Made by a program: the position numbers and the translations under genes
Notes under the pieces: model-generated
What the model was told of the DNA's origin: nothing
The model's database searches: none
What the model saw: only the letters and a program-made list of their open reading frames with translations
Shown: positions 1 through 64,000 of the stretch, in pieces
How the letters are laid out: every line of letters starts with the position of its first letter
Position numbering within the stretch: the first letter of the stretch is position 1
Origin: a virus
Lineage: Duplodnaviria > Heunggongvirae > Uroviricota > Caudoviricetes
Strand: one strand, 5' to 3'
Length of the DNA stretch: 64,000 nt
Virus record (IMG/VR): IMGVR_UViG_3300001199_000003
Coordinates: 58,537 to 122,536 of that record

Positions 1-759
1 ACTGCAAACGTAGCTGGAACCGCAGGTAACTCAATTTTACTTACCGGTGACGGAATCACAGATTTAGTAGGTCTTGCTAGCACATGGAACACGGCTAACC
101 CTGGGAACGACATTGGCAGTATTTCTGGCGACACATCTCAGATTTTGGATAACGGTGCAACTATCCAGCTGGCTGGAGCTATAAACTCAACTCCTGCTTT
201 CAATATGGCAGCAGTTCAAGTTGGTGATACGGTTAAAATAGGCAACGTATTTAATACACTAAATCAAGGTGAATTCAAGATCATCGCAAAAGGCTCAAAT
301 TCTTTCACGGTTGAAAATTATACCGGTGTCAACGAGGGCCCAATCACTCTAGGATCTACTTTTGCTGACCAAATTCGCATCTTTAGCGCTGCTGGCGTTC
401 AAGAGGGCGATACTTTAGTGATTTCTGAAGGATTCTCCTCAGTCACTTTTGGCTCTTACAAGATCACTGACGTAACCGACAATTATATTGAATTTTACAG
501 CACTGCCGTTCTGCCGCAAGAAACTGGTATCTCTTCTGAATTAGCTATTTACTCTCAAGCTAAGAATTTGGTCTATTTAGAGTCTAATCAGAAATGTACG
601 GTTACTCTTAATGGAACTCAAATGGCGGCTATGGAACCTTTCGTAATCAATAACTCTAAACAACCTGGCGTCTTCATGTTGAAGGCCACTGTTTATTCAT
701 TCACCGTTACAAATAACAGTTTAGACACAGCTTCTTGCTTTGTCGCAACTGTTGAATAA
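1..759 (+). CDS. hypothetical protein, 5' end outside window
   Basis: Frame 1 is open from nt 1 with no stop before the track Met at 145. The ORF therefore continues upstream of the window. No recognisable motif. Confidence 0.5.
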   Translation, partial: TANVAGTAGNSILLTGDGITDLVGLASTWNTANPGNDIGSISGDTSQILDNGATIQLAGAINSTPAFNMAAVQVGDTVKIGNVFNTLNQGEFKIIAKGSNSFTVENYTGVNEGPITLGSTFADQIRIFSAAGVQEGDTLVISEGFSSVTFGSYKITDVTDNYIEFYSTAVLPQETGISSELAIYSQAKNLVYLESNQKCTVTLNGTQMAAMEPFVINNSKQPGVFMLKATVYSFTVTNNSLDTASCFVATVE

Positions 760-763
760 CGAA

Positions 764-772
764 TGTGATATA
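764..772 (+). promoter_or_regulatory. TGTGATATA extended -10-like motif; ATG 8 nt after the hexamer (leaderless?)
   Basis: Intergenic TGTGATATAGG immediately upstream of the ATG at 781. Confidence 0.3.
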
Positions 773-780
773 GGTAGGCT

Positions 781-2655
781 ATGAGCGAAGACAATAAAAC
801 CACAACTTTTAAACAGCCGACCGCAGAAGCGGTAGCCGCTGCTGAAGCTATTTCCAATTCAGTAAAAAACAAGGTTTCTTTCGCTTTAAGTGGAGAAGCT
901 GCTGAAAAGATGGAGAAATCCGGCGGTTTTGCAGCTACTGAAGCTGGTCAATTGATGATGGCTTTAGAGCAGGCTACCGGCTCTGCTGGGCCAAAGAAAG
1001 CTCCAGCACTCGCTTTTACTGAAAATCCTGCTCCATCTGATAATTACCTGGGCCTTTATAAGTCTAAACGTCGTCTTTTACCGGATGAAGTTCTAAAACA
1101 GATCCGTGTCCAAGATCATTTGATCGCAGCCATCTTACGTGCTCGTGGTTCAATGATGTCACTTTTTGGTAATCTCCAAAAAGACCGTTTTGATGTTGGT
1201 GTTAATGTAAAAATCAAAGATGACTTCCAGAAAATCCTAACTCCAGAGCAATACGAGAAAGTCGTTGCTCGTATGAAGCGTTTTGAGCAATTGCTCCTTA
1301 ACTGCGGTCACACTGAAGGCCTTGAGCACCAGGATCGCAAGACACTTGCTGAGTACCTAGATCTTCAAGCTCGTAACGGTCTTACTTTTGGCCGATTCGC
1401 TACAGAGGTTATTTACGACCGTGATGCGTCAGCAGATGCTAATGGAAACTTTCCATTTTTTCGTTTCAGAGCTGTCGATGTAGCTACTATCGTTCGTGCA
1501 GTTCGTAAGGGCGAAGCTATCGGGAATAACCTTCGAGTTACAGCCCTTAGAGCGCTTGAATCTTTAACCGGTGAGAAGATCAAAATTGATCTAGAATCCC
1601 TTAAAGAAGACAAATATGCCTGGTTACAAGTCATTGACGGTACTCCGCGCCAAGCTTTCACACATGAAGAAATGCTTGTTTTTGATCTTTTTCCATCTAC
1701 TGATATTGAGCATAACGGTTATCCTGTTTCCCCTATTGATACTGTCGTTAGTTCTATTACCACTCATATTAGTATTGATGCTTATAAGAAGCTCTATTTT
1801 CAGAACGGTCGTGCGTCTAAAGGGATGCTCGTCATCCAATCAGACGAAGTAGATCAACAAACTCTCGATAATATGAAACTTCAGTTCAACGCGTCTATTA
1901 ATAGCGTGTCGAACTCATTCCGTACACCTATTTTCGGTGTTGGTAAAGAAGATACGGTTGAATGGCTTTCAATGGTTGGAGAAGGGGCTCGTGATGCTGA
2001 CTTCCAATTCATGTATGACCAAGTAGCTCGTAATATTCTTTCAGCCTTCTCGATCAGTCCAGATGAATTGCCAGGATATGGCCACTTATCCAAGGGTACT
2101 AATTCTCAGACACTTTCTGAGTCAAATAACGAATTCAAACTAACTGCAGCTCGTGACACTGGTCTAAGACCAATGATCCTGAAGTTCCAGACATTCTTTA
2201 ATCAACGCCTGTTCCCGATCATGGACCCACTTTTGGCCAAGATCTGTGAAGTCAAATTCGCAGGCTTAGATGCACAGTCAAAAGAACAAGAATCTGCCCG
2301 TCTTCAACAAGACATGGCAATTCACATGACTTATGACGAAGTTCTCCATGAAGCTGATAAAGATAAGGTCGGTAAAGCTGCTGGTGGACAAGTTCCTTTC
2401 AACGAAAGATATCAGTTAATTCTAGATAAATACATGGATGTGGGTGCAGTTCGTAGTCGCTTCTTTGGCGATCCAGGTGCGATGGTAGACCCGCTTCAGA
2501 AATATAAGCGTGATCCATTCTTTATTCAATGGCTACAGTTGTTAGCTCAGACTAATCCTGCAGCAGTCCAAGCGCTATTCGCACCTAAACCTTATGCGCT
2601 TGAATTCTTAAAAATGAACATTCAAGACGAAATAGATGGAGAAGATAATGTCTAA
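781..2655 (+). CDS. putative portal protein
   Basis: 624 aa. Size and position immediately upstream of a scaffold-like and a Mu-F-like head morphogenesis gene. No diagnostic motif recognised. Confidence 0.4.
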   Translation: MSEDNKTTTFKQPTAEAVAAAEAISNSVKNKVSFALSGEAAEKMEKSGGFAATEAGQLMMALEQATGSAGPKKAPALAFTENPAPSDNYLGLYKSKRRLLPDEVLKQIRVQDHLIAAILRARGSMMSLFGNLQKDRFDVGVNVKIKDDFQKILTPEQYEKVVARMKRFEQLLLNCGHTEGLEHQDRKTLAEYLDLQARNGLTFGRFATEVIYDRDASADANGNFPFFRFRAVDVATIVRAVRKGEAIGNNLRVTALRALESLTGEKIKIDLESLKEDKYAWLQVIDGTPRQAFTHEEMLVFDLFPSTDIEHNGYPVSPIDTVVSSITTHISIDAYKKLYFQNGRASKGMLVIQSDEVDQQTLDNMKLQFNASINSVSNSFRTPIFGVGKEDTVEWLSMVGEGARDADFQFMYDQVARNILSAFSISPDELPGYGHLSKGTNSQTLSESNNEFKLTAARDTGLRPMILKFQTFFNQRLFPIMDPLLAKICEVKFAGLDAQSKEQESARLQQDMAIHMTYDEVLHEADKDKVGKAAGGQVPFNERYQLILDKYMDVGAVRSRFFGDPGAMVDPLQKYKRDPFFIQWLQLLAQTNPAAVQALFAPKPYALEFLKMNIQDEIDGEDNV

Positions 2656-3298
2656 TTCACAAGTAAACTACAAACAGAAATATGAAGAACTTAAGATGAA
2701 GTTCATGGAGTCAGTCGATACTGCCTTCCGTCTTGGTTTTGAACAAGGTGCTGTGCAAGGTATGCAAGATGCTCAAATGCAGCAACAACAAGCTCAACAA
2801 GAAGCTGAACAGAATGCTGCTGGTATCGGCCAAGGCCAAGGTTCTGAGGGATCTCCTGCAGGCACTGAGCAGATGGAAAACCCAAATGGCGGAGGAATTG
2901 ATGATGTTCCAGATTCTGAGAATCCGGCTGGATCTGAGCTTGATCAACATATTGCTAAACTTGAATCTATGGTTTCTAAGTCTGAAACCCCTTTTGCTGA
3001 TTTAGCTAAAGCCATATCTGATCTTAAATCTGTTCGTAAGTCTCAGACTAACAACATCACTTTTGGCCGTGAAATGAAAAAGTCTACCCAAGCTATCTCT
3101 GGTATCGCAAAAGCTCTTCATAAGCCAGCTTTCAAGCTTAGTGTTCAGGCTTCTCATAATATGAATTCTAACGCTAAATCAGCGGTTGGGATGCAAGAGA
3201 AGATCGTCGGAGACATCATGAAATCATGGGCAGAAGAAGAGAAAACTGCAACTTCAGATATTCAAAAGATTTTAAATACGGTCCAGAAGAAGGATTAA
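2636..3298 (+). CDS. Gln/Glu-rich protein, possible scaffolding protein
   Basis: Low-complexity QQQQAQQEAEQ segment and an acidic region. Sits between the portal-like and head morphogenesis genes. The true start may be ATG at 2648. Confidence 0.35.
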   Translation: MEKIMSNSQVNYKQKYEELKMKFMESVDTAFRLGFEQGAVQGMQDAQMQQQQAQQEAEQNAAGIGQGQGSEGSPAGTEQMENPNGGGIDDVPDSENPAGSELDQHIAKLESMVSKSETPFADLAKAISDLKSVRKSQTNNITFGREMKKSTQAISGIAKALHKPAFKLSVQASHNMNSNAKSAVGMQEKIVGDIMKSWAEEEKTATSDIQKILNTVQKKD

Positions 3299-3552
3299 TT
3301 GTGATCCAGATACCTCCACATCTTAAATTGGACTTTGATTCATTGTCTTCTGCTCAACAGCAGAAGTTCATGGAATTAGCCCATTGGGGAGCTGCAGGTA
3401 GTCAGGGAAATTTAATTATTACGGACGCTTCTTTCGAGCGTATCTTCAACAGTATTAAGCAAATGGGCGAAGAGCCTTTAACTCCTATTGAGCCTGACAC
3501 TTCCGTAAATCACGATTGGGACTTTGATCCAAAGCAAAATAAGGGGCGCTAA
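3226..3552 (+). CDS. hypothetical protein
   Basis: Track ORF. Overlaps the upstream gene by 72 nt, so the real start may be GTG near 3301, which has an AAGAAGGA-like RBS. Confidence 0.4.
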   Translation: MGRRRENCNFRYSKDFKYGPEEGLIVIQIPPHLKLDFDSLSSAQQQKFMELAHWGAAGSQGNLIITDASFERIFNSIKQMGEEPLTPIEPDTSVNHDWDFDPKQNKGR

Positions 3553-4323
3553 ATGTTCGGCATGAATAGTTCTAGCAAGGAACAAATCGCCGAAGTAGTC
3601 GAAAAAATGTTCGACTCAATTGCGCTCCAGTTCATCGGTGATATTCCAAAACTCAAAGACAAGAAAATGCTCGTTATTAGCTCTAAGCGAAACTATGGCC
3701 TTAGCCATTTGTTCGTTCAGGCTATGCAAAATAAAACTCCTAACGCTCTTGAGCAAGACGTTCTTAAATCTCTCTTAGAGAGCGCTTACGGCTACATTGA
3801 ATCCCTTAAAAATAGAACCAAATCAAATGTTACAGAAAGACTTGATGGAATCGTGCGTGAAGCCAAATTAGGTGGAGCAGATGCTAACCCTGAAGCAATC
3901 CGTGATGTTTTGGCCGAAGAACTTGGGAAAGCTAGAAGTCACCTAAGGGCCATCGCAGAGTCCGAAGCTACTAAGCTCAGAAATCTTGGTACAATGATGG
4001 ATATTTCTCGTGTTGCAGCAAACCTGGGCGATCATGACCCTACGGTATTCTTTGTTGTGGTTAAAGATGGAAGTACCTGTAAAGAGTGTATTCGACTTCA
4101 TTTAATGCCAGATCAGATGACCCCTAGACTGTGGAAATTCTCAGAGCTTAAGCAGGGATACCATAAGCGTTCAGACAATAACCCCTCTGCTTTTGGCTTA
4201 CACCCTCACTGTCGATGTACGCTAACCTATCTATCATCTGGTTTCGGTTTCAACAAGCAAGGCCTTGTTTCTTATCAAAGTGAAGACTACGACGCTTACT
4301 CACGTCAAAGAAAAGCTAGCTAA
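3553..4323 (+). CDS. head morphogenesis protein, Mu gpF / SPP1 gp7-like
   Basis: C-terminal GLHPHCRCT resembles the conserved HPNCRC motif of the Phage_Mu_F family. Located downstream of the portal-like gene. Confidence 0.5.
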   Translation: MFGMNSSSKEQIAEVVEKMFDSIALQFIGDIPKLKDKKMLVISSKRNYGLSHLFVQAMQNKTPNALEQDVLKSLLESAYGYIESLKNRTKSNVTERLDGIVREAKLGGADANPEAIRDVLAEELGKARSHLRAIAESEATKLRNLGTMMDISRVAANLGDHDPTVFFVVVKDGSTCKECIRLHLMPDQMTPRLWKFSELKQGYHKRSDNNPSAFGLHPHCRCTLTYLSSGFGFNKQGLVSYQSEDYDAYSRQRKAS

Positions 4324-4335
4324 AAATTCTAATAT

Positions 4336-4344
4336 CTGATATAT
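4336..4344 (+). promoter_or_regulatory. CTGATATAT extended -10-like motif; same spacing to the ATG at 4353
   Basis: Variant motif 8 nt upstream of the ATG at 4353. Confidence 0.3.
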
Positions 4345-4349
4345 TCAGG

Positions 4350-5876
4350 TTGATGCAGTTTGAAATAATTTCACCCACTAAAGCCTATGTTGTTGACGCA
4401 ACACCCCTAGAAATTGAGTCTTTGACTAAATCGCTGAGTTACGTCAATACAGCGTTTAAGCACCAAGCAAAAAGACATTATGAAAACAAGTGGCTTAGAA
4501 ATAAGAATAAAATTGCCTGGGAAAAGAAGCTTGAAGAGCTTAAGTCTAGGATTAATAACTGCCTAGTGTTTACGGACGACAGCGGAAAACGCTTCATTCG
4601 TCCAGGTTCCATTCCTTATCTGGAAATCCCAGATAGCCAAATCAAAAATCTCATAGTTTACCCAAAACCTAAAAAAGTGCCATGGGCTAAGCCTTTACCG
4701 TTCGATCTTTACGATTACCAAGACATGTCAGTCGAAAAACTGATAGAAATCAAGCATGGTAGCGTAGAATTATGTACCGGTGCTGGTAAATCTGCCATTA
4801 TTTTGCAAATTTGCAGAGAAACTGGCTTTAAAACGTGCGTTATCGCACCTTCTCAATCAATTTTCAATGAATTGTTAGAAAAATTTGAACATCATCTTGG
4901 TAAAGATAAAGTTGGAGCCCTAGGAGACGGTAAGCGCCGTCTTGGGAAACGATTTACGATCTGTATTGGCGATTCCATTGCGAATCTTAAGCCTGGTTCT
5001 GCCGAATATGAAGAATTTGCTAAAATGGACATGATGATCGTTGATGAATCCCATACGTGGGGAGCTGATACTCTAGAAGCTATATGTCATGGCGTTCTTC
5101 AAGATGTTCCTTACCGCCTGTTCATGTCAGGTACGCAAACGCGTGGTGACGGCGCAGAGAGACTACTACAAAGTATTATAGGTAAGACAGTCCACACACT
5201 TACAACTAAAGAGGCTATCGCAGGTGGCTACATCTGTGACCATGATTTTACTATTGTGGATATTGAATCTTCTAATCCAAACATCCAATCTGGCGATATT
5301 CTTGAGATGAAGCGTATCCATTTCTTGCGTAATAAAAACGTAGCCGCCTTTATTGCTAAATTGGCCAACGCTTCTGCCATGGCTTCAAATCACCAGACAC
5401 TTGTTTTGGTCGAAGAGCTATCTCAGATTGCTATGCTAATTCCGTTACTTAAAGTACCTTACGCCTATGCTCATTCCGAATCATCTAAAATGAAGCTTGC
5501 AGAGCTAGAAGCGTCAAGCGGTGTTTTATTGGAAAAAGTAGATAGGGCTGATTCGGTTGAAAAATTCAATAAATCTGAAGCCAAAGTATTGATCGGGACT
5601 TCATGTATAGCGACTGGTACTAATATCTTTCCTACTCATAACACTTGTAACTGGGTTGGTGGATCTTCTGAGATCAAAACTAAGCAAGGAGCCGTGGGGC
5701 GTAGCGTCAGAAAAGATGGAGCTAACCCATGGCGTGATAAGTGTGCTCCTAAGCCTAAGTCTAAGATTTTCGACTTCAATATTTATGATCAATTCCCACT
5801 CAAAAAGATGCTCGAAGAGCGTATTCTGTGCTACCGTGATTCCGGTACGGAAATCAAGCGTATCAAGCTGAAATAG
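4350..5876 (+). CDS. superfamily-2 DNA/RNA helicase
   Basis: Walker A CTGAGKSAI, DExH box MIVDESHTW and a later motif VI-like segment. Confidence 0.7.
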   Translation: MMQFEIISPTKAYVVDATPLEIESLTKSLSYVNTAFKHQAKRHYENKWLRNKNKIAWEKKLEELKSRINNCLVFTDDSGKRFIRPGSIPYLEIPDSQIKNLIVYPKPKKVPWAKPLPFDLYDYQDMSVEKLIEIKHGSVELCTGAGKSAIILQICRETGFKTCVIAPSQSIFNELLEKFEHHLGKDKVGALGDGKRRLGKRFTICIGDSIANLKPGSAEYEEFAKMDMMIVDESHTWGADTLEAICHGVLQDVPYRLFMSGTQTRGDGAERLLQSIIGKTVHTLTTKEAIAGGYICDHDFTIVDIESSNPNIQSGDILEMKRIHFLRNKNVAAFIAKLANASAMASNHQTLVLVEELSQIAMLIPLLKVPYAYAHSESSKMKLAELEASSGVLLEKVDRADSVEKFNKSEAKVLIGTSCIATGTNIFPTHNTCNWVGGSSEIKTKQGAVGRSVRKDGANPWRDKCAPKPKSKIFDFNIYDQFPLKKMLEERILCYRDSGTEIKRIKLK

Positions 5877-5883
5877 CTTAAGA

Positions 5884-5892
5884 TGTGATATA
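5884..5892 (+). promoter_or_regulatory. TGTGATATA extended -10-like motif upstream of the sigma gene
   Basis: Motif 45 nt upstream of the ATG at 5937, with an AAGGAA RBS in the leader. Confidence 0.35.
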
Positions 5893-5936
5893 TCTCTTAT
5901 GAGCCCAAGCAAGGGCAAGTAAGGAATAATATCACC

Positions 5937-6977
5937 ATGTCGAAGTACAAAAAAACCGAAGTTTTCGATAACTCGTTTTACAAATTCGCAGAAGAAGTAA
6001 CTGAACGTATTAAAGCCAATAAGGACGGTACGGATCAGAAGCAGCAAGTGGAAGAACTACTTGATGCTGAGATCAAGTTTAAAGAGACTATTCTTAAATA
6101 TCGCCAGTCTACTAAAGTCTACATGAAGTTCTGGAATAAAGTCTGTATCACCAATAAGAATATCTTATCGGCGAGACCTTATTTTAGAGAAACCGCTATC
6201 GCCTTCAGTAAAGAAATCACCCCAGCCATTAAAATTACTGATATAGAAGCCATAAAAACTTTCGATATTAACTATCAACTTATTAAATTCATTAGAGACA
6301 ATTGGGAAGGCCCGTTCCCTGCGCGAGCCGAACAGCTATTTTGGCGTGTCCATAAAGCCCGCGAAGTCCTAATCGAAAATAACATGCCTTTAGCTATTAA
6401 CCGTGCGAAATTATTCTACAGAAAAACTCCAAAGTCCCATCTTACTCTTATGGATATGATCGGGATTTGCGGTATGGGTTTAGCTGCCGGTATTGATAAA
6501 TGGTGCGGTAAGTATTCTCCAGTCTTTAGATCGGTTTGTATTGGCCGAATGGTTGGAAATCTTATTGACAGTTATTCCGAGACCATGTTACACTTCTATC
6601 CAAGCGACAAGCGCGTCCTGTACAAAGCCCATACGATTAGAGGCCGCAGAGGGATAGATGAAATCCACGCACTTACCGCAGCAGTGAATCAATCCTTCAA
6701 AGACGATGGTCTAGAAGGAAAATCAGTTCCGAAGGAAGAGGTTACAGTCAGTGAACTTAGCTATCTTATGAGCGCAGCATCAACCGTTAGCGCCGACCAA
6801 ACAGTGAGTGTGAACGACGAAGGAAGCTTTGGAGTTTACGACTACACACCGGATGAGAGCCAAGACATTGAAGGTAATTACATGGAAATGGAAACTACTG
6901 CACACATGCTTGCTTTGGCTGCTAAATTACCATTATTACATAGAAAAGTTCTAAGATTAAAGGGGATAAAACTATGA
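5937..6977 (+). CDS. RNA polymerase sigma-70 family factor
   Basis: AINRAKLFYRKTPKSHLTLMDMIGICGMGLAAGIDKW...FRSVCIGRMVGNLI aligns with sigma-70 regions 2.1-2.4 (LVVSIAKKY...LDLIQEGNIGLMKAVDKF...FSTYATWWIRQAI). Confidence 0.55.
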   Translation: MSKYKKTEVFDNSFYKFAEEVTERIKANKDGTDQKQQVEELLDAEIKFKETILKYRQSTKVYMKFWNKVCITNKNILSARPYFRETAIAFSKEITPAIKITDIEAIKTFDINYQLIKFIRDNWEGPFPARAEQLFWRVHKAREVLIENNMPLAINRAKLFYRKTPKSHLTLMDMIGICGMGLAAGIDKWCGKYSPVFRSVCIGRMVGNLIDSYSETMLHFYPSDKRVLYKAHTIRGRRGIDEIHALTAAVNQSFKDDGLEGKSVPKEEVTVSELSYLMSAASTVSADQTVSVNDEGSFGVYDYTPDESQDIEGNYMEMETTAHMLALAAKLPLLHRKVLRLKGIKL

Positions 6978-7426
6978 GCGAACAAGTAAATCCAATACAT
7001 GGGACCAGAGATGGTGCAGAATGTCCTGGATGTTCACATGAAAGCCATTTTGAGGAGAAATCTATGAGTATTGAAAAAGATCGCACGGTAGGATATGCTC
7101 AACCAGGACCTAAAGCTCCTCCTCACGCTATGAACGGTAGATTTATTCTGGAAACCTACAAAGAAGATCGCGCTCTAAAAGCTACGGTTTCAAATGGTTT
7201 CGCTATGGTTCAACAGAAAGTGTCTCTCAAAGGCCTCACTGTTTTGGCTGATGTGTTTTCGCCTGTTAACGGTCAACCGCTTGCGCGTAGAGGCGATAAA
7301 GCTTTTATTCGTGAAGCATCTCTTCAGTCACAGCCATGGGCTAAAGCTTCTTTTACTGCAGATGGTATTGAAGGCGAGTTCATGATTGTTGAAATGACCT
7401 ATATCGAATTCGTGGATCATAAATAA
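6974..7426 (+). CDS. hypothetical protein
   Basis: Track ORF. Start overlaps the upstream stop (ATGA). Confidence 0.5.
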   Translation: MSEQVNPIHGTRDGAECPGCSHESHFEEKSMSIEKDRTVGYAQPGPKAPPHAMNGRFILETYKEDRALKATVSNGFAMVQQKVSLKGLTVLADVFSPVNGQPLARRGDKAFIREASLQSQPWAKASFTADGIEGEFMIVEMTYIEFVDHK

Positions 7427-8409
7427 TGAAAATCTTGCGAGTGGGCGACCCACACATTAGACCAAGCAATATTCCTGAAGCTGAGAAGCTCATGCAGTTT
7501 GTTTTGACTCTTGTCAAAAACGCAAAAGTTGACCGTCTTGAGCTGCTCGGCGATCTTTTCCATACTCACGCTGTAGTTAGATTAGAGGTTCTGGAGTTCT
7601 GGAATAAATGGCTCCAAGTGTTCTCTGATATAATAGAGACAGTGGTCCTTGTTGGGAACCATGACCAAGGCGGTGATCACCATTCTGGTACTCACGCGCT
7701 TGAGGTGTTCAAGAGGATCAACAGTGGAAAACTCAGAATCATCGACAGAGCAACAGTTATCGGACCTTTCCTCTATATGCCGTACATTCACGATGGAGGA
7801 GTATTCGTCAATACTGTACGCGGATTTAGTGGTAAGGAAGCCAGGATACTGGTGTGTCATCAAACCTTTAGCGGTTCACAGTTCGACAACGGATTTTACG
7901 CCCCAGAAGGAATCAATCCCGATGATATCCCATTTGATACCATCATCTCCGGCCATATCCACAAAGAGCAGGTTCTCGCGGGAGGAAAAGTTGATTATCC
8001 TGGCACTGCTAAGTGGGATACTGCTTCTGACGCTAATGAGCGTAAGGGTGTTTGGCTATATGAACACGACGATGTAACTGGAAAGGTTATTAATCGTGAC
8101 ATGATCTCTACCGAGAAAGTCGTAACCCCAATCGTGTCTTTTAAATGGATCGAAGGTGAAGAAGCTCCGGTAATCCCTGAAGGCGCTAAAGCATCCATCG
8201 AGCTTATTGGCTCAAGTGATTGGATTACTAAACAGAAGTCTAAACTTAAGGGCAAGGTCTCGATTAGCTCTAAATTTACAGATAAGAAAGAAAGAGCTAA
8301 CAGAGTAGTTGTTAAATCTTTTGAGATTTTCTTGACAGAATATTATGGCCCGTTGGACCCGAATCGTTACGCATTGATCGCTTTCGCTAAGGAGATCGGA
8401 ATTGTCTAG
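7426..8409 (+). CDS. sbcD: SbcD/Mre11-like metallophosphoesterase nuclease
   Basis: Calcineurin-like motifs: GDPH near the N-terminus, GDLFH, GNHD and GHIH. Confidence 0.65.
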   Translation: MKILRVGDPHIRPSNIPEAEKLMQFVLTLVKNAKVDRLELLGDLFHTHAVVRLEVLEFWNKWLQVFSDIIETVVLVGNHDQGGDHHSGTHALEVFKRINSGKLRIIDRATVIGPFLYMPYIHDGGVFVNTVRGFSGKEARILVCHQTFSGSQFDNGFYAPEGINPDDIPFDTIISGHIHKEQVLAGGKVDYPGTAKWDTASDANERKGVWLYEHDDVTGKVINRDMISTEKVVTPIVSFKWIEGEEAPVIPEGAKASIELIGSSDWITKQKSKLKGKVSISSKFTDKKERANRVVVKSFEIFLTEYYGPLDPNRYALIAFAKEIGIV

Positions 8410-8803
8410 TTCCACCGAAGAACAAGTCAGGGAAATGGCGAAATTGACGCTACTGACCAATAAGATGAATCCCATTCAGGAGAAAAACCTGAAGATGTAT
8501 CCACTTGTCTTTTTTAATGGAATTAAGTCGGCTAAGGTAGATTTTGACCTTTCAAACGATCAGATGTTAGTCGATAGTAACGAAAATAAGTCAGATCTGG
8601 AAATTACCTATCAATTTAACAAAGCAGAGACTCGACATCTCAGAGTTTCATACCATCTTGAAATTGAAGAAAACGCCGATAATAGCTCAATTGATGCTCG
8701 TTATTTGGCCATAACGAAGGCTGTCCGAAACCTTTTCTTTAAAGAGACAAAGGTCCAGGTGTTTATCAATGATAAGCTAGCCTATGAGAGTAAAAATGTC
8801 TGA
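8402..8803 (+). CDS. hypothetical protein
   Basis: Track ORF in the gene chain. Confidence 0.5.
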   Translation: MSSSTEEQVREMAKLTLLTNKMNPIQEKNLKMYPLVFFNGIKSAKVDFDLSNDQMLVDSNENKSDLEITYQFNKAETRHLRVSYHLEIEENADNSSIDARYLAITKAVRNLFFKETKVQVFINDKLAYESKNV

Positions 8804-9458
8804 AGAAAACAAACCAGCAGTAGTGGACAGCATATCTAACGATTTTACCCAGTATGATCTGGATACTATTAAAGCCTATCAAGAGAATGGCCTTCAGGGT
8901 ATAGACTCAGTTAATGAGAAACAGATAGAATCCATCTTAGAGATGTATCTTTCAGGTAAAACCTATCGTCAGATCGCTCTTACGATGCGAATGAAGAAAG
9001 AAATTGTCCTTTATTTGTCTTTTAAGTTCAATTGGTATGCTATCCGTAAGGATTATTTGACCGATATAGAAAATTCTATGCGGGATCGCGTATTAGAAGC
9101 TAGAATCGTCAATCAAGATTTCCTGCTTCAACTTCAAGCTATGTGGCAGAAAAAGATTGGAACTAAAATTGCTAAGTATCTATCTACCGATAACGAAGAA
9201 TTTGCTAACGAAATTGACCTTAAAGAAGTAGATAAGTATCTTAAGACCGTGGAACTATTGCAGAAACTTGCTGGAGAAGGTAAGCTTCCAGCTGACAATA
9301 ATCGTCCTCTAATTGGAGTGAACGCTGGTGATGGAGTAACTATTACTCGCACTGGCGAAAATTCTATGGAGATCACCCCTAAGAGTAAAGCTATCGGGGA
9401 TGCACTTAAAATGTTCGCCGATTCACGAAGAGAAGAAGAGAAAAAGCCGATTAAATAA
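8784..9458 (+). CDS. hypothetical protein with HTH-like segment
   Basis: Track ORF. GKTYRQIALTM looks like a helix-turn-helix. Terminase small subunit was considered but is not supported. Confidence 0.45.
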   Translation: MRVKMSEENKPAVVDSISNDFTQYDLDTIKAYQENGLQGIDSVNEKQIESILEMYLSGKTYRQIALTMRMKKEIVLYLSFKFNWYAIRKDYLTDIENSMRDRVLEARIVNQDFLLQLQAMWQKKIGTKIAKYLSTDNEEFANEIDLKEVDKYLKTVELLQKLAGEGKLPADNNRPLIGVNAGDGVTITRTGENSMEITPKSKAIGDALKMFADSRREEEKKPIK

Positions 9459-9462
9459 CATC

Positions 9463-9471
9463 TGTGATATA
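9463..9471 (+). promoter_or_regulatory. TGTGATATA extended -10-like motif
   Basis: TGTGATATAAG (TGa + TATAAG) 33 nt upstream of the ATG at 9504, with a GGAG RBS. Confidence 0.35.
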
Positions 9472-9503
9472 AGTAATTCAAGACCCACTGGGCAGGAGAA
9501 AAA

Positions 9504-10475
9504 ATGAAAAACGCACTTAAATTTACACTGAGCTTGATGCTCGTTGCCTTTATGGTAGCGGTTCCTGCTCAAGCAGGGGCGATTAAAAAGATCGTTCTTA
9601 CTTCAGACAATACACTCAGTCTTAATGATGCTGTTACTGGCGCTTCAGTTGCTGAAGTTATCACTAAAGCTAAAGAACTGGACAGTAGCTTTGGTGTTTA
9701 CGCCACTATTACCGGCAAGAAAGATATCTATTTTTATCTTCGCACTCCAGGTGGATCAATTCAATCCGGCCTTGAGATGTTTGAAGCTCTTAATGGCCTT
9801 GATCGTCCAGTTCACACTATTACTAGCTTTGCAGCTTCTATGGGTTTCCAGACGGTTCAAAACCTTGGAAAACGCTATATTGTTAAAAGCGGTGTTTTGA
9901 TGTCCCACAGAGCGTCAGGTGGATTTGAAGGATCATTTGGTGGACAAAAACCGAGCCCAATGGACTCTCAAAAGAACTTCTGGGAACAACGTCTTCACGA
10001 AATGGATATGAAAACCGTAGAGCGCACTAAAGGTAAGCAAACTCTAGCTTCTTACCAAGCTCAATACGCTCCTGATATGTGGTTAACCGGTACTCAAGCT
10101 GTTGAGCAAGGATATGCTGACGAAGTTGTTCAAGTTCAGTGCGATTCATCTTTGGCCGGAGTGACTACTAAATCTGTGAATTTCATGGGTTTAATCAATA
10201 TCAACTACGACCTTGATAATTGTCCTTTAAATTCTACTCCAATGAATATCCGTATTTCTCGTATCGCTACCAATAAAGGTGAAATGGACTTTAATAAGTT
10301 TCAAGCTGCTGGCGGCGGATACGGTGTTGACTGTCTAATCGCTTCTGGTACTGATAAAACTAAGGTTTGTGCTACTAACACTTCCCTTAATGCTGAAAGA
10401 ATATATGGTCTTAAAAATGAATTCCGTAATTACTATATGGATATTAAAGGCCAAGTAAAGAACTTCAGATATTAA
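9504..10475 (+). CDS. secreted ClpP-class (S14/S49-like) serine protease
   Basis: N-terminal signal peptide MKNALKFTLSLMLVAFMVAVPAQAG. ClpP-type active-site block ITSFAASMGF. Four cysteines in the C-terminal part. Confidence 0.45.
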   Translation: MKNALKFTLSLMLVAFMVAVPAQAGAIKKIVLTSDNTLSLNDAVTGASVAEVITKAKELDSSFGVYATITGKKDIYFYLRTPGGSIQSGLEMFEALNGLDRPVHTITSFAASMGFQTVQNLGKRYIVKSGVLMSHRASGGFEGSFGGQKPSPMDSQKNFWEQRLHEMDMKTVERTKGKQTLASYQAQYAPDMWLTGTQAVEQGYADEVVQVQCDSSLAGVTTKSVNFMGLININYDLDNCPLNSTPMNIRISRIATNKGEMDFNKFQAAGGGYGVDCLIASGTDKTKVCATNTSLNAERIYGLKNEFRNYYMDIKGQVKNFRY

Positions 10476-10476
10476 T

Positions 10477-10728
10477 ATGCCACTTATTGCTTACGCATGT
10501 AAATGCGGAAACATTGACAAGAAATTCGTGAGGCAGGCTAAAGATGCGCCTGCCTCTTTCCTTTGTCCCGTCTGTAATGAAAATCAATTAAAAAAACAGT
10601 TGTCATCTCCCTCTTCTTCTAGTAAGATCACAGTAGATAATGGTGTCCAAGCTCGCGCAGTCGAGATTACGCCTGATATTATTGAGATTAACAAAGCTAG
10701 ATCCGAAAAGGATTACAGAGAGGATTAA
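10477..10728 (+). CDS. small zinc-ribbon protein
   Basis: CKCGN...CPVCN pair of CxxC motifs. Confidence 0.45.
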   Translation: MPLIAYACKCGNIDKKFVRQAKDAPASFLCPVCNENQLKKQLSSPSSSSKITVDNGVQARAVEITPDIIEINKARSEKDYRED

Positions 10729-12936
10729 GTGTTAAAACTTAAGCAACTTCGCATCAACGGCATTGCTACGTTTGTTGAAGAACAGACTATCAATCTAGAA
10801 AATCTTGGCCATTTAATTCAAGTCGATGGAGAGAACCGGAATACCGGAGGATCTTCAGGTGCAGCTAAATCCAGCGTATTCAATGCTTTGGACTATCTCT
10901 TCGGAGTCAACGATCTACCTACTACTGTCCTTCAATCCAGATATACGAAAGAACCTTTAAGTGTCATTGGAGATCTGGATTGGGATGGCCAATCTGTAAC
11001 TGTTTCGCGTTCTAAGAAGGGATTCAGTATCGAAATAAATGGAAATATTATCGAAGGATCGAGTAAGCTTACAGAAGAGAAGCTTGACGAGATTATCGGT
11101 ATGCCTCGTGATCTTTTCCGTAAGATCCTCCATAAGCGACAAAAAGAGGGTGGATTCTTTCTTAATTTCACTCCCAAGCAAATGTATGAATTTCTGACCG
11201 ATGCCTTAAATATGGCTGAAGAGCGCAAAAAGCTCGAAAAAGTTGAAGCAAAGCTTTCTGAGCTTGAAAAATCTAAAGCCGCAAAAGAGAGCATCGTTAC
11301 TGGTCTAAGATCTAGCGTAAAAGCTACTCAGGAGTCGATCCTTGCTCTTGGCCTACCTCCAGTGCGAGATATTCACCAATCGGTTATTTTAGAGCTTAAA
11401 ACTAAGATGGATGCCAGCACAGATGCTTTGGTTAAAGTCCAGGAAGGCCATAAACTAGCAAACGAGTTCTTAGATAGCCAACGACCAGTCCTTATCCCTA
11501 ATCCGACCCTGGAAGCTCCAGAACAGCTTCCTCAGCCAGAATTGATGCAGGCTACTTTAGATAATCAAGCTGAGATTGCTAGTATTGAAAATCAAATATC
11601 TGCTTTAAATAAAGAGATTTCAGAGATTAAGCAAGCTGAAGCTGAACGAATCAAGAAAGTAACAGCTTCTATTCAGGAAAGAAAGCTGAATTTGTCGGTT
11701 TTATCCCACAAATGTACGATTGCCGGTACAGCTAAAGATGAAGCAGCTAAGATTGCAGGTGAAATCAAGAGTATTCGTGATGCAATTTGCCCTACCTGCG
11801 AACAGAGTTGGGTTACTGACACCGCAAAAGTCAAAGAAGCCGAGTTTATGGCGAAATTGACTCAATATAAAGCTCAAATTCAAGAGGGCGCATCTGCCGA
11901 AAACACTATCCAAAACATCAAATCTGAGGTGGAATCGCTCGAAAAAGAGCTAAAACCTCAAGGTTTAGACGATATTTCTGAGAAAAACAATGCTTTGATG
12001 GGGTATAATTCGCAATTATCGTCCGAAAAAGACAAAGCAAACGCATATAAAGCCGAAATTTCAATTAAAAACGCCGAAATCTTGAAAAATCATGCTGAAA
12101 AGCAGAAAGCGATCAATTATGAAGTATCAAATCGTAATGCTGGTATTTTGGCTGACATTTCTGCTAAAAATAAAGCGGCTTCTGACGATTATCAGTTCAA
12201 AGTTACCGCAGTCAGAGAGACCCAGGCACGCGAATTAGATCAAGCCAGGGGCCAATCTGACGTAGATCGCAGAGCTTTTGAGGCTGCTGCTTCAAAACTT
12301 AAACTGTTCACAGATTCTTTGGCTAGATATGAGTCATCTATTAAGACAATGAGAGAGCAAGAAACAAACTATTCTTTATCTTTGGCCAAAGCTGAAGAAG
12401 ATTTTGAGTTACTTTTACAACAAATTTCAATGGCTGAAGAATTACGTAAAGCAGTGAAACTATTCATTTCTATTTCGTTCGATAGAGCTTTAGAGAACAT
12501 TGGAGACGCTGCAACTAAAATTATCCGTTGCGTTCCTACCATGTCTAATGCTACAATACAGTTTGAAGGCCAGAAAGAGACCAAAGAAGGCAAGATAAAA
12601 GAAGAAGTGAACGCCGTTATCAGTATGAATGGCGACATCGGAATCCCTATCAAGTCATTGTGCGGTGGAGAAAGATCTTCAACCGACCTAGCTGTAGATT
12701 TGGCTGTAATCGAGTTTATCGAGGAACAGACAGGTAAAGGCATAGACATCTTTATTCTTGACGAACCATTCACAGGATTAGATACTGTAGGGATTGAGAT
12801 GGTACTTGAATTTTTGAGAAACTTAACCAGCACCAAGAAACTGATTATCGTGGACCACAATCCAGAAGTCAAAGAAATGGTCAGTGATCGAATAGTTGTC
12901 GTGCGAGAAGGTAATTCTAGTACGATAGCAAGCTAG
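10729..12936 (+). CDS. sbcC: SbcC/Rad50-like SMC ATPase
   Basis: N-terminal P-loop region, a long central coiled coil with a CPTC zinc-hook motif near the midpoint, and a C-terminal FILDEPFTGLD Walker B/D-loop. GTG start. Confidence 0.65.
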   Translation: MLKLKQLRINGIATFVEEQTINLENLGHLIQVDGENRNTGGSSGAAKSSVFNALDYLFGVNDLPTTVLQSRYTKEPLSVIGDLDWDGQSVTVSRSKKGFSIEINGNIIEGSSKLTEEKLDEIIGMPRDLFRKILHKRQKEGGFFLNFTPKQMYEFLTDALNMAEERKKLEKVEAKLSELEKSKAAKESIVTGLRSSVKATQESILALGLPPVRDIHQSVILELKTKMDASTDALVKVQEGHKLANEFLDSQRPVLIPNPTLEAPEQLPQPELMQATLDNQAEIASIENQISALNKEISEIKQAEAERIKKVTASIQERKLNLSVLSHKCTIAGTAKDEAAKIAGEIKSIRDAICPTCEQSWVTDTAKVKEAEFMAKLTQYKAQIQEGASAENTIQNIKSEVESLEKELKPQGLDDISEKNNALMGYNSQLSSEKDKANAYKAEISIKNAEILKNHAEKQKAINYEVSNRNAGILADISAKNKAASDDYQFKVTAVRETQARELDQARGQSDVDRRAFEAAASKLKLFTDSLARYESSIKTMREQETNYSLSLAKAEEDFELLLQQISMAEELRKAVKLFISISFDRALENIGDAATKIIRCVPTMSNATIQFEGQKETKEGKIKEEVNAVISMNGDIGIPIKSLCGGERSSTDLAVDLAVIEFIEEQTGKGIDIFILDEPFTGLDTVGIEMVLEFLRNLTSTKKLIIVDHNPEVKEMVSDRIVVVREGNSSTIAS

Positions 12937-12945
12937 GAGAAATAA

Positions 12946-13293
12946 ATGGCCAATATGAGTATGATTGAACAAGAAATTCGGCAGTATCTGGAGGATCAGG
13001 AAAACCTGGGTAGAGCAGATCGCTATGTTCATCTTAAAGCTATATTTGATAAGCACTTAGCGATGGAAAAAACTGAACACCTATTGACAATGAGTGATTT
13101 TCACCATATTGTAAGCACTGCAAAACAGAACTTTGTTCATTTGACTTTGCCTATGACCATCTCAAACAGAGATCTAAATCCAAACGAAGCTCCTAATGTG
13201 GCATTGACAGAAGCTGTGATATCTTATCTGAACAAGGCCGGTATCCTTAGGAAATTAGTCAAAATCGACGTAACGACAAAAACAAGCAAATAG
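12946..13293 (+). CDS. hypothetical protein
   Basis: Track ORF with an RBS. Confidence 0.5.
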   Translation: MANMSMIEQEIRQYLEDQENLGRADRYVHLKAIFDKHLAMEKTEHLLTMSDFHHIVSTAKQNFVHLTLPMTISNRDLNPNEAPNVALTEAVISYLNKAGILRKLVKIDVTTKTSK

Positions 13294-13302
13294 GAGAGAA
13301 AC

Positions 13303-13518
13303 ATGGAACAAGAAGTAAAGAAAGAAACTATTAAAATGGACCCTCAATTGCGAAGAAAGGCGATGGTTAACTCTGGCGTTCTCGCTATGCAGTTTGCCAT
13401 GGTTTCATTTGTGTCATTGAAGTCTGGAGCAACATTCCTAGGAATTATTGGCCTACTAGCAACGGTTGGCACAATCAACGATACGTTAACTTTTTACTAC
13501 GCTAACAAGGAGAAATAA
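13303..13518 (+). CDS. small membrane protein
   Basis: Hydrophobic segments. Confidence 0.4.
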   Translation: MEQEVKKETIKMDPQLRRKAMVNSGVLAMQFAMVSFVSLKSGATFLGIIGLLATVGTINDTLTFYYANKEK

Positions 13519-13520
13519 TC

Positions 13521-13802
13521 ATGCGTGACGATAAATTGGAAAGTAAGGTTTTTAAACTTCCTGGTGGGAAAGAATTCAAAGAAGAAGCTGACCGTCTAGG
13601 TGCAGTTGAGCTTGAAGACTATATCGTAAGACTTCAAAAAGGTCTTGATGAGTCTCGTCTTCACAAAGAAGAAAATATTGCCCTTAAGAATGCTAGAGAC
13701 GAAGTAGCTCAGCTTTCTGGTCCATATACTGACGTTGAGAAAGCGGTCAAAATCAAGACCAAATATCTCATCGAATGTCTTAAGGAAAAAGGTAAGGCTT
13801 AA
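13521..13802 (+). CDS. hypothetical protein
   Basis: Track ORF. Confidence 0.45.
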   Translation: MRDDKLESKVFKLPGGKEFKEEADRLGAVELEDYIVRLQKGLDESRLHKEENIALKNARDEVAQLSGPYTDVEKAVKIKTKYLIECLKEKGKA

Positions 13803-14434
13803 TGGATTCAATGCGCGTACTCTCTTTAGATATGTCCTCTAAGACCGGATGGGCGTTAATTACCTCATCCGATGAGGGCTACACTCTAGTTGAGTCGGGC
13901 ATTATCGTTAAGTCATCCGAACCAGCTGGTCAGTACCCGTCTAATTACGTGGACTGGGCTTATCAGGTTTTTAACGAGATTCTAAATCTCATCAATAGGC
14001 TTGAGCCAGATGCTCTGGTTATTGAAGAAACCGTTGCAGGATCTAAGCAAGTCTATTCACAGAAGATTCTGGAATGGATTCACTTTTTGGTCGCACAATT
14101 CATTAAAAAGTCTGGAATCAAAGCTACTTACCTACTAACGGGATCTTGGCGTTCTGAAGTTGGCTGTGTTATGACCAAAGAAGAGAAGATTCGTAATAAG
14201 ACCGTTCGTGATCAGAAGAAAGCTAAAGAGAAAGAGACTGGCGTTAAGCCGATGGCTGCCTATGATATAAATGGTAAGAGGATAGGGATAGTGAACAAGA
14301 AACACGTCAACATCCGAAGAGCAAATGAGGTATTTGAAAAGTTCCTCAAAAAGCCTCTTCAGAAGAAAGATGAAGACGAGGCAGATGCCATGTTACTTGC
14401 CTACTGTTATCATTTAAGGAGAACTAAAATATGA
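13802..14434 (+). CDS. RuvC-like Holliday junction resolvase
   Basis: LSLDMSSKTGWALI (catalytic Asp block), VIEETVAG (Glu) and C-terminal DEADAMLLAY (DxxDA motif). Confidence 0.55.
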   Translation: MDSMRVLSLDMSSKTGWALITSSDEGYTLVESGIIVKSSEPAGQYPSNYVDWAYQVFNEILNLINRLEPDALVIEETVAGSKQVYSQKILEWIHFLVAQFIKKSGIKATYLLTGSWRSEVGCVMTKEEKIRNKTVRDQKKAKEKETGVKPMAAYDINGKRIGIVNKKHVNIRRANEVFEKFLKKPLQKKDEDEADAMLLAYCYHLRRTKI

Positions 14435-15399
14435 ACTATTTCAATGATGGGGACGATGACGGATCTGATTTCCGTGACATCCCTGACGAAGTAGCTGGAC
14501 AAGATGCCGGAGTTCCGCAAGTTAGAGTAAATCGACCTGCGCCTGCTCCTCAACCAGTTCAGCAACAACCGGAGCCCGAAGTGGAATACGAAGAAGAGCC
14601 TTCTGAAGAAGAACAAGAGGAAGACTTTGCGAGTATCCTAAGCGATGCCCGTCAACGTATGGAACAAGGCCGTATCTATGAGGTTCTCATGGATCACGAT
14701 CTTTTCTCTGGCCAAGGGTTTGACGAGAAAGCCGTTAAATACGTAACTAAGCAGATTCGCAATTTTGCTAAAGAGCAAATGGAGATCATGCTTGGTATGC
14801 GTTCGGAAGCACCTAAAGCTAATGTTTTCCAAGCTTCAGATTTCCCTTTTAACGATGCGGAAGTTGCAGCTCTTAAAGATCTAGCTTATGTAGCCTCTAA
14901 AGGTGCTACAGCCAGAGATGACGCACAGACCTTTACTCCTCAAGCAGCAGTTCAAGTTGCTCCGAGACGTACTGGATTGAATCCTATCGCGGTAAAGCAA
15001 GCTCCTAAACCAGCTCCAAGACCATCTGCTCCCGCAGCAAAACCTGCACCCAAGCCTTTAGCTAAACAAGCTCCAGCACCGGTAAAACGTGATCCTAAGA
15101 CAGAAGCAGCTATTGAGCAGATTCTGAGAGAAGAAGGGATTACCCGTGAAGAATATGAGCGTCAGTATCCACCTGGATACAAGCCACTTCCTAAACCGCT
15201 TCAGAATATGAATGAGCAGGAATTAGCTGAGTGGAAACGTCAAGATGCGTTAAAAACTAAAGCACAGGTTAAGAGCAGTTTCGCTATTCCTATGCCAAGC
15301 GCCGAACAAGAAGAAATGCTACATACGCAACGTGCAAATACAGCAGCTCAAAACCCACAAATGCAAGTTTTAATGGCCGCATTAACTAAGAAGAAATAG
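14431..15399 (+). CDS. acidic / Pro-Ala-Lys-rich protein
   Basis: Acidic N-terminus and PAPAPQP / KPAPKP low-complexity segments. Confidence 0.5.
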   Translation: MNYFNDGDDDGSDFRDIPDEVAGQDAGVPQVRVNRPAPAPQPVQQQPEPEVEYEEEPSEEEQEEDFASILSDARQRMEQGRIYEVLMDHDLFSGQGFDEKAVKYVTKQIRNFAKEQMEIMLGMRSEAPKANVFQASDFPFNDAEVAALKDLAYVASKGATARDDAQTFTPQAAVQVAPRRTGLNPIAVKQAPKPAPRPSAPAAKPAPKPLAKQAPAPVKRDPKTEAAIEQILREEGITREEYERQYPPGYKPLPKPLQNMNEQELAEWKRQDALKTKAQVKSSFAIPMPSAEQEEMLHTQRANTAAQNPQMQVLMAALTKKK

Positions 15400-15423
15400 T
15401 AGTAACTACTAAGGAGAAAGAAA

Positions 15424-15972
15424 ATGAGTAATCAACAGCAAGACAAACGTACAGCTTCACAACGTATCGACGATATGGAAAGAGGCTTAATGGCTCTTTA
15501 CCAAACCGCTGACAATATGGCTCGTGATCTTATGACCATTAAAGAAGCTATCAAGCTCATTGGAAATAAGTTAGATTCAGTTGTTAAAGCATCTTCTCGT
15601 GGGGAAGCTTTGAATGACGAAGTGATTGCTAAGATCATGGTAGAAAATAACGTAGAAGAACTGAAAGAAAAAGTAACTAACCTTGTGAATCAAGGCGTTC
15701 TAGTTGCCGCAGAAGAAGTTGGACCGAACAGCTTCGTTGTTGGCCGAGAAATTGATGAAAATGGCGTAGTTGCAAATCCTCGTATGCAATTCGTTGTTTC
15801 TGCTCTTGGAGCTGAAGTTAAAGATAAGTTCCCAGGCGCTAAAGCTGGCCAAACACTTGAGCTTCAAGAAGGTAAATGGAAATTTGAAGTTCAAGAAGTC
15901 TACAATATTCAGACTCCAGAACAGCAAGCTCCATCACAAGCACAAGAGGCAGCTGCCCCATCTGAATCCTAA
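15424..15972 (+). CDS. hypothetical protein
   Basis: Track ORF with an AGGAGA RBS. Confidence 0.5.
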   Translation: MSNQQQDKRTASQRIDDMERGLMALYQTADNMARDLMTIKEAIKLIGNKLDSVVKASSRGEALNDEVIAKIMVENNVEELKEKVTNLVNQGVLVAAEEVGPNSFVVGREIDENGVVANPRMQFVVSALGAEVKDKFPGAKAGQTLELQEGKWKFEVQEVYNIQTPEQQAPSQAQEAAAPSES

Positions 15973-15979
15973 TTAGGGG

Positions 15980-17659
15980 TTGGCAATGAAAAAACAAAAA
16001 AAGACTGCTAAGTCGGTGGATGATAAATCCGCCGACAGGCAGCTAGAAGTTCTATTAGCCTATATAGGCCTAGTGGAAACTGGGACATTGTTTCCGTCGC
16101 TTACTGACCTTAAAGAGGCTGGTATTACTCGGGAACGCGTTCGCCAAGGATTCAATACTTTGGCTGGATTGCGAAAATCTGCTAAACAGCAGTTTCCAGA
16201 TTCTTTTAAAGGGACTATTCAGCTAGATGACTATCTATCAGATAAAAACCTTGAAAAGTTAAACAAGAGAATTGCTAGAAATGAGCGTTTTCTTATTACT
16301 ACAGCGGTTTCCGGCCAAACAGCTCATGCTGGGTTTATGGATGCAATTAATAAGTATTGCGAAGTAAACAAAGCTAAGCTGCTAATTTTACCTTCACACG
16401 ATCCAGCTCATAACATGGATAACGAGATTGACTGGACATTTGATCCTAGAATCTCTAAAGAAGATATCATCTTTGAGGAAACAGTCCTCAATACTAACTT
16501 CTTTATCTCTGGTATCCGTGTAACAGCCAAACAGATCAATCCGATCACGGGCTTACAAGAGCTTTCCCAAACTAAGGGAAGTTTCATTTCAGCCTCTCCT
16601 AAGCAATCCTTGGAATTCGACGCAGTATCTGCTAGTAAATTCCCTCATGCTAGGATGACTTCTGGAGCCTGTACGCTTCCAAATTATTCTTCTACGCGTG
16701 GTAATTCTCAGCGTAGTTCGTACATTGCAAATTTTCAACATGTTATCGGCGCAGTTATTGTAGAAATAGTAGATGATAAAATTTATCATTTTAGACAGGT
16801 TCAGGCTAATGCTGAAGGTCTTTTCTGCGATCTTGGAGTAGAGTACAGCGCTAAAGGTGCTCGTAAGCTAGTTGGTGACGAAGCTCCAGTCCTGGTTATG
16901 GGCGATTATCACGCTGGCGAACATGACGAATCAGCTGTAGGTGCTTGGACTCAAATGATCAACCAATTGGGTATCCAAGAAGTTGTATTCCATGACATGT
17001 TTAACGGTGCTTCGATTAACCATCATGAAGAAAAAGACATTATGTCTCGCGCAGAGCGTATCCGTAAGGGTCTAGATTCTCTCGAAACAGAGCTTTCAAT
17101 TACTTCTGACGAGTTTGATCGTATTCTTGGCCTTAAATCGGTGAAGAAAGGCGTAGTTGTTAAATCTAACCACGATGACTTCATTGACAGATGGGTTCGT
17201 CCTTATAAGTTTGCTAAAGATCCGGTAAATGCCGAATTCGGTACTATTTTGGCTGCAGATATTATCAAAGCATCTAAAATTGGTCTCAAAAAAGACTTCT
17301 TTAAGACTGCTCTTGAGTTAAATGGCGCTCCAAACAATATGGACAAAATTAAATGGCTTAGTGCCGATGAAGACTATGTAGTAGGTGGAGTCCATTTAGG
17401 GGCTCACGGTGATAGATCCTCTAATGGAGCACGCGGTTCAATTAAGGGCTTAGCTCAGTCTTACCCTCGTTGCGTTATCGGCCACTCACATACGCCAGGT
17501 ATTTTTAAAGGCGCATTCCAAGTCGGGACTACATCTTTACTAAGACTAGGTTACAACAAGGGCCCGAGCAGTTGGGTGCATTGCTCTTGTTTAGTTTACA
17601 GAAATGGTCAGCGCCAGCTAATTAATTCAATTGACGGAGCATGGAAATTAAATGGATAA
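15980..17659 (+). CDS. hypothetical 559-aa protein
   Basis: Track ORF. GDYHAGEHDE and IGHSHTPG segments loosely resemble metallophosphatase motifs. Unresolved. Confidence 0.5.
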   Translation: MAMKKQKKTAKSVDDKSADRQLEVLLAYIGLVETGTLFPSLTDLKEAGITRERVRQGFNTLAGLRKSAKQQFPDSFKGTIQLDDYLSDKNLEKLNKRIARNERFLITTAVSGQTAHAGFMDAINKYCEVNKAKLLILPSHDPAHNMDNEIDWTFDPRISKEDIIFEETVLNTNFFISGIRVTAKQINPITGLQELSQTKGSFISASPKQSLEFDAVSASKFPHARMTSGACTLPNYSSTRGNSQRSSYIANFQHVIGAVIVEIVDDKIYHFRQVQANAEGLFCDLGVEYSAKGARKLVGDEAPVLVMGDYHAGEHDESAVGAWTQMINQLGIQEVVFHDMFNGASINHHEEKDIMSRAERIRKGLDSLETELSITSDEFDRILGLKSVKKGVVVKSNHDDFIDRWVRPYKFAKDPVNAEFGTILAADIIKASKIGLKKDFFKTALELNGAPNNMDKIKWLSADEDYVVGGVHLGAHGDRSSNGARGSIKGLAQSYPRCVIGHSHTPGIFKGAFQVGTTSLLRLGYNKGPSSWVHCSCLVYRNGQRQLINSIDGAWKLNG

Positions 17660-18107
17660 GATTTGCACTAAATGTCTGTTCCCTAAAGGAAAGGAGCAAT
17701 TTGCGCCTCATGAATCCTATAAGGACGACTACACTACTTGGTGCAGAACATGCCTAGGGTTACAAGCTTCTAATTGGAGTAAAGAAAATGCCGAACAGCG
17801 ACGTGAAAATCAAAGAAATTTGAATAAACGTAAGCCAGAAGCTAAGCAAAACTCTAAACTTAAGCAGCGATACGGTATTTCATTGATTGAATTTAGCGAG
17901 ATGTCTTTAAAACAGCAAGATAGATGCTTAATATGTGATAAACATAAGTCTGAGAATAAGAATGGAAAATTATTCGTAGACCACTGCTATTCTACTCAAA
18001 AAGTTAGAGGACTTCTTTGCAATGATTGCAATAAAGGTATAGGATTGTTTATGGACAATCCAGATTTATTAATGAAAGCCGTGGAGTATTTAAAAGCGAA
18101 TGGTTAA
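17652..18107 (+). CDS. endonuclease VII (T4 gp49-like) HNH resolvase
   Basis: N-terminal Cys pairs. VDHCYSTQKVRGLLCNDCNKGIG matches the Endo VII DHxxxTGxVRGLLCxxCN signature. Confidence 0.6.
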   Translation: MDKICTKCLFPKGKEQFAPHESYKDDYTTWCRTCLGLQASNWSKENAEQRRENQRNLNKRKPEAKQNSKLKQRYGISLIEFSEMSLKQQDRCLICDKHKSENKNGKLFVDHCYSTQKVRGLLCNDCNKGIGLFMDNPDLLMKAVEYLKANG

Positions 18108-18110
18108 AAC

Positions 18111-18515
18111 ATGGACAAAGCCACGGAAGATCTCAATAAATACAGTCACGTTTTATTGGATGCCCAGGTAAAACTTCAGACTATACAAGCGCACATATTG
18201 AAGATCGACAAAGATCTAGCAATGTTGACGATGGTAGAGGCAAATTTAGAAGAAAATATTAGGGTTCTAAAAAGAAGACGTGCTATAGTGATGGCTAGTG
18301 AGTTTAAAAAGTCAACAAACGACTTAGATACTTGCAGAACCAGAATGGCTTTTTTAAGAGTAGAGCGAGAAACTGTCGTTAAAAATGAAACGCAAGCCGA
18401 CGGCATCTATCAGAAAGCGCGGGAAGAGTACGAAAGACTTCTTTATTTAGTCCATAACCCGCCGAACAATGTTCTTTATGTAGATTTCGGGAGAAAAGAT
18501 GACGGACAAGAATGA
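18111..18515 (+). CDS. hypothetical coiled-coil protein
   Basis: Track ORF. Confidence 0.45.
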   Translation: MDKATEDLNKYSHVLLDAQVKLQTIQAHILKIDKDLAMLTMVEANLEENIRVLKRRRAIVMASEFKKSTNDLDTCRTRMAFLRVERETVVKNETQADGIYQKAREEYERLLYLVHNPPNNVLYVDFGRKDDGQE

Positions 18516-18720
18516 ATTACAAGAAAAAGTGCAGACGGAAGAGGATTATATCCGTGCCCCGAAATATTCAAACTCTTTGAATAAATTTGTGGCTCATAAC
18601 TCAGATGGCGTAGAGAACGCTACTATCGCAAGACTATTAATGATCCCTGAAGATCAAGTCGAAGAGATCTATCAAGAAGCGATTGTTAAGCTGAGAGAGG
18701 GCATGGTAGATGAAGATTGA
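18499..18720 (+). CDS. hypothetical small protein
   Basis: Track ORF with an HTH-like segment. Confidence 0.4.
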   Translation: MTDKNELQEKVQTEEDYIRAPKYSNSLNKFVAHNSDGVENATIARLLMIPEDQVEEIYQEAIVKLREGMVDED

Positions 18721-19267
18721 AGTCTACAGTGACGGATCAGCTACCATAGCCACTAAGCCTGGAGGATACGGATACGTGATCGTTATTGATGGCGTAAAAG
18801 TAGACGAAGGCCATGGTCACATGGAAAAGGCTACCAATAACGACGCAGAGCTAGAGGCAGCCATCCAAGGTTTGGCCAAAGTTCTGAAGATGCGAATTGA
18901 CGGTCAGATCCCTATCGGTACACACGAAGTCTTCCTAGTCTCGGATTCCCAGATCATACTTGGCTGGGCTGACGGCACTCAAAGATTCAAACAACAGAAT
19001 AAGATGGCTAAATATCACCAACTTCAACATGTTATGAGGAAGTTGAATGCTAAAACTCGTTGGGTTCGTGGTCATTCTGGCGATGAACACAATGAGCGCT
19101 GCGATAAACTAGCTAATCTAGGTAGAAAAATGTACGATGAGCCAAAAGAAGTTGTTGCCAAACCTAAGCCAGTTAAGGTATCATTAGAAAGCTTGCAGAA
19201 ACGTATTGAAGCGCTTGAGCTTGAAGTTAAAACCTTGCAACGGCAAAGATCAAACCCATTAGGATGA
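18710..19267 (+). CDS. rnh: ribonuclease H
   Basis: VYSDGS, DAELEAAI, VSDSQ and VRGHSGDEHNERCDKLA match the RNase HI catalytic motifs. Confidence 0.7.
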   Translation: MKIEVYSDGSATIATKPGGYGYVIVIDGVKVDEGHGHMEKATNNDAELEAAIQGLAKVLKMRIDGQIPIGTHEVFLVSDSQIILGWADGTQRFKQQNKMAKYHQLQHVMRKLNAKTRWVRGHSGDEHNERCDKLANLGRKMYDEPKEVVAKPKPVKVSLESLQKRIEALELEVKTLQRQRSNPLG

Positions 19268-19274
19268 TTTTTAT

Positions 19275-20198
19275 ATGATTAAAATTGGGTCACTTTTTAG
19301 CGGTGTTTCAGGCTTAGAGCTTGAGCTTCTAAAACGTCCAGATTTTGAGCTAGTATTCGTGGCAGACCCTGATAAGTTCTGCTCTCAGGTTTTGGCTTAC
19401 CATCATCCTAGGGCTCGCAATTTAGGATCTGTGACAGAGGTCGATTACAATACTGTCCCTGATTGTGACATGATCATGGGCGGAACCTCTTGTCAGAACT
19501 TCTCTTATCAAGGCGACAAGAAAGGCCTAGAGGGCGTGAAGTCTAAACTGTTCTATGATTTCGCAAAAATCATCCAGTTTAAGCAGCCTAAATATGTAGT
19601 TTGGGAAAACGTATTTGGGGCCTATACTCACAGTGATTTTCAAATTGTAAAGGAAATATTCAATGAAATCGGATACGAAATCGACTACGGTATCTTTAAC
19701 TCAGCAGTCTTTGCAAGAACAATTCAGCAACGGCAGCGAATCATCCTCCTTGCCACGCGTAAAGACCTTAACCAAGTTAGACTTGATCGCACAATACCTA
19801 GTCTCGAACTCGGTCAAGAGATGCAAGATCTCCAAAAGCGACTGGTCGGGGTTAGCAAGTCTCATCGAGAAGAAAAAGTAGACAGAGAAGGAAACATCAT
19901 CGAAGAAGGTAAGATCGAGGTTCGTTTGAACCATGGCTTAGCCAATACTCTTGTGACTGGATGGGGATGCGCCGGAGTTAGCACTAAAAACTACACCGTA
20001 GGCGAAGATGGCACTTTAAGCGAACTTACCGTCAACGAAGCAGAACTTCTCATGACTTGGCCAAAAGATTGGACTAGGTACGGTTTTAAAGATGGAGAAG
20101 TTGTTGAGATACCTACTGCTCAGCGCTATAAAATGTGCGGAAACGGTGTAGTGTCTGAGGTTGTTGGAAACATATTTAAAAATTTGGAGTTAGTATGA
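19275..20198 (+). CDS. DNA cytosine-5 methyltransferase
   Basis: Motif I FSGVSGLE, motif IV GGTSCQNFS (TSCQ where the canonical motif is PCQ), motif VI WENV. Confidence 0.65.
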   Translation: MIKIGSLFSGVSGLELELLKRPDFELVFVADPDKFCSQVLAYHHPRARNLGSVTEVDYNTVPDCDMIMGGTSCQNFSYQGDKKGLEGVKSKLFYDFAKIIQFKQPKYVVWENVFGAYTHSDFQIVKEIFNEIGYEIDYGIFNSAVFARTIQQRQRIILLATRKDLNQVRLDRTIPSLELGQEMQDLQKRLVGVSKSHREEKVDREGNIIEEGKIEVRLNHGLANTLVTGWGCAGVSTKNYTVGEDGTLSELTVNEAELLMTWPKDWTRYGFKDGEVVEIPTAQRYKMCGNGVVSEVVGNIFKNLELV

Positions 20199-20369
20199 AA
20201 CAAGATATCGCAGATGCCTTGCAGGAAGCGACAGATTTACTTACAGAAGCGTTAGATTTACTATCAAACGCTGGACCTAACCCTCTTTGCATTAGTGAAA
20301 CTGAGTATTACGACAGATTAGATAAGCTTAGAGAAAATTGCGGAACAGATATAGACGAGGAAGAATAAT

Positions 20370-21014
20370 ATGAGTCAACTTTATATGCCGTGGGATACAG
20401 AGACTGGTGGATTAAACGAAAATACCGCCGATCTTCTAACTGGTTATTTTTGTATCATGACTGAAGACTATCAGATCCTGGACGAATTGGATCTGAAGCT
20501 TAAACCGGACGGTGGCCGTCTTCCTATTGCTGAAAAGGGCGCTCTTGATGTTAATAAAATCAATATCGCTGAGCATTTGGCTAATCCAGCTACCGTGACA
20601 TACTCTGAAGGCCGAGCACAGCTCCAGGCTATGATTAAGAAGCATCTTAAGCGTAATGGTCGATATTCAAACATAACTCCGATGGGATATAACTGCCCTT
20701 TCGATATTCGCTGGACTCAGAAACATCTTTTTGAGCAGGATCTTTGGCAGTCACTTCTTCATTATAAGAACCATGACGTTATGGGTGTCGTAGATACTCT
20801 TAAGAAATACGGTCTTTTCCCTAAAACTTTAGGATCTCTATCTTCGGTTGTTGAGTACCTTGGCGTACCTACCCGTGGCGCGCACAATGCCAAAGAAGAT
20901 ACTTTGATGACAATTGACGTTGATAAGAAGCTTGCAGAATTCTTTAAGAGTCTGAAAGCTGGCGGCGGAGCAGGTGCTGGAACGGATCTAATCACCCTTT
21001 TAGAGGCGGAATAA
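20370..21014 (+). CDS. DEDD-family 3'-5' exonuclease (DnaQ-like)
   Basis: WDTETGGL exo motif I and C-terminal HNAKEDTLMT (HxAxxD motif III). Confidence 0.55.
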   Translation: MSQLYMPWDTETGGLNENTADLLTGYFCIMTEDYQILDELDLKLKPDGGRLPIAEKGALDVNKINIAEHLANPATVTYSEGRAQLQAMIKKHLKRNGRYSNITPMGYNCPFDIRWTQKHLFEQDLWQSLLHYKNHDVMGVVDTLKKYGLFPKTLGSLSSVVEYLGVPTRGAHNAKEDTLMTIDVDKKLAEFFKSLKAGGGAGAGTDLITLLEAE

Positions 21015-21170
21015 TATGTACGTTTTACTTATCATTCTTTCATTGAACTACAGTGGAAAAGCTTTGACTTCTCAATCTATCCCATTCGCAACTAAAGCGC
21101 TATGTGAAGAAGCTAAAAGCGAAGTCACAGGAAGCAGTGTTATCTATTCAGCTGATAAGACTACGGTTTT

Positions 21171-21446
21171 GTGCTTAAAAGCAAAATAGCCCTCATCTCG
21201 CTTTTGGCTCTATCTGGATGCCAGCGTAATCCTGGCCCATTCAGGGCTACTGTTAGCTATAAATTAAATATTCCACTTGAAACTAGAATAATGGCATCTT
21301 CCAGCGAACATGGATATTTTAGTGTTTACAATTCTCCATTCTTTGATACAATTCATTACGGAGATAAGGTAATTGCTAAATGTAAATACATGAGCGGGAT
21401 TTTCGGAGGACCATACAGATGTCAGATACTGGAAAAGGTAAGATAG
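21171..21446 (+). CDS. small lipoprotein
   Basis: Signal peptide with lipobox LALSGC. GTG start. Confidence 0.45.
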   Translation: MLKSKIALISLLALSGCQRNPGPFRATVSYKLNIPLETRIMASSSEHGYFSVYNSPFFDTIHYGDKVIAKCKYMSGIFGGPYRCQILEKVR

Positions 21447-21823
21447 ATCTTACTCAACTTGTGAAAATTCTTAACCTGACACAGTCCGATTCGGATGGCG
21501 AAGCTCTTAATGCTTTGCGTATGGCAAATTCTAAGCTCAAAGCTGCCGGTCTCACCTGGCAAGATATCTTATCTCCCACTTATCAGCCTAAAAAAGAAGT
21601 AGAACGTCCTTATAAGTTTAAAGAAGCTCCACACACTTTCAATGCAGGTTTCTTTAGGAATGCCGTTACAAGAGATGAATTTATCAATGTTTTATCTAAA
21701 GAACAGCATAAGTGGATAAACTCTCTAATCGACTACTATAACGATCATCATTATTTGCCACATAAAACCTGGACAACTTTCACTGAGTTGTGGTATAATT
21801 TTAGAGAAGCTTATAGGGGATAA
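21419..21823 (+). CDS. hypothetical protein
   Basis: Track ORF. Confidence 0.45.
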   Translation: MSDTGKGKIDLTQLVKILNLTQSDSDGEALNALRMANSKLKAAGLTWQDILSPTYQPKKEVERPYKFKEAPHTFNAGFFRNAVTRDEFINVLSKEQHKWINSLIDYYNDHHYLPHKTWTTFTELWYNFREAYRG

Positions 21824-21825
21824 CT

Positions 21826-22044
21826 ATGACAGTTTGGGTTCTTACTGCAGAACATAATGATTACGACCAACACGGTGAGTATTTCATTAATGTTTTCTAT
21901 AAAAAACCAGATGTTATTCAGATCTCAGCTATTTTAGGCGAGGAAGTTTCTTTCGAGTATTGTCAACATATCGTCGATAAAGGCGGTAGGACCGATAAAA
22001 TGGAAAACGTGTGGTATAACTTAACAGAGGTAACGCCGCTATGA
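21826..22044 (+). CDS. hypothetical protein
   Basis: Track ORF. Confidence 0.4.
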   Translation: MTVWVLTAEHNDYDQHGEYFINVFYKKPDVIQISAILGEEVSFEYCQHIVDKGGRTDKMENVWYNLTEVTPL

Positions 22045-22310
22045 AGAAAGACCGATCAAATTTTACCAATGAAGAGCTGATCGCAGAGATCGAATACTTT
22101 GAGAAGGACAAGGCTGAGCTTGAAAGACGAATCAAGACTGCCAGAGATGAAGGTCGGAAAGAAGGTCTTAATACTCTTAAATCTAAAATTTACCCACTTT
22201 ACACTACTTGTTTTACCGATAAGGGTTGGATTGGGTATGCTAATTTGAACACGGCTAATGTAGGCAAGAAACTTCTAGAATTACTTGCAACATTTCATGG
22301 AGAATTCTAA
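22041..22310 (+). CDS. hypothetical protein
   Basis: Track ORF with overlapping start and stop. Confidence 0.4.
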   Translation: MKKDRSNFTNEELIAEIEYFEKDKAELERRIKTARDEGRKEGLNTLKSKIYPLYTTCFTDKGWIGYANLNTANVGKKLLELLATFHGEF

Positions 22311-22696
22311 TGAGACATAGGATTGTAACCGGTACTGGGTTTGGTAATTCAGCTCCAGTTCTTCTGGACAATAAAGGCACGATCAACGCATTGTTCGCTT
22401 TAGATGCTCTTAAAGAATACTTTCAGCGCGAGGAAGGGTTTGACTTCCAGCTCAATAAGAATTACGTAAATATTGGCCTCGAACCAGCCTATCAATACGA
22501 GCGCCTAAAGATTATTTCAATCAATAAAGACAAAGATAAGTCATTTATCATGACCGGAAAAGCCTGGGGCCCATACGGATCTCAGATTGCGAAGAGCCAA
22601 AAATCTTATGCAGAATACAAATACAACAGCAAGTTCGTGAAATTTGTCGATAAATGGCATGAGGTATTGTTTGGCACGAACAAAAAAGGGCGCTAA
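22310..22696 (+). CDS. hypothetical protein
   Basis: Track ORF. Confidence 0.45.
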   Translation: MRHRIVTGTGFGNSAPVLLDNKGTINALFALDALKEYFQREEGFDFQLNKNYVNIGLEPAYQYERLKIISINKDKDKSFIMTGKAWGPYGSQIAKSQKSYAEYKYNSKFVKFVDKWHEVLFGTNKKGR

Positions 22697-22824
22697 AGGC
22701 TCAGGCTACGAATATTGGGGAAAGCGACCAGGGAACATGTATTCTCCTGGTAGGAGAGCTAAGAAGCTAACACATAAGATCGAAAGATTGCGAAGTAAGC
22801 TTTTAGCTAAAAAGGAGAAAGATA

Positions 22825-23307
22825 ATGAAACGAAGTAACGGATTTGTACTATTTTGGGGAGGACCTTTCTCTCAATGGTATCCACATAAAATGACTATTA
22901 ACGGCGTAGAATATAACTGTTGTGAGCAGTACATGATGGCTGAAAAAGCCCGTACCTTCGGAGACGCTGAAGCTTTGGAAGCAATTATGAAGTCTTCAGA
23001 TCCTAAGTATCAGAAAGCCGTAGGTCGCGGTGTTAAAAATTTCAATCCACATATCTGGGAAAAAATAGCAATGGACGTGGTTCTTAGAGCCAATATTGCT
23101 AAGTTCTCAGATCCAGAGCTTAAGAAATTCCTCTTTAGTTTTGGCAATGAAGAGATCGTTGAAGCTAGCCCTTACGATAAGATTTGGGGTATCGGCCTTT
23201 CTGAAAACGATCCAGATGCTTTAGATAAGACTAAATGGCAAGGACAAAACCTGCTTGGCGAAGCTATTATGCAAGCTCGCGAAGTATTAAAAAATTCGGT
23301 GGCTTAA
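22825..23307 (+). CDS. NADAR (YbiA/DUF1768) domain protein
   Basis: FWGGPFSQWYP...VEYNCCEQYMMAEKARTFGD...IWGIG fits the NADAR family pattern. Confidence 0.7.
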   Translation: MKRSNGFVLFWGGPFSQWYPHKMTINGVEYNCCEQYMMAEKARTFGDAEALEAIMKSSDPKYQKAVGRGVKNFNPHIWEKIAMDVVLRANIAKFSDPELKKFLFSFGNEEIVEASPYDKIWGIGLSENDPDALDKTKWQGQNLLGEAIMQAREVLKNSVA

Positions 23308-23308
23308 C

Positions 23309-23692
23309 ATGAGACAAACTAGTATTGATGCCTATAATAGTATTAGAGATTCCGGTGCTTTAGGCACTTTAAGATGGAAAGTTTACGATTACATCTTCAA
23401 TCATGGCCCAGTCTCAATGATGGAAGCTAACCTAGCCTTAAACGACGATAAATACTCAAATGGAAGCTATACTTCCAGATTTGCAGAACTTCGCCATGCT
23501 GGAGTTATCCACGAAGTTGGAAAACATAAATGTCCACATACCGGCAGAACTGCTACTTTATGGGACGTTACTGGCCGCCTTCCTAGGATTTTAACTAAGA
23601 GAGAAGTTATTCTGGAAAAAATTGAAGCAGCTAAAGCCAAATTAGCCAGAGTAGAGCAGGAATTGCTAGACTTTGATATGGGGAACACATGA
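23309..23692 (+). CDS. hypothetical protein
   Basis: Track ORF. Confidence 0.45.
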   Translation: MRQTSIDAYNSIRDSGALGTLRWKVYDYIFNHGPVSMMEANLALNDDKYSNGSYTSRFAELRHAGVIHEVGKHKCPHTGRTATLWDVTGRLPRILTKREVILEKIEAAKAKLARVEQELLDFDMGNT

Positions 23693-24087
23693 AATATAGC
23701 AAGTTTAAGATTTTCTCAGCAGTTCTTCTTGTTGGACAAGGATTCTACTACGCAATCACTCAGCCTGGTCCAATGGATTCCGTGAACGCTATCATCCACG
23801 GATTTATCTTGGCTTCACTGTTTGTTATCGAAGATCCTAAGCCAGAAAAGCAGGAAGAATGAAACATATTTTTTTCCACTTGCCTTTCTGCTTGATCTCA
23901 TGTACTGTGATCCATATCGTGGACTATAAGTTCCATCTGTTTGATAAGTTGATCGCTTTCTTGGTAGGGCTAGGAATACTGTGAAATTTTTATATATTGT
24001 GGTAGTTACAGCTATGCTTGGATTCTGTTGCTATGAAGCAGCGAAGTTGCTAGCTGAAATGTTTATGATCTGCTTGGAGACAATGCG

Positions 24088-24333
24088 ATGAAAAATAAGT
24101 ATATTTTGAGAATTAACGGCGTAACATACGCAGGACCTTTTACTTGTCCCATTTATAGAATTTTTAGGTTAGATAAGGACGCTCCAAACTATAAAGATCA
24201 GATCCAAAAATTGTTTGAGCTTCCTGGTGGAACAATTGATGTTACAGAATTGGACGGAACAGTAGTTAACCACGGATTAAGATTGATTGCTGCCGAGAGA
24301 TCTTCCGATGGATTTGAATTAAGGACTTCTTAA
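24088..24333 (+). CDS. hypothetical protein
   Basis: Track ORF. Confidence 0.4.
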   Translation: MKNKYILRINGVTYAGPFTCPIYRIFRLDKDAPNYKDQIQKLFELPGGTIDVTELDGTVVNHGLRLIAAERSSDGFELRTS

Positions 24334-27300
24334 ATGAAAGTTAGCCCACATACACATGCAGAGTCACCTCTAACCGGTTCAACCCTGGCGACTTTAGTGA
24401 AATCCGCAAAGACACTTGGACGAACTCACTTCGCCTACACGGATCACGGCCACTTAAGCTCTGCGCTTAAAGCCTACAATCAAGTTAAAAAAGCTGGTCT
24501 GAAATTCATTCCAGGAATTGAGATCTATTTTAAAGATACTATGTGTCCGTTAGTTGCTGGTACTCCTGTTGACCGTTGTAAGTATTTTACAACAACTATC
24601 TATTGCCAGGACCAAGCCTCCTATCAAGAACTTTGTAAGATAGTTTCCCGTACTGATATGCCTACTATGGAATTCTACGAAGAAAGTCAGCAATTATGGC
24701 GTTGGGAAGATCTTGAGCAGATGGCCAAATTCAACACACAGATCGTCCTTTCGGGCGTTCACTGTATGGTCGGTAAAGCTATGCTTGCCGGTAAAGCCGA
24801 TATTGGGGAGAAAATTTTGACCCGATTACAGGGTTTATTCGGGTCACGCCTATCAGTTGCTATTTTGGCTGAACCTTGGCTTAAGAAATTCTCACAGGTT
24901 ATTGAAATCAAATATGAAGATGGTACGTCAGATTCCATCCTGGCAACAGATAGTGTTTCTACCGACCGTGCTCGTTCTATACGAGCAAAAGATCTATGTG
25001 AGCCGTTTAGTCGTCATAAGCACATCAAGTCTAAGTCGGTCGGAATGATGAGTTCCGAAGTCAATAAAGATATTAAGAAGGCTACTTTACATAAAGGGTT
25101 CCTACCTTTGCCTGGCGGAGATGCTTCTTTGAAGGTAAACCGCTTTCTCGCTGCTTTGGCTAACAAGCACGGGATCAATATTTTAGTCACCGATTACGCT
25201 TATTACGCAAATAAAGAAGATAAAATCGTTCAAACCATGCGTTTAGAAGGTAATAATAAGCTTCAGCCAAATCTTCACATGAAGAATGAACAAGAAGTTA
25301 TGGATTATCTCACGGTAACTATGGGATTTCCAGCTGAAAAAGCTAAATCTATCATCGAAAACAACGAAAAATGGGCTGAAAAGTTCAATGATTTCAAAAT
25401 AACCTATGCTTGGCGTCTTGCTGAGGTCGAAGGTTCGCAATCTGCCATTAAAACTGCCATGGATATCGTTAAAGACAATAGTCGAATGCGTTGGAATGAT
25501 CCAAAATACGTTGAAAGACTTAAAGAAGAGCTGGCTGTAATTCACTCAAACGGTGTTTACGATCTTGCCCCATATTTCTTACCGATCCATGCCGTTCTTG
25601 ATCACTATCGCAGAAACGGATTGTTGACTGGCCCTGGACGGGGTTCTGCCGGTGGATCTCTTTTGTGTTATTTAATGGGGATCACTCAGATTGATCCATT
25701 CGATTTTGACCTACCATTCCAGCGATTCTTCTCGATGGTCCGTATTAAGAGTAAAAAACTTCCAGATATCGACGTGGATTTAGAGGGCCGAGAATTGCTC
25801 GTAGGCGAGGACGGACATTCTGGCTACCTTTACGGCCGATGGGGCAACAAAGCTGCTCAGATCAGTACCAGAACCACAATCAGGCTAAAATCAGCCATCC
25901 TAGACACTAACCGTTATTTCAATGGTAAGGTTGAGGATTCAATCGCTGCCCTTTCCAAGGGTCTCCCTACGCCTCCACAGGGTGTAACGGATCACCAATT
26001 CGTATTTGGCTATGAAGACTCAGATGAAAACCATATCGACGGTCTAATCGAAGTAAACGATGATCTTCGTAAATATTCAATAGATCGGCCAAAAGAGTGG
26101 GAGATTGTGTCGAAGGCAATGGGTCTCACAAGAGCCTATTCTAAACACGCATCGGCATTCGTTATTGCAGATGTTCCTATTCAAGATGTTATCCCTACTA
26201 AAGATGGAAACATCACGCAATATGAAGCTAAAGAAGTTGAGGAAGCCGGTCTGATTAAGTACGACTTCCTAGTTGTTAAGCAGCTCAAAGATATTCGAGT
26301 TGCTATGGAACTGATCAATAAGAAAAATAAAGCAACTAAAACTGTAGGGTATTTTGACCACAACGGTCAAGAGCTTTACGTCTGGAAACTCCCTCAAGAG
26401 GGCGATGTTTACCGGTCAATCTGGAATGGTCAAACTGAGACTCTATTTCAGATCAATACGGCTTCTATGCGACCGTTTGTGGTTGATATGTTACCTGAAA
26501 ACATGATGGACGTTGCCACCCTTCTTGGTCTAGTGCGACCAGGACCTATGGACTTTATCGACGAAGATACTGGCCGAAACATGGTTGAAGAGTACATGCT
26601 CCTTCGTAAGAAAGAGATTGATCCTAAGATCAAAGAAATGTACGAGCTTCTTCCAGAGACTTTCGGGATTTTAGTATTCCAAGAGCAGCTTGGTACAATT
26701 GCTAGAAAGCTAGCAGGATTCTCAGGAGAGGACGCAGAGTTACTCCGAGAAAATATGGCCAAAAAGAAGATGGTCGAACTTTTGAAAATGAAGCCTGCTT
26801 TTATGGAAGGTGCTGTCAAGAATATTGACCCAGCTATTGCCGAGAAGATCTGGGAATCAATGGTGACGTTCGGTCGTTACGGATTCTCGGTAATTCACGC
26901 CGTTGAATACGCACATATTACCTACGCTTGTATGTTCTTAAAATACCACTATCCCTTAGAATGGTGGGCTGCAGTTCTTACGAACGCGACCGAACAAGAG
27001 ATCACCGGTAAGTTTTGGCCATTCGTAAAAGACATCGTTTCACCTCCAGACATTAACTTGTCTTCGGATACTATGGCAGTGGATTACGCTAACGGACTAT
27101 TGCGTTCAAAACTCGGGATTATCCGTGGTATGGGCGAGAAGACTATTGATCCAATCGTTTCTGGCCGCCCTTATGCGGATATCCAGGATTACGTGAACAA
27201 AGATGTTGCAGGCGAAAGCTTAACTCACAAATTAATTCACGTTGGCGTATTGGATTCTCTATTTCCTCCTAAGTCTGGACTGTACGATAAGTTGAAGCTT

Positions 27301-27891
27301 TATCAGCAAGCTATTCAGAATAAAGCCTACGAAGACAAACTTGCTAAGGCTACCGCTGAAGGTAAGAGAATGCGTCAGACAGCTCCGAAAGAAGGGCAGA
27401 TCCCAGAGGATTATCTGAACATTCCACCAATCAAAGATGTGGCAATGAGAAAAGCAGTTCTACCGTCTCTCCCTGTAGATCTATTTAGTCTAGGTGCTAA
27501 GTATTCTAAAGTGCTAGATCCATTTTCGGATAGACCAGCAGTTAGATCACGCCAAGGCTATAAAACTCTTCTGTTAAATGGTGAGAAACTACGTCGTTTA
27601 GATGAGCTTGAAGGATTAATGGTCGAGGAAGATATTTATATCGCCGCTACCTGTTTTGTATTGGAAGCTAAAGAATTTGCCTATGCTAAGAATACCAAAA
27701 AAGCTCTCAAATTAATGCTTGACGCAGATGGCTATGTCTCAGAAAAGGTATTATGGCCAGAGTATGAAAGTGGAAACCTAGTTTACCCTTCTACTCTTAA
27801 GAAAGGTGCTATCGCTACGGTTTTTTTCAGGAAAAAGACCGGCAGAAAAGATATGTCGATCATGAACATAGTGGTAGAAACAGATACTTGA
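24334..27891 (+). CDS. dnaE: DNA polymerase III alpha subunit (DnaE-type, PHP domain)
   Basis: N-terminal PHP motifs HTHAES...YTDHGHLSS...IPGIEIY. Conserved polymerase block GPGRGSAGGSLLCYLMGITQIDP. 1185 aa. Confidence 0.85.
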   Translation: MKVSPHTHAESPLTGSTLATLVKSAKTLGRTHFAYTDHGHLSSALKAYNQVKKAGLKFIPGIEIYFKDTMCPLVAGTPVDRCKYFTTTIYCQDQASYQELCKIVSRTDMPTMEFYEESQQLWRWEDLEQMAKFNTQIVLSGVHCMVGKAMLAGKADIGEKILTRLQGLFGSRLSVAILAEPWLKKFSQVIEIKYEDGTSDSILATDSVSTDRARSIRAKDLCEPFSRHKHIKSKSVGMMSSEVNKDIKKATLHKGFLPLPGGDASLKVNRFLAALANKHGINILVTDYAYYANKEDKIVQTMRLEGNNKLQPNLHMKNEQEVMDYLTVTMGFPAEKAKSIIENNEKWAEKFNDFKITYAWRLAEVEGSQSAIKTAMDIVKDNSRMRWNDPKYVERLKEELAVIHSNGVYDLAPYFLPIHAVLDHYRRNGLLTGPGRGSAGGSLLCYLMGITQIDPFDFDLPFQRFFSMVRIKSKKLPDIDVDLEGRELLVGEDGHSGYLYGRWGNKAAQISTRTTIRLKSAILDTNRYFNGKVEDSIAALSKGLPTPPQGVTDHQFVFGYEDSDENHIDGLIEVNDDLRKYSIDRPKEWEIVSKAMGLTRAYSKHASAFVIADVPIQDVIPTKDGNITQYEAKEVEEAGLIKYDFLVVKQLKDIRVAMELINKKNKATKTVGYFDHNGQELYVWKLPQEGDVYRSIWNGQTETLFQINTASMRPFVVDMLPENMMDVATLLGLVRPGPMDFIDEDTGRNMVEEYMLLRKKEIDPKIKEMYELLPETFGILVFQEQLGTIARKLAGFSGEDAELLRENMAKKKMVELLKMKPAFMEGAVKNIDPAIAEKIWESMVTFGRYGFSVIHAVEYAHITYACMFLKYHYPLEWWAAVLTNATEQEITGKFWPFVKDIVSPPDINLSSDTMAVDYANGLLRSKLGIIRGMGEKTIDPIVSGRPYADIQDYVNKDVAGESLTHKLIHVGVLDSLFPPKSGLYDKLKLYQQAIQNKAYEDKLAKATAEGKRMRQTAPKEGQIPEDYLNIPPIKDVAMRKAVLPSLPVDLFSLGAKYSKVLDPFSDRPAVRSRQGYKTLLLNGEKLRRLDELEGLMVEEDIYIAATCFVLEAKEFAYAKNTKKALKLMLDADGYVSEKVLWPEYESGNLVYPSTLKKGAIATVFFRKKTGRKDMSIMNIVVETDT

Positions 27892-27907
27892 CAGGTAAAA
27901 CCGAAAG

Positions 27908-28714
27908 GTGTATTCTAATAGTATGAAAAAACTACTTATCATTCTAATGATCGCTTTACTTGGATGTACTGAAAAGCCTAAAGCTCCTACGCAGGAGACC
28001 AAAGTAGAATCTGCTCAAATGCGTAAGAAGAAAAAGCGCTACATTTGTGGCGAGAAAACTGTCGTAGTAGCCGTGATTGATACTGGGTTTAGTTTTTCCG
28101 ATCTCACTAAAAATGTAAGACTTTGCAATGAAGGTCACAGAGATTTTAGCGGAATGAACGAATTCGATAATCGTTACACTAAAACTCCAGTTCCTACCGA
28201 TAGCGATAAAGATTTTCATGGAACAAATATAGCTGGCTTGATCCAAGACTTTGGCTCTTATGCTAATTTCTGTATGGTAATTATCAAATATTATGATCCA
28301 AAAGCCACAGGTCAACAGAGCTTAGAAGCCAGTATCGCCGCAGTTAAATATGCAACTGACATTAAAGCGGATTACATTAACTATTCTAGTGGTGGCCAAT
28401 TATCTAATGATGCTGAGAATGTAGTCATTAAAGCGTATTTAGATCAAGGTGGAAAATTTATAGCTGCTGCTGGTAACGAAGCAGAGAATACAGATATTGC
28501 TCCTTTCTATCCTGCTATGTCAGATCCACGCATCGTATCTGTTGGTAGCACGGACATGTACGGCAAAAGACTTCCAACCTCTAATTACGGACCTAAAGTT
28601 ACTACGTGGGAAATTGGAGATAAGATGAAAGCTTTTGGAATCGTTAGAACTGGAACCAGTCAAGCAGCTGCTATTGTAACAGGTAAAACACTTAGAAAAG
28701 AATGTATCAAATAA
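27908..28714 (+). CDS. subtilisin-like (S8) serine protease lipoprotein
   Basis: Lipobox LLGC. Asp VAVIDTG, His DFHGTNIAG and Ser GTSQAAAIVTG catalytic blocks. Confidence 0.55.
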   Translation: MYSNSMKKLLIILMIALLGCTEKPKAPTQETKVESAQMRKKKKRYICGEKTVVVAVIDTGFSFSDLTKNVRLCNEGHRDFSGMNEFDNRYTKTPVPTDSDKDFHGTNIAGLIQDFGSYANFCMVIIKYYDPKATGQQSLEASIAAVKYATDIKADYINYSSGGQLSNDAENVVIKAYLDQGGKFIAAAGNEAENTDIAPFYPAMSDPRIVSVGSTDMYGKRLPTSNYGPKVTTWEIGDKMKAFGIVRTGTSQAAAIVTGKTLRKECIK

Positions 28715-28717
28715 TTG

Positions 28718-28746
28718 TTGCATTGTTTTATAAAAAGCATTATAGT
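28718..28746 (+). promoter_or_regulatory. sigma-70-like promoter TTGCAT-17-TATAGT
   Basis: Intergenic, upstream of the gene at 28766. Confidence 0.35.
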
Positions 28747-28765
28747 CGTTTCTTAAGGAGAAATT

Positions 28766-29536
28766 ATGTCATTACAGACCGTCCTAGCAGAGATTAAAAA
28801 GGTTAAGGTATTTGCCGAAGAAGATACCAACACAGGCGAAGCTGCAACACTCAATGCTCGTCGTGGGCGTAAGAACCAAGCTATCGAACAGCTTAAGCGT
28901 TTGAAGCGTGACTATAAGCAACAGCTTATTCAGAACACAGTCTTCATTATCGCTACCGGTTCAGAACGTGAAGCTTTCACTCAAACTGCTATTGAGGGTG
29001 GGCTGTTTGCGGCTGATCCTGAAGCTTTCTATAAAGATCTAGCTAAGCGAGTTCCAGAAGTTCTATATAAGGGAAAAGAAGGCGTATCAAACATCTTCGA
29101 CGTTCTTGGTCGTCACCTTGAAGACAAAATGATGGAACTTGACATCAACGAATATAACCAACTTCTCTTCAAAGCTCAGTATGCTCAGAAGATTGAATCA
29201 GTTGACGATTTCGCTCAACTAATTAAGAAAGCTATTAATGACCAAATTGGATCAGAGATTGTAGGTGTTCAAGCCATCGACTCTTTGGTTGACGAAGCCA
29301 TTGAGAGAAACCACTCTGATAAGTACACTCCGGTAATTTTAACCACAAACGATGAGGCATTCGCTGTCCAGCTTTCTCGTGATCTTGAGCGTCTAACTAC
29401 ACGAGTGTTCATGGCTGTAAGCGGAGAAGGTAATGAAACTCTAAAAAACCTTGACGGCGCTCTTATTTTGAGCGAAGTTAGTAAGGAATCAGTTAAAGCT
29501 GCAATTAAAGAAATGCGTAAAAACCTCAGAAAATAG
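28766..29536 (+). CDS. hypothetical protein
   Basis: Track ORF with an AAGGAG RBS. A sigma-70-like promoter lies upstream. Confidence 0.5.
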   Translation: MSLQTVLAEIKKVKVFAEEDTNTGEAATLNARRGRKNQAIEQLKRLKRDYKQQLIQNTVFIIATGSEREAFTQTAIEGGLFAADPEAFYKDLAKRVPEVLYKGKEGVSNIFDVLGRHLEDKMMELDINEYNQLLFKAQYAQKIESVDDFAQLIKKAINDQIGSEIVGVQAIDSLVDEAIERNHSDKYTPVILTTNDEAFAVQLSRDLERLTTRVFMAVSGEGNETLKNLDGALILSEVSKESVKAAIKEMRKNLRK

Positions 29537-29550
29537 AATCAATAAACCTT

Positions 29551-30738
29551 ATGAAAGAGATACTTGAGAATATCTCGAAACATAAACAAAACAGGAGAAC
29601 GAAAATGAGTCGAGTCAAGTCCGGTTTCACCGCCAAAAAGTATTTCAAACTAAAAGATGGTCCAAGTACCTTCCGCATTCTTCCTCCAATGGAAGAAATG
29701 GGTAACAAAGGTAAAGGTAAGGACTGGTCTAAGTTTTACAAAGTCCACTACGGATATAAGAACACCGATGGTAAACTTCGCGTGTTCCAATCGTCTTTGG
29801 TCGAGAACCGTAAGACAAAAATGATCGAAGTTCCAGATGCAGCTGTTCAGCGCATCAAAGATCTTAAAGCAAAATTGGAAGAAGCTAAAGAAGCAAAAAA
29901 CTCAGCTGTAGTTGAAAAACTCGGCAAGCTTGTTTCTGGCCAAAAGCCTATGTATAACCTTGATGGAAACCACTACGTTAACGCTATCGACTCTCAAGGC
30001 AATATCGGAGTTCTTAAACTTCGTCACCGTGCCATGAAAGCTTTAGAAGATGAGATTAAGAAACTTGAAAAGAAAGGGATTGATCCTCTTTCTCTGACTA
30101 ACGGCCGTGAATTTGTATTCACACGTTCTGGTACTGGCCTTGATACGTCTTTCAAAGTTGACGTTAATCAAGAAGAACTAACAATTGAGGGTGTTGGTAA
30201 GGTTAACCGTGATAAAATCAGTAACTTATCTGAGGATCTAATCGCCCGTACAGAAAACGAGTGTGCTGATCTTAGTAAGCTTTTTAAAGCCGTATCTTCT
30301 GAAGATATCGAGCGCATTGTTAAGTCTTCAGATCTTCTTACTGGTATCAGCCCAGTTATCGACGAATTGTTCGATGCTAAAGGTGATACTAATGACGGCG
30401 GAGAAGGCGATGATGAAGGCGGATCTGACGACAGTTCTGGAGATAAAACAGCCGAACAAGCAGCTGCCGCAGAAGCTAAAGCTAAGGCTGATTACGAAGC
30501 AGCAAAAGCTCGTGATGCTAAAGCCGCCGCAGATGCTAAAGCAGCTGCTGACCTGAAAGCTAAGGCTGAAGCTGACGCTAAAGCCAAAGTAGAAGAAGTG
30601 AAAGCTGAAGCTGCTAAAAACGAAACCGCAAAAACTGAAACTACATCTCGAACTAGTACGTCTTCTTCTAGCGGAACTACCGCAGAAGCAGTATCGGACA
30701 TGTCAGATGCAGATTTCCTTAAGTCTCTAGGTCTTTAA
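29551..30738 (+). CDS. gp32-like single-stranded DNA-binding protein with Ala/Lys-repeat tail
   Basis: N-terminal TAKKYFKLKDG...FRILPP...KVHYGYKNTDGK resembles T4 gp32 (IRFLPS...VNHGFKKNGKWY). Acidic DDEGGSDD segment followed by AKA repeats. Confidence 0.4.
   Translation: MKEILENISKHKQNRRTKMSRVKSGFTAKKYFKLKDGPSTFRILPPMEEMGNKGKGKDWSKFYKVHYGYKNTDGKLRVFQSSLVENRKTKMIEVPDAAVQRIKDLKAKLEEAKEAKNSAVVEKLGKLVSGQKPMYNLDGNHYVNAIDSQGNIGVLKLRHRAMKALEDEIKKLEKKGIDPLSLTNGREFVFTRSGTGLDTSFKVDVNQEELTIEGVGKVNRDKISNLSEDLIARTENECADLSKLFKAVSSEDIERIVKSSDLLTGISPVIDELFDAKGDTNDGGEGDDEGGSDDSSGDKTAEQAAAAEAKAKADYEAAKARDAKAAADAKAAADLKAKAEADAKAKVEEVKAEAAKNETAKTETTSRTSTSSSSGTTAEAVSDMSDADFLKSLGL
30455..30625 (+). repeat. GCT-AAA-GCN periodic low-complexity repeat (encodes the AKA tail)
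   Basis: Repeated gctaaagc / gctgaagc units inside 29551..30738. Confidence 0.5.
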
Positions 30739-30748
30739 GAGGTAGAGA

Positions 30749-31282
30749 ATGAGCGATCAACAAACAGATTCATCTTTAATGGTCCTTCCCGCTTTCGGGA
30801 AGGCACCAGTCCTAAAGATGGAAATGGCAAACGTCAGAACAGCAGAAAGAAGACTTATTGAAGCTAAAACTGTGAATCCGATGACTTATGCGGATTTGGA
30901 GCATACCTTCAATGAGGCTTATCGTGATCTTAAGAAGCACCTTGCTTCTATTGGGTACGCTCTGACACTCGCTCAAAAATCTCTCGAAGATGCTAAAGCA
31001 GACGTGATTCTAGGTTCCTATGCTGAGATAATGAAAGATAAGCCGAAATCTTACGATACTTTAGATATGCGTAACGCCTATCTGACTCGCGATGAGGCTT
31101 ACTCAGCTGCCCTCGATAGGATTGGCCAGCTTAAGGCGATAGAATCAAATCTGGATGGCAAGATAAAAGTTATGGAGAACGTGTGTCGATACATGCGAAA
31201 GCAGATGGATCTACTTCTCCGTAGTGGAATGTCGAGCAAAGATTATTACGTAACAATAGATAACACAAAAAAACGAGTTTAA
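30749..31282 (+). CDS. hypothetical protein
   Basis: Track ORF. Confidence 0.5.
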   Translation: MSDQQTDSSLMVLPAFGKAPVLKMEMANVRTAERRLIEAKTVNPMTYADLEHTFNEAYRDLKKHLASIGYALTLAQKSLEDAKADVILGSYAEIMKDKPKSYDTLDMRNAYLTRDEAYSAALDRIGQLKAIESNLDGKIKVMENVCRYMRKQMDLLLRSGMSSKDYYVTIDNTKKRV

Positions 31283-31297
31283 CTTAAGGAGTTAAAA

Positions 31298-32722
31298 ATG
31301 GATTTAATGACACTTGGTATTGTGGCAGGCGGAATTCTAGGCCTAGCCGGTATCGCTTTCCTAGTAGCAGTCAGTTTACGTCGAGTCGTTCCTACGAACG
31401 AAGTTCACATTGTTCAGTCTGCAGCAAGCACTACGTCTTACGGTAAGGGAACTGGTCACGGTAACTCTTACTTTGAATGGCCTACTTCTATCCCTTTCCT
31501 GGGCGTAAGTAAGACAGTCATGCCTACATCTAACTTCGACGTAGATCTTAAAGCGTATGAAGCTTACGATGACGGTCGTCTCCCTTTCCTGGTAGATATT
31601 AAAGCATTCTTTAGAATTGCTGACTCAAACGAAGCTGCTCAAAAAGTTGCTAACTTTGATGAACTTCTTAATCAGTTAACTGCCATTGTTCAAGGTGCTG
31701 TACGTACTGTTTTGGCTTCAAACTCGATTGAAGAAATTATGCAAGGCCGCTCTAAGTTCGGTACTGAGTTCACTAAAGAAGTTCACGAACAGCTTAAAAA
31801 CTGGGGTGTTGAAACTGTTAAGAATATCGAACTTATGGATATTCGCGATGCTAAGGATTCTAAAGTAATCCACAACATCATGGAAAAGAAAAAGTCTCAA
31901 ATTGAATCTGAATCTCGCGTAGCTGTAGCGAATAACCACAGAGATGCTGAGCTTGCAGAAATCGCGGCTCGTCAGCAAACTGATCTTAAAGCTCAAGAAG
32001 CTCAAGAAGCAGTTGGTCTTCGTACTAACGAACAAGAAAAAGCCGTAGAGATTGCTAAACAAGAGAAAATTCAAGCTCTTAAAGAGCAAGAAAAGACGAC
32101 TAAAGAAAAAGAAATGGCCGTTATTAAGATTGGTAAGCTTCGTGAAGCAGAGATTGCTAAAGAAGTTGCCCTTGTTAAGTCTGAACAGGATAAACAAGTT
32201 GCTTTGATTCGCTCTGAGCAAGAGAAGCAAGTTGCGGTTATCGCTGCAGAAGGTGAAAAACAAAGAATTGAGCTTGAGTCTTCTGGTCAGTTGAAAGCTA
32301 CCCAAAACCAAGCTGAAGGTATCGCCGCTACTGGTAAAGCAAATGCTGAAGCTGAACAAGCTATCCTTGCTGCTCCAGTTAATGCCCAGATTCTTTTGGC
32401 CAAAGAGATCGGTGGAAACGAGTCGTACCAGAAGTACCTCATCACTATCGAGCAAGTTAAAGCTAACGCTCAAGTCGGTATGGAACAAGCTAAGGCTCTC
32501 CAAGCTGCTGACGTTAAAATTATCTCAAACTCTGGTAAGTCAACTGACGGCCTTAAGAGCGTAATGGATGTCTTCTCTTCCCAAGGTGGAGTAGAAATCG
32601 GTGCGATGCTTGAAGGTCTAGCTGCTACTGAGAAAGGTCAAGAGTTGATTGGTAAGTTTTTAGGTGGAAAGAAAACAGCAGCTGCTGATAAAAGCCCACT
32701 AAGTGACTCAGCTAAATCGTAA
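31298..32722 (+). CDS. SPFH/band-7 (flotillin-like) membrane protein
   Basis: N-terminal transmembrane helix, SPFH-like core, then a long Glu/Ala/Lys coiled-coil repeat region as in flotillins. Confidence 0.6.
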   Translation: MDLMTLGIVAGGILGLAGIAFLVAVSLRRVVPTNEVHIVQSAASTTSYGKGTGHGNSYFEWPTSIPFLGVSKTVMPTSNFDVDLKAYEAYDDGRLPFLVDIKAFFRIADSNEAAQKVANFDELLNQLTAIVQGAVRTVLASNSIEEIMQGRSKFGTEFTKEVHEQLKNWGVETVKNIELMDIRDAKDSKVIHNIMEKKKSQIESESRVAVANNHRDAELAEIAARQQTDLKAQEAQEAVGLRTNEQEKAVEIAKQEKIQALKEQEKTTKEKEMAVIKIGKLREAEIAKEVALVKSEQDKQVALIRSEQEKQVAVIAAEGEKQRIELESSGQLKATQNQAEGIAATGKANAEAEQAILAAPVNAQILLAKEIGGNESYQKYLITIEQVKANAQVGMEQAKALQAADVKIISNSGKSTDGLKSVMDVFSSQGGVEIGAMLEGLAATEKGQELIGKFLGGKKTAAADKSPLSDSAKS

Positions 32723-32739
32723 TCAGTTAGGAGTATCAA

Positions 32740-33825
32740 ATGGCTAAGCAAAAAGAAGAAACCGCAGAGAAACCAAAATCTGCGGGCAATAAATGGCTGA
32801 AACAGCTCAGAGCCTATGATGACACGGTCAATCCAGACTATGACTCATACGCACCTGAAAACTGTCTCTACACGCCAAGTCCTTACTTTAACTGGATCTT
32901 CGCAAACAAATCGAACGGCATTCCTAGGAATGCCTCGATTTTGCTCTACTCTGAGCAGAAGGCTGGTAAATCGTTAGGGATCTACTCGATGGTTTTAGAT
33001 ATGCAACGTCGAGACCCTGAAGGGATCGCGATCATTTTCAACACCGAGCTTCGTGGGCAACTACAAGGCGGAGTGTTTCCTGAGATTGATCAGGAAAGAA
33101 TGATCATCTACGATACTAACCTACCGGCAGAGATCTTCGACCGAGTCGAAAACGATATCAAAGCTATGGTTCAAGACGGAATGCCGTTGCGAATCCTGGC
33201 TGTGGATTCTATCTCTAACATCCAGGGTGTTAAGCGTGCAAACGCTGAGTCAGCTACGGATCACTTAGTAGGAGATCACGCCTTGACAGTTCAGATCGGG
33301 CTTTCAAAGCTAGTTCCGTTCTGTAAGCAGAACAAGATCATGCTCATCGGTACTTCACAGTTACGCGGTAACTTGGACGCTGGTAAGTATGGGCCAAAAG
33401 AGAAGATGGAAGCTTCATGGGCTGTAAAACATGCCTTTGAATATTTCGTTTCTTTCAAACGTGCCGGTGCTGCAGAAGACAAAGCGGATATCGAAGGTAA
33501 GACCTTTGAAGACGACGTTAAAGATGCACGCGATAATAAGCTTTTGACTGGACATAAGATTTTCGTGAAAATGGAAGCCTCATCTCTTGGCCCACAAGGA
33601 CGCTCAGGTGTCTTTACAATGGACTACGATAAGGGGATTATCAATCAACACGAAGAGATCTTTTTCCTGGCAAAATCCTTAGGTATCATTACTACGCCAA
33701 ACAATCGTACTTATTACTTCGGTGATAGGACTTTTAACGGCAAAAAAGAAGCAGCACTTGCTATCAGAGATGATAAGAAGCTCGCTGAAGATCTTTTAGC
33801 TGCTATCAAGAAAACAGACGAATAG
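32740..33825 (+). CDS. UvsX/RecA-like recombinase
   Basis: P-loop-like YSEQKAGKSLG, a second block ILAVDSISNIQG, and overall arrangement like T4 UvsX. Confidence 0.5.
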   Translation: MAKQKEETAEKPKSAGNKWLKQLRAYDDTVNPDYDSYAPENCLYTPSPYFNWIFANKSNGIPRNASILLYSEQKAGKSLGIYSMVLDMQRRDPEGIAIIFNTELRGQLQGGVFPEIDQERMIIYDTNLPAEIFDRVENDIKAMVQDGMPLRILAVDSISNIQGVKRANAESATDHLVGDHALTVQIGLSKLVPFCKQNKIMLIGTSQLRGNLDAGKYGPKEKMEASWAVKHAFEYFVSFKRAGAAEDKADIEGKTFEDDVKDARDNKLLTGHKIFVKMEASSLGPQGRSGVFTMDYDKGIINQHEEIFFLAKSLGIITTPNNRTYYFGDRTFNGKKEAALAIRDDKKLAEDLLAAIKKTDE

Positions 33826-33894
33826 TGGGAACGCTGCAGCGAACCTGCGAGGGATGACCGTCAAAATACGGCCGTGAGAGTCGGTTTAAAGAGC

Positions 33895-33916
33895 GCGGGG
33901 AGCATTCACTCCCCGC
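33895..33916 (+). terminator. GC-rich hairpin after the recombinase gene
   Basis: GCGGGGAG-CATTCA-CTCCCCGC with a short T tract 10 nt downstream. Confidence 0.35.
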
Positions 33917-33926
33917 CCATTCCGTC

Positions 33927-33966
33927 TTTTACGATACTTATCTGTATGCTGAAAACTATCGTAAAA
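33927..33966. promoter_or_regulatory. perfect 10-bp inverted repeat TTTTACGATA / TATCGTAAAA with a 20-nt spacer
   Basis: Upstream of the gene at 33987. Confidence 0.35.
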
Positions 33967-33986
33967 TCGACATTATTAAGGAATAT

Positions 33987-35012
33987 ATGGAAGAGACAGC
34001 TCCAGTTGAGACATTTATAGAGCTAGAACAGGACGTGGCGTTAGACCTAGGTATGTATCCAGAATTGCCACCAAAAATTAAGAAGATTCATTCAAAAGAT
34101 GAGTTTGAACTATGTTACTTAAGACATCAATATCTTAGACGTGTAACTTCTGAAGTCACCGCTACCGATATGGCCCCTTATATTAAAATTGTATCGCACC
34201 AGGCTAAGAAGACATTTTATGCTTACCGGAACCTATTTAAGTTAGTAGGGTTTGAATGTGACGACGTAATAAACATAGCTAAAGCCCATCTCATTTCATT
34301 CCTTGGCCTCTATAAGCTCGATAAAGTGCCTAAAAAGTACCAAGAGTTTCTATTAGCCCATACTAAAAAATACCTTAAAGAAGCTGGTCCAGCCGATGTG
34401 GACAACAAAGACCGCGCTAATCTAACGATGTTCATGAAACAACGTATGGAAGACGTAGTGAGGGTTTGCCGTCAGAAGGCTCGTAACATCAAGGGTATGC
34501 CGGTAGAGGAATATTACGCCTTTTATGGGCCAAAAAAGCCGCCTAGAAATGCTTATAAACTTTTGAAAGACCATGAAAGATATGGATTCCGAAAGCTAGA
34601 TACAGCATCTTTTAAATCAATCAAAAAACGCTCTAAGAGAGCCCTTAATTTAATCAAAAATAAAGGCAATCGACGTAAGCCTAATCATAATGCGGATAAA
34701 CCAGAGTCATTCTTATTTGCTGGATACTGGTATGTCGCAGTGCCATTAGAAAAAAGATCTCTAGAGCTAGAAGATTTAACTGGCGCTGGAATAGATCCTC
34801 ATGATAATATCCATAATAGAAATCCAGAAGAATTGCTTTTGGACAAATTTAATGAAGAAGAATTCGAGCATAAGAAGGCTGAATTTAAAGCTTCTTCACC
34901 TAAAAGGCAAGAAGATCGAGTGAGACATTTCATCAATAAACATAAGGGAAATCCAATGTTTAGAGAAGAAATCATGCTTGCTAAGAAATTTTTGAGTGAT
35001 TTGAGGAAATAA
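33987..35012 (+). CDS. basic protein, possibly a divergent sigma-like factor
   Basis: IKIVSHQAKKTFYAYRNLF...ECDDVINIAKAHLISFLGLY resembles sigma region 2.1-2.2 weakly. C-terminus is basic. Confidence 0.4.
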   Translation: MEETAPVETFIELEQDVALDLGMYPELPPKIKKIHSKDEFELCYLRHQYLRRVTSEVTATDMAPYIKIVSHQAKKTFYAYRNLFKLVGFECDDVINIAKAHLISFLGLYKLDKVPKKYQEFLLAHTKKYLKEAGPADVDNKDRANLTMFMKQRMEDVVRVCRQKARNIKGMPVEEYYAFYGPKKPPRNAYKLLKDHERYGFRKLDTASFKSIKKRSKRALNLIKNKGNRRKPNHNADKPESFLFAGYWYVAVPLEKRSLELEDLTGAGIDPHDNIHNRNPEELLLDKFNEEEFEHKKAEFKASSPKRQEDRVRHFINKHKGNPMFREEIMLAKKFLSDLRK

Positions 35013-35533
35013 TGGGCCAAATTACTGAATCACAACTTGCAAAAGAGATAGCTAGCTTGAAAGAGCTACTAGGCGATGTTAGAAATAGCCGCCGCGTTAT
35101 CCCTATTGATAGTGGGATTCGGCAAGACATATTCAAAACACTAATCGAAACCTTGAAAGTTCGATACGATTTAGAAGAAGACGATTTTGATGGGCCGATC
35201 TTTCTCAGGCTTATCTTGGAAACATCTGTCAACCCAAATTCTGAACGAAAAGAAGGGTGGAAACGAGCTGTTACTGACGACTGGAGACGAGCCCTGGCTA
35301 GTAAGTTCCCACGCGAGCTTATTATGCACGATCCGTCTACTGAAACTAAAGTAGAACGCAAGACTACAGATCGCCAGGAAACTACTTATTCTAAAACAGA
35401 GTACGTTAATGAAGATCCGCGTCTGCAAAATGAGAATCCGATTGACCGTTCTATATTTGAAGGTCTTCCTCCAGTAGTTAGAATCGTAGACGAAGAATTC
35501 GAGAAGCTACTAGAAGGCAAGAAAGATGAGTGA
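35012..35533 (+). CDS. hypothetical protein
   Basis: Track ORF. Start overlaps the upstream stop. Confidence 0.5.
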   Translation: MGQITESQLAKEIASLKELLGDVRNSRRVIPIDSGIRQDIFKTLIETLKVRYDLEEDDFDGPIFLRLILETSVNPNSERKEGWKRAVTDDWRRALASKFPRELIMHDPSTETKVERKTTDRQETTYSKTEYVNEDPRLQNENPIDRSIFEGLPPVVRIVDEEFEKLLEGKKDE

Positions 35534-36668
35534 TAAAAAAGAAGCCTTCGACAAAGAAATGGAACTAGAAAAGCGAAAAGCAGAGACCGCCGCTAAGAAA
35601 GTTCTACTCGAAGCTAGTTATGTAGACGCAAAATTAGAGCAAATGTTGCAGAACGAGCGCGATGCCGCTAAAACTGCCACGACTAATTTTGGTATCATGT
35701 CACCTGATCAAATCATACAGATTCAAAAAAACAACGATGAATATATGGAGGCTGCGAAGCACGCTATGGAATTTATAAACCCAGTATTTAATGGTATTGT
35801 ACCGTTCTTTCGCAAGAACTTCATTTTAATTGGCGCTCGTACCGGTGAGGGTAAATCTACAGCCGTTGCGAATATTGCATACACAACTCTTAAGGAAATC
35901 AATCCTTCTACAGGTAAGACTAGACGAGTTCTGGTCTTGACAAATGAGGAGCGCGCAGAAGACTTTTATAACCGAGTCACTTGCTTAGCGCGTGGATGGC
36001 ACTATACTAATCATAGTAAATTCACACAATTACAGAAAGATACTTTCCGTGAAATGATCCCTATTTTGGCCAAAAGACTGACTGTGGTGGATAATAATCA
36101 CAATGGTTCCCACGGGGTCACGACTACTATTGAGGGTTTCTGTACCATATTCGATAGCTTAATCGCGAGCAAAGAATATTATGACGTGGTTCTCATTGAC
36201 TACTATCAAAACTACACTTCATCTCAGAAATATCCCAATTTGTCTGAAAACGATGTTCAGGCTCGCTTGTCCCGCGTGATTGATAAGTATAAGAACGAAT
36301 ACCCTGCCCCAATCGTCATGTTCGCCCAAATTACACCTCCAGACAAAGATGATAAGATACCGTTCCAGCTTCGTATCAAAGGCCGTAAGATCATTATGGA
36401 CCCTACGACGTGTGCTATTGAGATGGTTCGTAACACTAAAGAACTTTATACTCTATGGAGAATCCATAAATCGCGTTTCACAGAAGCTATCGGACAAGAC
36501 TTCAAGACTGGCTACGACAAGGGTAAATTCGTAATATACGACACCGCCTTTGCTGAGAAAGTTCAGAAGATGGCTTACGAGAAAGAAGCAAGACGAATTG
36601 AAAGTAAAATAGAAACGAAAGAAGAACAAAAGGAATCCAATGATACAGACCAAAAGCCAAGCGTTTAA
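35526..36668 (+). CDS. DnaB-like replicative helicase (RecA-fold C-terminal domain)
   Basis: Walker A ILIGARTGEGKSTAVANIAY and Walker B VVLIDYYQNY, typical of the DnaB/gp4 helicase ATPase domain. Confidence 0.5.
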   Translation: MSDKKEAFDKEMELEKRKAETAAKKVLLEASYVDAKLEQMLQNERDAAKTATTNFGIMSPDQIIQIQKNNDEYMEAAKHAMEFINPVFNGIVPFFRKNFILIGARTGEGKSTAVANIAYTTLKEINPSTGKTRRVLVLTNEERAEDFYNRVTCLARGWHYTNHSKFTQLQKDTFREMIPILAKRLTVVDNNHNGSHGVTTTIEGFCTIFDSLIASKEYYDVVLIDYYQNYTSSQKYPNLSENDVQARLSRVIDKYKNEYPAPIVMFAQITPPDKDDKIPFQLRIKGRKIIMDPTTCAIEMVRNTKELYTLWRIHKSRFTEAIGQDFKTGYDKGKFVIYDTAFAEKVQKMAYEKEARRIESKIETKEEQKESNDTDQKPSV

Positions 36669-36921
36669 AGAACTAATGGATCTGTTTAGCAATGTGCTGT
36701 CCAATGCTGGATGTAATGATTTCGTGGTTGAAAACAACCCTGAGATGTACGCCCTACTGGAACAGGCTGCTGCAGATAACCTGGGCCTTTCATTAGAGGG
36801 ATTCCGTGCGAGCCCCGATTATGAAGACTATAAGCCAAGTATCAGCTCGGATGGTACTAAGATCTACACCTCTGACTATACTATTTTGGCCATAATTCGT
36901 AAGGAAATAGGTGGAATATGA
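36640..36921 (+). CDS. hypothetical protein
   Basis: Track ORF. Confidence 0.4.
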   Translation: MIQTKSQAFKELMDLFSNVLSNAGCNDFVVENNPEMYALLEQAAADNLGLSLEGFRASPDYEDYKPSISSDGTKIYTSDYTILAIIRKEIGGI

Positions 36922-37235
36922 GCGAAGAAACTATCGTAAAACAAATTGAAGTAATGAGAATCACGTTGGAACCAGGAGATGTTCTGATTTCAACTATTAA
37001 ATCTGAATACCTAGATGGCGAATCTATGCGAGCATTAGGTGAGCAGCTGCGTCAAATGTTTCCAAACAACAAAGTTGTAGTTATGGGATGCGAACCTGAA
37101 GGTGACATCAAATTTGTTGTTGCAAAAGATGCGAGTTTGAGCGATACTAAGGTCGGATGCGGAACAACTCCGAACAATTTCTGTTCAGACTGTTCTTGCG
37201 GTAAAAAAGAAGCTTACGAACAAGGGAAAGGATAA
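36918..37235 (+). CDS. hypothetical Cys-rich protein
   Basis: CGTTPNNFCSDCSCG cluster. Confidence 0.4.
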   Translation: MSEETIVKQIEVMRITLEPGDVLISTIKSEYLDGESMRALGEQLRQMFPNNKVVVMGCEPEGDIKFVVAKDASLSDTKVGCGTTPNNFCSDCSCGKKEAYEQGKG

Positions 37236-37489
37236 TGAAATTACTTCAGTTAACAGATTTCTTTACAGGAACAGCAAAAGAATACGTCAATATTGACGAT
37301 ATTTCTATGATTCAGCCGAACGCAAAACGTGTAGGTTTCTTTAGACGTAAAATTGTAGTAGAAGGATCTCGTGTTTTTACTAGATCTAGCCGAGAAGCTA
37401 CTTACGTAAAAGAAACACCAGAACAAATTGCAGAACTTATTAAAAATAACAAGCTTGGAATTTCCCAAGATGGAATCTCACAGGAGTAG
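37235..37489 (+). CDS. hypothetical protein
   Basis: Track ORF. Confidence 0.4.
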   Translation: MKLLQLTDFFTGTAKEYVNIDDISMIQPNAKRVGFFRRKIVVEGSRVFTRSSREATYVKETPEQIAELIKNNKLGISQDGISQE

Positions 37490-37491
37490 AT

Positions 37492-37887
37492 ATGAGCCTT
37501 AACAACGACGCAACTAGAGAACAACGTGATCAAATGAAAGCTCTATCTATGGAGATTTTCGGAGCCTCTTCTAAGTGGCAGAAACTCTATAAGTTTGACG
37601 AAACTCTAACTGAGATGGTAACTGAAACCATTCCAGGAGTAGATGGCGCTGAAGATACCACGAAAGAAGTCAAGGTTCCTCTATATGTGCCAGGAACTAA
37701 AGTTAAACAAATCAAACGCCAGTACCGTTCAACTCAAGAAGTATTAGAGCTTCTTTTGATGTTCAAAGCTAAGCGTGACGAATACATTGCAAATATGAAG
37801 AAAATGCAACAGGAAGCTTTGGCCAAACGATTGGCTGACGAAAAAGCTAAGAAACTCCAAGAAGAACTTGGCGGATCAGCACTTTAG
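37492..37887 (+). CDS. hypothetical protein
   Basis: Track ORF. Confidence 0.45.
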   Translation: MSLNNDATREQRDQMKALSMEIFGASSKWQKLYKFDETLTEMVTETIPGVDGAEDTTKEVKVPLYVPGTKVKQIKRQYRSTQEVLELLLMFKAKRDEYIANMKKMQQEALAKRLADEKAKKLQEELGGSAL

Positions 37888-37893
37888 GACAAA

Positions 37894-38763
37894 ATGGACA
37901 AGACCGGACAGGAACTTCTAAATTTGATGTTCAGGCCGGGTGAGACAGTATGTGTAAGCCATAACAAATATGGGTATCACTCGATCCCGCTTGAGAACGC
38001 TCTCAACGGGATCGCCACTTTAGTCTCGCCCAATCCTGACAGGGAATTCGAGAAAGTCGAAACAGATCGACTTACGCTCGTTGCGCTCAATCCGATCAAA
38101 GGATGGCGTGAGGATTTGAACTGTACCGCATTTCGTAACTTTCTAATTGAAATGGACTATGGGCCCCTGAATGAACAGCTAGCTTATGCTGATAAGATCG
38201 GACTCCCTTATAGCGCTGTAGTGTTTTCTGGTAATAAATCGCTTCACTTTCTCATAAGCTTGGAGCAAGATCTACCTAACGAAGAGGTTTGGCGTGTAAT
38301 GGCGGAGTGGACCTTAGCCATCGCTACTGCTGCCGATCAGAATACGAAGAACCCATCAAGACAGATCCGTATTCCAGGGGCTTTTAGGGAACCTGGAAAG
38401 AAACAGTTAATAGTTAAAAATAACGGCGCTACTAAGCTGGCAGATTTTGCTGCCTGGTTAGCTAAGCACCCTGACGCTAAGCCGAGACCTCCTGAAAAAC
38501 GCGAGATCTCAGGCGAAGCAGACTTCTCAAAGCTCAAACCTTGGGTTAAACAGAGATTGGCCAAAGGTGTAGTGGGGTTTAAGAGTGGTCGTAATAAAGA
38601 ATGGTTCGCAGTAGCTTGCGAATTTGCTTTGGCTGGATATTCTGAGGATGAGGCTACTGAGATCCTATCTGGCTACTTTAGCCCTGAACGAGATTTTAAA
38701 GAACGTGAATGGAAGACATCCATAAAAAGTGGATTCAAATATATCTACGCGAGGAAAAATTGA
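37894..38763 (+). CDS. possible primase (AEP/prim-pol-like)
   Basis: IEMDYG (acidic motif I-like) and VFSGNKSLHFLI (SGxxxH motif-like). Follows the DnaB-like helicase gene. Weak. Confidence 0.3.
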   Translation: MDKTGQELLNLMFRPGETVCVSHNKYGYHSIPLENALNGIATLVSPNPDREFEKVETDRLTLVALNPIKGWREDLNCTAFRNFLIEMDYGPLNEQLAYADKIGLPYSAVVFSGNKSLHFLISLEQDLPNEEVWRVMAEWTLAIATAADQNTKNPSRQIRIPGAFREPGKKQLIVKNNGATKLADFAAWLAKHPDAKPRPPEKREISGEADFSKLKPWVKQRLAKGVVGFKSGRNKEWFAVACEFALAGYSEDEATEILSGYFSPERDFKEREWKTSIKSGFKYIYARKN

Positions 38764-38993
38764 TGGAACCTAAATATGTATTATTATTTGATGCAACTAT
38801 GCCAGATACACCGTTTGTCATCAAAGAGCAGTCCATCATGTCTTTGGAAGGCAAGCCGCAACTATTCCAAAAATCAGTATATAGATGCGATACTTACGAA
38901 GCAGGACTTAAATTTCTATCACAGCTAAGCAATGGGCAATACATCACTTTAGCTAGTTCGACAATAACTATTGACAATACTTTTACTGTGTGA
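38763..38993 (+). CDS. hypothetical protein
   Basis: Internal Met (MEPKYVLLFD) whose ATG overlaps the upstream TGA. The track ORF begins further upstream at 38709. Confidence 0.35.
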   Translation: MEPKYVLLFDATMPDTPFVIKEQSIMSLEGKPQLFQKSVYRCDTYEAGLKFLSQLSNGQYITLASSTITIDNTFTV

Positions 38994-39016
38994 GATATTA
39001 AAACACTGAGGGATCT

Positions 39017-39739
39017 ATGACTACTGAATCGAACCATAAATTAGATAAAAAGATTAAAGCGAAGTCCGACGACCACGTCTGGCACGTTCACGAATATGAC
39101 GTAGATTTGCAATCTAACCACATATACTTGATGGGTATGGAAAGCTACGCTGCGGGACATGAAGAGATGATCGGTGAGCCAGGAGTTGAATACTCCATGG
39201 CCAATAGATTCATCCGAAACTTGAACATCTGTATGCGTGCTAATCCAGATAAGCCTATTGTGATCCACATGAAAACCTGTGGCGGTCTGTGGGAAGAAGG
39301 CATGGCGATTTATGACGCGATTAAGTCGTGTCCAATGCCTGTAACTATCTTAAACTACACACATGCGCGTTCTATGTCGAGTCTGATCTTCCAAGCCGCT
39401 AATAAGCGTGTTATGATGCCCCATAGTTACTTCATGTACCACGATGGCACTTTGGCTGTAGATGGTACGACTAAGACGGTGATTTCTAATATTGAGTTCA
39501 CACAGAAGGTCAGCCAGGCAATGCTTGACATCTATGTTGATTCGATGAAGCTTTCTGGCAAGTACAAAAATCGTTCTCGTAAATGGCTCTACGCTTACCT
39601 GCGTGAGCAAATGGACAAGAAAGAAGACGTATTCGTAGTAGCTAAAGAAGCTGTGGAACTAGGATTTGCTGACTCAGTGTTTGATTACAACTGGGCTAAA
39701 CTGACCGATTACACTCAAGAAGAATTAGCTAGAGGATAA
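39017..39739 (+). CDS. ClpP-like (S14) protease
   Basis: IVIHMKTCGGLWEEGMAIYDAIK...ARSMSSLIF...MYHDG parallels ClpP INSPGG...AIYD...AASMGS...IHQP. Confidence 0.55.
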   Translation: MTTESNHKLDKKIKAKSDDHVWHVHEYDVDLQSNHIYLMGMESYAAGHEEMIGEPGVEYSMANRFIRNLNICMRANPDKPIVIHMKTCGGLWEEGMAIYDAIKSCPMPVTILNYTHARSMSSLIFQAANKRVMMPHSYFMYHDGTLAVDGTTKTVISNIEFTQKVSQAMLDIYVDSMKLSGKYKNRSRKWLYAYLREQMDKKEDVFVVAKEAVELGFADSVFDYNWAKLTDYTQEELARG

Positions 39740-39741
39740 TA

Positions 39742-40032
39742 ATGAAAAATTACTCATACGATATCGAAAAGTTGATCTGGATTGAAAAACGCTTTGGTAT
39801 CACTAAAACTATCGGGGAAACCCCATCTACTGAAAAGATGGAGGTTATTGAGAATGAGCTTTTAGCTATTCTTAGTAAATACCGAGAGAGATTAAAGATT
39901 ACATATCCACTACCGAGAGTTCGGATGTGGGCCACCAATGATAAGCTCAATTTCCTGTTTTTTAGCCGCAGTACGGGCAAACGTATTTTCCTAGGGGATT
40001 GGCTTGCAAACAAGGAAATCCCACATGAGTAG
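39742..40032 (+). CDS. hypothetical protein
   Basis: Track ORF. Confidence 0.4.
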   Translation: MKNYSYDIEKLIWIEKRFGITKTIGETPSTEKMEVIENELLAILSKYRERLKITYPLPRVRMWATNDKLNFLFFSRSTGKRIFLGDWLANKEIPHE

Positions 40033-40771
40033 TAAAATTGAGCCTTCAGAGGTAGCTAAAGCTATCCAGGTAATGGTTCCCAAACACACAGAATTCGAGA
40101 CTAAGTATCGCGTGGATGCTGCCACGTTAATTGAGTTTAAGCAGATCGCTGATAAGCTCCCAAACCTTAAAAAATTCATTTACGTGGAAGGTCCAGATAC
40201 CTACTACACGAATGAACACATTACAAAAAAATTGGAGGCTTTCAGTGAAACGCTCTCAGAAAAAAACAAAGATGCTTTCCAGCAAATCTTTGACGACACT
40301 ATTGGCGCGTTCCCCCCTTTTATGCGCTATCGTAGACCTTCGCATGGCCTTGACGGGGACCGGAAAGAGCTTACTACTAAGTACAAACAGTCAGGGTCTA
40401 AAAATAATATCCAAAGAGAAGAAAAGAATATCCGAGTAGATAACGTCGATGAAGACACTATAATGAAGTTCGTGTCTGATTTGGGTTATAAGCTCAATTT
40501 CTCCATCTGGAAAACGTGCCAAATCTATAACCTAGATGATGCTACTATTGTGTTTTATCAGGTTTACGATACCACGAATGGCGGTAAAGCGACTAAAGTA
40601 GATACTTTCGTCGAAATTGAAGTGGACGAAGAGTCTATTTCGGAGAAAACTGAGAAAGAAGCTTGGGGAATCATCGAAAAGTATGAGAAAATCCTAGAAC
40701 CTATTGGTTTATCGGCCAAAAGCAGATTGCGTAGATCACTATTTGAAATGTATAAGAGGGACGTTAAATGA
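40025..40771 (+). CDS. CYTH-domain (triphosphate tunnel metalloenzyme) protein
   Basis: N-terminal EFETKYRV (ExExK motif), an RYRR basic motif and C-terminal FVEIEVDEE (ExE). ATG at 40025 overlaps the upstream stop; the track begins at 40004. Confidence 0.45.
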   Translation: MSSKIEPSEVAKAIQVMVPKHTEFETKYRVDAATLIEFKQIADKLPNLKKFIYVEGPDTYYTNEHITKKLEAFSETLSEKNKDAFQQIFDDTIGAFPPFMRYRRPSHGLDGDRKELTTKYKQSGSKNNIQREEKNIRVDNVDEDTIMKFVSDLGYKLNFSIWKTCQIYNLDDATIVFYQVYDTTNGGKATKVDTFVEIEVDEESISEKTEKEAWGIIEKYEKILEPIGLSAKSRLRRSLFEMYKRDVK

Positions 40772-40989
40772 GTGCAAAAACTGGGTTTAATATCGTTACA
40801 TTAAATAGCACCATCGCTTCTGTAGACGATTATATATTCAGTAGAGCTATAAGGGAATTCAATACAGAATATACTCCTGCAAAAAATGTAGAGATAACTT
40901 CCGTAAAATCTTTGAGCGTTGAATTCTTACCTAAAAAACGGGACTTTAAACATACATTATGTGTATATTGGGAAGAAAATGAGCCTTAA
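40768..40989 (+). CDS. hypothetical protein
   Basis: Track ORF. Confidence 0.35.
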   Translation: MSAKTGFNIVTLNSTIASVDDYIFSRAIREFNTEYTPAKNVEITSVKSLSVEFLPKKRDFKHTLCVYWEENEP

Positions 40990-41176
40990 ACATGAGTTTA
41001 AATGCGATGTATGTAATAAGAAAGCCGAGTCCAGATTTAATGGAGAACACCATCTTCCGCCTAATGGATGGGTCCAGCTATATAGCAGTAACTCAGCTGT
41101 AATGCTGAACGAGCATCTATGCGATACTTGTCGTCCCAAACGTAAAGGTGAGAGAAAGCAAAAGGTTAAGAAATGA
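40979..41176 (+). CDS. small zinc-ribbon protein
   Basis: CDVCN...CDTC. Internal Met of the track ORF 40919..41176. Confidence 0.35.
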   Translation: MSLKHEFKCDVCNKKAESRFNGEHHLPPNGWVQLYSSNSAVMLNEHLCDTCRPKRKGERKQKVKK

Positions 41177-41361
41177 GCGATTTTCTAAAGAAACAACTCA
41201 GATCCTACTACGAATCCATGGGCTATACGGTTGGCGACATCGAAATCAAAGGCGATGAAGTTAAGATGAAAATCGTAGCTCCTCAAGCTCTAGATTTCGT
41301 ACTAGTTAATGTGGACGTTTCTAACGGTGATATTATTGACGATAAAAGGAACCTACAATGA
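41173..41361 (+). CDS. hypothetical protein
   Basis: Track ORF. Confidence 0.35.
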   Translation: MSDFLKKQLRSYYESMGYTVGDIEIKGDEVKMKIVAPQALDFVLVNVDVSNGDIIDDKRNLQ

Positions 41362-41409
41362 AAAGCGATTTAATCATCGCATTCCTATTATTTTGGCTGT
41401 GTTAACCGG

Positions 41410-41733
41410 ATGTTTATGGACCACTCAAAGAAATTAACCGAACTGGAATACGCTCAACTTCACAGAAAACATAAAAAGAAGTTGAAGGTAGATAAGATTC
41501 ATGTTAAACTGAATTTAGAACTGCCAGATCTGAGAACGGAACGAGCGCAGATAGAACAGGACAAGTGGTACAACTCAGTCCCTCTATCGAAAAAGCAAGA
41601 GTTTCTGGATCTTATGCTGGCAGGGAAGAATCTCGGAGAAGCCGCTAAGGCAGTCGGGATTGACACAGACATCGCAAGTCAGGTGATTTTGCGAAACATG
41701 GGCCAAATCTTTCCAAGTAAGGTGGAGAAATGA
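41410..41733 (+). CDS. hypothetical protein
   Basis: Track ORF. Confidence 0.4.
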   Translation: MFMDHSKKLTELEYAQLHRKHKKKLKVDKIHVKLNLELPDLRTERAQIEQDKWYNSVPLSKKQEFLDLMLAGKNLGEAAKAVGIDTDIASQVILRNMGQIFPSKVEK

Positions 41734-41936
41734 GTAAAGAAATTATTGTCCCGATTTGCTGGTTAAATGGTGGAAATATGATTGATCGGGATACCCTCCC
41801 TTCAGATCACCCAGAATCCATGTACGGTTACATTAAGTATTCATTGAAGCTAAGACCGGAAGATTACGGTATCTATACCGATAAACAGATCGCAGAGAAT
41901 AAAATCAAACAGAGTGAAGAACTCGCAAAACACTAG
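41730..41936 (+). CDS. hypothetical protein
   Basis: Track ORF. Confidence 0.4.
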   Translation: MSKEIIVPICWLNGGNMIDRDTLPSDHPESMYGYIKYSLKLRPEDYGIYTDKQIAENKIKQSEELAKH

Positions 41937-42939
41937 CATGGAGACGGACATGAGTGAACTAGATGATGCAGCAGAGTGGGCCTCAGCGGCAGAAAACTTT
42001 GATGGCGATAAAAACGAAGGTAAGCAAAGTCTAAGAGGCAGCGCTCCAGACTACGATGATGACGATGACACGACTAAGAATCCTGGACAGCCGAATCAAT
42101 ACGCTCTATATGGAGCTGGCTACATGGCTACAACACCTACTATCAAATCGTTAGTAGCTGGCTGTTACGATATCCAAGCCGATAACCGTGGCGTATTCGT
42201 GGTTCCGGCATTACCTCCATCTGGGATTCTATTAGAGTTACCGGAAATGAGATCCGATGAAGTAATCCGCGTAGTGGATAACTTTTGGAACTCTGAAGCA
42301 GACTATAAAGATGGAAACGATTTCGTAGTAGGTGGCGCACAGTTCAAAGCTGGTGTGATGATCTACGGTCCTCCAGGATCAGGTAAGTCGTGTACGATTA
42401 AGATCGTATCTAAGAAACTAGTTGAAAGAGGTGGAACAGTATTCTTCAGTTCTGGCCACCCATCTAACACAATGCGTTGGTTGGAAGATTTCGCTAGAGT
42501 TGAGCCAAACAGAAAGTGCATTGTTATTTTAGAAGATATTGATAGTTTGATCCATAACTATGGTGAATCGAACTACCTAGAGATGTTAGATTCGGCCAAA
42601 ACGATTAATAATGTCTTGTTTATTGCCACGACGAACTATCCTGAGCACTTAGATCCTCGTATCTATAACCGTCCAGGTCGTTTTAGCCATGTAATTAAGA
42701 TCGGTCTTCCAGTTCCTGCGACTCGCGAAGCTTACCTCAAAGCGATCCTCAAGAATCACCAGGATGTTGAAGAGATCGTTAAAGAGTCTGAAGGCTTCAC
42801 AATCGACCACTTGACCGCGTTGGTTAACGGTGTGTATCGTGAGAAGAAAGACCTCAAAACCGAGCTTAAACGCCTCCGTACACTGTTTAAAGTACCTAAA
42901 GGTAGCGATAAGCCTGCTCTGGGGCTCAGCAATGGGTAA
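41914..42939 (+). CDS. AAA+ ATPase
   Basis: Walker A GVMIYGPPGSGKSCT and Walker B VIVILEDIDSL. Confidence 0.65.
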   Translation: MKNSQNTSMETDMSELDDAAEWASAAENFDGDKNEGKQSLRGSAPDYDDDDDTTKNPGQPNQYALYGAGYMATTPTIKSLVAGCYDIQADNRGVFVVPALPPSGILLELPEMRSDEVIRVVDNFWNSEADYKDGNDFVVGGAQFKAGVMIYGPPGSGKSCTIKIVSKKLVERGGTVFFSSGHPSNTMRWLEDFARVEPNRKCIVILEDIDSLIHNYGESNYLEMLDSAKTINNVLFIATTNYPEHLDPRIYNRPGRFSHVIKIGLPVPATREAYLKAILKNHQDVEEIVKESEGFTIDHLTALVNGVYREKKDLKTELKRLRTLFKVPKGSDKPALGLSNG

Positions 42940-43282
42940 AATTTATAAGGTTTGCGGAGAAGGATACGTAGCTGCAGTTATTCAAGGAACGTACCAGCTT
43001 GGCTTATGGCTAATGGGTGTACCTAAGTCTAAACTGGACAATCTTACGGTCCACTCTACACATGCAGAATCTTATCCGATTGATCTTATTGAATTTAAAA
43101 TGAACGGAACGGTCACTTTTGCTGACTGTTCCGATATCTCTGAAACTGAAGATCTCTGTAAAACCCTGAAAGGGGCTGGAGCAACTGTTCTAGCGATTTA
43201 CCGTATTGGTAAGAATTTCCACGGAGATCCTAGAAATCCAGGTTCAGATTACATGGGAGTATTAGATCATGTCCACTACTAA
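42933..43282 (+). CDS. hypothetical protein
   Basis: Internal Met (MGKIYKV) overlapping the AAA+ gene stop. The track ORF starts at 42830. Confidence 0.4.
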
Positions 43283-43496
43283 GAAATATAAATGGCGTAT
43301 TAAGAATCTTAAGATCCGAAGTGAGTCTGGTGAAACGCTAGAGCTTACCGCTGGAAGAAAGAAAACCAGCTGTGTCTTAATGGACGATATGAGTCTCAGT
43401 GGTCTCAAGAAATTAAAAGACACGCTTGAAGATGCTCTGATTGAAGCTAAAATCAAGCTAGCTAGAGAACAAAGAAAGAAAGATGCTGAAGAATAA
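43269..43496 (+). CDS. hypothetical basic protein
   Basis: Track ORF. Confidence 0.4.
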   Translation: MSTTKKYKWRIKNLKIRSESGETLELTAGRKKTSCVLMDDMSLSGLKKLKDTLEDALIEAKIKLAREQRKKDAEE

Positions 43497-43704
43497 AGAA
43501 TATACTGACGAAGACATAGTGATCCTTATTTACCGAATCGAGAATCGAATCGTTAAAGAGAGGAACCGTCTTGGGATTATTAGGGCCAAAGCTAAGGATC
43601 TGCAAGATCAAGGCATTGAGACCTCTATATTCGACGTTCGTATGGAATCTACTATTAATGAAATTCTAAAACAGGCTGGCGCTACTAAAGAGAAAATGCA
43701 ATAA
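43483..43704 (+). CDS. hypothetical protein
   Basis: Track ORF. Confidence 0.4.
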   Translation: MLKNKEYTDEDIVILIYRIENRIVKERNRLGIIRAKAKDLQDQGIETSIFDVRMESTINEILKQAGATKEKMQ

Positions 43705-43802
43705 GTCTTTTGGCCGCCGCTGATTCTCGTCAGAGATAGGTGCAAAGAGAAACCGGACGAAAGTGAGCCAACGCTTTACGACTCCGGCCTTTAAAGGAAT
43801 CT

Positions 43803-44021
43803 ATGAAAAGTGTTAAAATCAAGGACTTAATTGAGAATCACTCCGTTATCGGAAATGAAGAGCTTTACGAATTAAGAAAGAGCGAGAAACAGTTTTCAGA
43901 TGTTTGTAGTATTATCAATTATTCACTAGATCTATCGGATGCTGAAAAGCTTCGTAAGATTGAATATATTATCTACAATATCGGATACAGAAAAGACGTA
44001 CTTAGCAAGATTGAAAAATGA
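43803..44021 (+). CDS. hypothetical protein
   Basis: Track ORF with an AGGAA RBS. Preceded by a structured leader. Confidence 0.35.
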   Translation: MKSVKIKDLIENHSVIGNEELYELRKSEKQFSDVCSIINYSLDLSDAEKLRKIEYIIYNIGYRKDVLSKIEK

Positions 44022-44142
44022 AGAAAAGAACGAAAAAAGCTATAAAACAGATAACTAATCCTAGACTTAAATAGTCAAAGCGTGATATGGTTAGGATAGC
44101 TAAATTTGTAGAGAGATTTAAAGAGATAATTAAATAACTTAT

Positions 44143-44568
44143 GGGGGCGCGTAGTTTCGACAGGGGAACGGAGAACGAAAGGTGCAAGACGTGGAAGGGA
44201 TGAAGGCCACGTAAAAATCATTCCAATTTTATACGGCAACGTAGAAGAAAAAATGGCTGCTTAATTCCCTCACGGGAATGGCGCTTGAGGTGTTTGTCTA
44301 CCGATAACAACAAAGGCTACCATGGCTGTATCTCAGAGCCAACCCTAAGGGAGAATCTGATTAGTTTGTTCATTCTTAAAATGAACTGGTGGACGGTAGT
44401 CTTGGTGAGTAACCTTGGCAATCCCACGAGGCTGATCGACACTCGTTAAACGACGATTACGCCGCAAGGCAAGAGTCACTCAACTCTCTAATCATGGGTC
44501 AATCTTGTGCATGACCTTAGTTTGATGATCTTTTGGACGCGGGGGGCGGCTCCCCGCCGCCTCCACCA
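44143..44568 (+). ncRNA. ssrA: tmRNA (SsrA-like transfer-messenger RNA)
   Basis: The 5' GGGGGCG pairs with the 3' CGCCUCC as a 7-bp acceptor stem with a G3:U70 wobble. T-arm GCGGGG/CCCCGC and a 3' CCACCA end, followed by a T6 run. The 5' UUCGACAGGGG segment resembles the tmRNA D-loop analogue. Internal frame GGC AAC GUA GAA GAA AAA AUG GCU GCU UAA at 44235-44264 encodes a tag ending in Ala-Ala-stop. Confidence 0.6.
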
Positions 44569-44574
44569 TTTTTT

Positions 44575-45229
44575 ACGAGTGCGCGCAGTCGCAGAAACGA
44601 GACACGTAAACACTGCGCTGACATCCAGCAAAGACTGGAGGGCCAGAGCCTCGGTAGCCCTAAACTATCCGAAAGCGTTAGTAGGTGCTTCCAGGGTCGG
44701 CTGAAGCTTAATGGCGCTACCGTCGTCGCCTACTTTTATTAAATTCAGATGAGCCGAAAGGCTTAAGCCGGTTTGGGCGAAAAAGGCTGAAACCCATTTA
44801 TGGTGGCTATGGTGTAACGGGTCGTAAGACAGGCACGGCGGTTTGTGGAACCGTTGGTGAGGTTTCAAATACCTCTAGTCACCCCATTTTTATGGCGAGA
44901 AATGATCAGATGATCAGGGGCGGTTCCTAATGGTATTTAGGGCCTCGAAAGTTCGGAGCGTAGTGTAGGTTCGAGTCCTACCCAACTTTCTCTAGTTCGC
45001 AGCTAGGCTCGCCACCTTTTAAATTTAAGTAAGCCGCAAGGCTTTGAGCCAGGGGAAGCTAAGGCTAAATCTTCCTAATCTTCATAGGGTGAGGTCTACG
45101 TGCCTGAGCGAAAGCTCGAATCCGATGGCTTGCTGTCTGGTCATGCTTTTAAAACGTAGAGAACCAGGCTAGTGTGGAAGTGTTGAAATAGGCAATAACG
45201 CAATAAAAATCACATTTCACAAATCCCAA
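44575..45229 (+). other. structured non-coding RNA region with tRNA-like modules
   Basis: No credible ORF. Repeated hairpins AGCC-GAAA-GGCT (44752-44763), AGCC-GCAA-GGCT (45032-45043) and GAGC-GAAA-GCTC (45106-45117). T-arm-like GAGGU-UUCAAAU-ACCUC (44859-44875) with CCA at 44884-44886. Second T-arm GUAGG-UUCGAGU-CCUAC (44965-44981). Confidence 0.35.
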
Positions 45230-45253
45230 CCCGCCTGAAAAGGCGGGTTTTTT
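45230..45253 (+). terminator. rho-independent terminator
   Basis: Stem CCCGCC, loop UGAAAA, stem GGCGGG, followed by a T6 run. Confidence 0.6.
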
Positions 45254-45302
45254 ATTTGACATCGAAATGAAGCTGAGATACTATTCCGCGTAAGAGGTTT
45301 TA

Positions 45303-45755
45303 ATGAAAATGATGTTTGCCGAAATATTCTTTCTACTTACGATTATTACTATAATCCACGAACTTGGTCACTTTCTTATGGCCAAATACTTCAAATTCAA
45401 TATAAAAGAATTCTCCATCGGTAGTGGATTTACGATCTTTGAGCAGAAAATAAAGAACACAATGCTTGTCTTAAAACTAGTCCTACCTTTGGGTGGACAT
45501 ATTCGTGTTGATTTTGAAGTCAATAAGTTCAAACAGATGGACGACAGAAAACTCTTAGGTATCATCTGCGTCTCATTAGCTGGACCATTCATGAATATTA
45601 TCGTGGCTTTACTTACTTTCCAATATAACTTTGCATTCGCCGCTATGAGTTTTCTTACAGGAATTACAAACCTTCTACCGTTCGATATGACCGATGGAGA
45701 TATAGCCTTGGGCGGCATTAGGGAATACCTTAAAAGACGTAAGGAGAAAGCATGA
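45303..45755 (+). CDS. minimal site-2 protease (M50 family intramembrane metalloprotease)
   Basis: First TM helix carries IIHELGHFLMAKYF (HExxH), as in RseP TVHEFGHFWVARR. FSIGSGF...LPLGGHIRV matches FSIGFG...IPLGGYVKM. C-terminal NLLPFDMTDGD matches the NLLPxxxLDGG motif. No PDZ domains. Confidence 0.55.
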   Translation: MKMMFAEIFFLLTIITIIHELGHFLMAKYFKFNIKEFSIGSGFTIFEQKIKNTMLVLKLVLPLGGHIRVDFEVNKFKQMDDRKLLGIICVSLAGPFMNIIVALLTFQYNFAFAAMSFLTGITNLLPFDMTDGDIALGGIREYLKRRKEKA

Positions 45756-45964
45756 TGCCGCCAGACTACTGGTCAGCTCTTCCAGACCATAACTTCCTTA
45801 CGATTGTAATGTTTATCTTAAAATTCTACCTCACCATGTTCATTTTTATGGCCTTAAACGTAGCTTTCATGGTAGGATCGGTATGGGGACTGCTTTTCAT
45901 CTGTCGAGCCCTTGGAATACCTTGGATCGACGGCACTAAGAAAGGTTTCATTAATAGGAGTTAA
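45752..45964 (+). CDS. small membrane protein
   Basis: Two hydrophobic helices. Confidence 0.35.
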   Translation: MMPPDYWSALPDHNFLTIVMFILKFYLTMFIFMALNVAFMVGSVWGLLFICRALGIPWIDGTKKGFINRS

Positions 45965-45965
45965 C

Positions 45966-46346
45966 ATGAAAGCTTGCAACGATTGTGGACAAAGACTTTG
46001 GTCAACCGACAAGGGCGTTTGCCCTACCTGTAGACCAGATGAAAATCGCGCAGTTTACGGACTTAAGCCTTTACAGGAAGTGGTATTTAAGCAAGAACCT
46101 ACGATCAAAACTATGATTGACACTAATCCTCTTGCTCCAAGTCTCAGAACTCAAAAGACTAAGGGCCGCCCAACTAATCCAGCTCAAGAAGGGTTTGAGA
46201 ACTCTGAATCACTAGAAAACGTGATCAAGTCCCATATCCTTAAATCTTACGAGCTGAGCGGTAAGAACAAATCACGAGCCGCTAATAAGCTTGGAATTAC
46301 CGTGAAAACCCTCTATAATCACCTTGATCGGTATGGAGTTGTATGA
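45966..46346 (+). CDS. zinc-ribbon protein with Fis/NtrC-type HTH
   Basis: N-terminal CNDCGQ...CPTC. C-terminal KSRAANKLGITVKTLYNHLDRYG resembles the Fis-family HTH. Internal start of the track ORF 45912..46346. Confidence 0.45.
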   Translation: MKACNDCGQRLWSTDKGVCPTCRPDENRAVYGLKPLQEVVFKQEPTIKTMIDTNPLAPSLRTQKTKGRPTNPAQEGFENSESLENVIKSHILKSYELSGKNKSRAANKLGITVKTLYNHLDRYGVV

Positions 46347-46792
46347 AAATCAAATCAATGATGGTAAACCTACTAGAAGGTCTTAGACAGCCAGAAAATC
46401 GTGGCGTCGGCCACACAAGAAACGCTATTGAGTTTGCTAAGTCAATTGGTGCTTTATATGTGATGCCACTGATTGGAAGCTTTCATACTGTGGATAAGGA
46501 ATTTAGTAACTCCAAAAATCTCATATCTTTGACTCAAATTGAGCTTGGCGCTCTCAGATCAAGAAAGGGCCCAATCGTACTGGATAACTATACGATTTCC
46601 TTTATTTTAGAAGAATCTCTACGTGGTTTTCGCGCTCTAGAGGATATGGCGCAAGCTTCTGAAAGAGTAGCAGAACGGGCTCAAGTTGAGGCTAATGAGT
46701 TGCGTGCTGAGCTAAACGAATATAAGACTCAGACAGAGAAAATGAAGAAAGTAATCGAAAAACTAAATAATAAAACTGGAAAGAAGAAATGA
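46343..46792 (+). CDS. hypothetical protein
   Basis: Track ORF with a C-terminal coiled coil. Confidence 0.45.
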   Translation: MKIKSMMVNLLEGLRQPENRGVGHTRNAIEFAKSIGALYVMPLIGSFHTVDKEFSNSKNLISLTQIELGALRSRKGPIVLDNYTISFILEESLRGFRALEDMAQASERVAERAQVEANELRAELNEYKTQTEKMKKVIEKLNNKTGKKK

Positions 46793-47262
46793 GAGATTTA
46801 TATCAATTTCATGAAGAACTCTACGAAGTGATTGGAGAGTCTGAGATTACCCAATTTCAGGATGGCCACCCTTTTACGTATCCTGCTTTGATTCTAAAAG
46901 AGGTAGATTCTGGTAAATCCAAAATAGTACCTAAGAATTCTCTGGACCGTCTTGGAAAGCGGGTTCCGTCTAATGTGCGCGATATTGATTCTGTAGAACA
47001 GTTCCAGCAGTGCCTGCAAGCCGCTTTTCAAGGCCGATTCACGACCATGATCAATTCTTACTCCTCAGAAGAATACGTTAAATATAAGACCGCCATGACT
47101 ACCAATGTTGAGAACTACAATCGTGGGTTTCAGGAAGGTCGTCTTACAAAAGAATCTAAAAGCCTTTTGGAAAGCTTCGCAATGATGCTGTTAGTATCAG
47201 CTGAAATGTTCGCCAAAGAGAAGGCTGAAAAACTGCGCCCTCAACCTGAACCTAAAGAGTAA
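46789..47262 (+). CDS. hypothetical protein
   Basis: Track ORF. Confidence 0.45.
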   Translation: MRDLYQFHEELYEVIGESEITQFQDGHPFTYPALILKEVDSGKSKIVPKNSLDRLGKRVPSNVRDIDSVEQFQQCLQAAFQGRFTTMINSYSSEEYVKYKTAMTTNVENYNRGFQEGRLTKESKSLLESFAMMLLVSAEMFAKEKAEKLRPQPEPKE

Positions 47263-47298
47263 TCCGCAAACAAATTTCCGCAGACTATCTTTGCGGAT
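47262..47298. promoter_or_regulatory. perfect 9-bp inverted repeat ATCCGCAAA / TTTGCGGAT with a 19-nt spacer
   Basis: Upstream of the HD hydrolase gene at 47308. Confidence 0.35.
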
Positions 47299-47307
47299 AA
47301 GGAAGAT

Positions 47308-47826
47308 ATGAAGTACGAATTAAACCTAGTTTCAGTAGCTCGCCAATTTGCCGAAGAAGCTCATGGTGATCAAAAATACGACAATATGCCTTATACTAAC
47401 GCGCACTTGGACAAAGTTGTTCATACTCTGACGTTCTTCACAAACGATCCAGTTGTTTTGGCTATGGGATATCTTCACGATGTTTTAGAAGATACTTCTG
47501 TGACCTACGATGAATTAGCTAAGACTTTTGGTCACGTTATAGCCAATGGAGTCCTAGCTTTAACGGACCAGAAAGGTAACTCTCGTTTTGAGAGACAATT
47601 CCTTACCTACGTGAGACTTCGCGACAATCGTGAAGCTCTCCTGGTTAAGCTCTGCGACCGTATCACGAATATGCGCGCATCATTTGGCACAAAACACGCT
47701 GCCGCTTACGTTAAAGAATATGAGCGTTTTAAGGGCTCACTCTACGTAGAAGACGATCTATTTGAAGGTGCTTGGATTATCTTAGATTCACTATATAATG
47801 GCTTACTTGATGAGAGTAAAAAATGA
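47308..47826 (+). CDS. HD-domain phosphohydrolase, SpoT/Mesh1-like (p)ppGpp hydrolase family
   Basis: AMGYLHDVLEDTSVTYDEL matches the HD motif of the RelA/SpoT hydrolase domain (LLHDVVEDT). 172 aa, single domain. Confidence 0.5.
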   Translation: MKYELNLVSVARQFAEEAHGDQKYDNMPYTNAHLDKVVHTLTFFTNDPVVLAMGYLHDVLEDTSVTYDELAKTFGHVIANGVLALTDQKGNSRFERQFLTYVRLRDNREALLVKLCDRITNMRASFGTKHAAAYVKEYERFKGSLYVEDDLFEGAWIILDSLYNGLLDESKK

Positions 47827-48041
47827 AAATAAACTCTTATGAAGAAAATAATGATGGTAAAAAAGACATAATTCTTACTGAAAATGGTAAAGATATTGTA
47901 ATCATTAAAGAAGAGTTCTATAAGCCATACGCCACTTACGAGCAGATGCAAGATCCAATTGAGATGGCCAAAATAGTATCTTCGGTGTTTTTAGCTATTG
48001 CGCTTAGGATGGCGAAAGAGAAAAACCTTGATAGTAAATGA
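47823..48041 (+). CDS. hypothetical protein
   Basis: Track ORF. Confidence 0.35.
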   Translation: MKINSYEENNDGKKDIILTENGKDIVIIKEEFYKPYATYEQMQDPIEMAKIVSSVFLAIALRMAKEKNLDSK

Positions 48042-48100
48042 TCACTTCCGAAGTTCTTTTGGCGCAGTAGAATTTTGTTTCAAAGGAAAGATAGTTTTTA

Positions 48101-48397
48101 TTGGAATTATTAATAAAAAGTTTCACTTCTTTAAATGGAATACAAATGGATGATATTGATTTTGAATGGAACCTATATCACGATAACAACAACCGTAACT
48201 ATCACGACGTTAAGCGAATTGAACAGCTGGAAGAGTATGCTAGAAAAATGTCTGATCCTAACAATGCTTTCTATGTTAGTCACACTAGAGAGTACGAAGT
48301 GAAAGAGCTAGATGGCACTATTAGGATTGAAAAAGTTTCTTACATTAAAAATATTCAGCAAATGGCCAAAGACGCAAAGAATGCTCTGGAGAAATAA
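48101..48397 (+). CDS. hypothetical protein
   Basis: Track ORF. Confidence 0.4.
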   Translation: MELLIKSFTSLNGIQMDDIDFEWNLYHDNNNRNYHDVKRIEQLEEYARKMSDPNNAFYVSHTREYEVKELDGTIRIEKVSYIKNIQQMAKDAKNALEK

Positions 48398-48678
48398 TGG
48401 TAGCTAATCACAAACGAAAGCGCCACATTGAAATGAACTATAGGGACCTACAGCGGGTCAATCACCTCGACTTAGAAGGTTCAGAACGCATGAGAGCTAA
48501 GCAGCTAGTACGTCAAGGTCTAGAAGATTCCGAGGACGAAAAAGACCGTGAAATCCAGCAAGAGATTGACTGGGAAGAAGAAATGGAATTAAATTACCAA
48601 TGCTACCTTAAAGAAAAAGCAGATCCTGAAAACTATAAATGTACCTGTTACGATAAACCACAAGAGACCGAAGAATGA
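48397..48678 (+). CDS. hypothetical acidic protein
   Basis: Track ORF. Confidence 0.4.
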   Translation: MVANHKRKRHIEMNYRDLQRVNHLDLEGSERMRAKQLVRQGLEDSEDEKDREIQQEIDWEEEMELNYQCYLKEKADPENYKCTCYDKPQETEE

Positions 48679-48947
48679 ATTGGCAAGGTAAAACCATATC
48701 AGCAGCAGGAACCCTTACGGCCCAGATGATTGAAGATTGCGCCCAACGGTGCATGGCTAACTTCGGTAGACCAGAGATTATTCCAGTATCGCAAAAGTTC
48801 ATCGACGATCTATTAGCTTGGGAAGCTCTCGAAAGAGAATGGAAGAAGCACCCTCCTTACATCTATAAACAGTTGAAACTCAAACACTTCCTCAAAGGAA
48901 AGTGGGCAAAACCTAGAGAAATCAAAGTATTGCCCTTACCTCTATGA
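48675..48947 (+). CDS. hypothetical protein
   Basis: Track ORF. Confidence 0.4.
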   Translation: MNWQGKTISAAGTLTAQMIEDCAQRCMANFGRPEIIPVSQKFIDDLLAWEALEREWKKHPPYIYKQLKLKHFLKGKWAKPREIKVLPLPL

Positions 48948-49360
48948 GCCTTTGGACTAACGCAATATGTGAAAAATGTGGCTTCGTTCTAATGCACTGC
49001 CAGTGTAAGAAGATCGAAGATATAATAGCTAATGCTGGGTTCCGAAACAATAAAATATGGCATTCAGCTCAACATGGACCAGGAGAATTTTCTTCGTACT
49101 TTGACTACCTATTTGAACGCCGCCTACAAGGTAAAGAAGATCTTGAGCCAAAGCCAGAAGAGGTGTGGGAAGCTATGAAGATGCAACTCAATTTCTACCA
49201 AATATCGTTAGCTAAAGCCGCAGAAAACTTCACGAAACTAGAAAACAAGTTTCGTGATGCCAATACGTTAATTTCAGACTTGACAAAAGATGCGGTTGAG
49301 GATAAAAATAAGCTACTTGCTGAAATTGAAAGCAAAAATAAAAAGCTGGGGTTAGAATGA
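48944..49360 (+). CDS. hypothetical protein
   Basis: Track ORF with an N-terminal CEKCG...CQC motif. Confidence 0.45.
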   Translation: MSLWTNAICEKCGFVLMHCQCKKIEDIIANAGFRNNKIWHSAQHGPGEFSSYFDYLFERRLQGKEDLEPKPEEVWEAMKMQLNFYQISLAKAAENFTKLENKFRDANTLISDLTKDAVEDKNKLLAEIESKNKKLGLE

Positions 49361-49632
49361 AAATTACACTTGAATTTGATTCAAATAATGAAGATGACAT
49401 GGAACGCTACGAAACCATGATGAAAGCTTCTAAGTATCAGGCAGTGATTGAATCGGTTAGGAATGAGATTTTCCGACCCGCCCGTAAGCACGGATATCCT
49501 GATTCTAATATTAATAAACTCATAGAAGATTGCGGAGTTACCCATGAGCAGTATGGGCGTGGTGAAGAAATTATCTCAAAATTAGAAGAAATCTGGGGTG
49601 AAATCCTGGAAAGATACGAAATAAAGGATTAG
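49357..49632 (+). CDS. hypothetical protein
   Basis: Track ORF. Confidence 0.4.
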   Translation: MKITLEFDSNNEDDMERYETMMKASKYQAVIESVRNEIFRPARKHGYPDSNINKLIEDCGVTHEQYGRGEEIISKLEEIWGEILERYEIKD

Positions 49633-49633
49633 T

Positions 49634-49852
49634 ATGATCTTATTTATATTGGCTTGGTTCATTATGGGACTTATCTCACACGTTCTGAACGAAAAATGCC
49701 ACAAAGTATGTGGATTCCACCAGGAATTCGATTCATTCGGTGACGTAGCCGTAGTCATGTTGGGCCCAATTTGCGGTATTATCGCAATTGCAGCCATGAT
49801 CATGCTGGTCTCTTACTCTAAAATTAAAAGCAAATTCGGCAATAAACAATGA
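49634..49852 (+). CDS. small two-helix membrane protein (holin-like?)
   Basis: Two hydrophobic segments and a charged C-terminus. Confidence 0.35.
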   Translation: MILFILAWFIMGLISHVLNEKCHKVCGFHQEFDSFGDVAVVMLGPICGIIAIAAMIMLVSYSKIKSKFGNKQ

Positions 49853-50316
49853 TTCGATGGGATAAAATCTGGCTTCTAATTTGTAACATGGATACGTTAA
49901 GTACCTTAAGCCCAAAAGTAGCTAAATTCCTGTGGAACGAATGTCCTCTTAAAATCTATCTCTCCAGCCAAGAAGACGTGGCTACTTATTGGTACGACGG
50001 AACCTGGAGCAAGCCCATCCATATTGAGTTGGGCAAGTTCAGATCCCGCAAATTGCGCTACACAGCCCTTCTACACGAAGTTGGCCACTATAAAGATCAC
50101 ACTATTCTAAAGCACCGATTCCGCAAGTCAGACCAAAAGAAGTGCGAGAAAGCTGCTTGGAAATGGGCTCTTAGATTTTCAGAGAAATACCAAATACCTA
50201 TCAATTTAGAAGTAGCTAGGCTTTGGCTTAACACTTATGGGGCTAAATATAAGTGCCTCGATAATAAGGTGGAACAAAATGAAACTCAAATGCGTAATAA
50301 ACAAAACAGAACCTAG
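49849..50316 (+). CDS. HExxH-motif putative metallopeptidase
   Basis: ALLHEVGHYKDH resembles the ImmA/IrrE-type HExxH motif. Confidence 0.35.
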   Translation: MIRWDKIWLLICNMDTLSTLSPKVAKFLWNECPLKIYLSSQEDVATYWYDGTWSKPIHIELGKFRSRKLRYTALLHEVGHYKDHTILKHRFRKSDQKKCEKAAWKWALRFSEKYQIPINLEVARLWLNTYGAKYKCLDNKVEQNETQMRNKQNRT

Positions 50317-50524
50317 ATGGGAAGGCGATAAACCTAAACCTATTCCAGGATTAACTAAGAACAAGATTTACGAAGGCGGAATTCTTAGCAAGACAGATTA
50401 CGTAGAAAGCTCTAATGGATTTGGAATTTCTCACTCTTATGAAGTTAACGGTGTTGCATTCTTGATTTTCAATAATGATAAAAAATGGAAATCTTATCCT
50501 GTAGAACTATTCGAGCCTGTATGA
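50279..50524 (+). CDS. hypothetical protein
   Basis: Internal Met of the track ORF 50237..50524. Overlaps the upstream gene end. Confidence 0.3.
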   Translation: MKLKCVINKTEPRWEGDKPKPIPGLTKNKIYEGGILSKTDYVESSNGFGISHSYEVNGVAFLIFNNDKKWKSYPVELFEPV

Positions 50525-50853
50525 AATGGGAACAAGGAAGACAGGGAACAGGCTATAAAAAGCACAAGTTCTTTGAAATCGGCAACAGCTTCTTCGGCGG
50601 AATGGACCTCTACCTTCTAAAATATGAAGAGGGCGACTCAATCCCAGTCCACACAGATCCAGTCAAAAACAAGAAACATTATCGAATAAATCTAGAGTTG
50701 AAGTCTGCCAGATCTGGCGGAGAACTATATGTTGAGAACCCAATCTTAAGATTTGGTCCACTTGCAGTTTTTCGTAGCGATTTATCCCGACATGCGGTAC
50801 ACTTAGTCGAGAAAGGCACAAGATATGTGCTATCACTAGGAGTTGCTATATGA
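50521..50853 (+). CDS. 2OG-Fe(II) oxygenase-like protein
   Basis: IPVHTDPV (HxD), a distal HAVH histidine and an RYVLSLG (RxS) segment. ATG overlaps the upstream stop. Confidence 0.4.
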   Translation: MKWEQGRQGTGYKKHKFFEIGNSFFGGMDLYLLKYEEGDSIPVHTDPVKNKKHYRINLELKSARSGGELYVENPILRFGPLAVFRSDLSRHAVHLVEKGTRYVLSLGVAI

Positions 50854-51407
50854 ACATTTTCGGATGGCTAACAAAAGAAAAACCAAAAACAGAGGTTAAG
50901 ACGTGGGTAAAACAGGAAAATCCAACACCTGTTCCAGCCCTTAGCTTTGAGCAGAAAAAAGATCAAATAATTCAAAGTTTCCATGCTTCTATTGGAAAAA
51001 TGAAGTCAGAAAAACAAGTAGAATTAGATGCTTGGAAAAAAGAACAAGAAACTAAACCTAAATTTAAGTGCGTCATAGTTACTGCAGATGAAGAACTTGA
51101 GACGGATGTTTTTGAGCCATTAGGAAGCCTCTTCACAGAGGACTACGGTCGTCACGAAAGAAGAAGTTGGCGACACAGAAATGAAAAAGAAAATATTGAA
51201 GACGTAGAGCGTCAATATAATCCTTTCTTTGTGAGCGTTTACTTAAATCTTCAAACCTCTGAAGAACGAGCTGTTAATTTTGCTAATGGCCAACAAGACA
51301 TTGCGAATAGACATCTTACTATGGGTTATTTTTGTCCAAAAACCAAACAAATGATACCGCACAAAGAAATCAAAAAGATTAAATTAGTGCAAGTATCGGA
51401 GGAATAA
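50850..51407 (+). CDS. hypothetical protein
   Basis: Track ORF. Confidence 0.45.
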   Translation: MNIFGWLTKEKPKTEVKTWVKQENPTPVPALSFEQKKDQIIQSFHASIGKMKSEKQVELDAWKKEQETKPKFKCVIVTADEELETDVFEPLGSLFTEDYGRHERRSWRHRNEKENIEDVERQYNPFFVSVYLNLQTSEERAVNFANGQQDIANRHLTMGYFCPKTKQMIPHKEIKKIKLVQVSEE

Positions 51408-51408
51408 T

Positions 51409-51825
51409 ATGCACAACGGAGACGGAATAGCCTTATTGATTTTAGCCATATTTGCCGGATTTATCGTAATGATTCCAATTGGGATCTATCAATGCGTCAA
51501 AGAATCTAAAAAAGAAGATGCCGAAAAAGCACAGGATAAGTTGATGGCTGAAGAAAAACTTGCCATAGAAATGACTCAGCCAAAGAGTCGAATTCGATTC
51601 GTAGATCATAGTTACATGGAACACGTCTCTAGAACTTACGATCCTTATGTTACCTCAAACAGATTTCTAAGAAACGCAAATGAATACTACAGCGTAGTGT
51701 CTTCTGCAAGAGTAGCCGGATTTGCCCTAAAAGAAGCTTACGAAAGAGGCTACATTAGAGATCCTGAAGGTAACACTTTTCCTACCTGTAACCTACATAA
51801 ACTCACAATCGAGGAAGTAAAATGA
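51409..51825 (+). CDS. N-terminal TM protein, i-spanin-like
   Basis: Single N-terminal TM helix then a soluble domain. Overlaps the downstream lipoprotein gene by 4 nt. Confidence 0.35.
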   Translation: MHNGDGIALLILAIFAGFIVMIPIGIYQCVKESKKEDAEKAQDKLMAEEKLAIEMTQPKSRIRFVDHSYMEHVSRTYDPYVTSNRFLRNANEYYSVVSSARVAGFALKEAYERGYIRDPEGNTFPTCNLHKLTIEEVK

Positions 51826-52061
51826 AACTCTTATTTATCCTATTATTTTTAGCTAGTTGCACGTCAGCCCCTAAACAACCTAAAGCAGAACCGTGGGCTG
51901 CAGGTGACTGTGTGGCCTGGAAACCTAGAGCGTTGATTGGCCAAATCCACAAAGTTATTCCGCCAAATGAAGACGGCGGAGAATACCTGTATGGAATTCA
52001 ATATTTCGCAGAAGAAAAAAAAGATAAGGTGTTAGAAGTAATTCCTTGTCCTAAAGAGTAG
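51822..52061 (+). CDS. small lipoprotein, o-spanin-like
   Basis: Lipobox LASC. Pro-rich, with three further Cys. Confidence 0.4.
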   Translation: MKLLFILLFLASCTSAPKQPKAEPWAAGDCVAWKPRALIGQIHKVIPPNEDGGEYLYGIQYFAEEKKDKVLEVIPCPKE

Positions 52062-52064
52062 AAC

Positions 52065-52352
52065 ATGAGATATCTTTTAGAAATTTTTCACCCTGCTCAG
52101 TTGGCTTTAATGGTATTTCTACTTATTTCTATGCCAACTGCGTTATTTTTCGCAATTAGAGATATTAATAAGCCAGCTAAAGTTACTTTTCAAGATCTTG
52201 GAAATGGTCAAGTATTCGTTGATGTCGATAAGATTGACCCAAAAACATTGATCAGCGAAATAGCCAGAAAATACGGCAGCAACTACAGGATTATTACGAC
52301 TAATTCCACGCAGTCTGGAGTTATGAGATCCGTTGTTATCGAGGTACTTTAA
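52065..52352 (+). CDS. small membrane-anchored protein
   Basis: N-terminal TM helix. Confidence 0.4.
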   Translation: MRYLLEIFHPAQLALMVFLLISMPTALFFAIRDINKPAKVTFQDLGNGQVFVDVDKIDPKTLISEIARKYGSNYRIITTNSTQSGVMRSVVIEVL

Positions 52353-52660
52353 TGAAAATCTGCGGAATTAATATTAAACATGGCCGAGAAGCTGAAGCTG
52401 GCATTCATTGCTGTAACGGATGTCCTTGTACTTACACTGACGAATCCGAACAGATCTCAAACTATGGATGTCTTCCAGACTGGAATAATCTAGTTGAGAA
52501 ATACCTCAACAATGAAGGTATCTGGAAATGTCACTCTCGCGACGTTCCATGTGGAGGACTGATTCAAGTCCTAAAAATGAATAATATTCCACTCGATAAG
52601 AACAATAAAATGCTAGTTACTGAGGATAATCCAATCATTAAAGGGAGAATCCTGCCATGA
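52352..52660 (+). CDS. hypothetical Cys-rich protein
   Basis: Multiple Cys: CGIN...CCNGCPC...C...C. Confidence 0.4.
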   Translation: MKICGINIKHGREAEAGIHCCNGCPCTYTDESEQISNYGCLPDWNNLVEKYLNNEGIWKCHSRDVPCGGLIQVLKMNNIPLDKNNKMLVTEDNPIIKGRILP

Positions 52661-52995
52661 AAAAGTACGTCCCTGGCGACAAGATCATGATCAAAATCGG
52701 CAATCGCAAGATTGAAACGTATATTGACCCACATGGAACTCAACGGATCACTCCAGTAAATAAGCTTTACAATTATCTGTACGAGTGCGGAAAGCTAGAT
52801 CTGAATAGGTTAGCTGTAGCCGTAGATACTGGCCAATTCAAGTTTAAAGACTATTTTGAGCTGTACCTGAGTATTGGCTATTCTGTAAGCGGTTTTTCTG
52901 AGCTTTCTAGGTTTCAGAAATATCAAATCAAAAATCCTCTATGGGAACAAGAATGGCTTGAAACTTTCAAACAAGAACATGAAAGCAGAACATGA
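52657..52995 (+). CDS. hypothetical protein
   Basis: Track ORF. Confidence 0.4.
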   Translation: MKKYVPGDKIMIKIGNRKIETYIDPHGTQRITPVNKLYNYLYECGKLDLNRLAVAVDTGQFKFKDYFELYLSIGYSVSGFSELSRFQKYQIKNPLWEQEWLETFKQEHESRT

Positions 52996-53243
52996 GCTGC
53001 AAGTGCCGAAAACCCCAAAGACTTGAAAACGCAGCAGGTGGAATTAAGTTCTACGTCTGTGCCAAGTCCAGAGGTGGATGTGGAGAGGAAATAATTGATC
53101 TTGACTTTGGCACGTTTAACCCTTACGATATTCTAGATAAAGACTGTACCGAATGTGCCGGTACTGGCGTTGCTTTGAGACTTTCATCGGCTGGATATTA
53201 CGAAGCTAGATGCGAGCACTGCGACGGAAGCGGGAGAATATGA
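52992..53243 (+). CDS. DnaJ-type CxxCxGxG zinc-finger protein (paralog 1)
   Basis: CTECAGTG and CEHCDGSG repeats. N-terminal MSCKC...FYVCAKSRGGCGEEI. Confidence 0.45.
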   Translation: MSCKCRKPQRLENAAGGIKFYVCAKSRGGCGEEIIDLDFGTFNPYDILDKDCTECAGTGVALRLSSAGYYEARCEHCDGSGRI

Positions 53244-53632
53244 GCTGCAAATGTCAACAACCTAAGAAGATTAAGAATTCCGCTGGTGGAGTTGATTTTT
53301 ACGTTTGTGCCAAATCTCAAGGTGGGTGCGGTGAAGAGATTGGTGTAGGCAAAGTAGTGACTGGAAGCAAGGCTAGGATTTACATGAATGGTCAGCTCGT
53401 AGGTGAGTTTGGGGAACCTGAAAAATCTTCCACAGATCACATGGTAGACGCCATAAGATATACGATGAACCGTCAGGCTGGATATAACGTAAATCCTCAT
53501 CTTCCTCCACTTCCTAAAACAGAAGAATGTCCTGCTTGCCATGGAGCAGGTTGGTATGCTAAACTGTACCCTAATGGACATACCGAAGAATCGTGCGATT
53601 ATTGCGATGGTATTGGGGAAGTAGAGCTATGA
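53240..53632 (+). CDS. DnaJ-type CxxCxGxG zinc-finger protein (paralog 2)
   Basis: Same N-terminus (MSCKCQQ...FYVCAKSQGGCGEEIG) plus CPACHGAG and CDYCDGIG. ATGA overlap with paralog 1. The track ORF begins at 53210. Confidence 0.45.
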   Translation: MSCKCQQPKKIKNSAGGVDFYVCAKSQGGCGEEIGVGKVVTGSKARIYMNGQLVGEFGEPEKSSTDHMVDAIRYTMNRQAGYNVNPHLPPLPKTEECPACHGAGWYAKLYPNGHTEESCDYCDGIGEVEL

Positions 53633-53856
53633 GCAAGATACGGTCCCAGGATTGCGCTATAGAAGTTAGAACTCAGCGTGGAGAGATTATTCCAGCCGTA
53701 TTCTATGTGAATGGTCACGCCCTATTCAAGGGGAATATTCCACTAGAATCTAAGAAAGATATTCACCAATACATTTACGAAGAAATTTTTGATAATTGCC
53801 CTTTAACTTGGGCCGATTTTTGTAAGGTTAAAATACACAATAGAGATTTTATATGA
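53629..53856 (+). CDS. hypothetical protein
   Basis: Internal Met of the track ORF 53593..53856. ATGA overlap. Confidence 0.35.
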   Translation: MSKIRSQDCAIEVRTQRGEIIPAVFYVNGHALFKGNIPLESKKDIHQYIYEEIFDNCPLTWADFCKVKIHNRDFI

Positions 53857-54617
53857 AATATCCAATAGACCCAGCTACCACAGAAACTTTCCTTGGCCAT
53901 CTTATCTCGCACGATAGGGCTCAAAGACAGTATATTACAGCCATTTCAGAGCTTCTTAAAGAGGCTATGGGCGAATCTGGCGCTAAAGAGACTGACTGGT
54001 ATCGCGAGGCTAAATCACTATTTAAGATCCAAGCAAACATCAATATGTTGCACGAAAATCGTCTTTTCGACGCTAAAAATGGACACCAAGACAAGCATAC
54101 TGTCACTGTAGAGGCTCCAGTTCCATTAGGAAACGTGGAGATCGAATCTAAAGTATCTGTTCCAGGCGTTCAAATAGACCCAGAAACTAACGTGAGACTG
54201 AACGAGGAAGAGAAAGCCTTCGGAGAAGAAATGTCTGAAGAGGAGCTAGCTAAGCTCTTTGGCCAAAAGGTTGACAAGAAGGGTGGAGTCGATCTTTCTA
54301 AGAAGAATCCTTTCAATGGCATGACCCTAGATGAAATCAATGAATGGGAAGCTAAACAGAACAATTCAAACGACATTTATAAGATCAAAGCCCGTGTTCA
54401 AAACTTAGCCGTTGGGATCTCTGGTGGAAACCTTACCCCAGTGGGTGAGATGCTTACAAACACATTTGTTCACTTATTTAAAGATCTTTATGACTTTGCG
54501 GAGACTATTCCAGATAAAGAAGTTAAGATCGCTCTTACGGAAAAGATCCGAAAACATGAGTCTGCGCCTGGGAACCTTATTTCGGCTACCGTCTCTGGAG
54601 TCAAGAATAAGAAATGA
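53853..54617 (+). CDS. hypothetical protein
   Basis: Track ORF. Confidence 0.45.
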   Translation: MKYPIDPATTETFLGHLISHDRAQRQYITAISELLKEAMGESGAKETDWYREAKSLFKIQANINMLHENRLFDAKNGHQDKHTVTVEAPVPLGNVEIESKVSVPGVQIDPETNVRLNEEEKAFGEEMSEEELAKLFGQKVDKKGGVDLSKKNPFNGMTLDEINEWEAKQNNSNDIYKIKARVQNLAVGISGGNLTPVGEMLTNTFVHLFKDLYDFAETIPDKEVKIALTEKIRKHESAPGNLISATVSGVKNKK

Positions 54618-55111
54618 AAACTATACCTCTTAGTCAAGGTAAATTTGCTATAGTTGATGACGAAGACTTTGATCGGGTTAACGTCTATAAATGGACTTGG
54701 ACAAAACGCAGTAACGATTCTGGAGAAGGATACGCTCTAAGAACTTTTGGTCCAAGAAAACAAAGAAAACGGGAAATGCTTCACAATTTCATAATGAAAA
54801 TTGAGGTAGGAACAATTAGAGCAGACCATAAAAACGGTAATGGATTAGACAACAGAAAGGAAAATTTGCGCCTTTCAACACAGCAGCAGAACCTAAGAAA
54901 CCGGTCACATGATCCACTAGCAAAATCTGGGTTCCGTGGCGTGTATTTCAAGAAAAACGTATCTAAGCCTTGGTACTCTAGGATCAGAGTAGAAGGTAAG
55001 AAAAATATCCATTTAGGGTATTTTATAACTCCAGAAGAAGCAGCTAAAGCTTTTGATCAAGCTGCGAAGCTTTACTTTGGAGAATTTTGCGGTAAGCTCA
55101 ACTATGAGTAA
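54614..55111 (+). CDS. HNH homing endonuclease with AP2 DNA-binding domain
   Basis: ADHKNGNGLDNRKENLR HNH motif. C-terminal SGFRGVYF...WYSRIRVEGKKNIHLGYF...EAAKAFDQAA AP2-like domain. Confidence 0.6.
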   Translation: MKTIPLSQGKFAIVDDEDFDRVNVYKWTWTKRSNDSGEGYALRTFGPRKQRKREMLHNFIMKIEVGTIRADHKNGNGLDNRKENLRLSTQQQNLRNRSHDPLAKSGFRGVYFKKNVSKPWYSRIRVEGKKNIHLGYFITPEEAAKAFDQAAKLYFGEFCGKLNYE

Positions 55112-55376
55112 ATATCTACAGACCGATAACACCATTGATGTGATTGCGCCGCGATGGGTCGAAGATTATGACTTGTTTTTCGGACCAACAAGTGCTAAAA
55201 TCGACGTTAATGTAGTGGTCCAAGATTTTGATAGGACTTCTGAGGTTCTAGTTCATCTAGGTTTGGCCCCAAGCAAAGGTTGGTGTCGAAAGAATAACTG
55301 GGATAAACCATTAGAACCAGGCTATCAAGAGATTGAATTTGGAAAGCTAAAATATAAATTATGTATATTGAGGTAA
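55104..55376 (+). CDS. hypothetical protein
   Basis: Internal Met of the track ORF 55053..55376. Confidence 0.35.
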   Translation: MSKYLQTDNTIDVIAPRWVEDYDLFFGPTSAKIDVNVVVQDFDRTSEVLVHLGLAPSKGWCRKNNWDKPLEPGYQEIEFGKLKYKLCILR

Positions 55377-55377
55377 C

Positions 55378-55680
55378 ATGCAATACAAAAGATTTGTCAA
55401 AAGCCATTTAAGTACGCTTGAGCATTTTATTGAACAAAATGGGTGGCCACTTGCAATCCGCGATAAAAACAATGGAGTCTCAACAGTAGAAGCGGAAGAG
55501 ATCTGTCGATACTCTTCAGCGTTCTTTATACAGGACAATCTCCTGAAGTTCGATAAGGATAAGAAGGTTCCAGCTCCTATCATGGCGGAATTCTATAAGA
55601 TTAAATACTTAGAAGCTAAGAAAGAACTTCAGAGAATATTCAAAATTACAGATAAATTCACAGAGGATCTAAATTCATGA
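55378..55680 (+). CDS. hypothetical protein
   Basis: Track ORF. Confidence 0.4.
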   Translation: MQYKRFVKSHLSTLEHFIEQNGWPLAIRDKNNGVSTVEAEEICRYSSAFFIQDNLLKFDKDKKVPAPIMAEFYKIKYLEAKKELQRIFKITDKFTEDLNS

Positions 55681-56114
55681 ACGAAAAAATTATTTGCGTA
55701 GACCCAATTGAAGGCTACCTCACTAAAGGTAAAGAATACGAGTTCCAGAAGATCGAGTCATACGCTGGCAGAGCAGTGATCATCGACGATACTGGTCGCG
55801 AAGGCCACTATAAGCCTGAACGCTTTACTCTCTACGGAGAAAACCTGGAGCAGATGGTAAAATACTACAAAGTGAAGCTTACTCGCGTAAACTCTACTCA
55901 CCAAAACCTTCAAAGAGACGAAATGATGTGCCGTACAGGATTTAAACCTGAAGTTGGACATTGTATGTTCTTTTCAGGCGATTCTTTGGCCAAATATCAA
56001 GGTCCAAGCCTTATTCAGACGACTCCTGTGAAGGAAATGTCTTTCGACGAAAAGACCAATACTTATACGATCAAAACTAGAAACACCACTTACACGATAC
56101 AATATTATGTATAA
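55677..56114 (+). CDS. hypothetical protein
   Basis: Track ORF. Confidence 0.45.
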   Translation: MNEKIICVDPIEGYLTKGKEYEFQKIESYAGRAVIIDDTGREGHYKPERFTLYGENLEQMVKYYKVKLTRVNSTHQNLQRDEMMCRTGFKPEVGHCMFFSGDSLAKYQGPSLIQTTPVKEMSFDEKTNTYTIKTRNTTYTIQYYV

Positions 56115-57072
56115 CCTTGGCTGGGGGCAGTCAGTAGCAGTTAGAGAAGCTTTTGTAAAATTTTGCAAAAGCTCTACTGTCATCACACCACAGACGTTGA
56201 TGAAATACGACTATACTGGACATGAAGGCGAAAGAGCCCTAATTAGCATTACCGCCGATGTAATCATGAAAACGCTTGGACTATCTTACAAGCACATCTT
56301 CATCACTTCGGGGGCTACGGGCGGCTGCGTAATAGCAATGAGGGCTTATCGACAGTCAGGCTATTCTCACTGTCTTACTCGTCAAGCTCCATATTACGTT
56401 CGGTATCCTAAGATGATTGAAGCTTCCGGTCTGATCCATACTACGAATCATCTTAAAGAACGCCTAAACAGTGTAGCATTAGTAGATCTTCCTTCAAATC
56501 CTTTAGGATCTATGAAATCTCCAGTCGTTCTTGGAATACCGGTTATCTTGGACGCAGTTTACTTAAATCAAGTCTATATGCTTCCAGAACAGGTTAAGTG
56601 TATTCCACACGATGTTCTGGTAGGAAGCTACTCTAAATTGCTGGGAATTAACGGCATTAGACTGGGCTACATAGCTACAAATGAAGACTTATTAGCATCT
56701 AAAATATCGGAACTAATTACTTCCGAATATTGTGGGCTTTCAATGTCATCCCAGGACATTTTAATTGATCAGCTTCCTAATTTTGCCTGGGAAAGCTTCT
56801 TTCCTTATGCTCGCTTCAAGCTAGATATGAACCGTGAGCAATTCCAGAAGATCGAGAAGTTTTTCGGGGATACTCCCGTGAACCCTATTGGGATGTTCTA
56901 CTATGGGCCAACAGATCAAAAGACGAGGGAATTGTTAGAGAAATCTAATGTTCAATTTACGCCTGGATCGGCAATGGGAACTAGCGATGAGTTTGGACGC
57001 TTTAACTTGGGCCAAGATAATAGGTTGGTTGAAGAAGCCGTTAAGGCGATTTTGAAGGCAGATAAGATATGA
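56107..57072 (+). CDS. PLP-dependent aminotransferase (class I/II-like)
   Basis: VGSYSKLLGINGIRLGYIA matches the SxSKxxGxxGxRxGY Lys-PLP motif. Upstream TSGATGG. 321 aa, which is short for the family. Confidence 0.5.
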   Translation: MYNLGWGQSVAVREAFVKFCKSSTVITPQTLMKYDYTGHEGERALISITADVIMKTLGLSYKHIFITSGATGGCVIAMRAYRQSGYSHCLTRQAPYYVRYPKMIEASGLIHTTNHLKERLNSVALVDLPSNPLGSMKSPVVLGIPVILDAVYLNQVYMLPEQVKCIPHDVLVGSYSKLLGINGIRLGYIATNEDLLASKISELITSEYCGLSMSSQDILIDQLPNFAWESFFPYARFKLDMNREQFQKIEKFFGDTPVNPIGMFYYGPTDQKTRELLEKSNVQFTPGSAMGTSDEFGRFNLGQDNRLVEEAVKAILKADKI

Positions 57073-57350
57073 TCAAAGTAGGAGACAGAGTAACCGTTAT
57101 AAGCTATAATTGGCCAGGAACAGTAGAAGAAATAGACTATAAAGAAGGCACCGCCTGTGTTGATATGGATAAACCTGAAGAATTTGCGGTAAAAAAATTA
57201 AACATGACTATAGATGAACTTAGAAGAGCGTTATCTTCAGGCAAAAAACCTGTCGTTAAGATGATGCACATGGACATATCTGATTTAAGAAAAATCTCTG
57301 GATCTCCTGAAGCGGATTGGAAAGATATATGGGATGAATCAGCTATTTGA
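57069..57350 (+). CDS. hypothetical protein
   Basis: Track ORF. Last plus-strand gene before the strand switch. Confidence 0.4.
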   Translation: MIKVGDRVTVISYNWPGTVEEIDYKEGTACVDMDKPEEFAVKKLNMTIDELRRALSSGKKPVVKMMHMDISDLRKISGSPEADWKDIWDESAI

Positions 57351-57354
57351 AGTA

Positions 57355-57379
57355 GAAACAGTCGTTTTTCGACAGTTTC
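57355..57379. terminator. bidirectional hairpin between convergent genes
   Basis: GAAACAGTCG-TTTTT-CGACAGTTTC near-perfect inverted repeat between the 57350 plus-strand stop and the 57388 minus-strand stop. Confidence 0.45.
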
Positions 57380-57387
57380 TGGCGCAA

Positions 57388-58374
57388 TTATTTAAGTTTT
57401 GTTTGTTGAGCAATTTTCTTTAAAGCATCTGGAATATAAGCCGAAACCCTACCATTCCCAATACCCTTACTTGATCCATCTTCTTCTTGAGAAAAGAAAG
57501 CGTGCATACATTCTGGAAGACCTTCAGGCTCTTGACCGAACATAGCATCGAATAGTTCATTTTCGTGAGTTGAGATCTTATCATTAATGAACTTCATAGG
57601 CTTACGAATCCACCATTTATTGCCGAATACCTGAGCGTGGACATAAAGGGCTTTCATGCTCATATCCCGAACGTACCAAAGGCCATTATCTTTCAGGTAA
57701 AGCGTTGGTGCGAAAGCCCAAAGCCATCCACCCATGATCATCCAGTGAGCCCAGAACGCAGCTTTATAGCCGATTCCTAGGTGATATCCGGTAGCCAATA
57801 AACAAGAGTTTGTGTAGAATTGTGGACCCAGAGAAGGCTGGCCAGCTTTAAGGAAATCTGAGTCAGGACAGTAATTTACGCCAAAATTATTACATCGGTT
57901 TGAAACGTCACCTTGGTTAATATCATCGTAAGATCTAGTACCGAGGTGTTTGAAGTAATTCTTAATAGCCTTTCGGATATCATCATCTTTGGCTTTATAG
58001 AACAGATTAGCGAACGCGAAACTGATCACTACGTCCCCAGAGACCTTTTTACGGTTCATAGCACCGTTTTCAGCACGGCGACGTAAGAAGTTACCTTCAC
58101 TGTCTAAAAGCTGCGAATATCCCTCTTCTTTGATGAAATTAAACATCGTAAAAGCGCCATGGTCGTCGTTATTATCCAGGAAAATACCTTCATTTCTGGT
58201 GGCTAAACCTAGAGCTACTGGGATCTCTGCGTGCTGAGGAGCTTCTTTTAAATCATCGCTTTTGAAAATAGCTATCCGCCAGTAGAGAACTACCAGCGGA
58301 TATAGAGCATAAACTAAAAATTGAATAGGTAATCCGACGAAAAGAAACAATAGCCATCGAACCATAGCTTTCAT
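57388..58374 (-). CDS. hypothetical protein (N-terminal hydrophobic segment)
   Basis: Track ORF. Last gene of the minus-strand operon. Confidence 0.5.
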   Translation of the reverse strand: MKAMVRWLLFLFVGLPIQFLVYALYPLVVLYWRIAIFKSDDLKEAPQHAEIPVALGLATRNEGIFLDNNDDHGAFTMFNFIKEEGYSQLLDSEGNFLRRRAENGAMNRKKVSGDVVISFAFANLFYKAKDDDIRKAIKNYFKHLGTRSYDDINQGDVSNRCNNFGVNYCPDSDFLKAGQPSLGPQFYTNSCLLATGYHLGIGYKAAFWAHWMIMGGWLWAFAPTLYLKDNGLWYVRDMSMKALYVHAQVFGNKWWIRKPMKFINDKISTHENELFDAMFGQEPEGLPECMHAFFSQEEDGSSKGIGNGRVSAYIPDALKKIAQQTKLK

Positions 58375-58377
58375 GGC

Positions 58378-60693
58378 TTATTTACCGATTTTCTTGACTG
58401 TTAACTGTCTTAAAGTGTTAGTTCCTGTGTTAGCTGCCACAGACCAATAGGTGTCTATTTTATGAGAGCCTTTTGGTAAATATACAGGGACAGAAAAAGA
58501 GATTGGCACTTCTAATCCAGAAGATGGAGCGTTCATTCTATTAATTGTTTGAACTTGTTGCCCGTTTACGAAAGGAGCAATGGTCACAGCAACACCTGTA
58601 GTTGAGTTAAGGATCGCTCCATAAAAATTAATCTCTACCCATTCACCCTCAGACTCATAAGTCAAACTCATATCAGGCATAGGAACAAATGTGGTTGAAG
58701 TTGTAGTAGGATTTGAAGTAACGCCTACAGCTAATTTTATTTTAGCTTTATCTGATTGCTCAATTAAAGTTTCTCTAAGATCTCCGATAGCACAAGACCC
58801 AATAGGTAAATTATTTTGTACTGCAAGCTCGTCATATTTAGGAAAATAAACAGGAGTAATTATATCTAAAGCAGCGATTACAAAATTTGTACCAGCACCA
58901 TGAGTGAATCTAACAGTATGCTTACCAAGTGGAAGTCCAGTTAACGCCATTACGCCTTGGCCAAGAGCTGTGGCTCCGTTTAAGTTAAGGACGCCAGTTG
59001 AAGGAGTGAAAACAATAGCATTATCTCTAGTGGCTACTGCTGGGCCAGATCCAGTTGCTCCGCCTCCATTATGGGAGATGGTGAAATTAGCCGTACTTAA
59101 GGCTACGCCATCTATCAAAATAGAAGAACTTGTGGCTAAGTTTGTATCTCTGTAAGTACGCATGTTGAAACCAGTTCCGAAGAACGTAAATTCTGCGTAA
59201 GCACCTGCGGTTTGAGTAGTAACTGCGTTACCGGTAGAAACAGCTGTAGGGCTTTGACTGACTGACAGCCAAGTATTAACTAGGAGAGTTTCTTTAGATG
59301 AAGCTTTTTGTAGTACCCCCTGAGACATAGAATCGGTACTAAAAGCTGACATATAGCTATAGTCAGCCATTAAAAAATATTCACCAATTTCAACTGCGTT
59401 TGCAGGTAAAGCCGGTTTTTTAGGTTGATAGACGTTGAAACCAGCAACAAAAAGACCTACGCCAACCGCAGTTGTTCTTGTGATTTTAACCGTATGGGTT
59501 CCGTAAGGAAGTCCAGACACAATTTTAACGGTATTGTTTAATCCAGTTCCGAAATAAGAACTAAGACCAGTCCCAATAGATATACCGTCAACAGCAATAC
59601 TGAAAGTATCTGTAACGGCAGCTCCTCGGACGTTTATAATATCTAGACCAGTACCTACAAACGTAATGGTAAAAAAATCACTGGCAGCGTTAAGTCCAAA
59701 TCCCTCTACGGCAGTAATAAAACTAGCAGTTACCGATGTAGCAGATAAACTAGTAGTTCCATCGTTAAGAGTAAAAGCTCTTGCTGAAGGTGTGCTAGAT
59801 AAAGAAACAAAATCATCTGCGCGGTTAACCCCAAATTCACGGAAGCTGTACGTGCGAACCAAATCCTCATTCGCGTGATCAGCAGAACCTAAATTAGACT
59901 GTGAAGCAGCGGCTGGACTAATAGCCTTGCCGACAGTTCCGTCTGGTTTAAAATAAAGTAAAACTCGTCCACCAGTAGTACCAAGAGTTCCAGATTCAAA
60001 GCCAGAATTATAGGCAGAAGAAACAGCAGAGTTTAAGTTAAATTTTTGACCGTTTTTAAGCAACGATCCAGGTCTAATATTTAGCGTTGACGATTCATTA
60101 AGAACTTCAAACCCATATAAATTGAGATCTTTTGAGACAGTATTGTTGCGAATTCTAACTGTGTGTAATCCTAAAGATAGTCCAGAAACAATAGGCAGAA
60201 CAGTATTAGCGTTGTAGTTTCTAGAAACCAATAACCCAGAATAAGAGGCTGAAGCTAGGTTAGCCGTCTCAGCTCCACCGTCAATAGAAGCCACAATGTT
60301 ATGGGTAGCTGCGTTTAATATCAAATTAAGATTTAATCCAGTACCGTAAAAGGTAATTTCTATAAAATCTGTAATATTTAATCCAGAATTTACCCTAGAT
60401 CCAGCCGCATCATTAGCTGAATACCATGATCCAGCTAAACGAATCTGACCATAAAGATCTCCAACAATCCCAAAAACAGGCTGGCCAGTTGAAGTGGTTT
60501 CGTTCTGAATTTGATATAATCTTTGGCATGGAATACGTTCAACGCCAAATCTCATACTAATATCATTGGCCAAATCATTGATCTGGGCGCGATTTACGAT
60601 AGTCGTATTCGGAACAGAAATTTTGGACACAGAAAGTTTTTGGCCAGAAATCTTGCCGAATTGCTCTTGTACCGCAAAGCTTGTACGTGACAT
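58378..60693 (-). CDS. large virion structural protein, paralog B (tail fibre/receptor-binding-like)
   Basis: 771 aa. Shares multiple blocks with 61153..63738 (NTTIVNRAQ, FGxxRADDF...RAFTL, IVSGLPYGTHTV, YQPKKPA). Rich in Gly/Thr/Asn/Ser. Confidence 0.5.
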   Translation of the reverse strand: MSRTSFAVQEQFGKISGQKLSVSKISVPNTTIVNRAQINDLANDISMRFGVERIPCQRLYQIQNETTSTGQPVFGIVGDLYGQIRLAGSWYSANDAAGSRVNSGLNITDFIEITFYGTGLNLNLILNAATHNIVASIDGGAETANLASASYSGLLVSRNYNANTVLPIVSGLSLGLHTVRIRNNTVSKDLNLYGFEVLNESSTLNIRPGSLLKNGQKFNLNSAVSSAYNSGFESGTLGTTGGRVLLYFKPDGTVGKAISPAAASQSNLGSADHANEDLVRTYSFREFGVNRADDFVSLSSTPSARAFTLNDGTTSLSATSVTASFITAVEGFGLNAASDFFTITFVGTGLDIINVRGAAVTDTFSIAVDGISIGTGLSSYFGTGLNNTVKIVSGLPYGTHTVKITRTTAVGVGLFVAGFNVYQPKKPALPANAVEIGEYFLMADYSYMSAFSTDSMSQGVLQKASSKETLLVNTWLSVSQSPTAVSTGNAVTTQTAGAYAEFTFFGTGFNMRTYRDTNLATSSSILIDGVALSTANFTISHNGGGATGSGPAVATRDNAIVFTPSTGVLNLNGATALGQGVMALTGLPLGKHTVRFTHGAGTNFVIAALDIITPVYFPKYDELAVQNNLPIGSCAIGDLRETLIEQSDKAKIKLAVGVTSNPTTTSTTFVPMPDMSLTYESEGEWVEINFYGAILNSTTGVAVTIAPFVNGQQVQTINRMNAPSSGLEVPISFSVPVYLPKGSHKIDTYWSVAANTGTNTLRQLTVKKIGK

Positions 60694-60704
60694 ATTTTAA
60701 TCCC

Positions 60705-61142
60705 TTATGGTTTTACTGGAAATTCAAATTCTTCTGGAACCAAATTTTCGCAAAGTAGTTTAGCATCGCCATTTACTTTTTTGTATTCATCCGTACACTC
60801 GCGAAGAGCCTTACGGTAAGCTCTTAGAGCAGTAGCCGATTGGCCATCGTCTTCTAAAGCATTAATCTCGTGATCAGCTTCAAGCAAAAGAGGTTCCCTT
60901 AAAGCTCTAACTTCATCAAGATTAGCGTTTGCAAAAGCTTGACGAGCAGCCAGTATCTTATCTGGATCATCTACAATAGCTTGGCCATCCCAAGATAATC
61001 TATCTAGTTCTTTATCTTCTGGGTTAAGCTCAGAAGATAGTCCTAGAATTTCTATACCAGGAAATGATGCAATTAACCCGCCGCTAGTAGCTAGTACCAT
61101 GTGCATTAATTTACCTGACTGATCTTTAACTAAATATTTCAT
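60705..61142 (-). CDS. hypothetical acidic protein
   Basis: Track ORF between the two paralogs. Confidence 0.45.
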   Translation of the reverse strand: MKYLVKDQSGKLMHMVLATSGGLIASFPGIEILGLSSELNPEDKELDRLSWDGQAIVDDPDKILAARQAFANANLDEVRALREPLLLEADHEINALEDDGQSATALRAYRKALRECTDEYKKVNGDAKLLCENLVPEEFEFPVKP

Positions 61143-61152
61143 ATTTTTATCC

Positions 61153-63738
61153 TTATTCGTCCACTAATTCGCCAAAAAATACTGCGCAAAAATTAGTAGT
61201 AACTTGGGTTCCAGTAGATCCAGAAGTAAAGAGTGAGCACCAAGCGTTAGAACTTGCGTTAGCAACTAATGGGGTTCTATCCATTTCCATTTGAGTAGCT
61301 TCGCCTAATGCGGCAATAACATAGTTGTCTGCTTTGAACGGTTTTTCAAAATAAACAGTATATCTTCCAGTAGCGGCAACTAAAACTGCAGAAATATTAA
61401 AAGAACTAACGATCCGTTGATTAACGCCGTCAAAATAAACCCACGCTTTTGCTTTACCAAGATCCGGCGTATTGTTTACGGTAGATTTCTCTGGAGAAAG
61501 CTGACGATTGCTTTGAACGCTATTGTTTACTTTGAAAGACGGATGAATAACGTGAATCGGAGTTATAATATCTAAAGTAGTCTCAAGGACAGTTGCAGCA
61601 GCGTCGCCTTTAGTCATTCTTAGGACATATTTATTCAAAGGAAGATTGTAAACTGAGATACCGCCAAGACCGACGGAACTACCAGCTTGCATATCCATTA
61701 CACCAGTTCCCAAGTTCATTGAAACACCGTTACCAGTATTTGCAGTGAGAGCGGTTGGGAAGTTAGCAGTAGTTAGGGCTACTCCGTTAAGAGTCATATT
61801 TACTACTGCAGCTCTAGCTGTTTGCTCAATAAATCTGTGGTCAAATCCAGTACCCCAGAAAGTGTATTCAATATAATTACCGTTAGCTTGAGTGGAAGCT
61901 TCGCCGAATCCAGAAGGAAAATTGGAGTTAGCACCTGTAGTGAACGTACCAACGTAGCTCAATTCTCTCATATTAGTATGACGAATTACGCCGGTAGAAA
62001 TCGTGCTAGAAGGGTTGGTTCCTGCAGAAGTATTTGGAACAAAAGTAGCTACTAAATTATAATCGGCAACTTCTATTGCCCCACTTGGAATAGCTGGCTT
62101 CTTAGGTTGATAAATAACAAAATCAAGCAAATGTAATGTCCACACGTTTGCAGTGTTACGAGTAATTCGCACAGTGTGTGTTCCGTAAGGTAATCCTGAA
62201 ACGATTTTTTTAAGTTTAGGAACAGAAACATCTGCTGCAACTACAGTCGTATCCCAGTTGCCAGCAGAAACGCCATCAACTACAGTAGTGTAAGCGCTTG
62301 CAGATCCGTTAGTACCAGCAGCGTCACCGTACCACCAAACATCAAGGCCAGTACCAACGAAGGTAATTGCGACAATACTAGTCGTATTGTTGAGCAATCT
62401 GATTGCATCACCAGGAGCCGTTACAGCAGTAGCATTTAAGGTTGTACAGTTATCTTCCAGAGTGAAAGCTCTATCTGAAGAGACTCCAGCTAAAGTTTGG
62501 AAATCATCTGCTCTACCGTTTCCGAATTCACGGAAATTAAGCTTACGAAGAGGTTCTTCGTTGGTATGATCAGCAGAAGTATAATACGCAACTGCGCCAT
62601 TGACTTCCTGAACAGCTTGAGAAATTGCTCCATCATTAATGTATTTTACAATACGAGCACCACGAACCCCTGCAACACCAGCAGAAAAAGATGAAGATGA
62701 AATCGCAGATAGAATTTCACGCTCAGCACCGGCATAAGCCGTACCTGGAAGAATCGCAAGGGTTGTTCTGTTATTAAAAATTTCAAACCCGTAAATGAAT
62801 GTCGAAGATGTCACTACTCGAATTTTAACTGTATGCCATCCAAGAGTAAGACCTGAAGCAACTGTTAATTGTTGATTAAGATTGTATCCACGGTTATTCA
62901 AATTGGAAGCTACTGTTTGAGTGTAAAGGTTTGATCCTTCAGCGCCCCCATCAATGGAAGCACGAAGATCCTTACCGGTAGACGCAGCTTCAATTAAAAG
63001 ATTAAGATCTGTTCCGTAGAAAACTACTTCAACGAAAGCGCCTGCGGTAGACGAAGAGGCATTAACACCTTCTCCAGAGCCAGTGGGAAAGGCGTTTAAT
63101 TGCCAAACACCAGCAAATCGAATACGAGAGTCTTTAGATTGAATCTCATAAACTTGTTCACCAGTTGGGCCAGACTCTGATTGAAGCAAACTAAGCGCTC
63201 TAACCATAATTTTCTCATGGCCCGCGATAGACTTTAGAGTAGCAGAGTCATCTAATACTTGAGCACGATTTACGATGGTTGTATTGGCAGCTGCAATATA
63301 GGCAGGAGCAATAAAATTACTAAAACCAGCTTTAGCCATTAAATTTGGCTGAGCAACGTCAGTATTTAACGTAGCCTGAACTGTTGCTGGAGATGGGAAG
63401 TTCTGGATAGAAACTCCGACTCTTTGAGCAAAAATATTCAAACCTGCAGCCAAAGGAGCAGATAGTTGAACTTGAGAAGATTGACCGTTAACTGCACCGA
63501 TATAAGTATAGTCGTTACCAGCACCTTCGCTAAGAAGTTTACCGTCAACAAACAACTGAACTTGCTTTTTAGCTGTGTCAGTTTGCTCTACGGCAAAGCT
63601 CAAGTTGATAGTCGTTTGACCGGCAGTAGACTCTACTGGGCCGTAAGACTGACCAACGATTGGGCCCAGCTGACGAACGTCACGATTAGTGCGCTGTTTC
63701 AGCTCTAAAAATGCGTTACCTTGTTCGATATTAGCCAT
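61153..63738 (-). CDS. large virion structural protein, paralog A
   Basis: 861 aa. Paralogous to 58378..60693. Confidence 0.5.
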   Translation of the reverse strand: MANIEQGNAFLELKQRTNRDVRQLGPIVGQSYGPVESTAGQTTINLSFAVEQTDTAKKQVQLFVDGKLLSEGAGNDYTYIGAVNGQSSQVQLSAPLAAGLNIFAQRVGVSIQNFPSPATVQATLNTDVAQPNLMAKAGFSNFIAPAYIAAANTTIVNRAQVLDDSATLKSIAGHEKIMVRALSLLQSESGPTGEQVYEIQSKDSRIRFAGVWQLNAFPTGSGEGVNASSSTAGAFVEVVFYGTDLNLLIEAASTGKDLRASIDGGAEGSNLYTQTVASNLNNRGYNLNQQLTVASGLTLGWHTVKIRVVTSSTFIYGFEIFNNRTTLAILPGTAYAGAEREILSAISSSSFSAGVAGVRGARIVKYINDGAISQAVQEVNGAVAYYTSADHTNEEPLRKLNFREFGNGRADDFQTLAGVSSDRAFTLEDNCTTLNATAVTAPGDAIRLLNNTTSIVAITFVGTGLDVWWYGDAAGTNGSASAYTTVVDGVSAGNWDTTVVAADVSVPKLKKIVSGLPYGTHTVRITRNTANVWTLHLLDFVIYQPKKPAIPSGAIEVADYNLVATFVPNTSAGTNPSSTISTGVIRHTNMRELSYVGTFTTGANSNFPSGFGEASTQANGNYIEYTFWGTGFDHRFIEQTARAAVVNMTLNGVALTTANFPTALTANTGNGVSMNLGTGVMDMQAGSSVGLGGISVYNLPLNKYVLRMTKGDAAATVLETTLDIITPIHVIHPSFKVNNSVQSNRQLSPEKSTVNNTPDLGKAKAWVYFDGVNQRIVSSFNISAVLVAATGRYTVYFEKPFKADNYVIAALGEATQMEMDRTPLVANASSNAWCSLFTSGSTGTQVTTNFCAVFFGELVDE

Positions 63739-63749
63739 ATATTAATTCC

Positions 63750-64000
63750 TTAAATTGTAACCGCGATAGCTGTAATTTCTAAATAGAAGTTAGCCGCAAC
63801 ACCTGTTCTCGAACCCGTAGCGCCGTTATGTGGCCTTAGTACGTCTCCTGCTCTCAAATAGGCAGTCATCGTTGGCGTACTGCTGGAGTTACCAGCTGCA
63901 AATAATTGCATACCTTTTCTGACTGCAGGATCTGTTTGAGAATCCAACGCTGTTCCTATCTGGGTTGAATTCACAGAAAAACCGCAATATTGTGCGTTAA
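63750..64000 (-). CDS. hypothetical protein, 5' end outside window
   Basis: Minus-strand ORF running to the window edge. Confidence 0.4.
   Translation of the reverse strand, partial: NAQYCGFSVNSTQIGTALDSQTDPAVRKGMQLFAAGNSSSTPTMTAYLRAGDVLRPHNGATGSRTGVAANFYLEITAIAVTI

Follow-up and report, generated by a model that had tools for sequence, protein, structure and literature searches.

A stand-alone small alarmone hydrolase of the RelA/SpoT-homologue superfamily in a large uncultured phage

Does a 172-residue open reading frame of an uncultured phage encode an enzyme that destroys alarmones, and what would such an enzyme do for the phage? The frame lies in a 64,000-nucleotide stretch of viral DNA (hereafter the window), and the earlier note on this DNA had read it as a stand-alone HD hydrolase resembling SpoT and Mesh1. 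Anti-phage systems include toxic small alarmone synthetases (toxSAS), for example CapRel (PMC9712102), and phage-encoded small alarmone hydrolases (SAHs) are thought to permit escape from alarmone-based growth arrest and from abortive infection by toxSAS. Stand-alone SAHs are already known and have been tested in other phages, and the window gene is a new, divergent member of this group. We put at roughly 70% the probability that it is a stand-alone SAH, carried by a large phage as a mobile accessory gene, that erases alarmone-type growth-arrest signals.

The protein matches the Pfam family HD_4, the RelA/SpoT-type HD domain (38.4 bits; gathering threshold 27.2), while the generic HD family PF01966 stays under its threshold (15.4 bits against 22). 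HD_4 is the sole Pfam match in the 172 residues, which form a single domain without synthetase, TGS or ACT. Further matches were obtained to PHROG 990 ('metal-dependent phosphohydrolase', E 1.5e-36) and to the NCBIfam model spoT_relA TIGR00691 (E 1.7e-13), the latter over model positions 3-121, which is the N-terminal hydrolase region only, and with 49.8 bits, far under the 499-bit full-length cut-off. A phmmer search of PDB sequences returned 20 chains at E<=8.1e-6, all of which are Rel, SpoT or RelA hydrolase domains or named SAHs/Mesh1 with the exception of Lmo0812 (4yf1), a small HD protein of unassigned function. The E-values were 1.1e-11 for B. subtilis Rel, 5e-10 for the P. aeruginosa SAH, 4e-9 for Drosophila Mesh1 and 1e-8 for human Mesh1, and C. 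glutamicum RelH was also among the matches. Pairwise scores were all similar (PbcSpo 39.7 bits, PaSpo 45.4, PaSAH 42.8, Mesh1 38.5 and B. subtilis Rel 48.3), and so do not single out any of the SAH subfamilies (PbcSpo, PaSpo, Mesh1 and others; 11 are named) of Jimmy et al. 2020. The hydrolase matches lie far outside what chance would give, and the open reading frame is a single-domain SAH of the RelA/SpoT-homologue (RSH) superfamily.

An AlphaFold2 model built from 33 homologues was confident over its full length (pLDDT 95.5, pTM 0.91) and consists of ten helices. The best Foldseek matches were MESH1 (9chy, TM 0.81), PaSAH (6yvc, 0.78-0.81) and RelH, with a probability of 1.00 for MESH1 and PaSAH, and all 34 matches at E<=1e-3 were RSH hydrolases or Aph1. 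The model superposes end to end on SAH chains of 173-180 residues, with an rmsd of 2.7 Å over 179 columns for MESH1. Many phage HD proteins in the viral structure library share its fold.

Six hydrolase motifs were defined by Bisiak et al., in which the Arg of HD1 stacks on the base, the His of HD2, the His-Asp of HD3 and the Asp plus Arg/Lys of HD5 serve the metal site, the Glu-Asp of HD4 activates the nucleophile and the Asn of HD6 contacts base or ribose (PMC9293644). Five of the six are canonical in the window protein, while HD1 deviates (Table 1). Across the 33 homologues HD2 to HD6 are invariant or nearly so, and the metal-binding His and Asp residues are invariant there and also in MESH1, PVP-SE1 gp220 and SSU5_099. 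In alignment A2, where the human MESH1 sequence is identical to that of 3NR1, MESH1 residues H35, H61, D62, E65, D66, D122 and N126 align with H33, H57, D58, E61, D62, D117 and N121. The block LHDVLEDT that the earlier note had singled out holds both HD3 and HD4, and sequence family, predicted fold and catalytic motifs together bear out its reading of a SpoT/Mesh1-like stand-alone hydrolase; the best matches are not unrelated HD phosphohydrolases, with HD_4 above its threshold and PF01966 below.

Table 1. Features of the hydrolase gene and its surroundings, in window coordinates.
Feature	Position	Strand	Description
tmRNA, full-length	44143-44568		Rfam; 2.7 kb upstream of the hydrolase gene
tRNA	44803-44883		Rfam; 2.4 kb upstream of the hydrolase gene
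Intrinsic terminator, then promoter-like site	45228-45284	+	Terminator 45228-45249: 9-bp stem, 6 GC pairs, then TTTTTATTT; promoter-like site 45256-45284: TTGACA-17-TACTAT
Inverted repeat ATCCGCAAA / TTTGCGGAT	47262-47298		Arms 47262-47270 and 47290-47298; perfect 9 bp, 19-nt spacer
Shine-Dalgarno-like AAGGAAG	47299-47305	+	Putative, read from the sequence; 2 nt 5' of the hydrolase ATG
SAH open reading frame	47308-47826	+	ATG to TGA, 172 aa plus stop; single-domain RelA/SpoT-homologue hydrolase
HD1 loop H19-G-D-Q22-K-Y24	47362-47379	+	Canonical base-stacking Arg (Q+2) is Tyr24
HD2 His33	47404-47406	+	Metal ligand; equivalent to MESH1 H35; invariant in alignments A1 and A2
HD3 H57-D58 and HD4 E61-D62, in L56-H-D-V-L-E-D-T63	47473-47496	+	Metal ligands; catalytic pair
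HD5 D117-R118 and HD6 N121, in D117-R-I-T-N121	47656-47670	+	Asp metal ligand and Arg; Asn
Downstream open reading frame, 72 aa	47823-48041	+	ATG overlaps the hydrolase stop (ATGA)

Phage homologues are often annotated with nothing more specific than 'metal-dependent phosphohydrolase', as would suit a general phosphohydrolase of the HD superfamily, or the inactive relic of one, with no connection to alarmones. We consider this very improbable, since the Pfam, PDB-sequence and Foldseek results already contradict it: the protein passes HD_4 and fails PF01966, every residue for metal binding and catalysis is in place and does not vary, the model is confident from end to end, and 65-71% identity has been kept in other phages.

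The hydrolase domains of long RSH enzymes (Rel, SpoT) are the best sequence matches and share the HDVxEDT and DRxxNMR blocks with the window protein, but these enzymes also contain synthetase, TGS and ACT domains, and they have Arg at HD1, where the window protein has Tyr, and T153, where it has Ala. N121 aligns with TtRel N150, and TtRel T153 corresponds to Ala124. The HD1 Arg that typifies the superfamily is thus replaced by Tyr24. Active SAHs also deviate at this position, with Leu in PaSAH and Asp in many others (PMC9293644), and the HD1 Arg is therefore typical, not obligatory. PaSAH (6YVC, 6Z3N) is a full-length structural match that likewise lacks the Arg, its Leu aligning with Y24 in the PDB sequence alignment; its HD5 is intact and it is active (PMC9293644). 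It differs from the window protein in being encoded by a chromosomal bacterial gene, in its 24-25% identity in structural alignments and in having Leu, not Tyr, at HD1. Because PaSAH is active without the HD1 Arg, Tyr24 is no argument against activity. Given the changes of HD1 Arg to Tyr24 and of T153 to Ala124, guanine specificity cannot be assumed.

Tyrosine at HD1 is widespread among the relatives. Of the 150 nearest database representatives, 128 could be parsed, and 123 of these have it. At the IMG/VR loci it was seen in 54 of the 58 that could be parsed, and 55 of the 58 keep D-R at HD5. The shared motif reads H-x-x-Q-x-Y ... K-L-[AC]-D-R-I-x-N, and cultured phages also encode such proteins (Caulobacter CcrSC gp295, Nodularia 2AV2_156 and Pseudomonas REC gp34). 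Y24 marks a large clade abundant on viral contigs, and we found no assayed member of it in the literature. The clade offers an easy test case for whether the identity of HD1 sets base or RNA specificity.

The structural comparison also brings up Aph1 (7SMG), a phage-associated enzyme of the HD fold that cleaves the 3'-pyrophosphate and is specific for (p)ppApp, with the signature D24, R96, D116, R119, K133 and Y134 (PMC10083569). It is a much weaker structural match (TM 0.56-0.58) and gave no phmmer match at E<=1. The Aph1 base-site residues D24, D116 and R119 correspond to Y24/K23, R123 and F126, so that positions N+2 and N+5 after HD6 are not D and R and no Asp stands at the equivalent of D24; the Aph1 gene moreover adjoins its toxin gene, which the window gene does not. 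Membership of the Aph1 group was rejected on these grounds. The N-M-R motif of the window protein is Rel-like, which, together with the lack of D116 and R119, speaks against (p)ppApp specificity of the Aph1 type.

MESH1 (HDDC3; 3NR1, 5VXA, 9CHY), the best structural match (Foldseek identity 26-28%), differs in its longer HD1 loop with Arg and its eukaryotic origin, and it is a reported NADPH phosphatase (bioRxiv 10.1101/2021.04.30.441581). The window protein might accordingly resemble what has been reported of metazoan MESH1 and be a phosphatase whose substrate is not an alarmone but another 3'- or 2'-phosphorylated nucleotide, such as NADPH or PAPS. In the best match, 9chy, MESH1 is bound to PAPS, and in 5vxa, also among the Foldseek matches, it is bound to NADPH; the replaced HD1 Arg and the known versatility of RSH catalysis (bioRxiv 10.1101/2021.04.30.441581) would fit as well. 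MESH1, however, also hydrolyses (p)ppGpp and detoxifies toxSAS (PMC7229694; bioRxiv 10.1101/2021.04.30.441581), and nothing in the phage surroundings of the gene points to NADPH or sulfur metabolism. We regard a non-alarmone substrate as improbable.

The hydrolase gene stands in a string of small, co-directional, overlapping genes that runs from 45303 to 48041 on the + strand, in the order M50-type peptidase fragment, small membrane protein, Fis-type HTH protein, two unknowns, hydrolase and 72-aa open reading frame. The terminator ahead of the string is a strong one, and together with the promoter-like site behind it probably marks the start of the string; from the gene overlaps we infer that the string forms one operon. 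The preceding open reading frame (46789-47262) ends 45 nt before the hydrolase gene. The 72-aa frame downstream is likely to be translationally coupled to the hydrolase; it has no family match and is not kept beside the hydrolase relatives.

The inverted repeat that the earlier note had reported, with perfectly matching 9-bp arms 19 nt apart, lies in the gap upstream of the hydrolase gene, exactly as described there. Inverted repeats with a perfect 9-mer seed and a spacer of 3 to 30 nt number 11 in the window, against 9.3 +/- 3.9 in Markov-1 random sequences, and the 9-mer itself, with at most one mismatch, is not enriched (19 matches in the window against 17.1 +/- 4.3 expected). As RNA, the region folds with -11.3 kcal/mol, against -11.1 +/- 2.6 in shuffles (z = -0.09), and the predicted fold favours a shorter, alternative hairpin. 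No T-run follows the repeat, which is therefore not an intrinsic terminator and is missing from the terminator-scan list. Upstream of the 65-71% identical genes on two other contigs (L001 and L002) the repeat was not found, and the SAH genes there overlap a different upstream open reading frame. A regulatory or terminator function was rejected on the grounds of chance frequency, ordinary fold, missing T-tract and lack of conservation in relatives. The repeat is incidental, with no sign of a role in the function of the hydrolase.

The window is phage DNA, with genes for a portal protein, tail fibre, helicase, SbcC-like protein, Pol III alpha, DnaB and a head-maturation/ClpP-like protease. A protein identical to the hydrolase (P0001) is encoded on the 171,229-bp contig SRR2043728_6406, to which the window belongs, and the carrier is a large uncultured phage of at least 171 kb. 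Megablast with an 8-kb query detected no DNA-level relative among 50,697 phage records, and a single-protein scan of IMG/VR gave no close relative. The nearest homologues are metagenomic proteins, with 71% and 65% identity, on other phage-like contigs. When the flanks of these 65-71% identical relatives were compared with the window, the SAH was the only shared gene, from which we take it to be a mobile accessory gene that moves between phages. The wider family is large: a threshold of E<=1e-3 admits 10,693 database representatives, and one of E<=1e-10 admits 2,012. Relatives, all with less than 60% identity, lie on at least 388 IMG/VR contigs and in 438 GenBank phage records. Many of the phage records carry only the label 'metal-dependent phosphohydrolase' for these genes.

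On the called genes at contig positions 69,758-140,947 (about 71 kb of 171 kb), no RelA_SpoT synthetase domain (PF04607) was recorded. The neighbours of the hydrolase gene have no such domain, and there is thus no adjacent toxic small alarmone synthetase of the kind that defines a type IV antitoxin. Nor is any neighbour conserved across relatives: the 113 immediate neighbours came from 59 dereplicated viral loci, and even the most frequent Pfam family accounts for just three of them. No synthetase is found among the 25 most frequent of 32 neighbour families, the other seven having one member each. With no synthetase recorded within about 71 kb and no conserved neighbour, the hydrolase gene stands alone. 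Among longer relatives there are no synthetase fusions, and a YiiD_C fusion is the only one seen.

These results bear on whether the protein could instead be an immunity protein, comparable to a type IV antitoxin, against a toxic synthetase encoded elsewhere in the phage, such as a (p)ppApp synthetase fused to MuF or a toxSAS of the PhRel type. Pairs of this kind exist: a Bacteroides prophage encodes Aph1 together with Apk2 (PMC10083569), and ATfaRel is paired with FaRel (PMC7229694). The synthetase search covered about 71 kb of the 171-kb contig. Known immunity SAHs, however, adjoin their toxins, whereas here neither the 71-kb segment, nor the 25 most frequent of the 32 neighbour families, nor the longer relatives yielded a synthetase. 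We consider an immunity role even less probable than a non-alarmone substrate.

The closest precedents are two stand-alone, single-domain HD_4 proteins of 169-213 aa from Salmonella phages, PVP-SE1 gp220 (PbcSpo) and SSU5_099 (PaSpo), whose phages are described as lytic or plasmid-like. They have the same HD2, HD3, HD4 and HD6 residues as the window protein. Identity in alignment A2 is 27% for PVP-SE1 gp220 and 28% for SSU5_099, beside 29% for MESH1; in local BLASTP the figures are 36% for PVP-SE1 gp220 (112 aa aligned) and 30% for SSU5_099 (155 aa). At HD1, Tyr in the window protein is set against Asp in PVP-SE1 gp220 and Arg in SSU5_099, and at HD5 the window protein has D-R where both have D-L. 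The genomic neighbours also differ, with a thymidylate kinase gene upstream of gp220 in PVP-SE1.

The SAHs of PVP-SE1 and SSU5 neutralise all five toxSAS toxins tested (PMC7229694), SAHs restore the aminoacylation of tRNA with a pyrophosphorylated CCA end (bioRxiv 10.1101/2021.04.30.441581), and SSU5 PaSpo strips the tRNA modification in cells (PMC11245113). Because of these published experiments on toxSAS neutralisation and tRNA repair, the erasure of growth-arrest signals during infection is the best explanation of the window gene. Judging by its motifs, H33, H57, D58 and D117 would hold a divalent metal (Mn2+ in characterised members), and E61-D62 would activate water, leading to cleavage of the 3'-pyrophosphate from (p)ppGpp and/or (p)ppApp. 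By analogy with other SAHs, the pyrophosphorylated 3'-CCA end of tRNA may be a further substrate. Made during infection, the enzyme would erase growth-arrest signals, and neither the stringent response nor abortive infection by toxSAS could then stop translation and the supply of nucleotides before phage replication was complete. An anti-stringent-response or anti-toxSAS role is a published hypothesis for phage SAHs, which we extend to the window protein by analogy. The main target may be host (p)ppGpp, (p)ppApp made by toxins or modified tRNA.

If host (p)ppGpp were that target, the main task of the same enzyme would be host takeover, in which the (p)ppGpp made by the host RelA/SpoT would be removed so that transcription of rRNA and tRNA, translation and the synthesis of purines could continue through the long replication programme of a large phage. 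Hydrolysis of (p)ppGpp is what defines the family, the tmRNA, the tRNA and two ClpP-like proteins show that translation and proteostasis matter to this phage, and SAHs of other phages have been given the same role in published proposals (PMC12846349; discussion of PMC7229694). The guanine-stacking HD1 Arg is, however, missing throughout the clade, and the experiments on phage SAHs concern toxSAS neutralisation only (PMC7229694). As the main job, we regard host takeover as less likely than not. It should be noted that the takeover and counter-defence roles are not mutually exclusive.

Modified tRNA as the target would make the enzyme chiefly one of RNA-end repair, stripping the 3'-pyrophosphate that toxSAS of the CapRel, FaRel2 and PhRel types put on the tRNA CCA end, and so guarding host tRNAs along with the tRNA and tmRNA of the phage. 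SAHs perform this reaction in vitro and in vivo, the SSU5 SAH included (bioRxiv 10.1101/2021.04.30.441581; PMC11245113), and a tmRNA gene and a tRNA gene precede the hydrolase gene in the window (Table 1). Of 80 viral loci with an SAH relative, 33 carry a tRNA or tmRNA gene no more than 10 kb away from it, and in 331 of 333 cases the strand is that of the SAH gene. Within 3 kb on either side, tRNA genes were present at 20 of 60 loci, which looked like tight linkage. In the control over 10 kb on either side, a tRNA stood at 0-3 kb in 10 loci, at 3.5-6.5 kb in 11 and at 7-10 kb in 15. With no peak at the SAH gene, tight linkage is not supported. What is observed, within 10 kb on either side, is regional co-location of SAH with tRNA and tmRNA genes in accessory regions, on the same strand; because tRNA genes are no denser beside the SAH gene than farther away, the co-location may reflect no more than a shared accessory region. 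The flat density, the lack of a conserved neighbour and the chance that the tmRNA-adjacent loci come from a single lineage all weigh against RNA-end repair, and we think it unlikely to be the chief role.

Co-location is also the basis for a more speculative reading of the Tyr-HD1 clade, in which its members would prefer substrates other than (p)ppGpp, for example adenine alarmones or the pyrophosphorylated 3'-CCA of tRNA and tmRNA, and would be RNA-end repair or counter-defence enzymes that travel with the tRNA/tmRNA islands of phages. We hold this to be slightly less likely again than a chief role in RNA-end repair.

Genes for tmRNA lie within 10 kb of the SAH relative at five of the 80 viral loci, and at two of these the tmRNA starts about 20-30 nt after the SAH gene; the tmRNA-adjacent loci may represent one phage lineage. 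Occasional SAH neighbours are RNA-repair genes, namely Thg1, HAD_SAK_2 and, in phage BDU-MI-1, RtcB, as RNA-end repair would have it. In the window, the presence of the SAH gene alongside the phage's own tmRNA, tRNA and ClpP-like proteases hints at a wider strategy in which host translation is kept running.

In the window, the tmRNA covariance model of Rfam (RF00023; gathering score 47) matched a full-length candidate at 75.4 bits; ARAGORN made no call at this location. The tag frame opens at 44235 and reads GGC AAC GTA GAA GAA AAA ATG GCT GCT TAA, corresponding to GNVEEKMAA*. The acceptor stem carries G3:U70 and the 3' terminus is CCACCA, while the T-loop, of 9 nt, is non-canonical. The tmRNA lies in a stretch of about 1 kb that is poor in ORFs (44240-45300), together with a tRNA-like gene matched by the Rfam tRNA model (49.3 bits). 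The latter has a GUG (His) anticodon, a G-1-like 5' start and a D-loop enlarged by a 12-nt insertion. It was likewise not called by ARAGORN, and is possibly a tRNA-His of unusual or degenerate form. A strong terminator followed by TTTTTATTT and a promoter-like site were found at the end of this stretch, and intervals of 235 nt and 345 nt within it have no assigned feature. Additional small RNAs may be located here.

Features in the window and in contigs carrying relatives of the alarmone hydrolase
Feature	Location	Strand	Details
CLP_protease-domain protein, first	window 9504-10475	+	
NADAR-domain protein	window 22825-23307	+	160 aa
S8 peptidase	window about 27908-28714		
Band_7 protein	window 31298-32722		
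CLP_protease-domain protein, second	window 39017-39739	+	also matches head-maturation protease PHROGs
AAA ATPase	window 41914-42939		
tmRNA	window 44143-44568	+	
tRNA-like gene	window 44803-44883	+	81 nt
Terminator	window 45228-45249		
Promoter-like site	window, end of ORF-poor stretch		TTGACA-17-TACTAT
Peptidase_M50 homologue	window 45303-45755	+	150 aa; E 5.7e-23
ORF overlapping hydrolase gene	window 47823-48041	+	72 aa; start codon overlaps hydrolase stop (ATGA)
ORF with HEVGH motif	window 49849-50316	+	155 aa
Upstream proteins	L001 1103-3298		recorded Pfam matches DruA, Gad2
Upstream protein	L002 1296-1958		recorded Pfam match DruA
tmRNA	L128 10504-10847	as hydrolase homologue	tag ANPALALAA
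tmRNA	L132 10457-10804	as hydrolase homologue	tag AEPLKLAA
tmRNA	L144 11679-12031	as hydrolase homologue	tag ANTALPLAA

Genes for tmRNA were also detected near relatives of the hydrolase. Three IMG/VR contigs of 96-105 kb (L128, L132 and L144), which may represent a single phage lineage, encode a tmRNA either immediately or 1.2 kb after the hydrolase homologue, and two further contigs (L117 and L119) have one within 10 kb of it. In Bradyrhizobium phage BDU-MI-1 (115886-117791), the hydrolase homologue has the canonical Arg in its base-stacking HD1 motif, and its gene extends into the beginning of a gene for an RtcB RNA ligase. The RNA-repair domains Thg1 and HAD_SAK_2 each occur once among the neighbours of the relatives.

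The co-directional gene string containing the hydrolase opens with a short homologue of the site-2 protease family Peptidase_M50, which has a HELGH motif and gave no match in a PHROG search. The proteolysis and quality-control set of this phage is unusually rich, comprising two separate CLP_protease proteins, the tmRNA, an AAA ATPase, an S8 peptidase and a Band_7 protein. The 155-aa ORF, without a match in Pfam or PHROG, is possibly a small metalloprotease, judging from its HExxH-type motif. Neither Pfam nor PHROG gave an above-threshold family for the 72-aa ORF that overlaps the hydrolase stop codon, and this ORF was not found beside the 65-71% identical relatives.

Those closest relatives lie in two phage-like contigs (L001 and L002), 2.7-4.9 kb downstream of proteins matching DruA (both contigs) or Gad2 (L001 only), and are followed by genes for a SNF2 helicase, an RNase_T-like exonuclease and a dCMP deaminase. 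These neighbours suggest that the hydrolase gene belongs there to a region of accessory or anti-defence genes. Since NADAR domains are associated with the processing of ADP-ribose, the NADAR gene of the window is a possible counter-defence gene. Separately, a NADAR protein directly adjoins the hydrolase relative in one IMG/VR locus.
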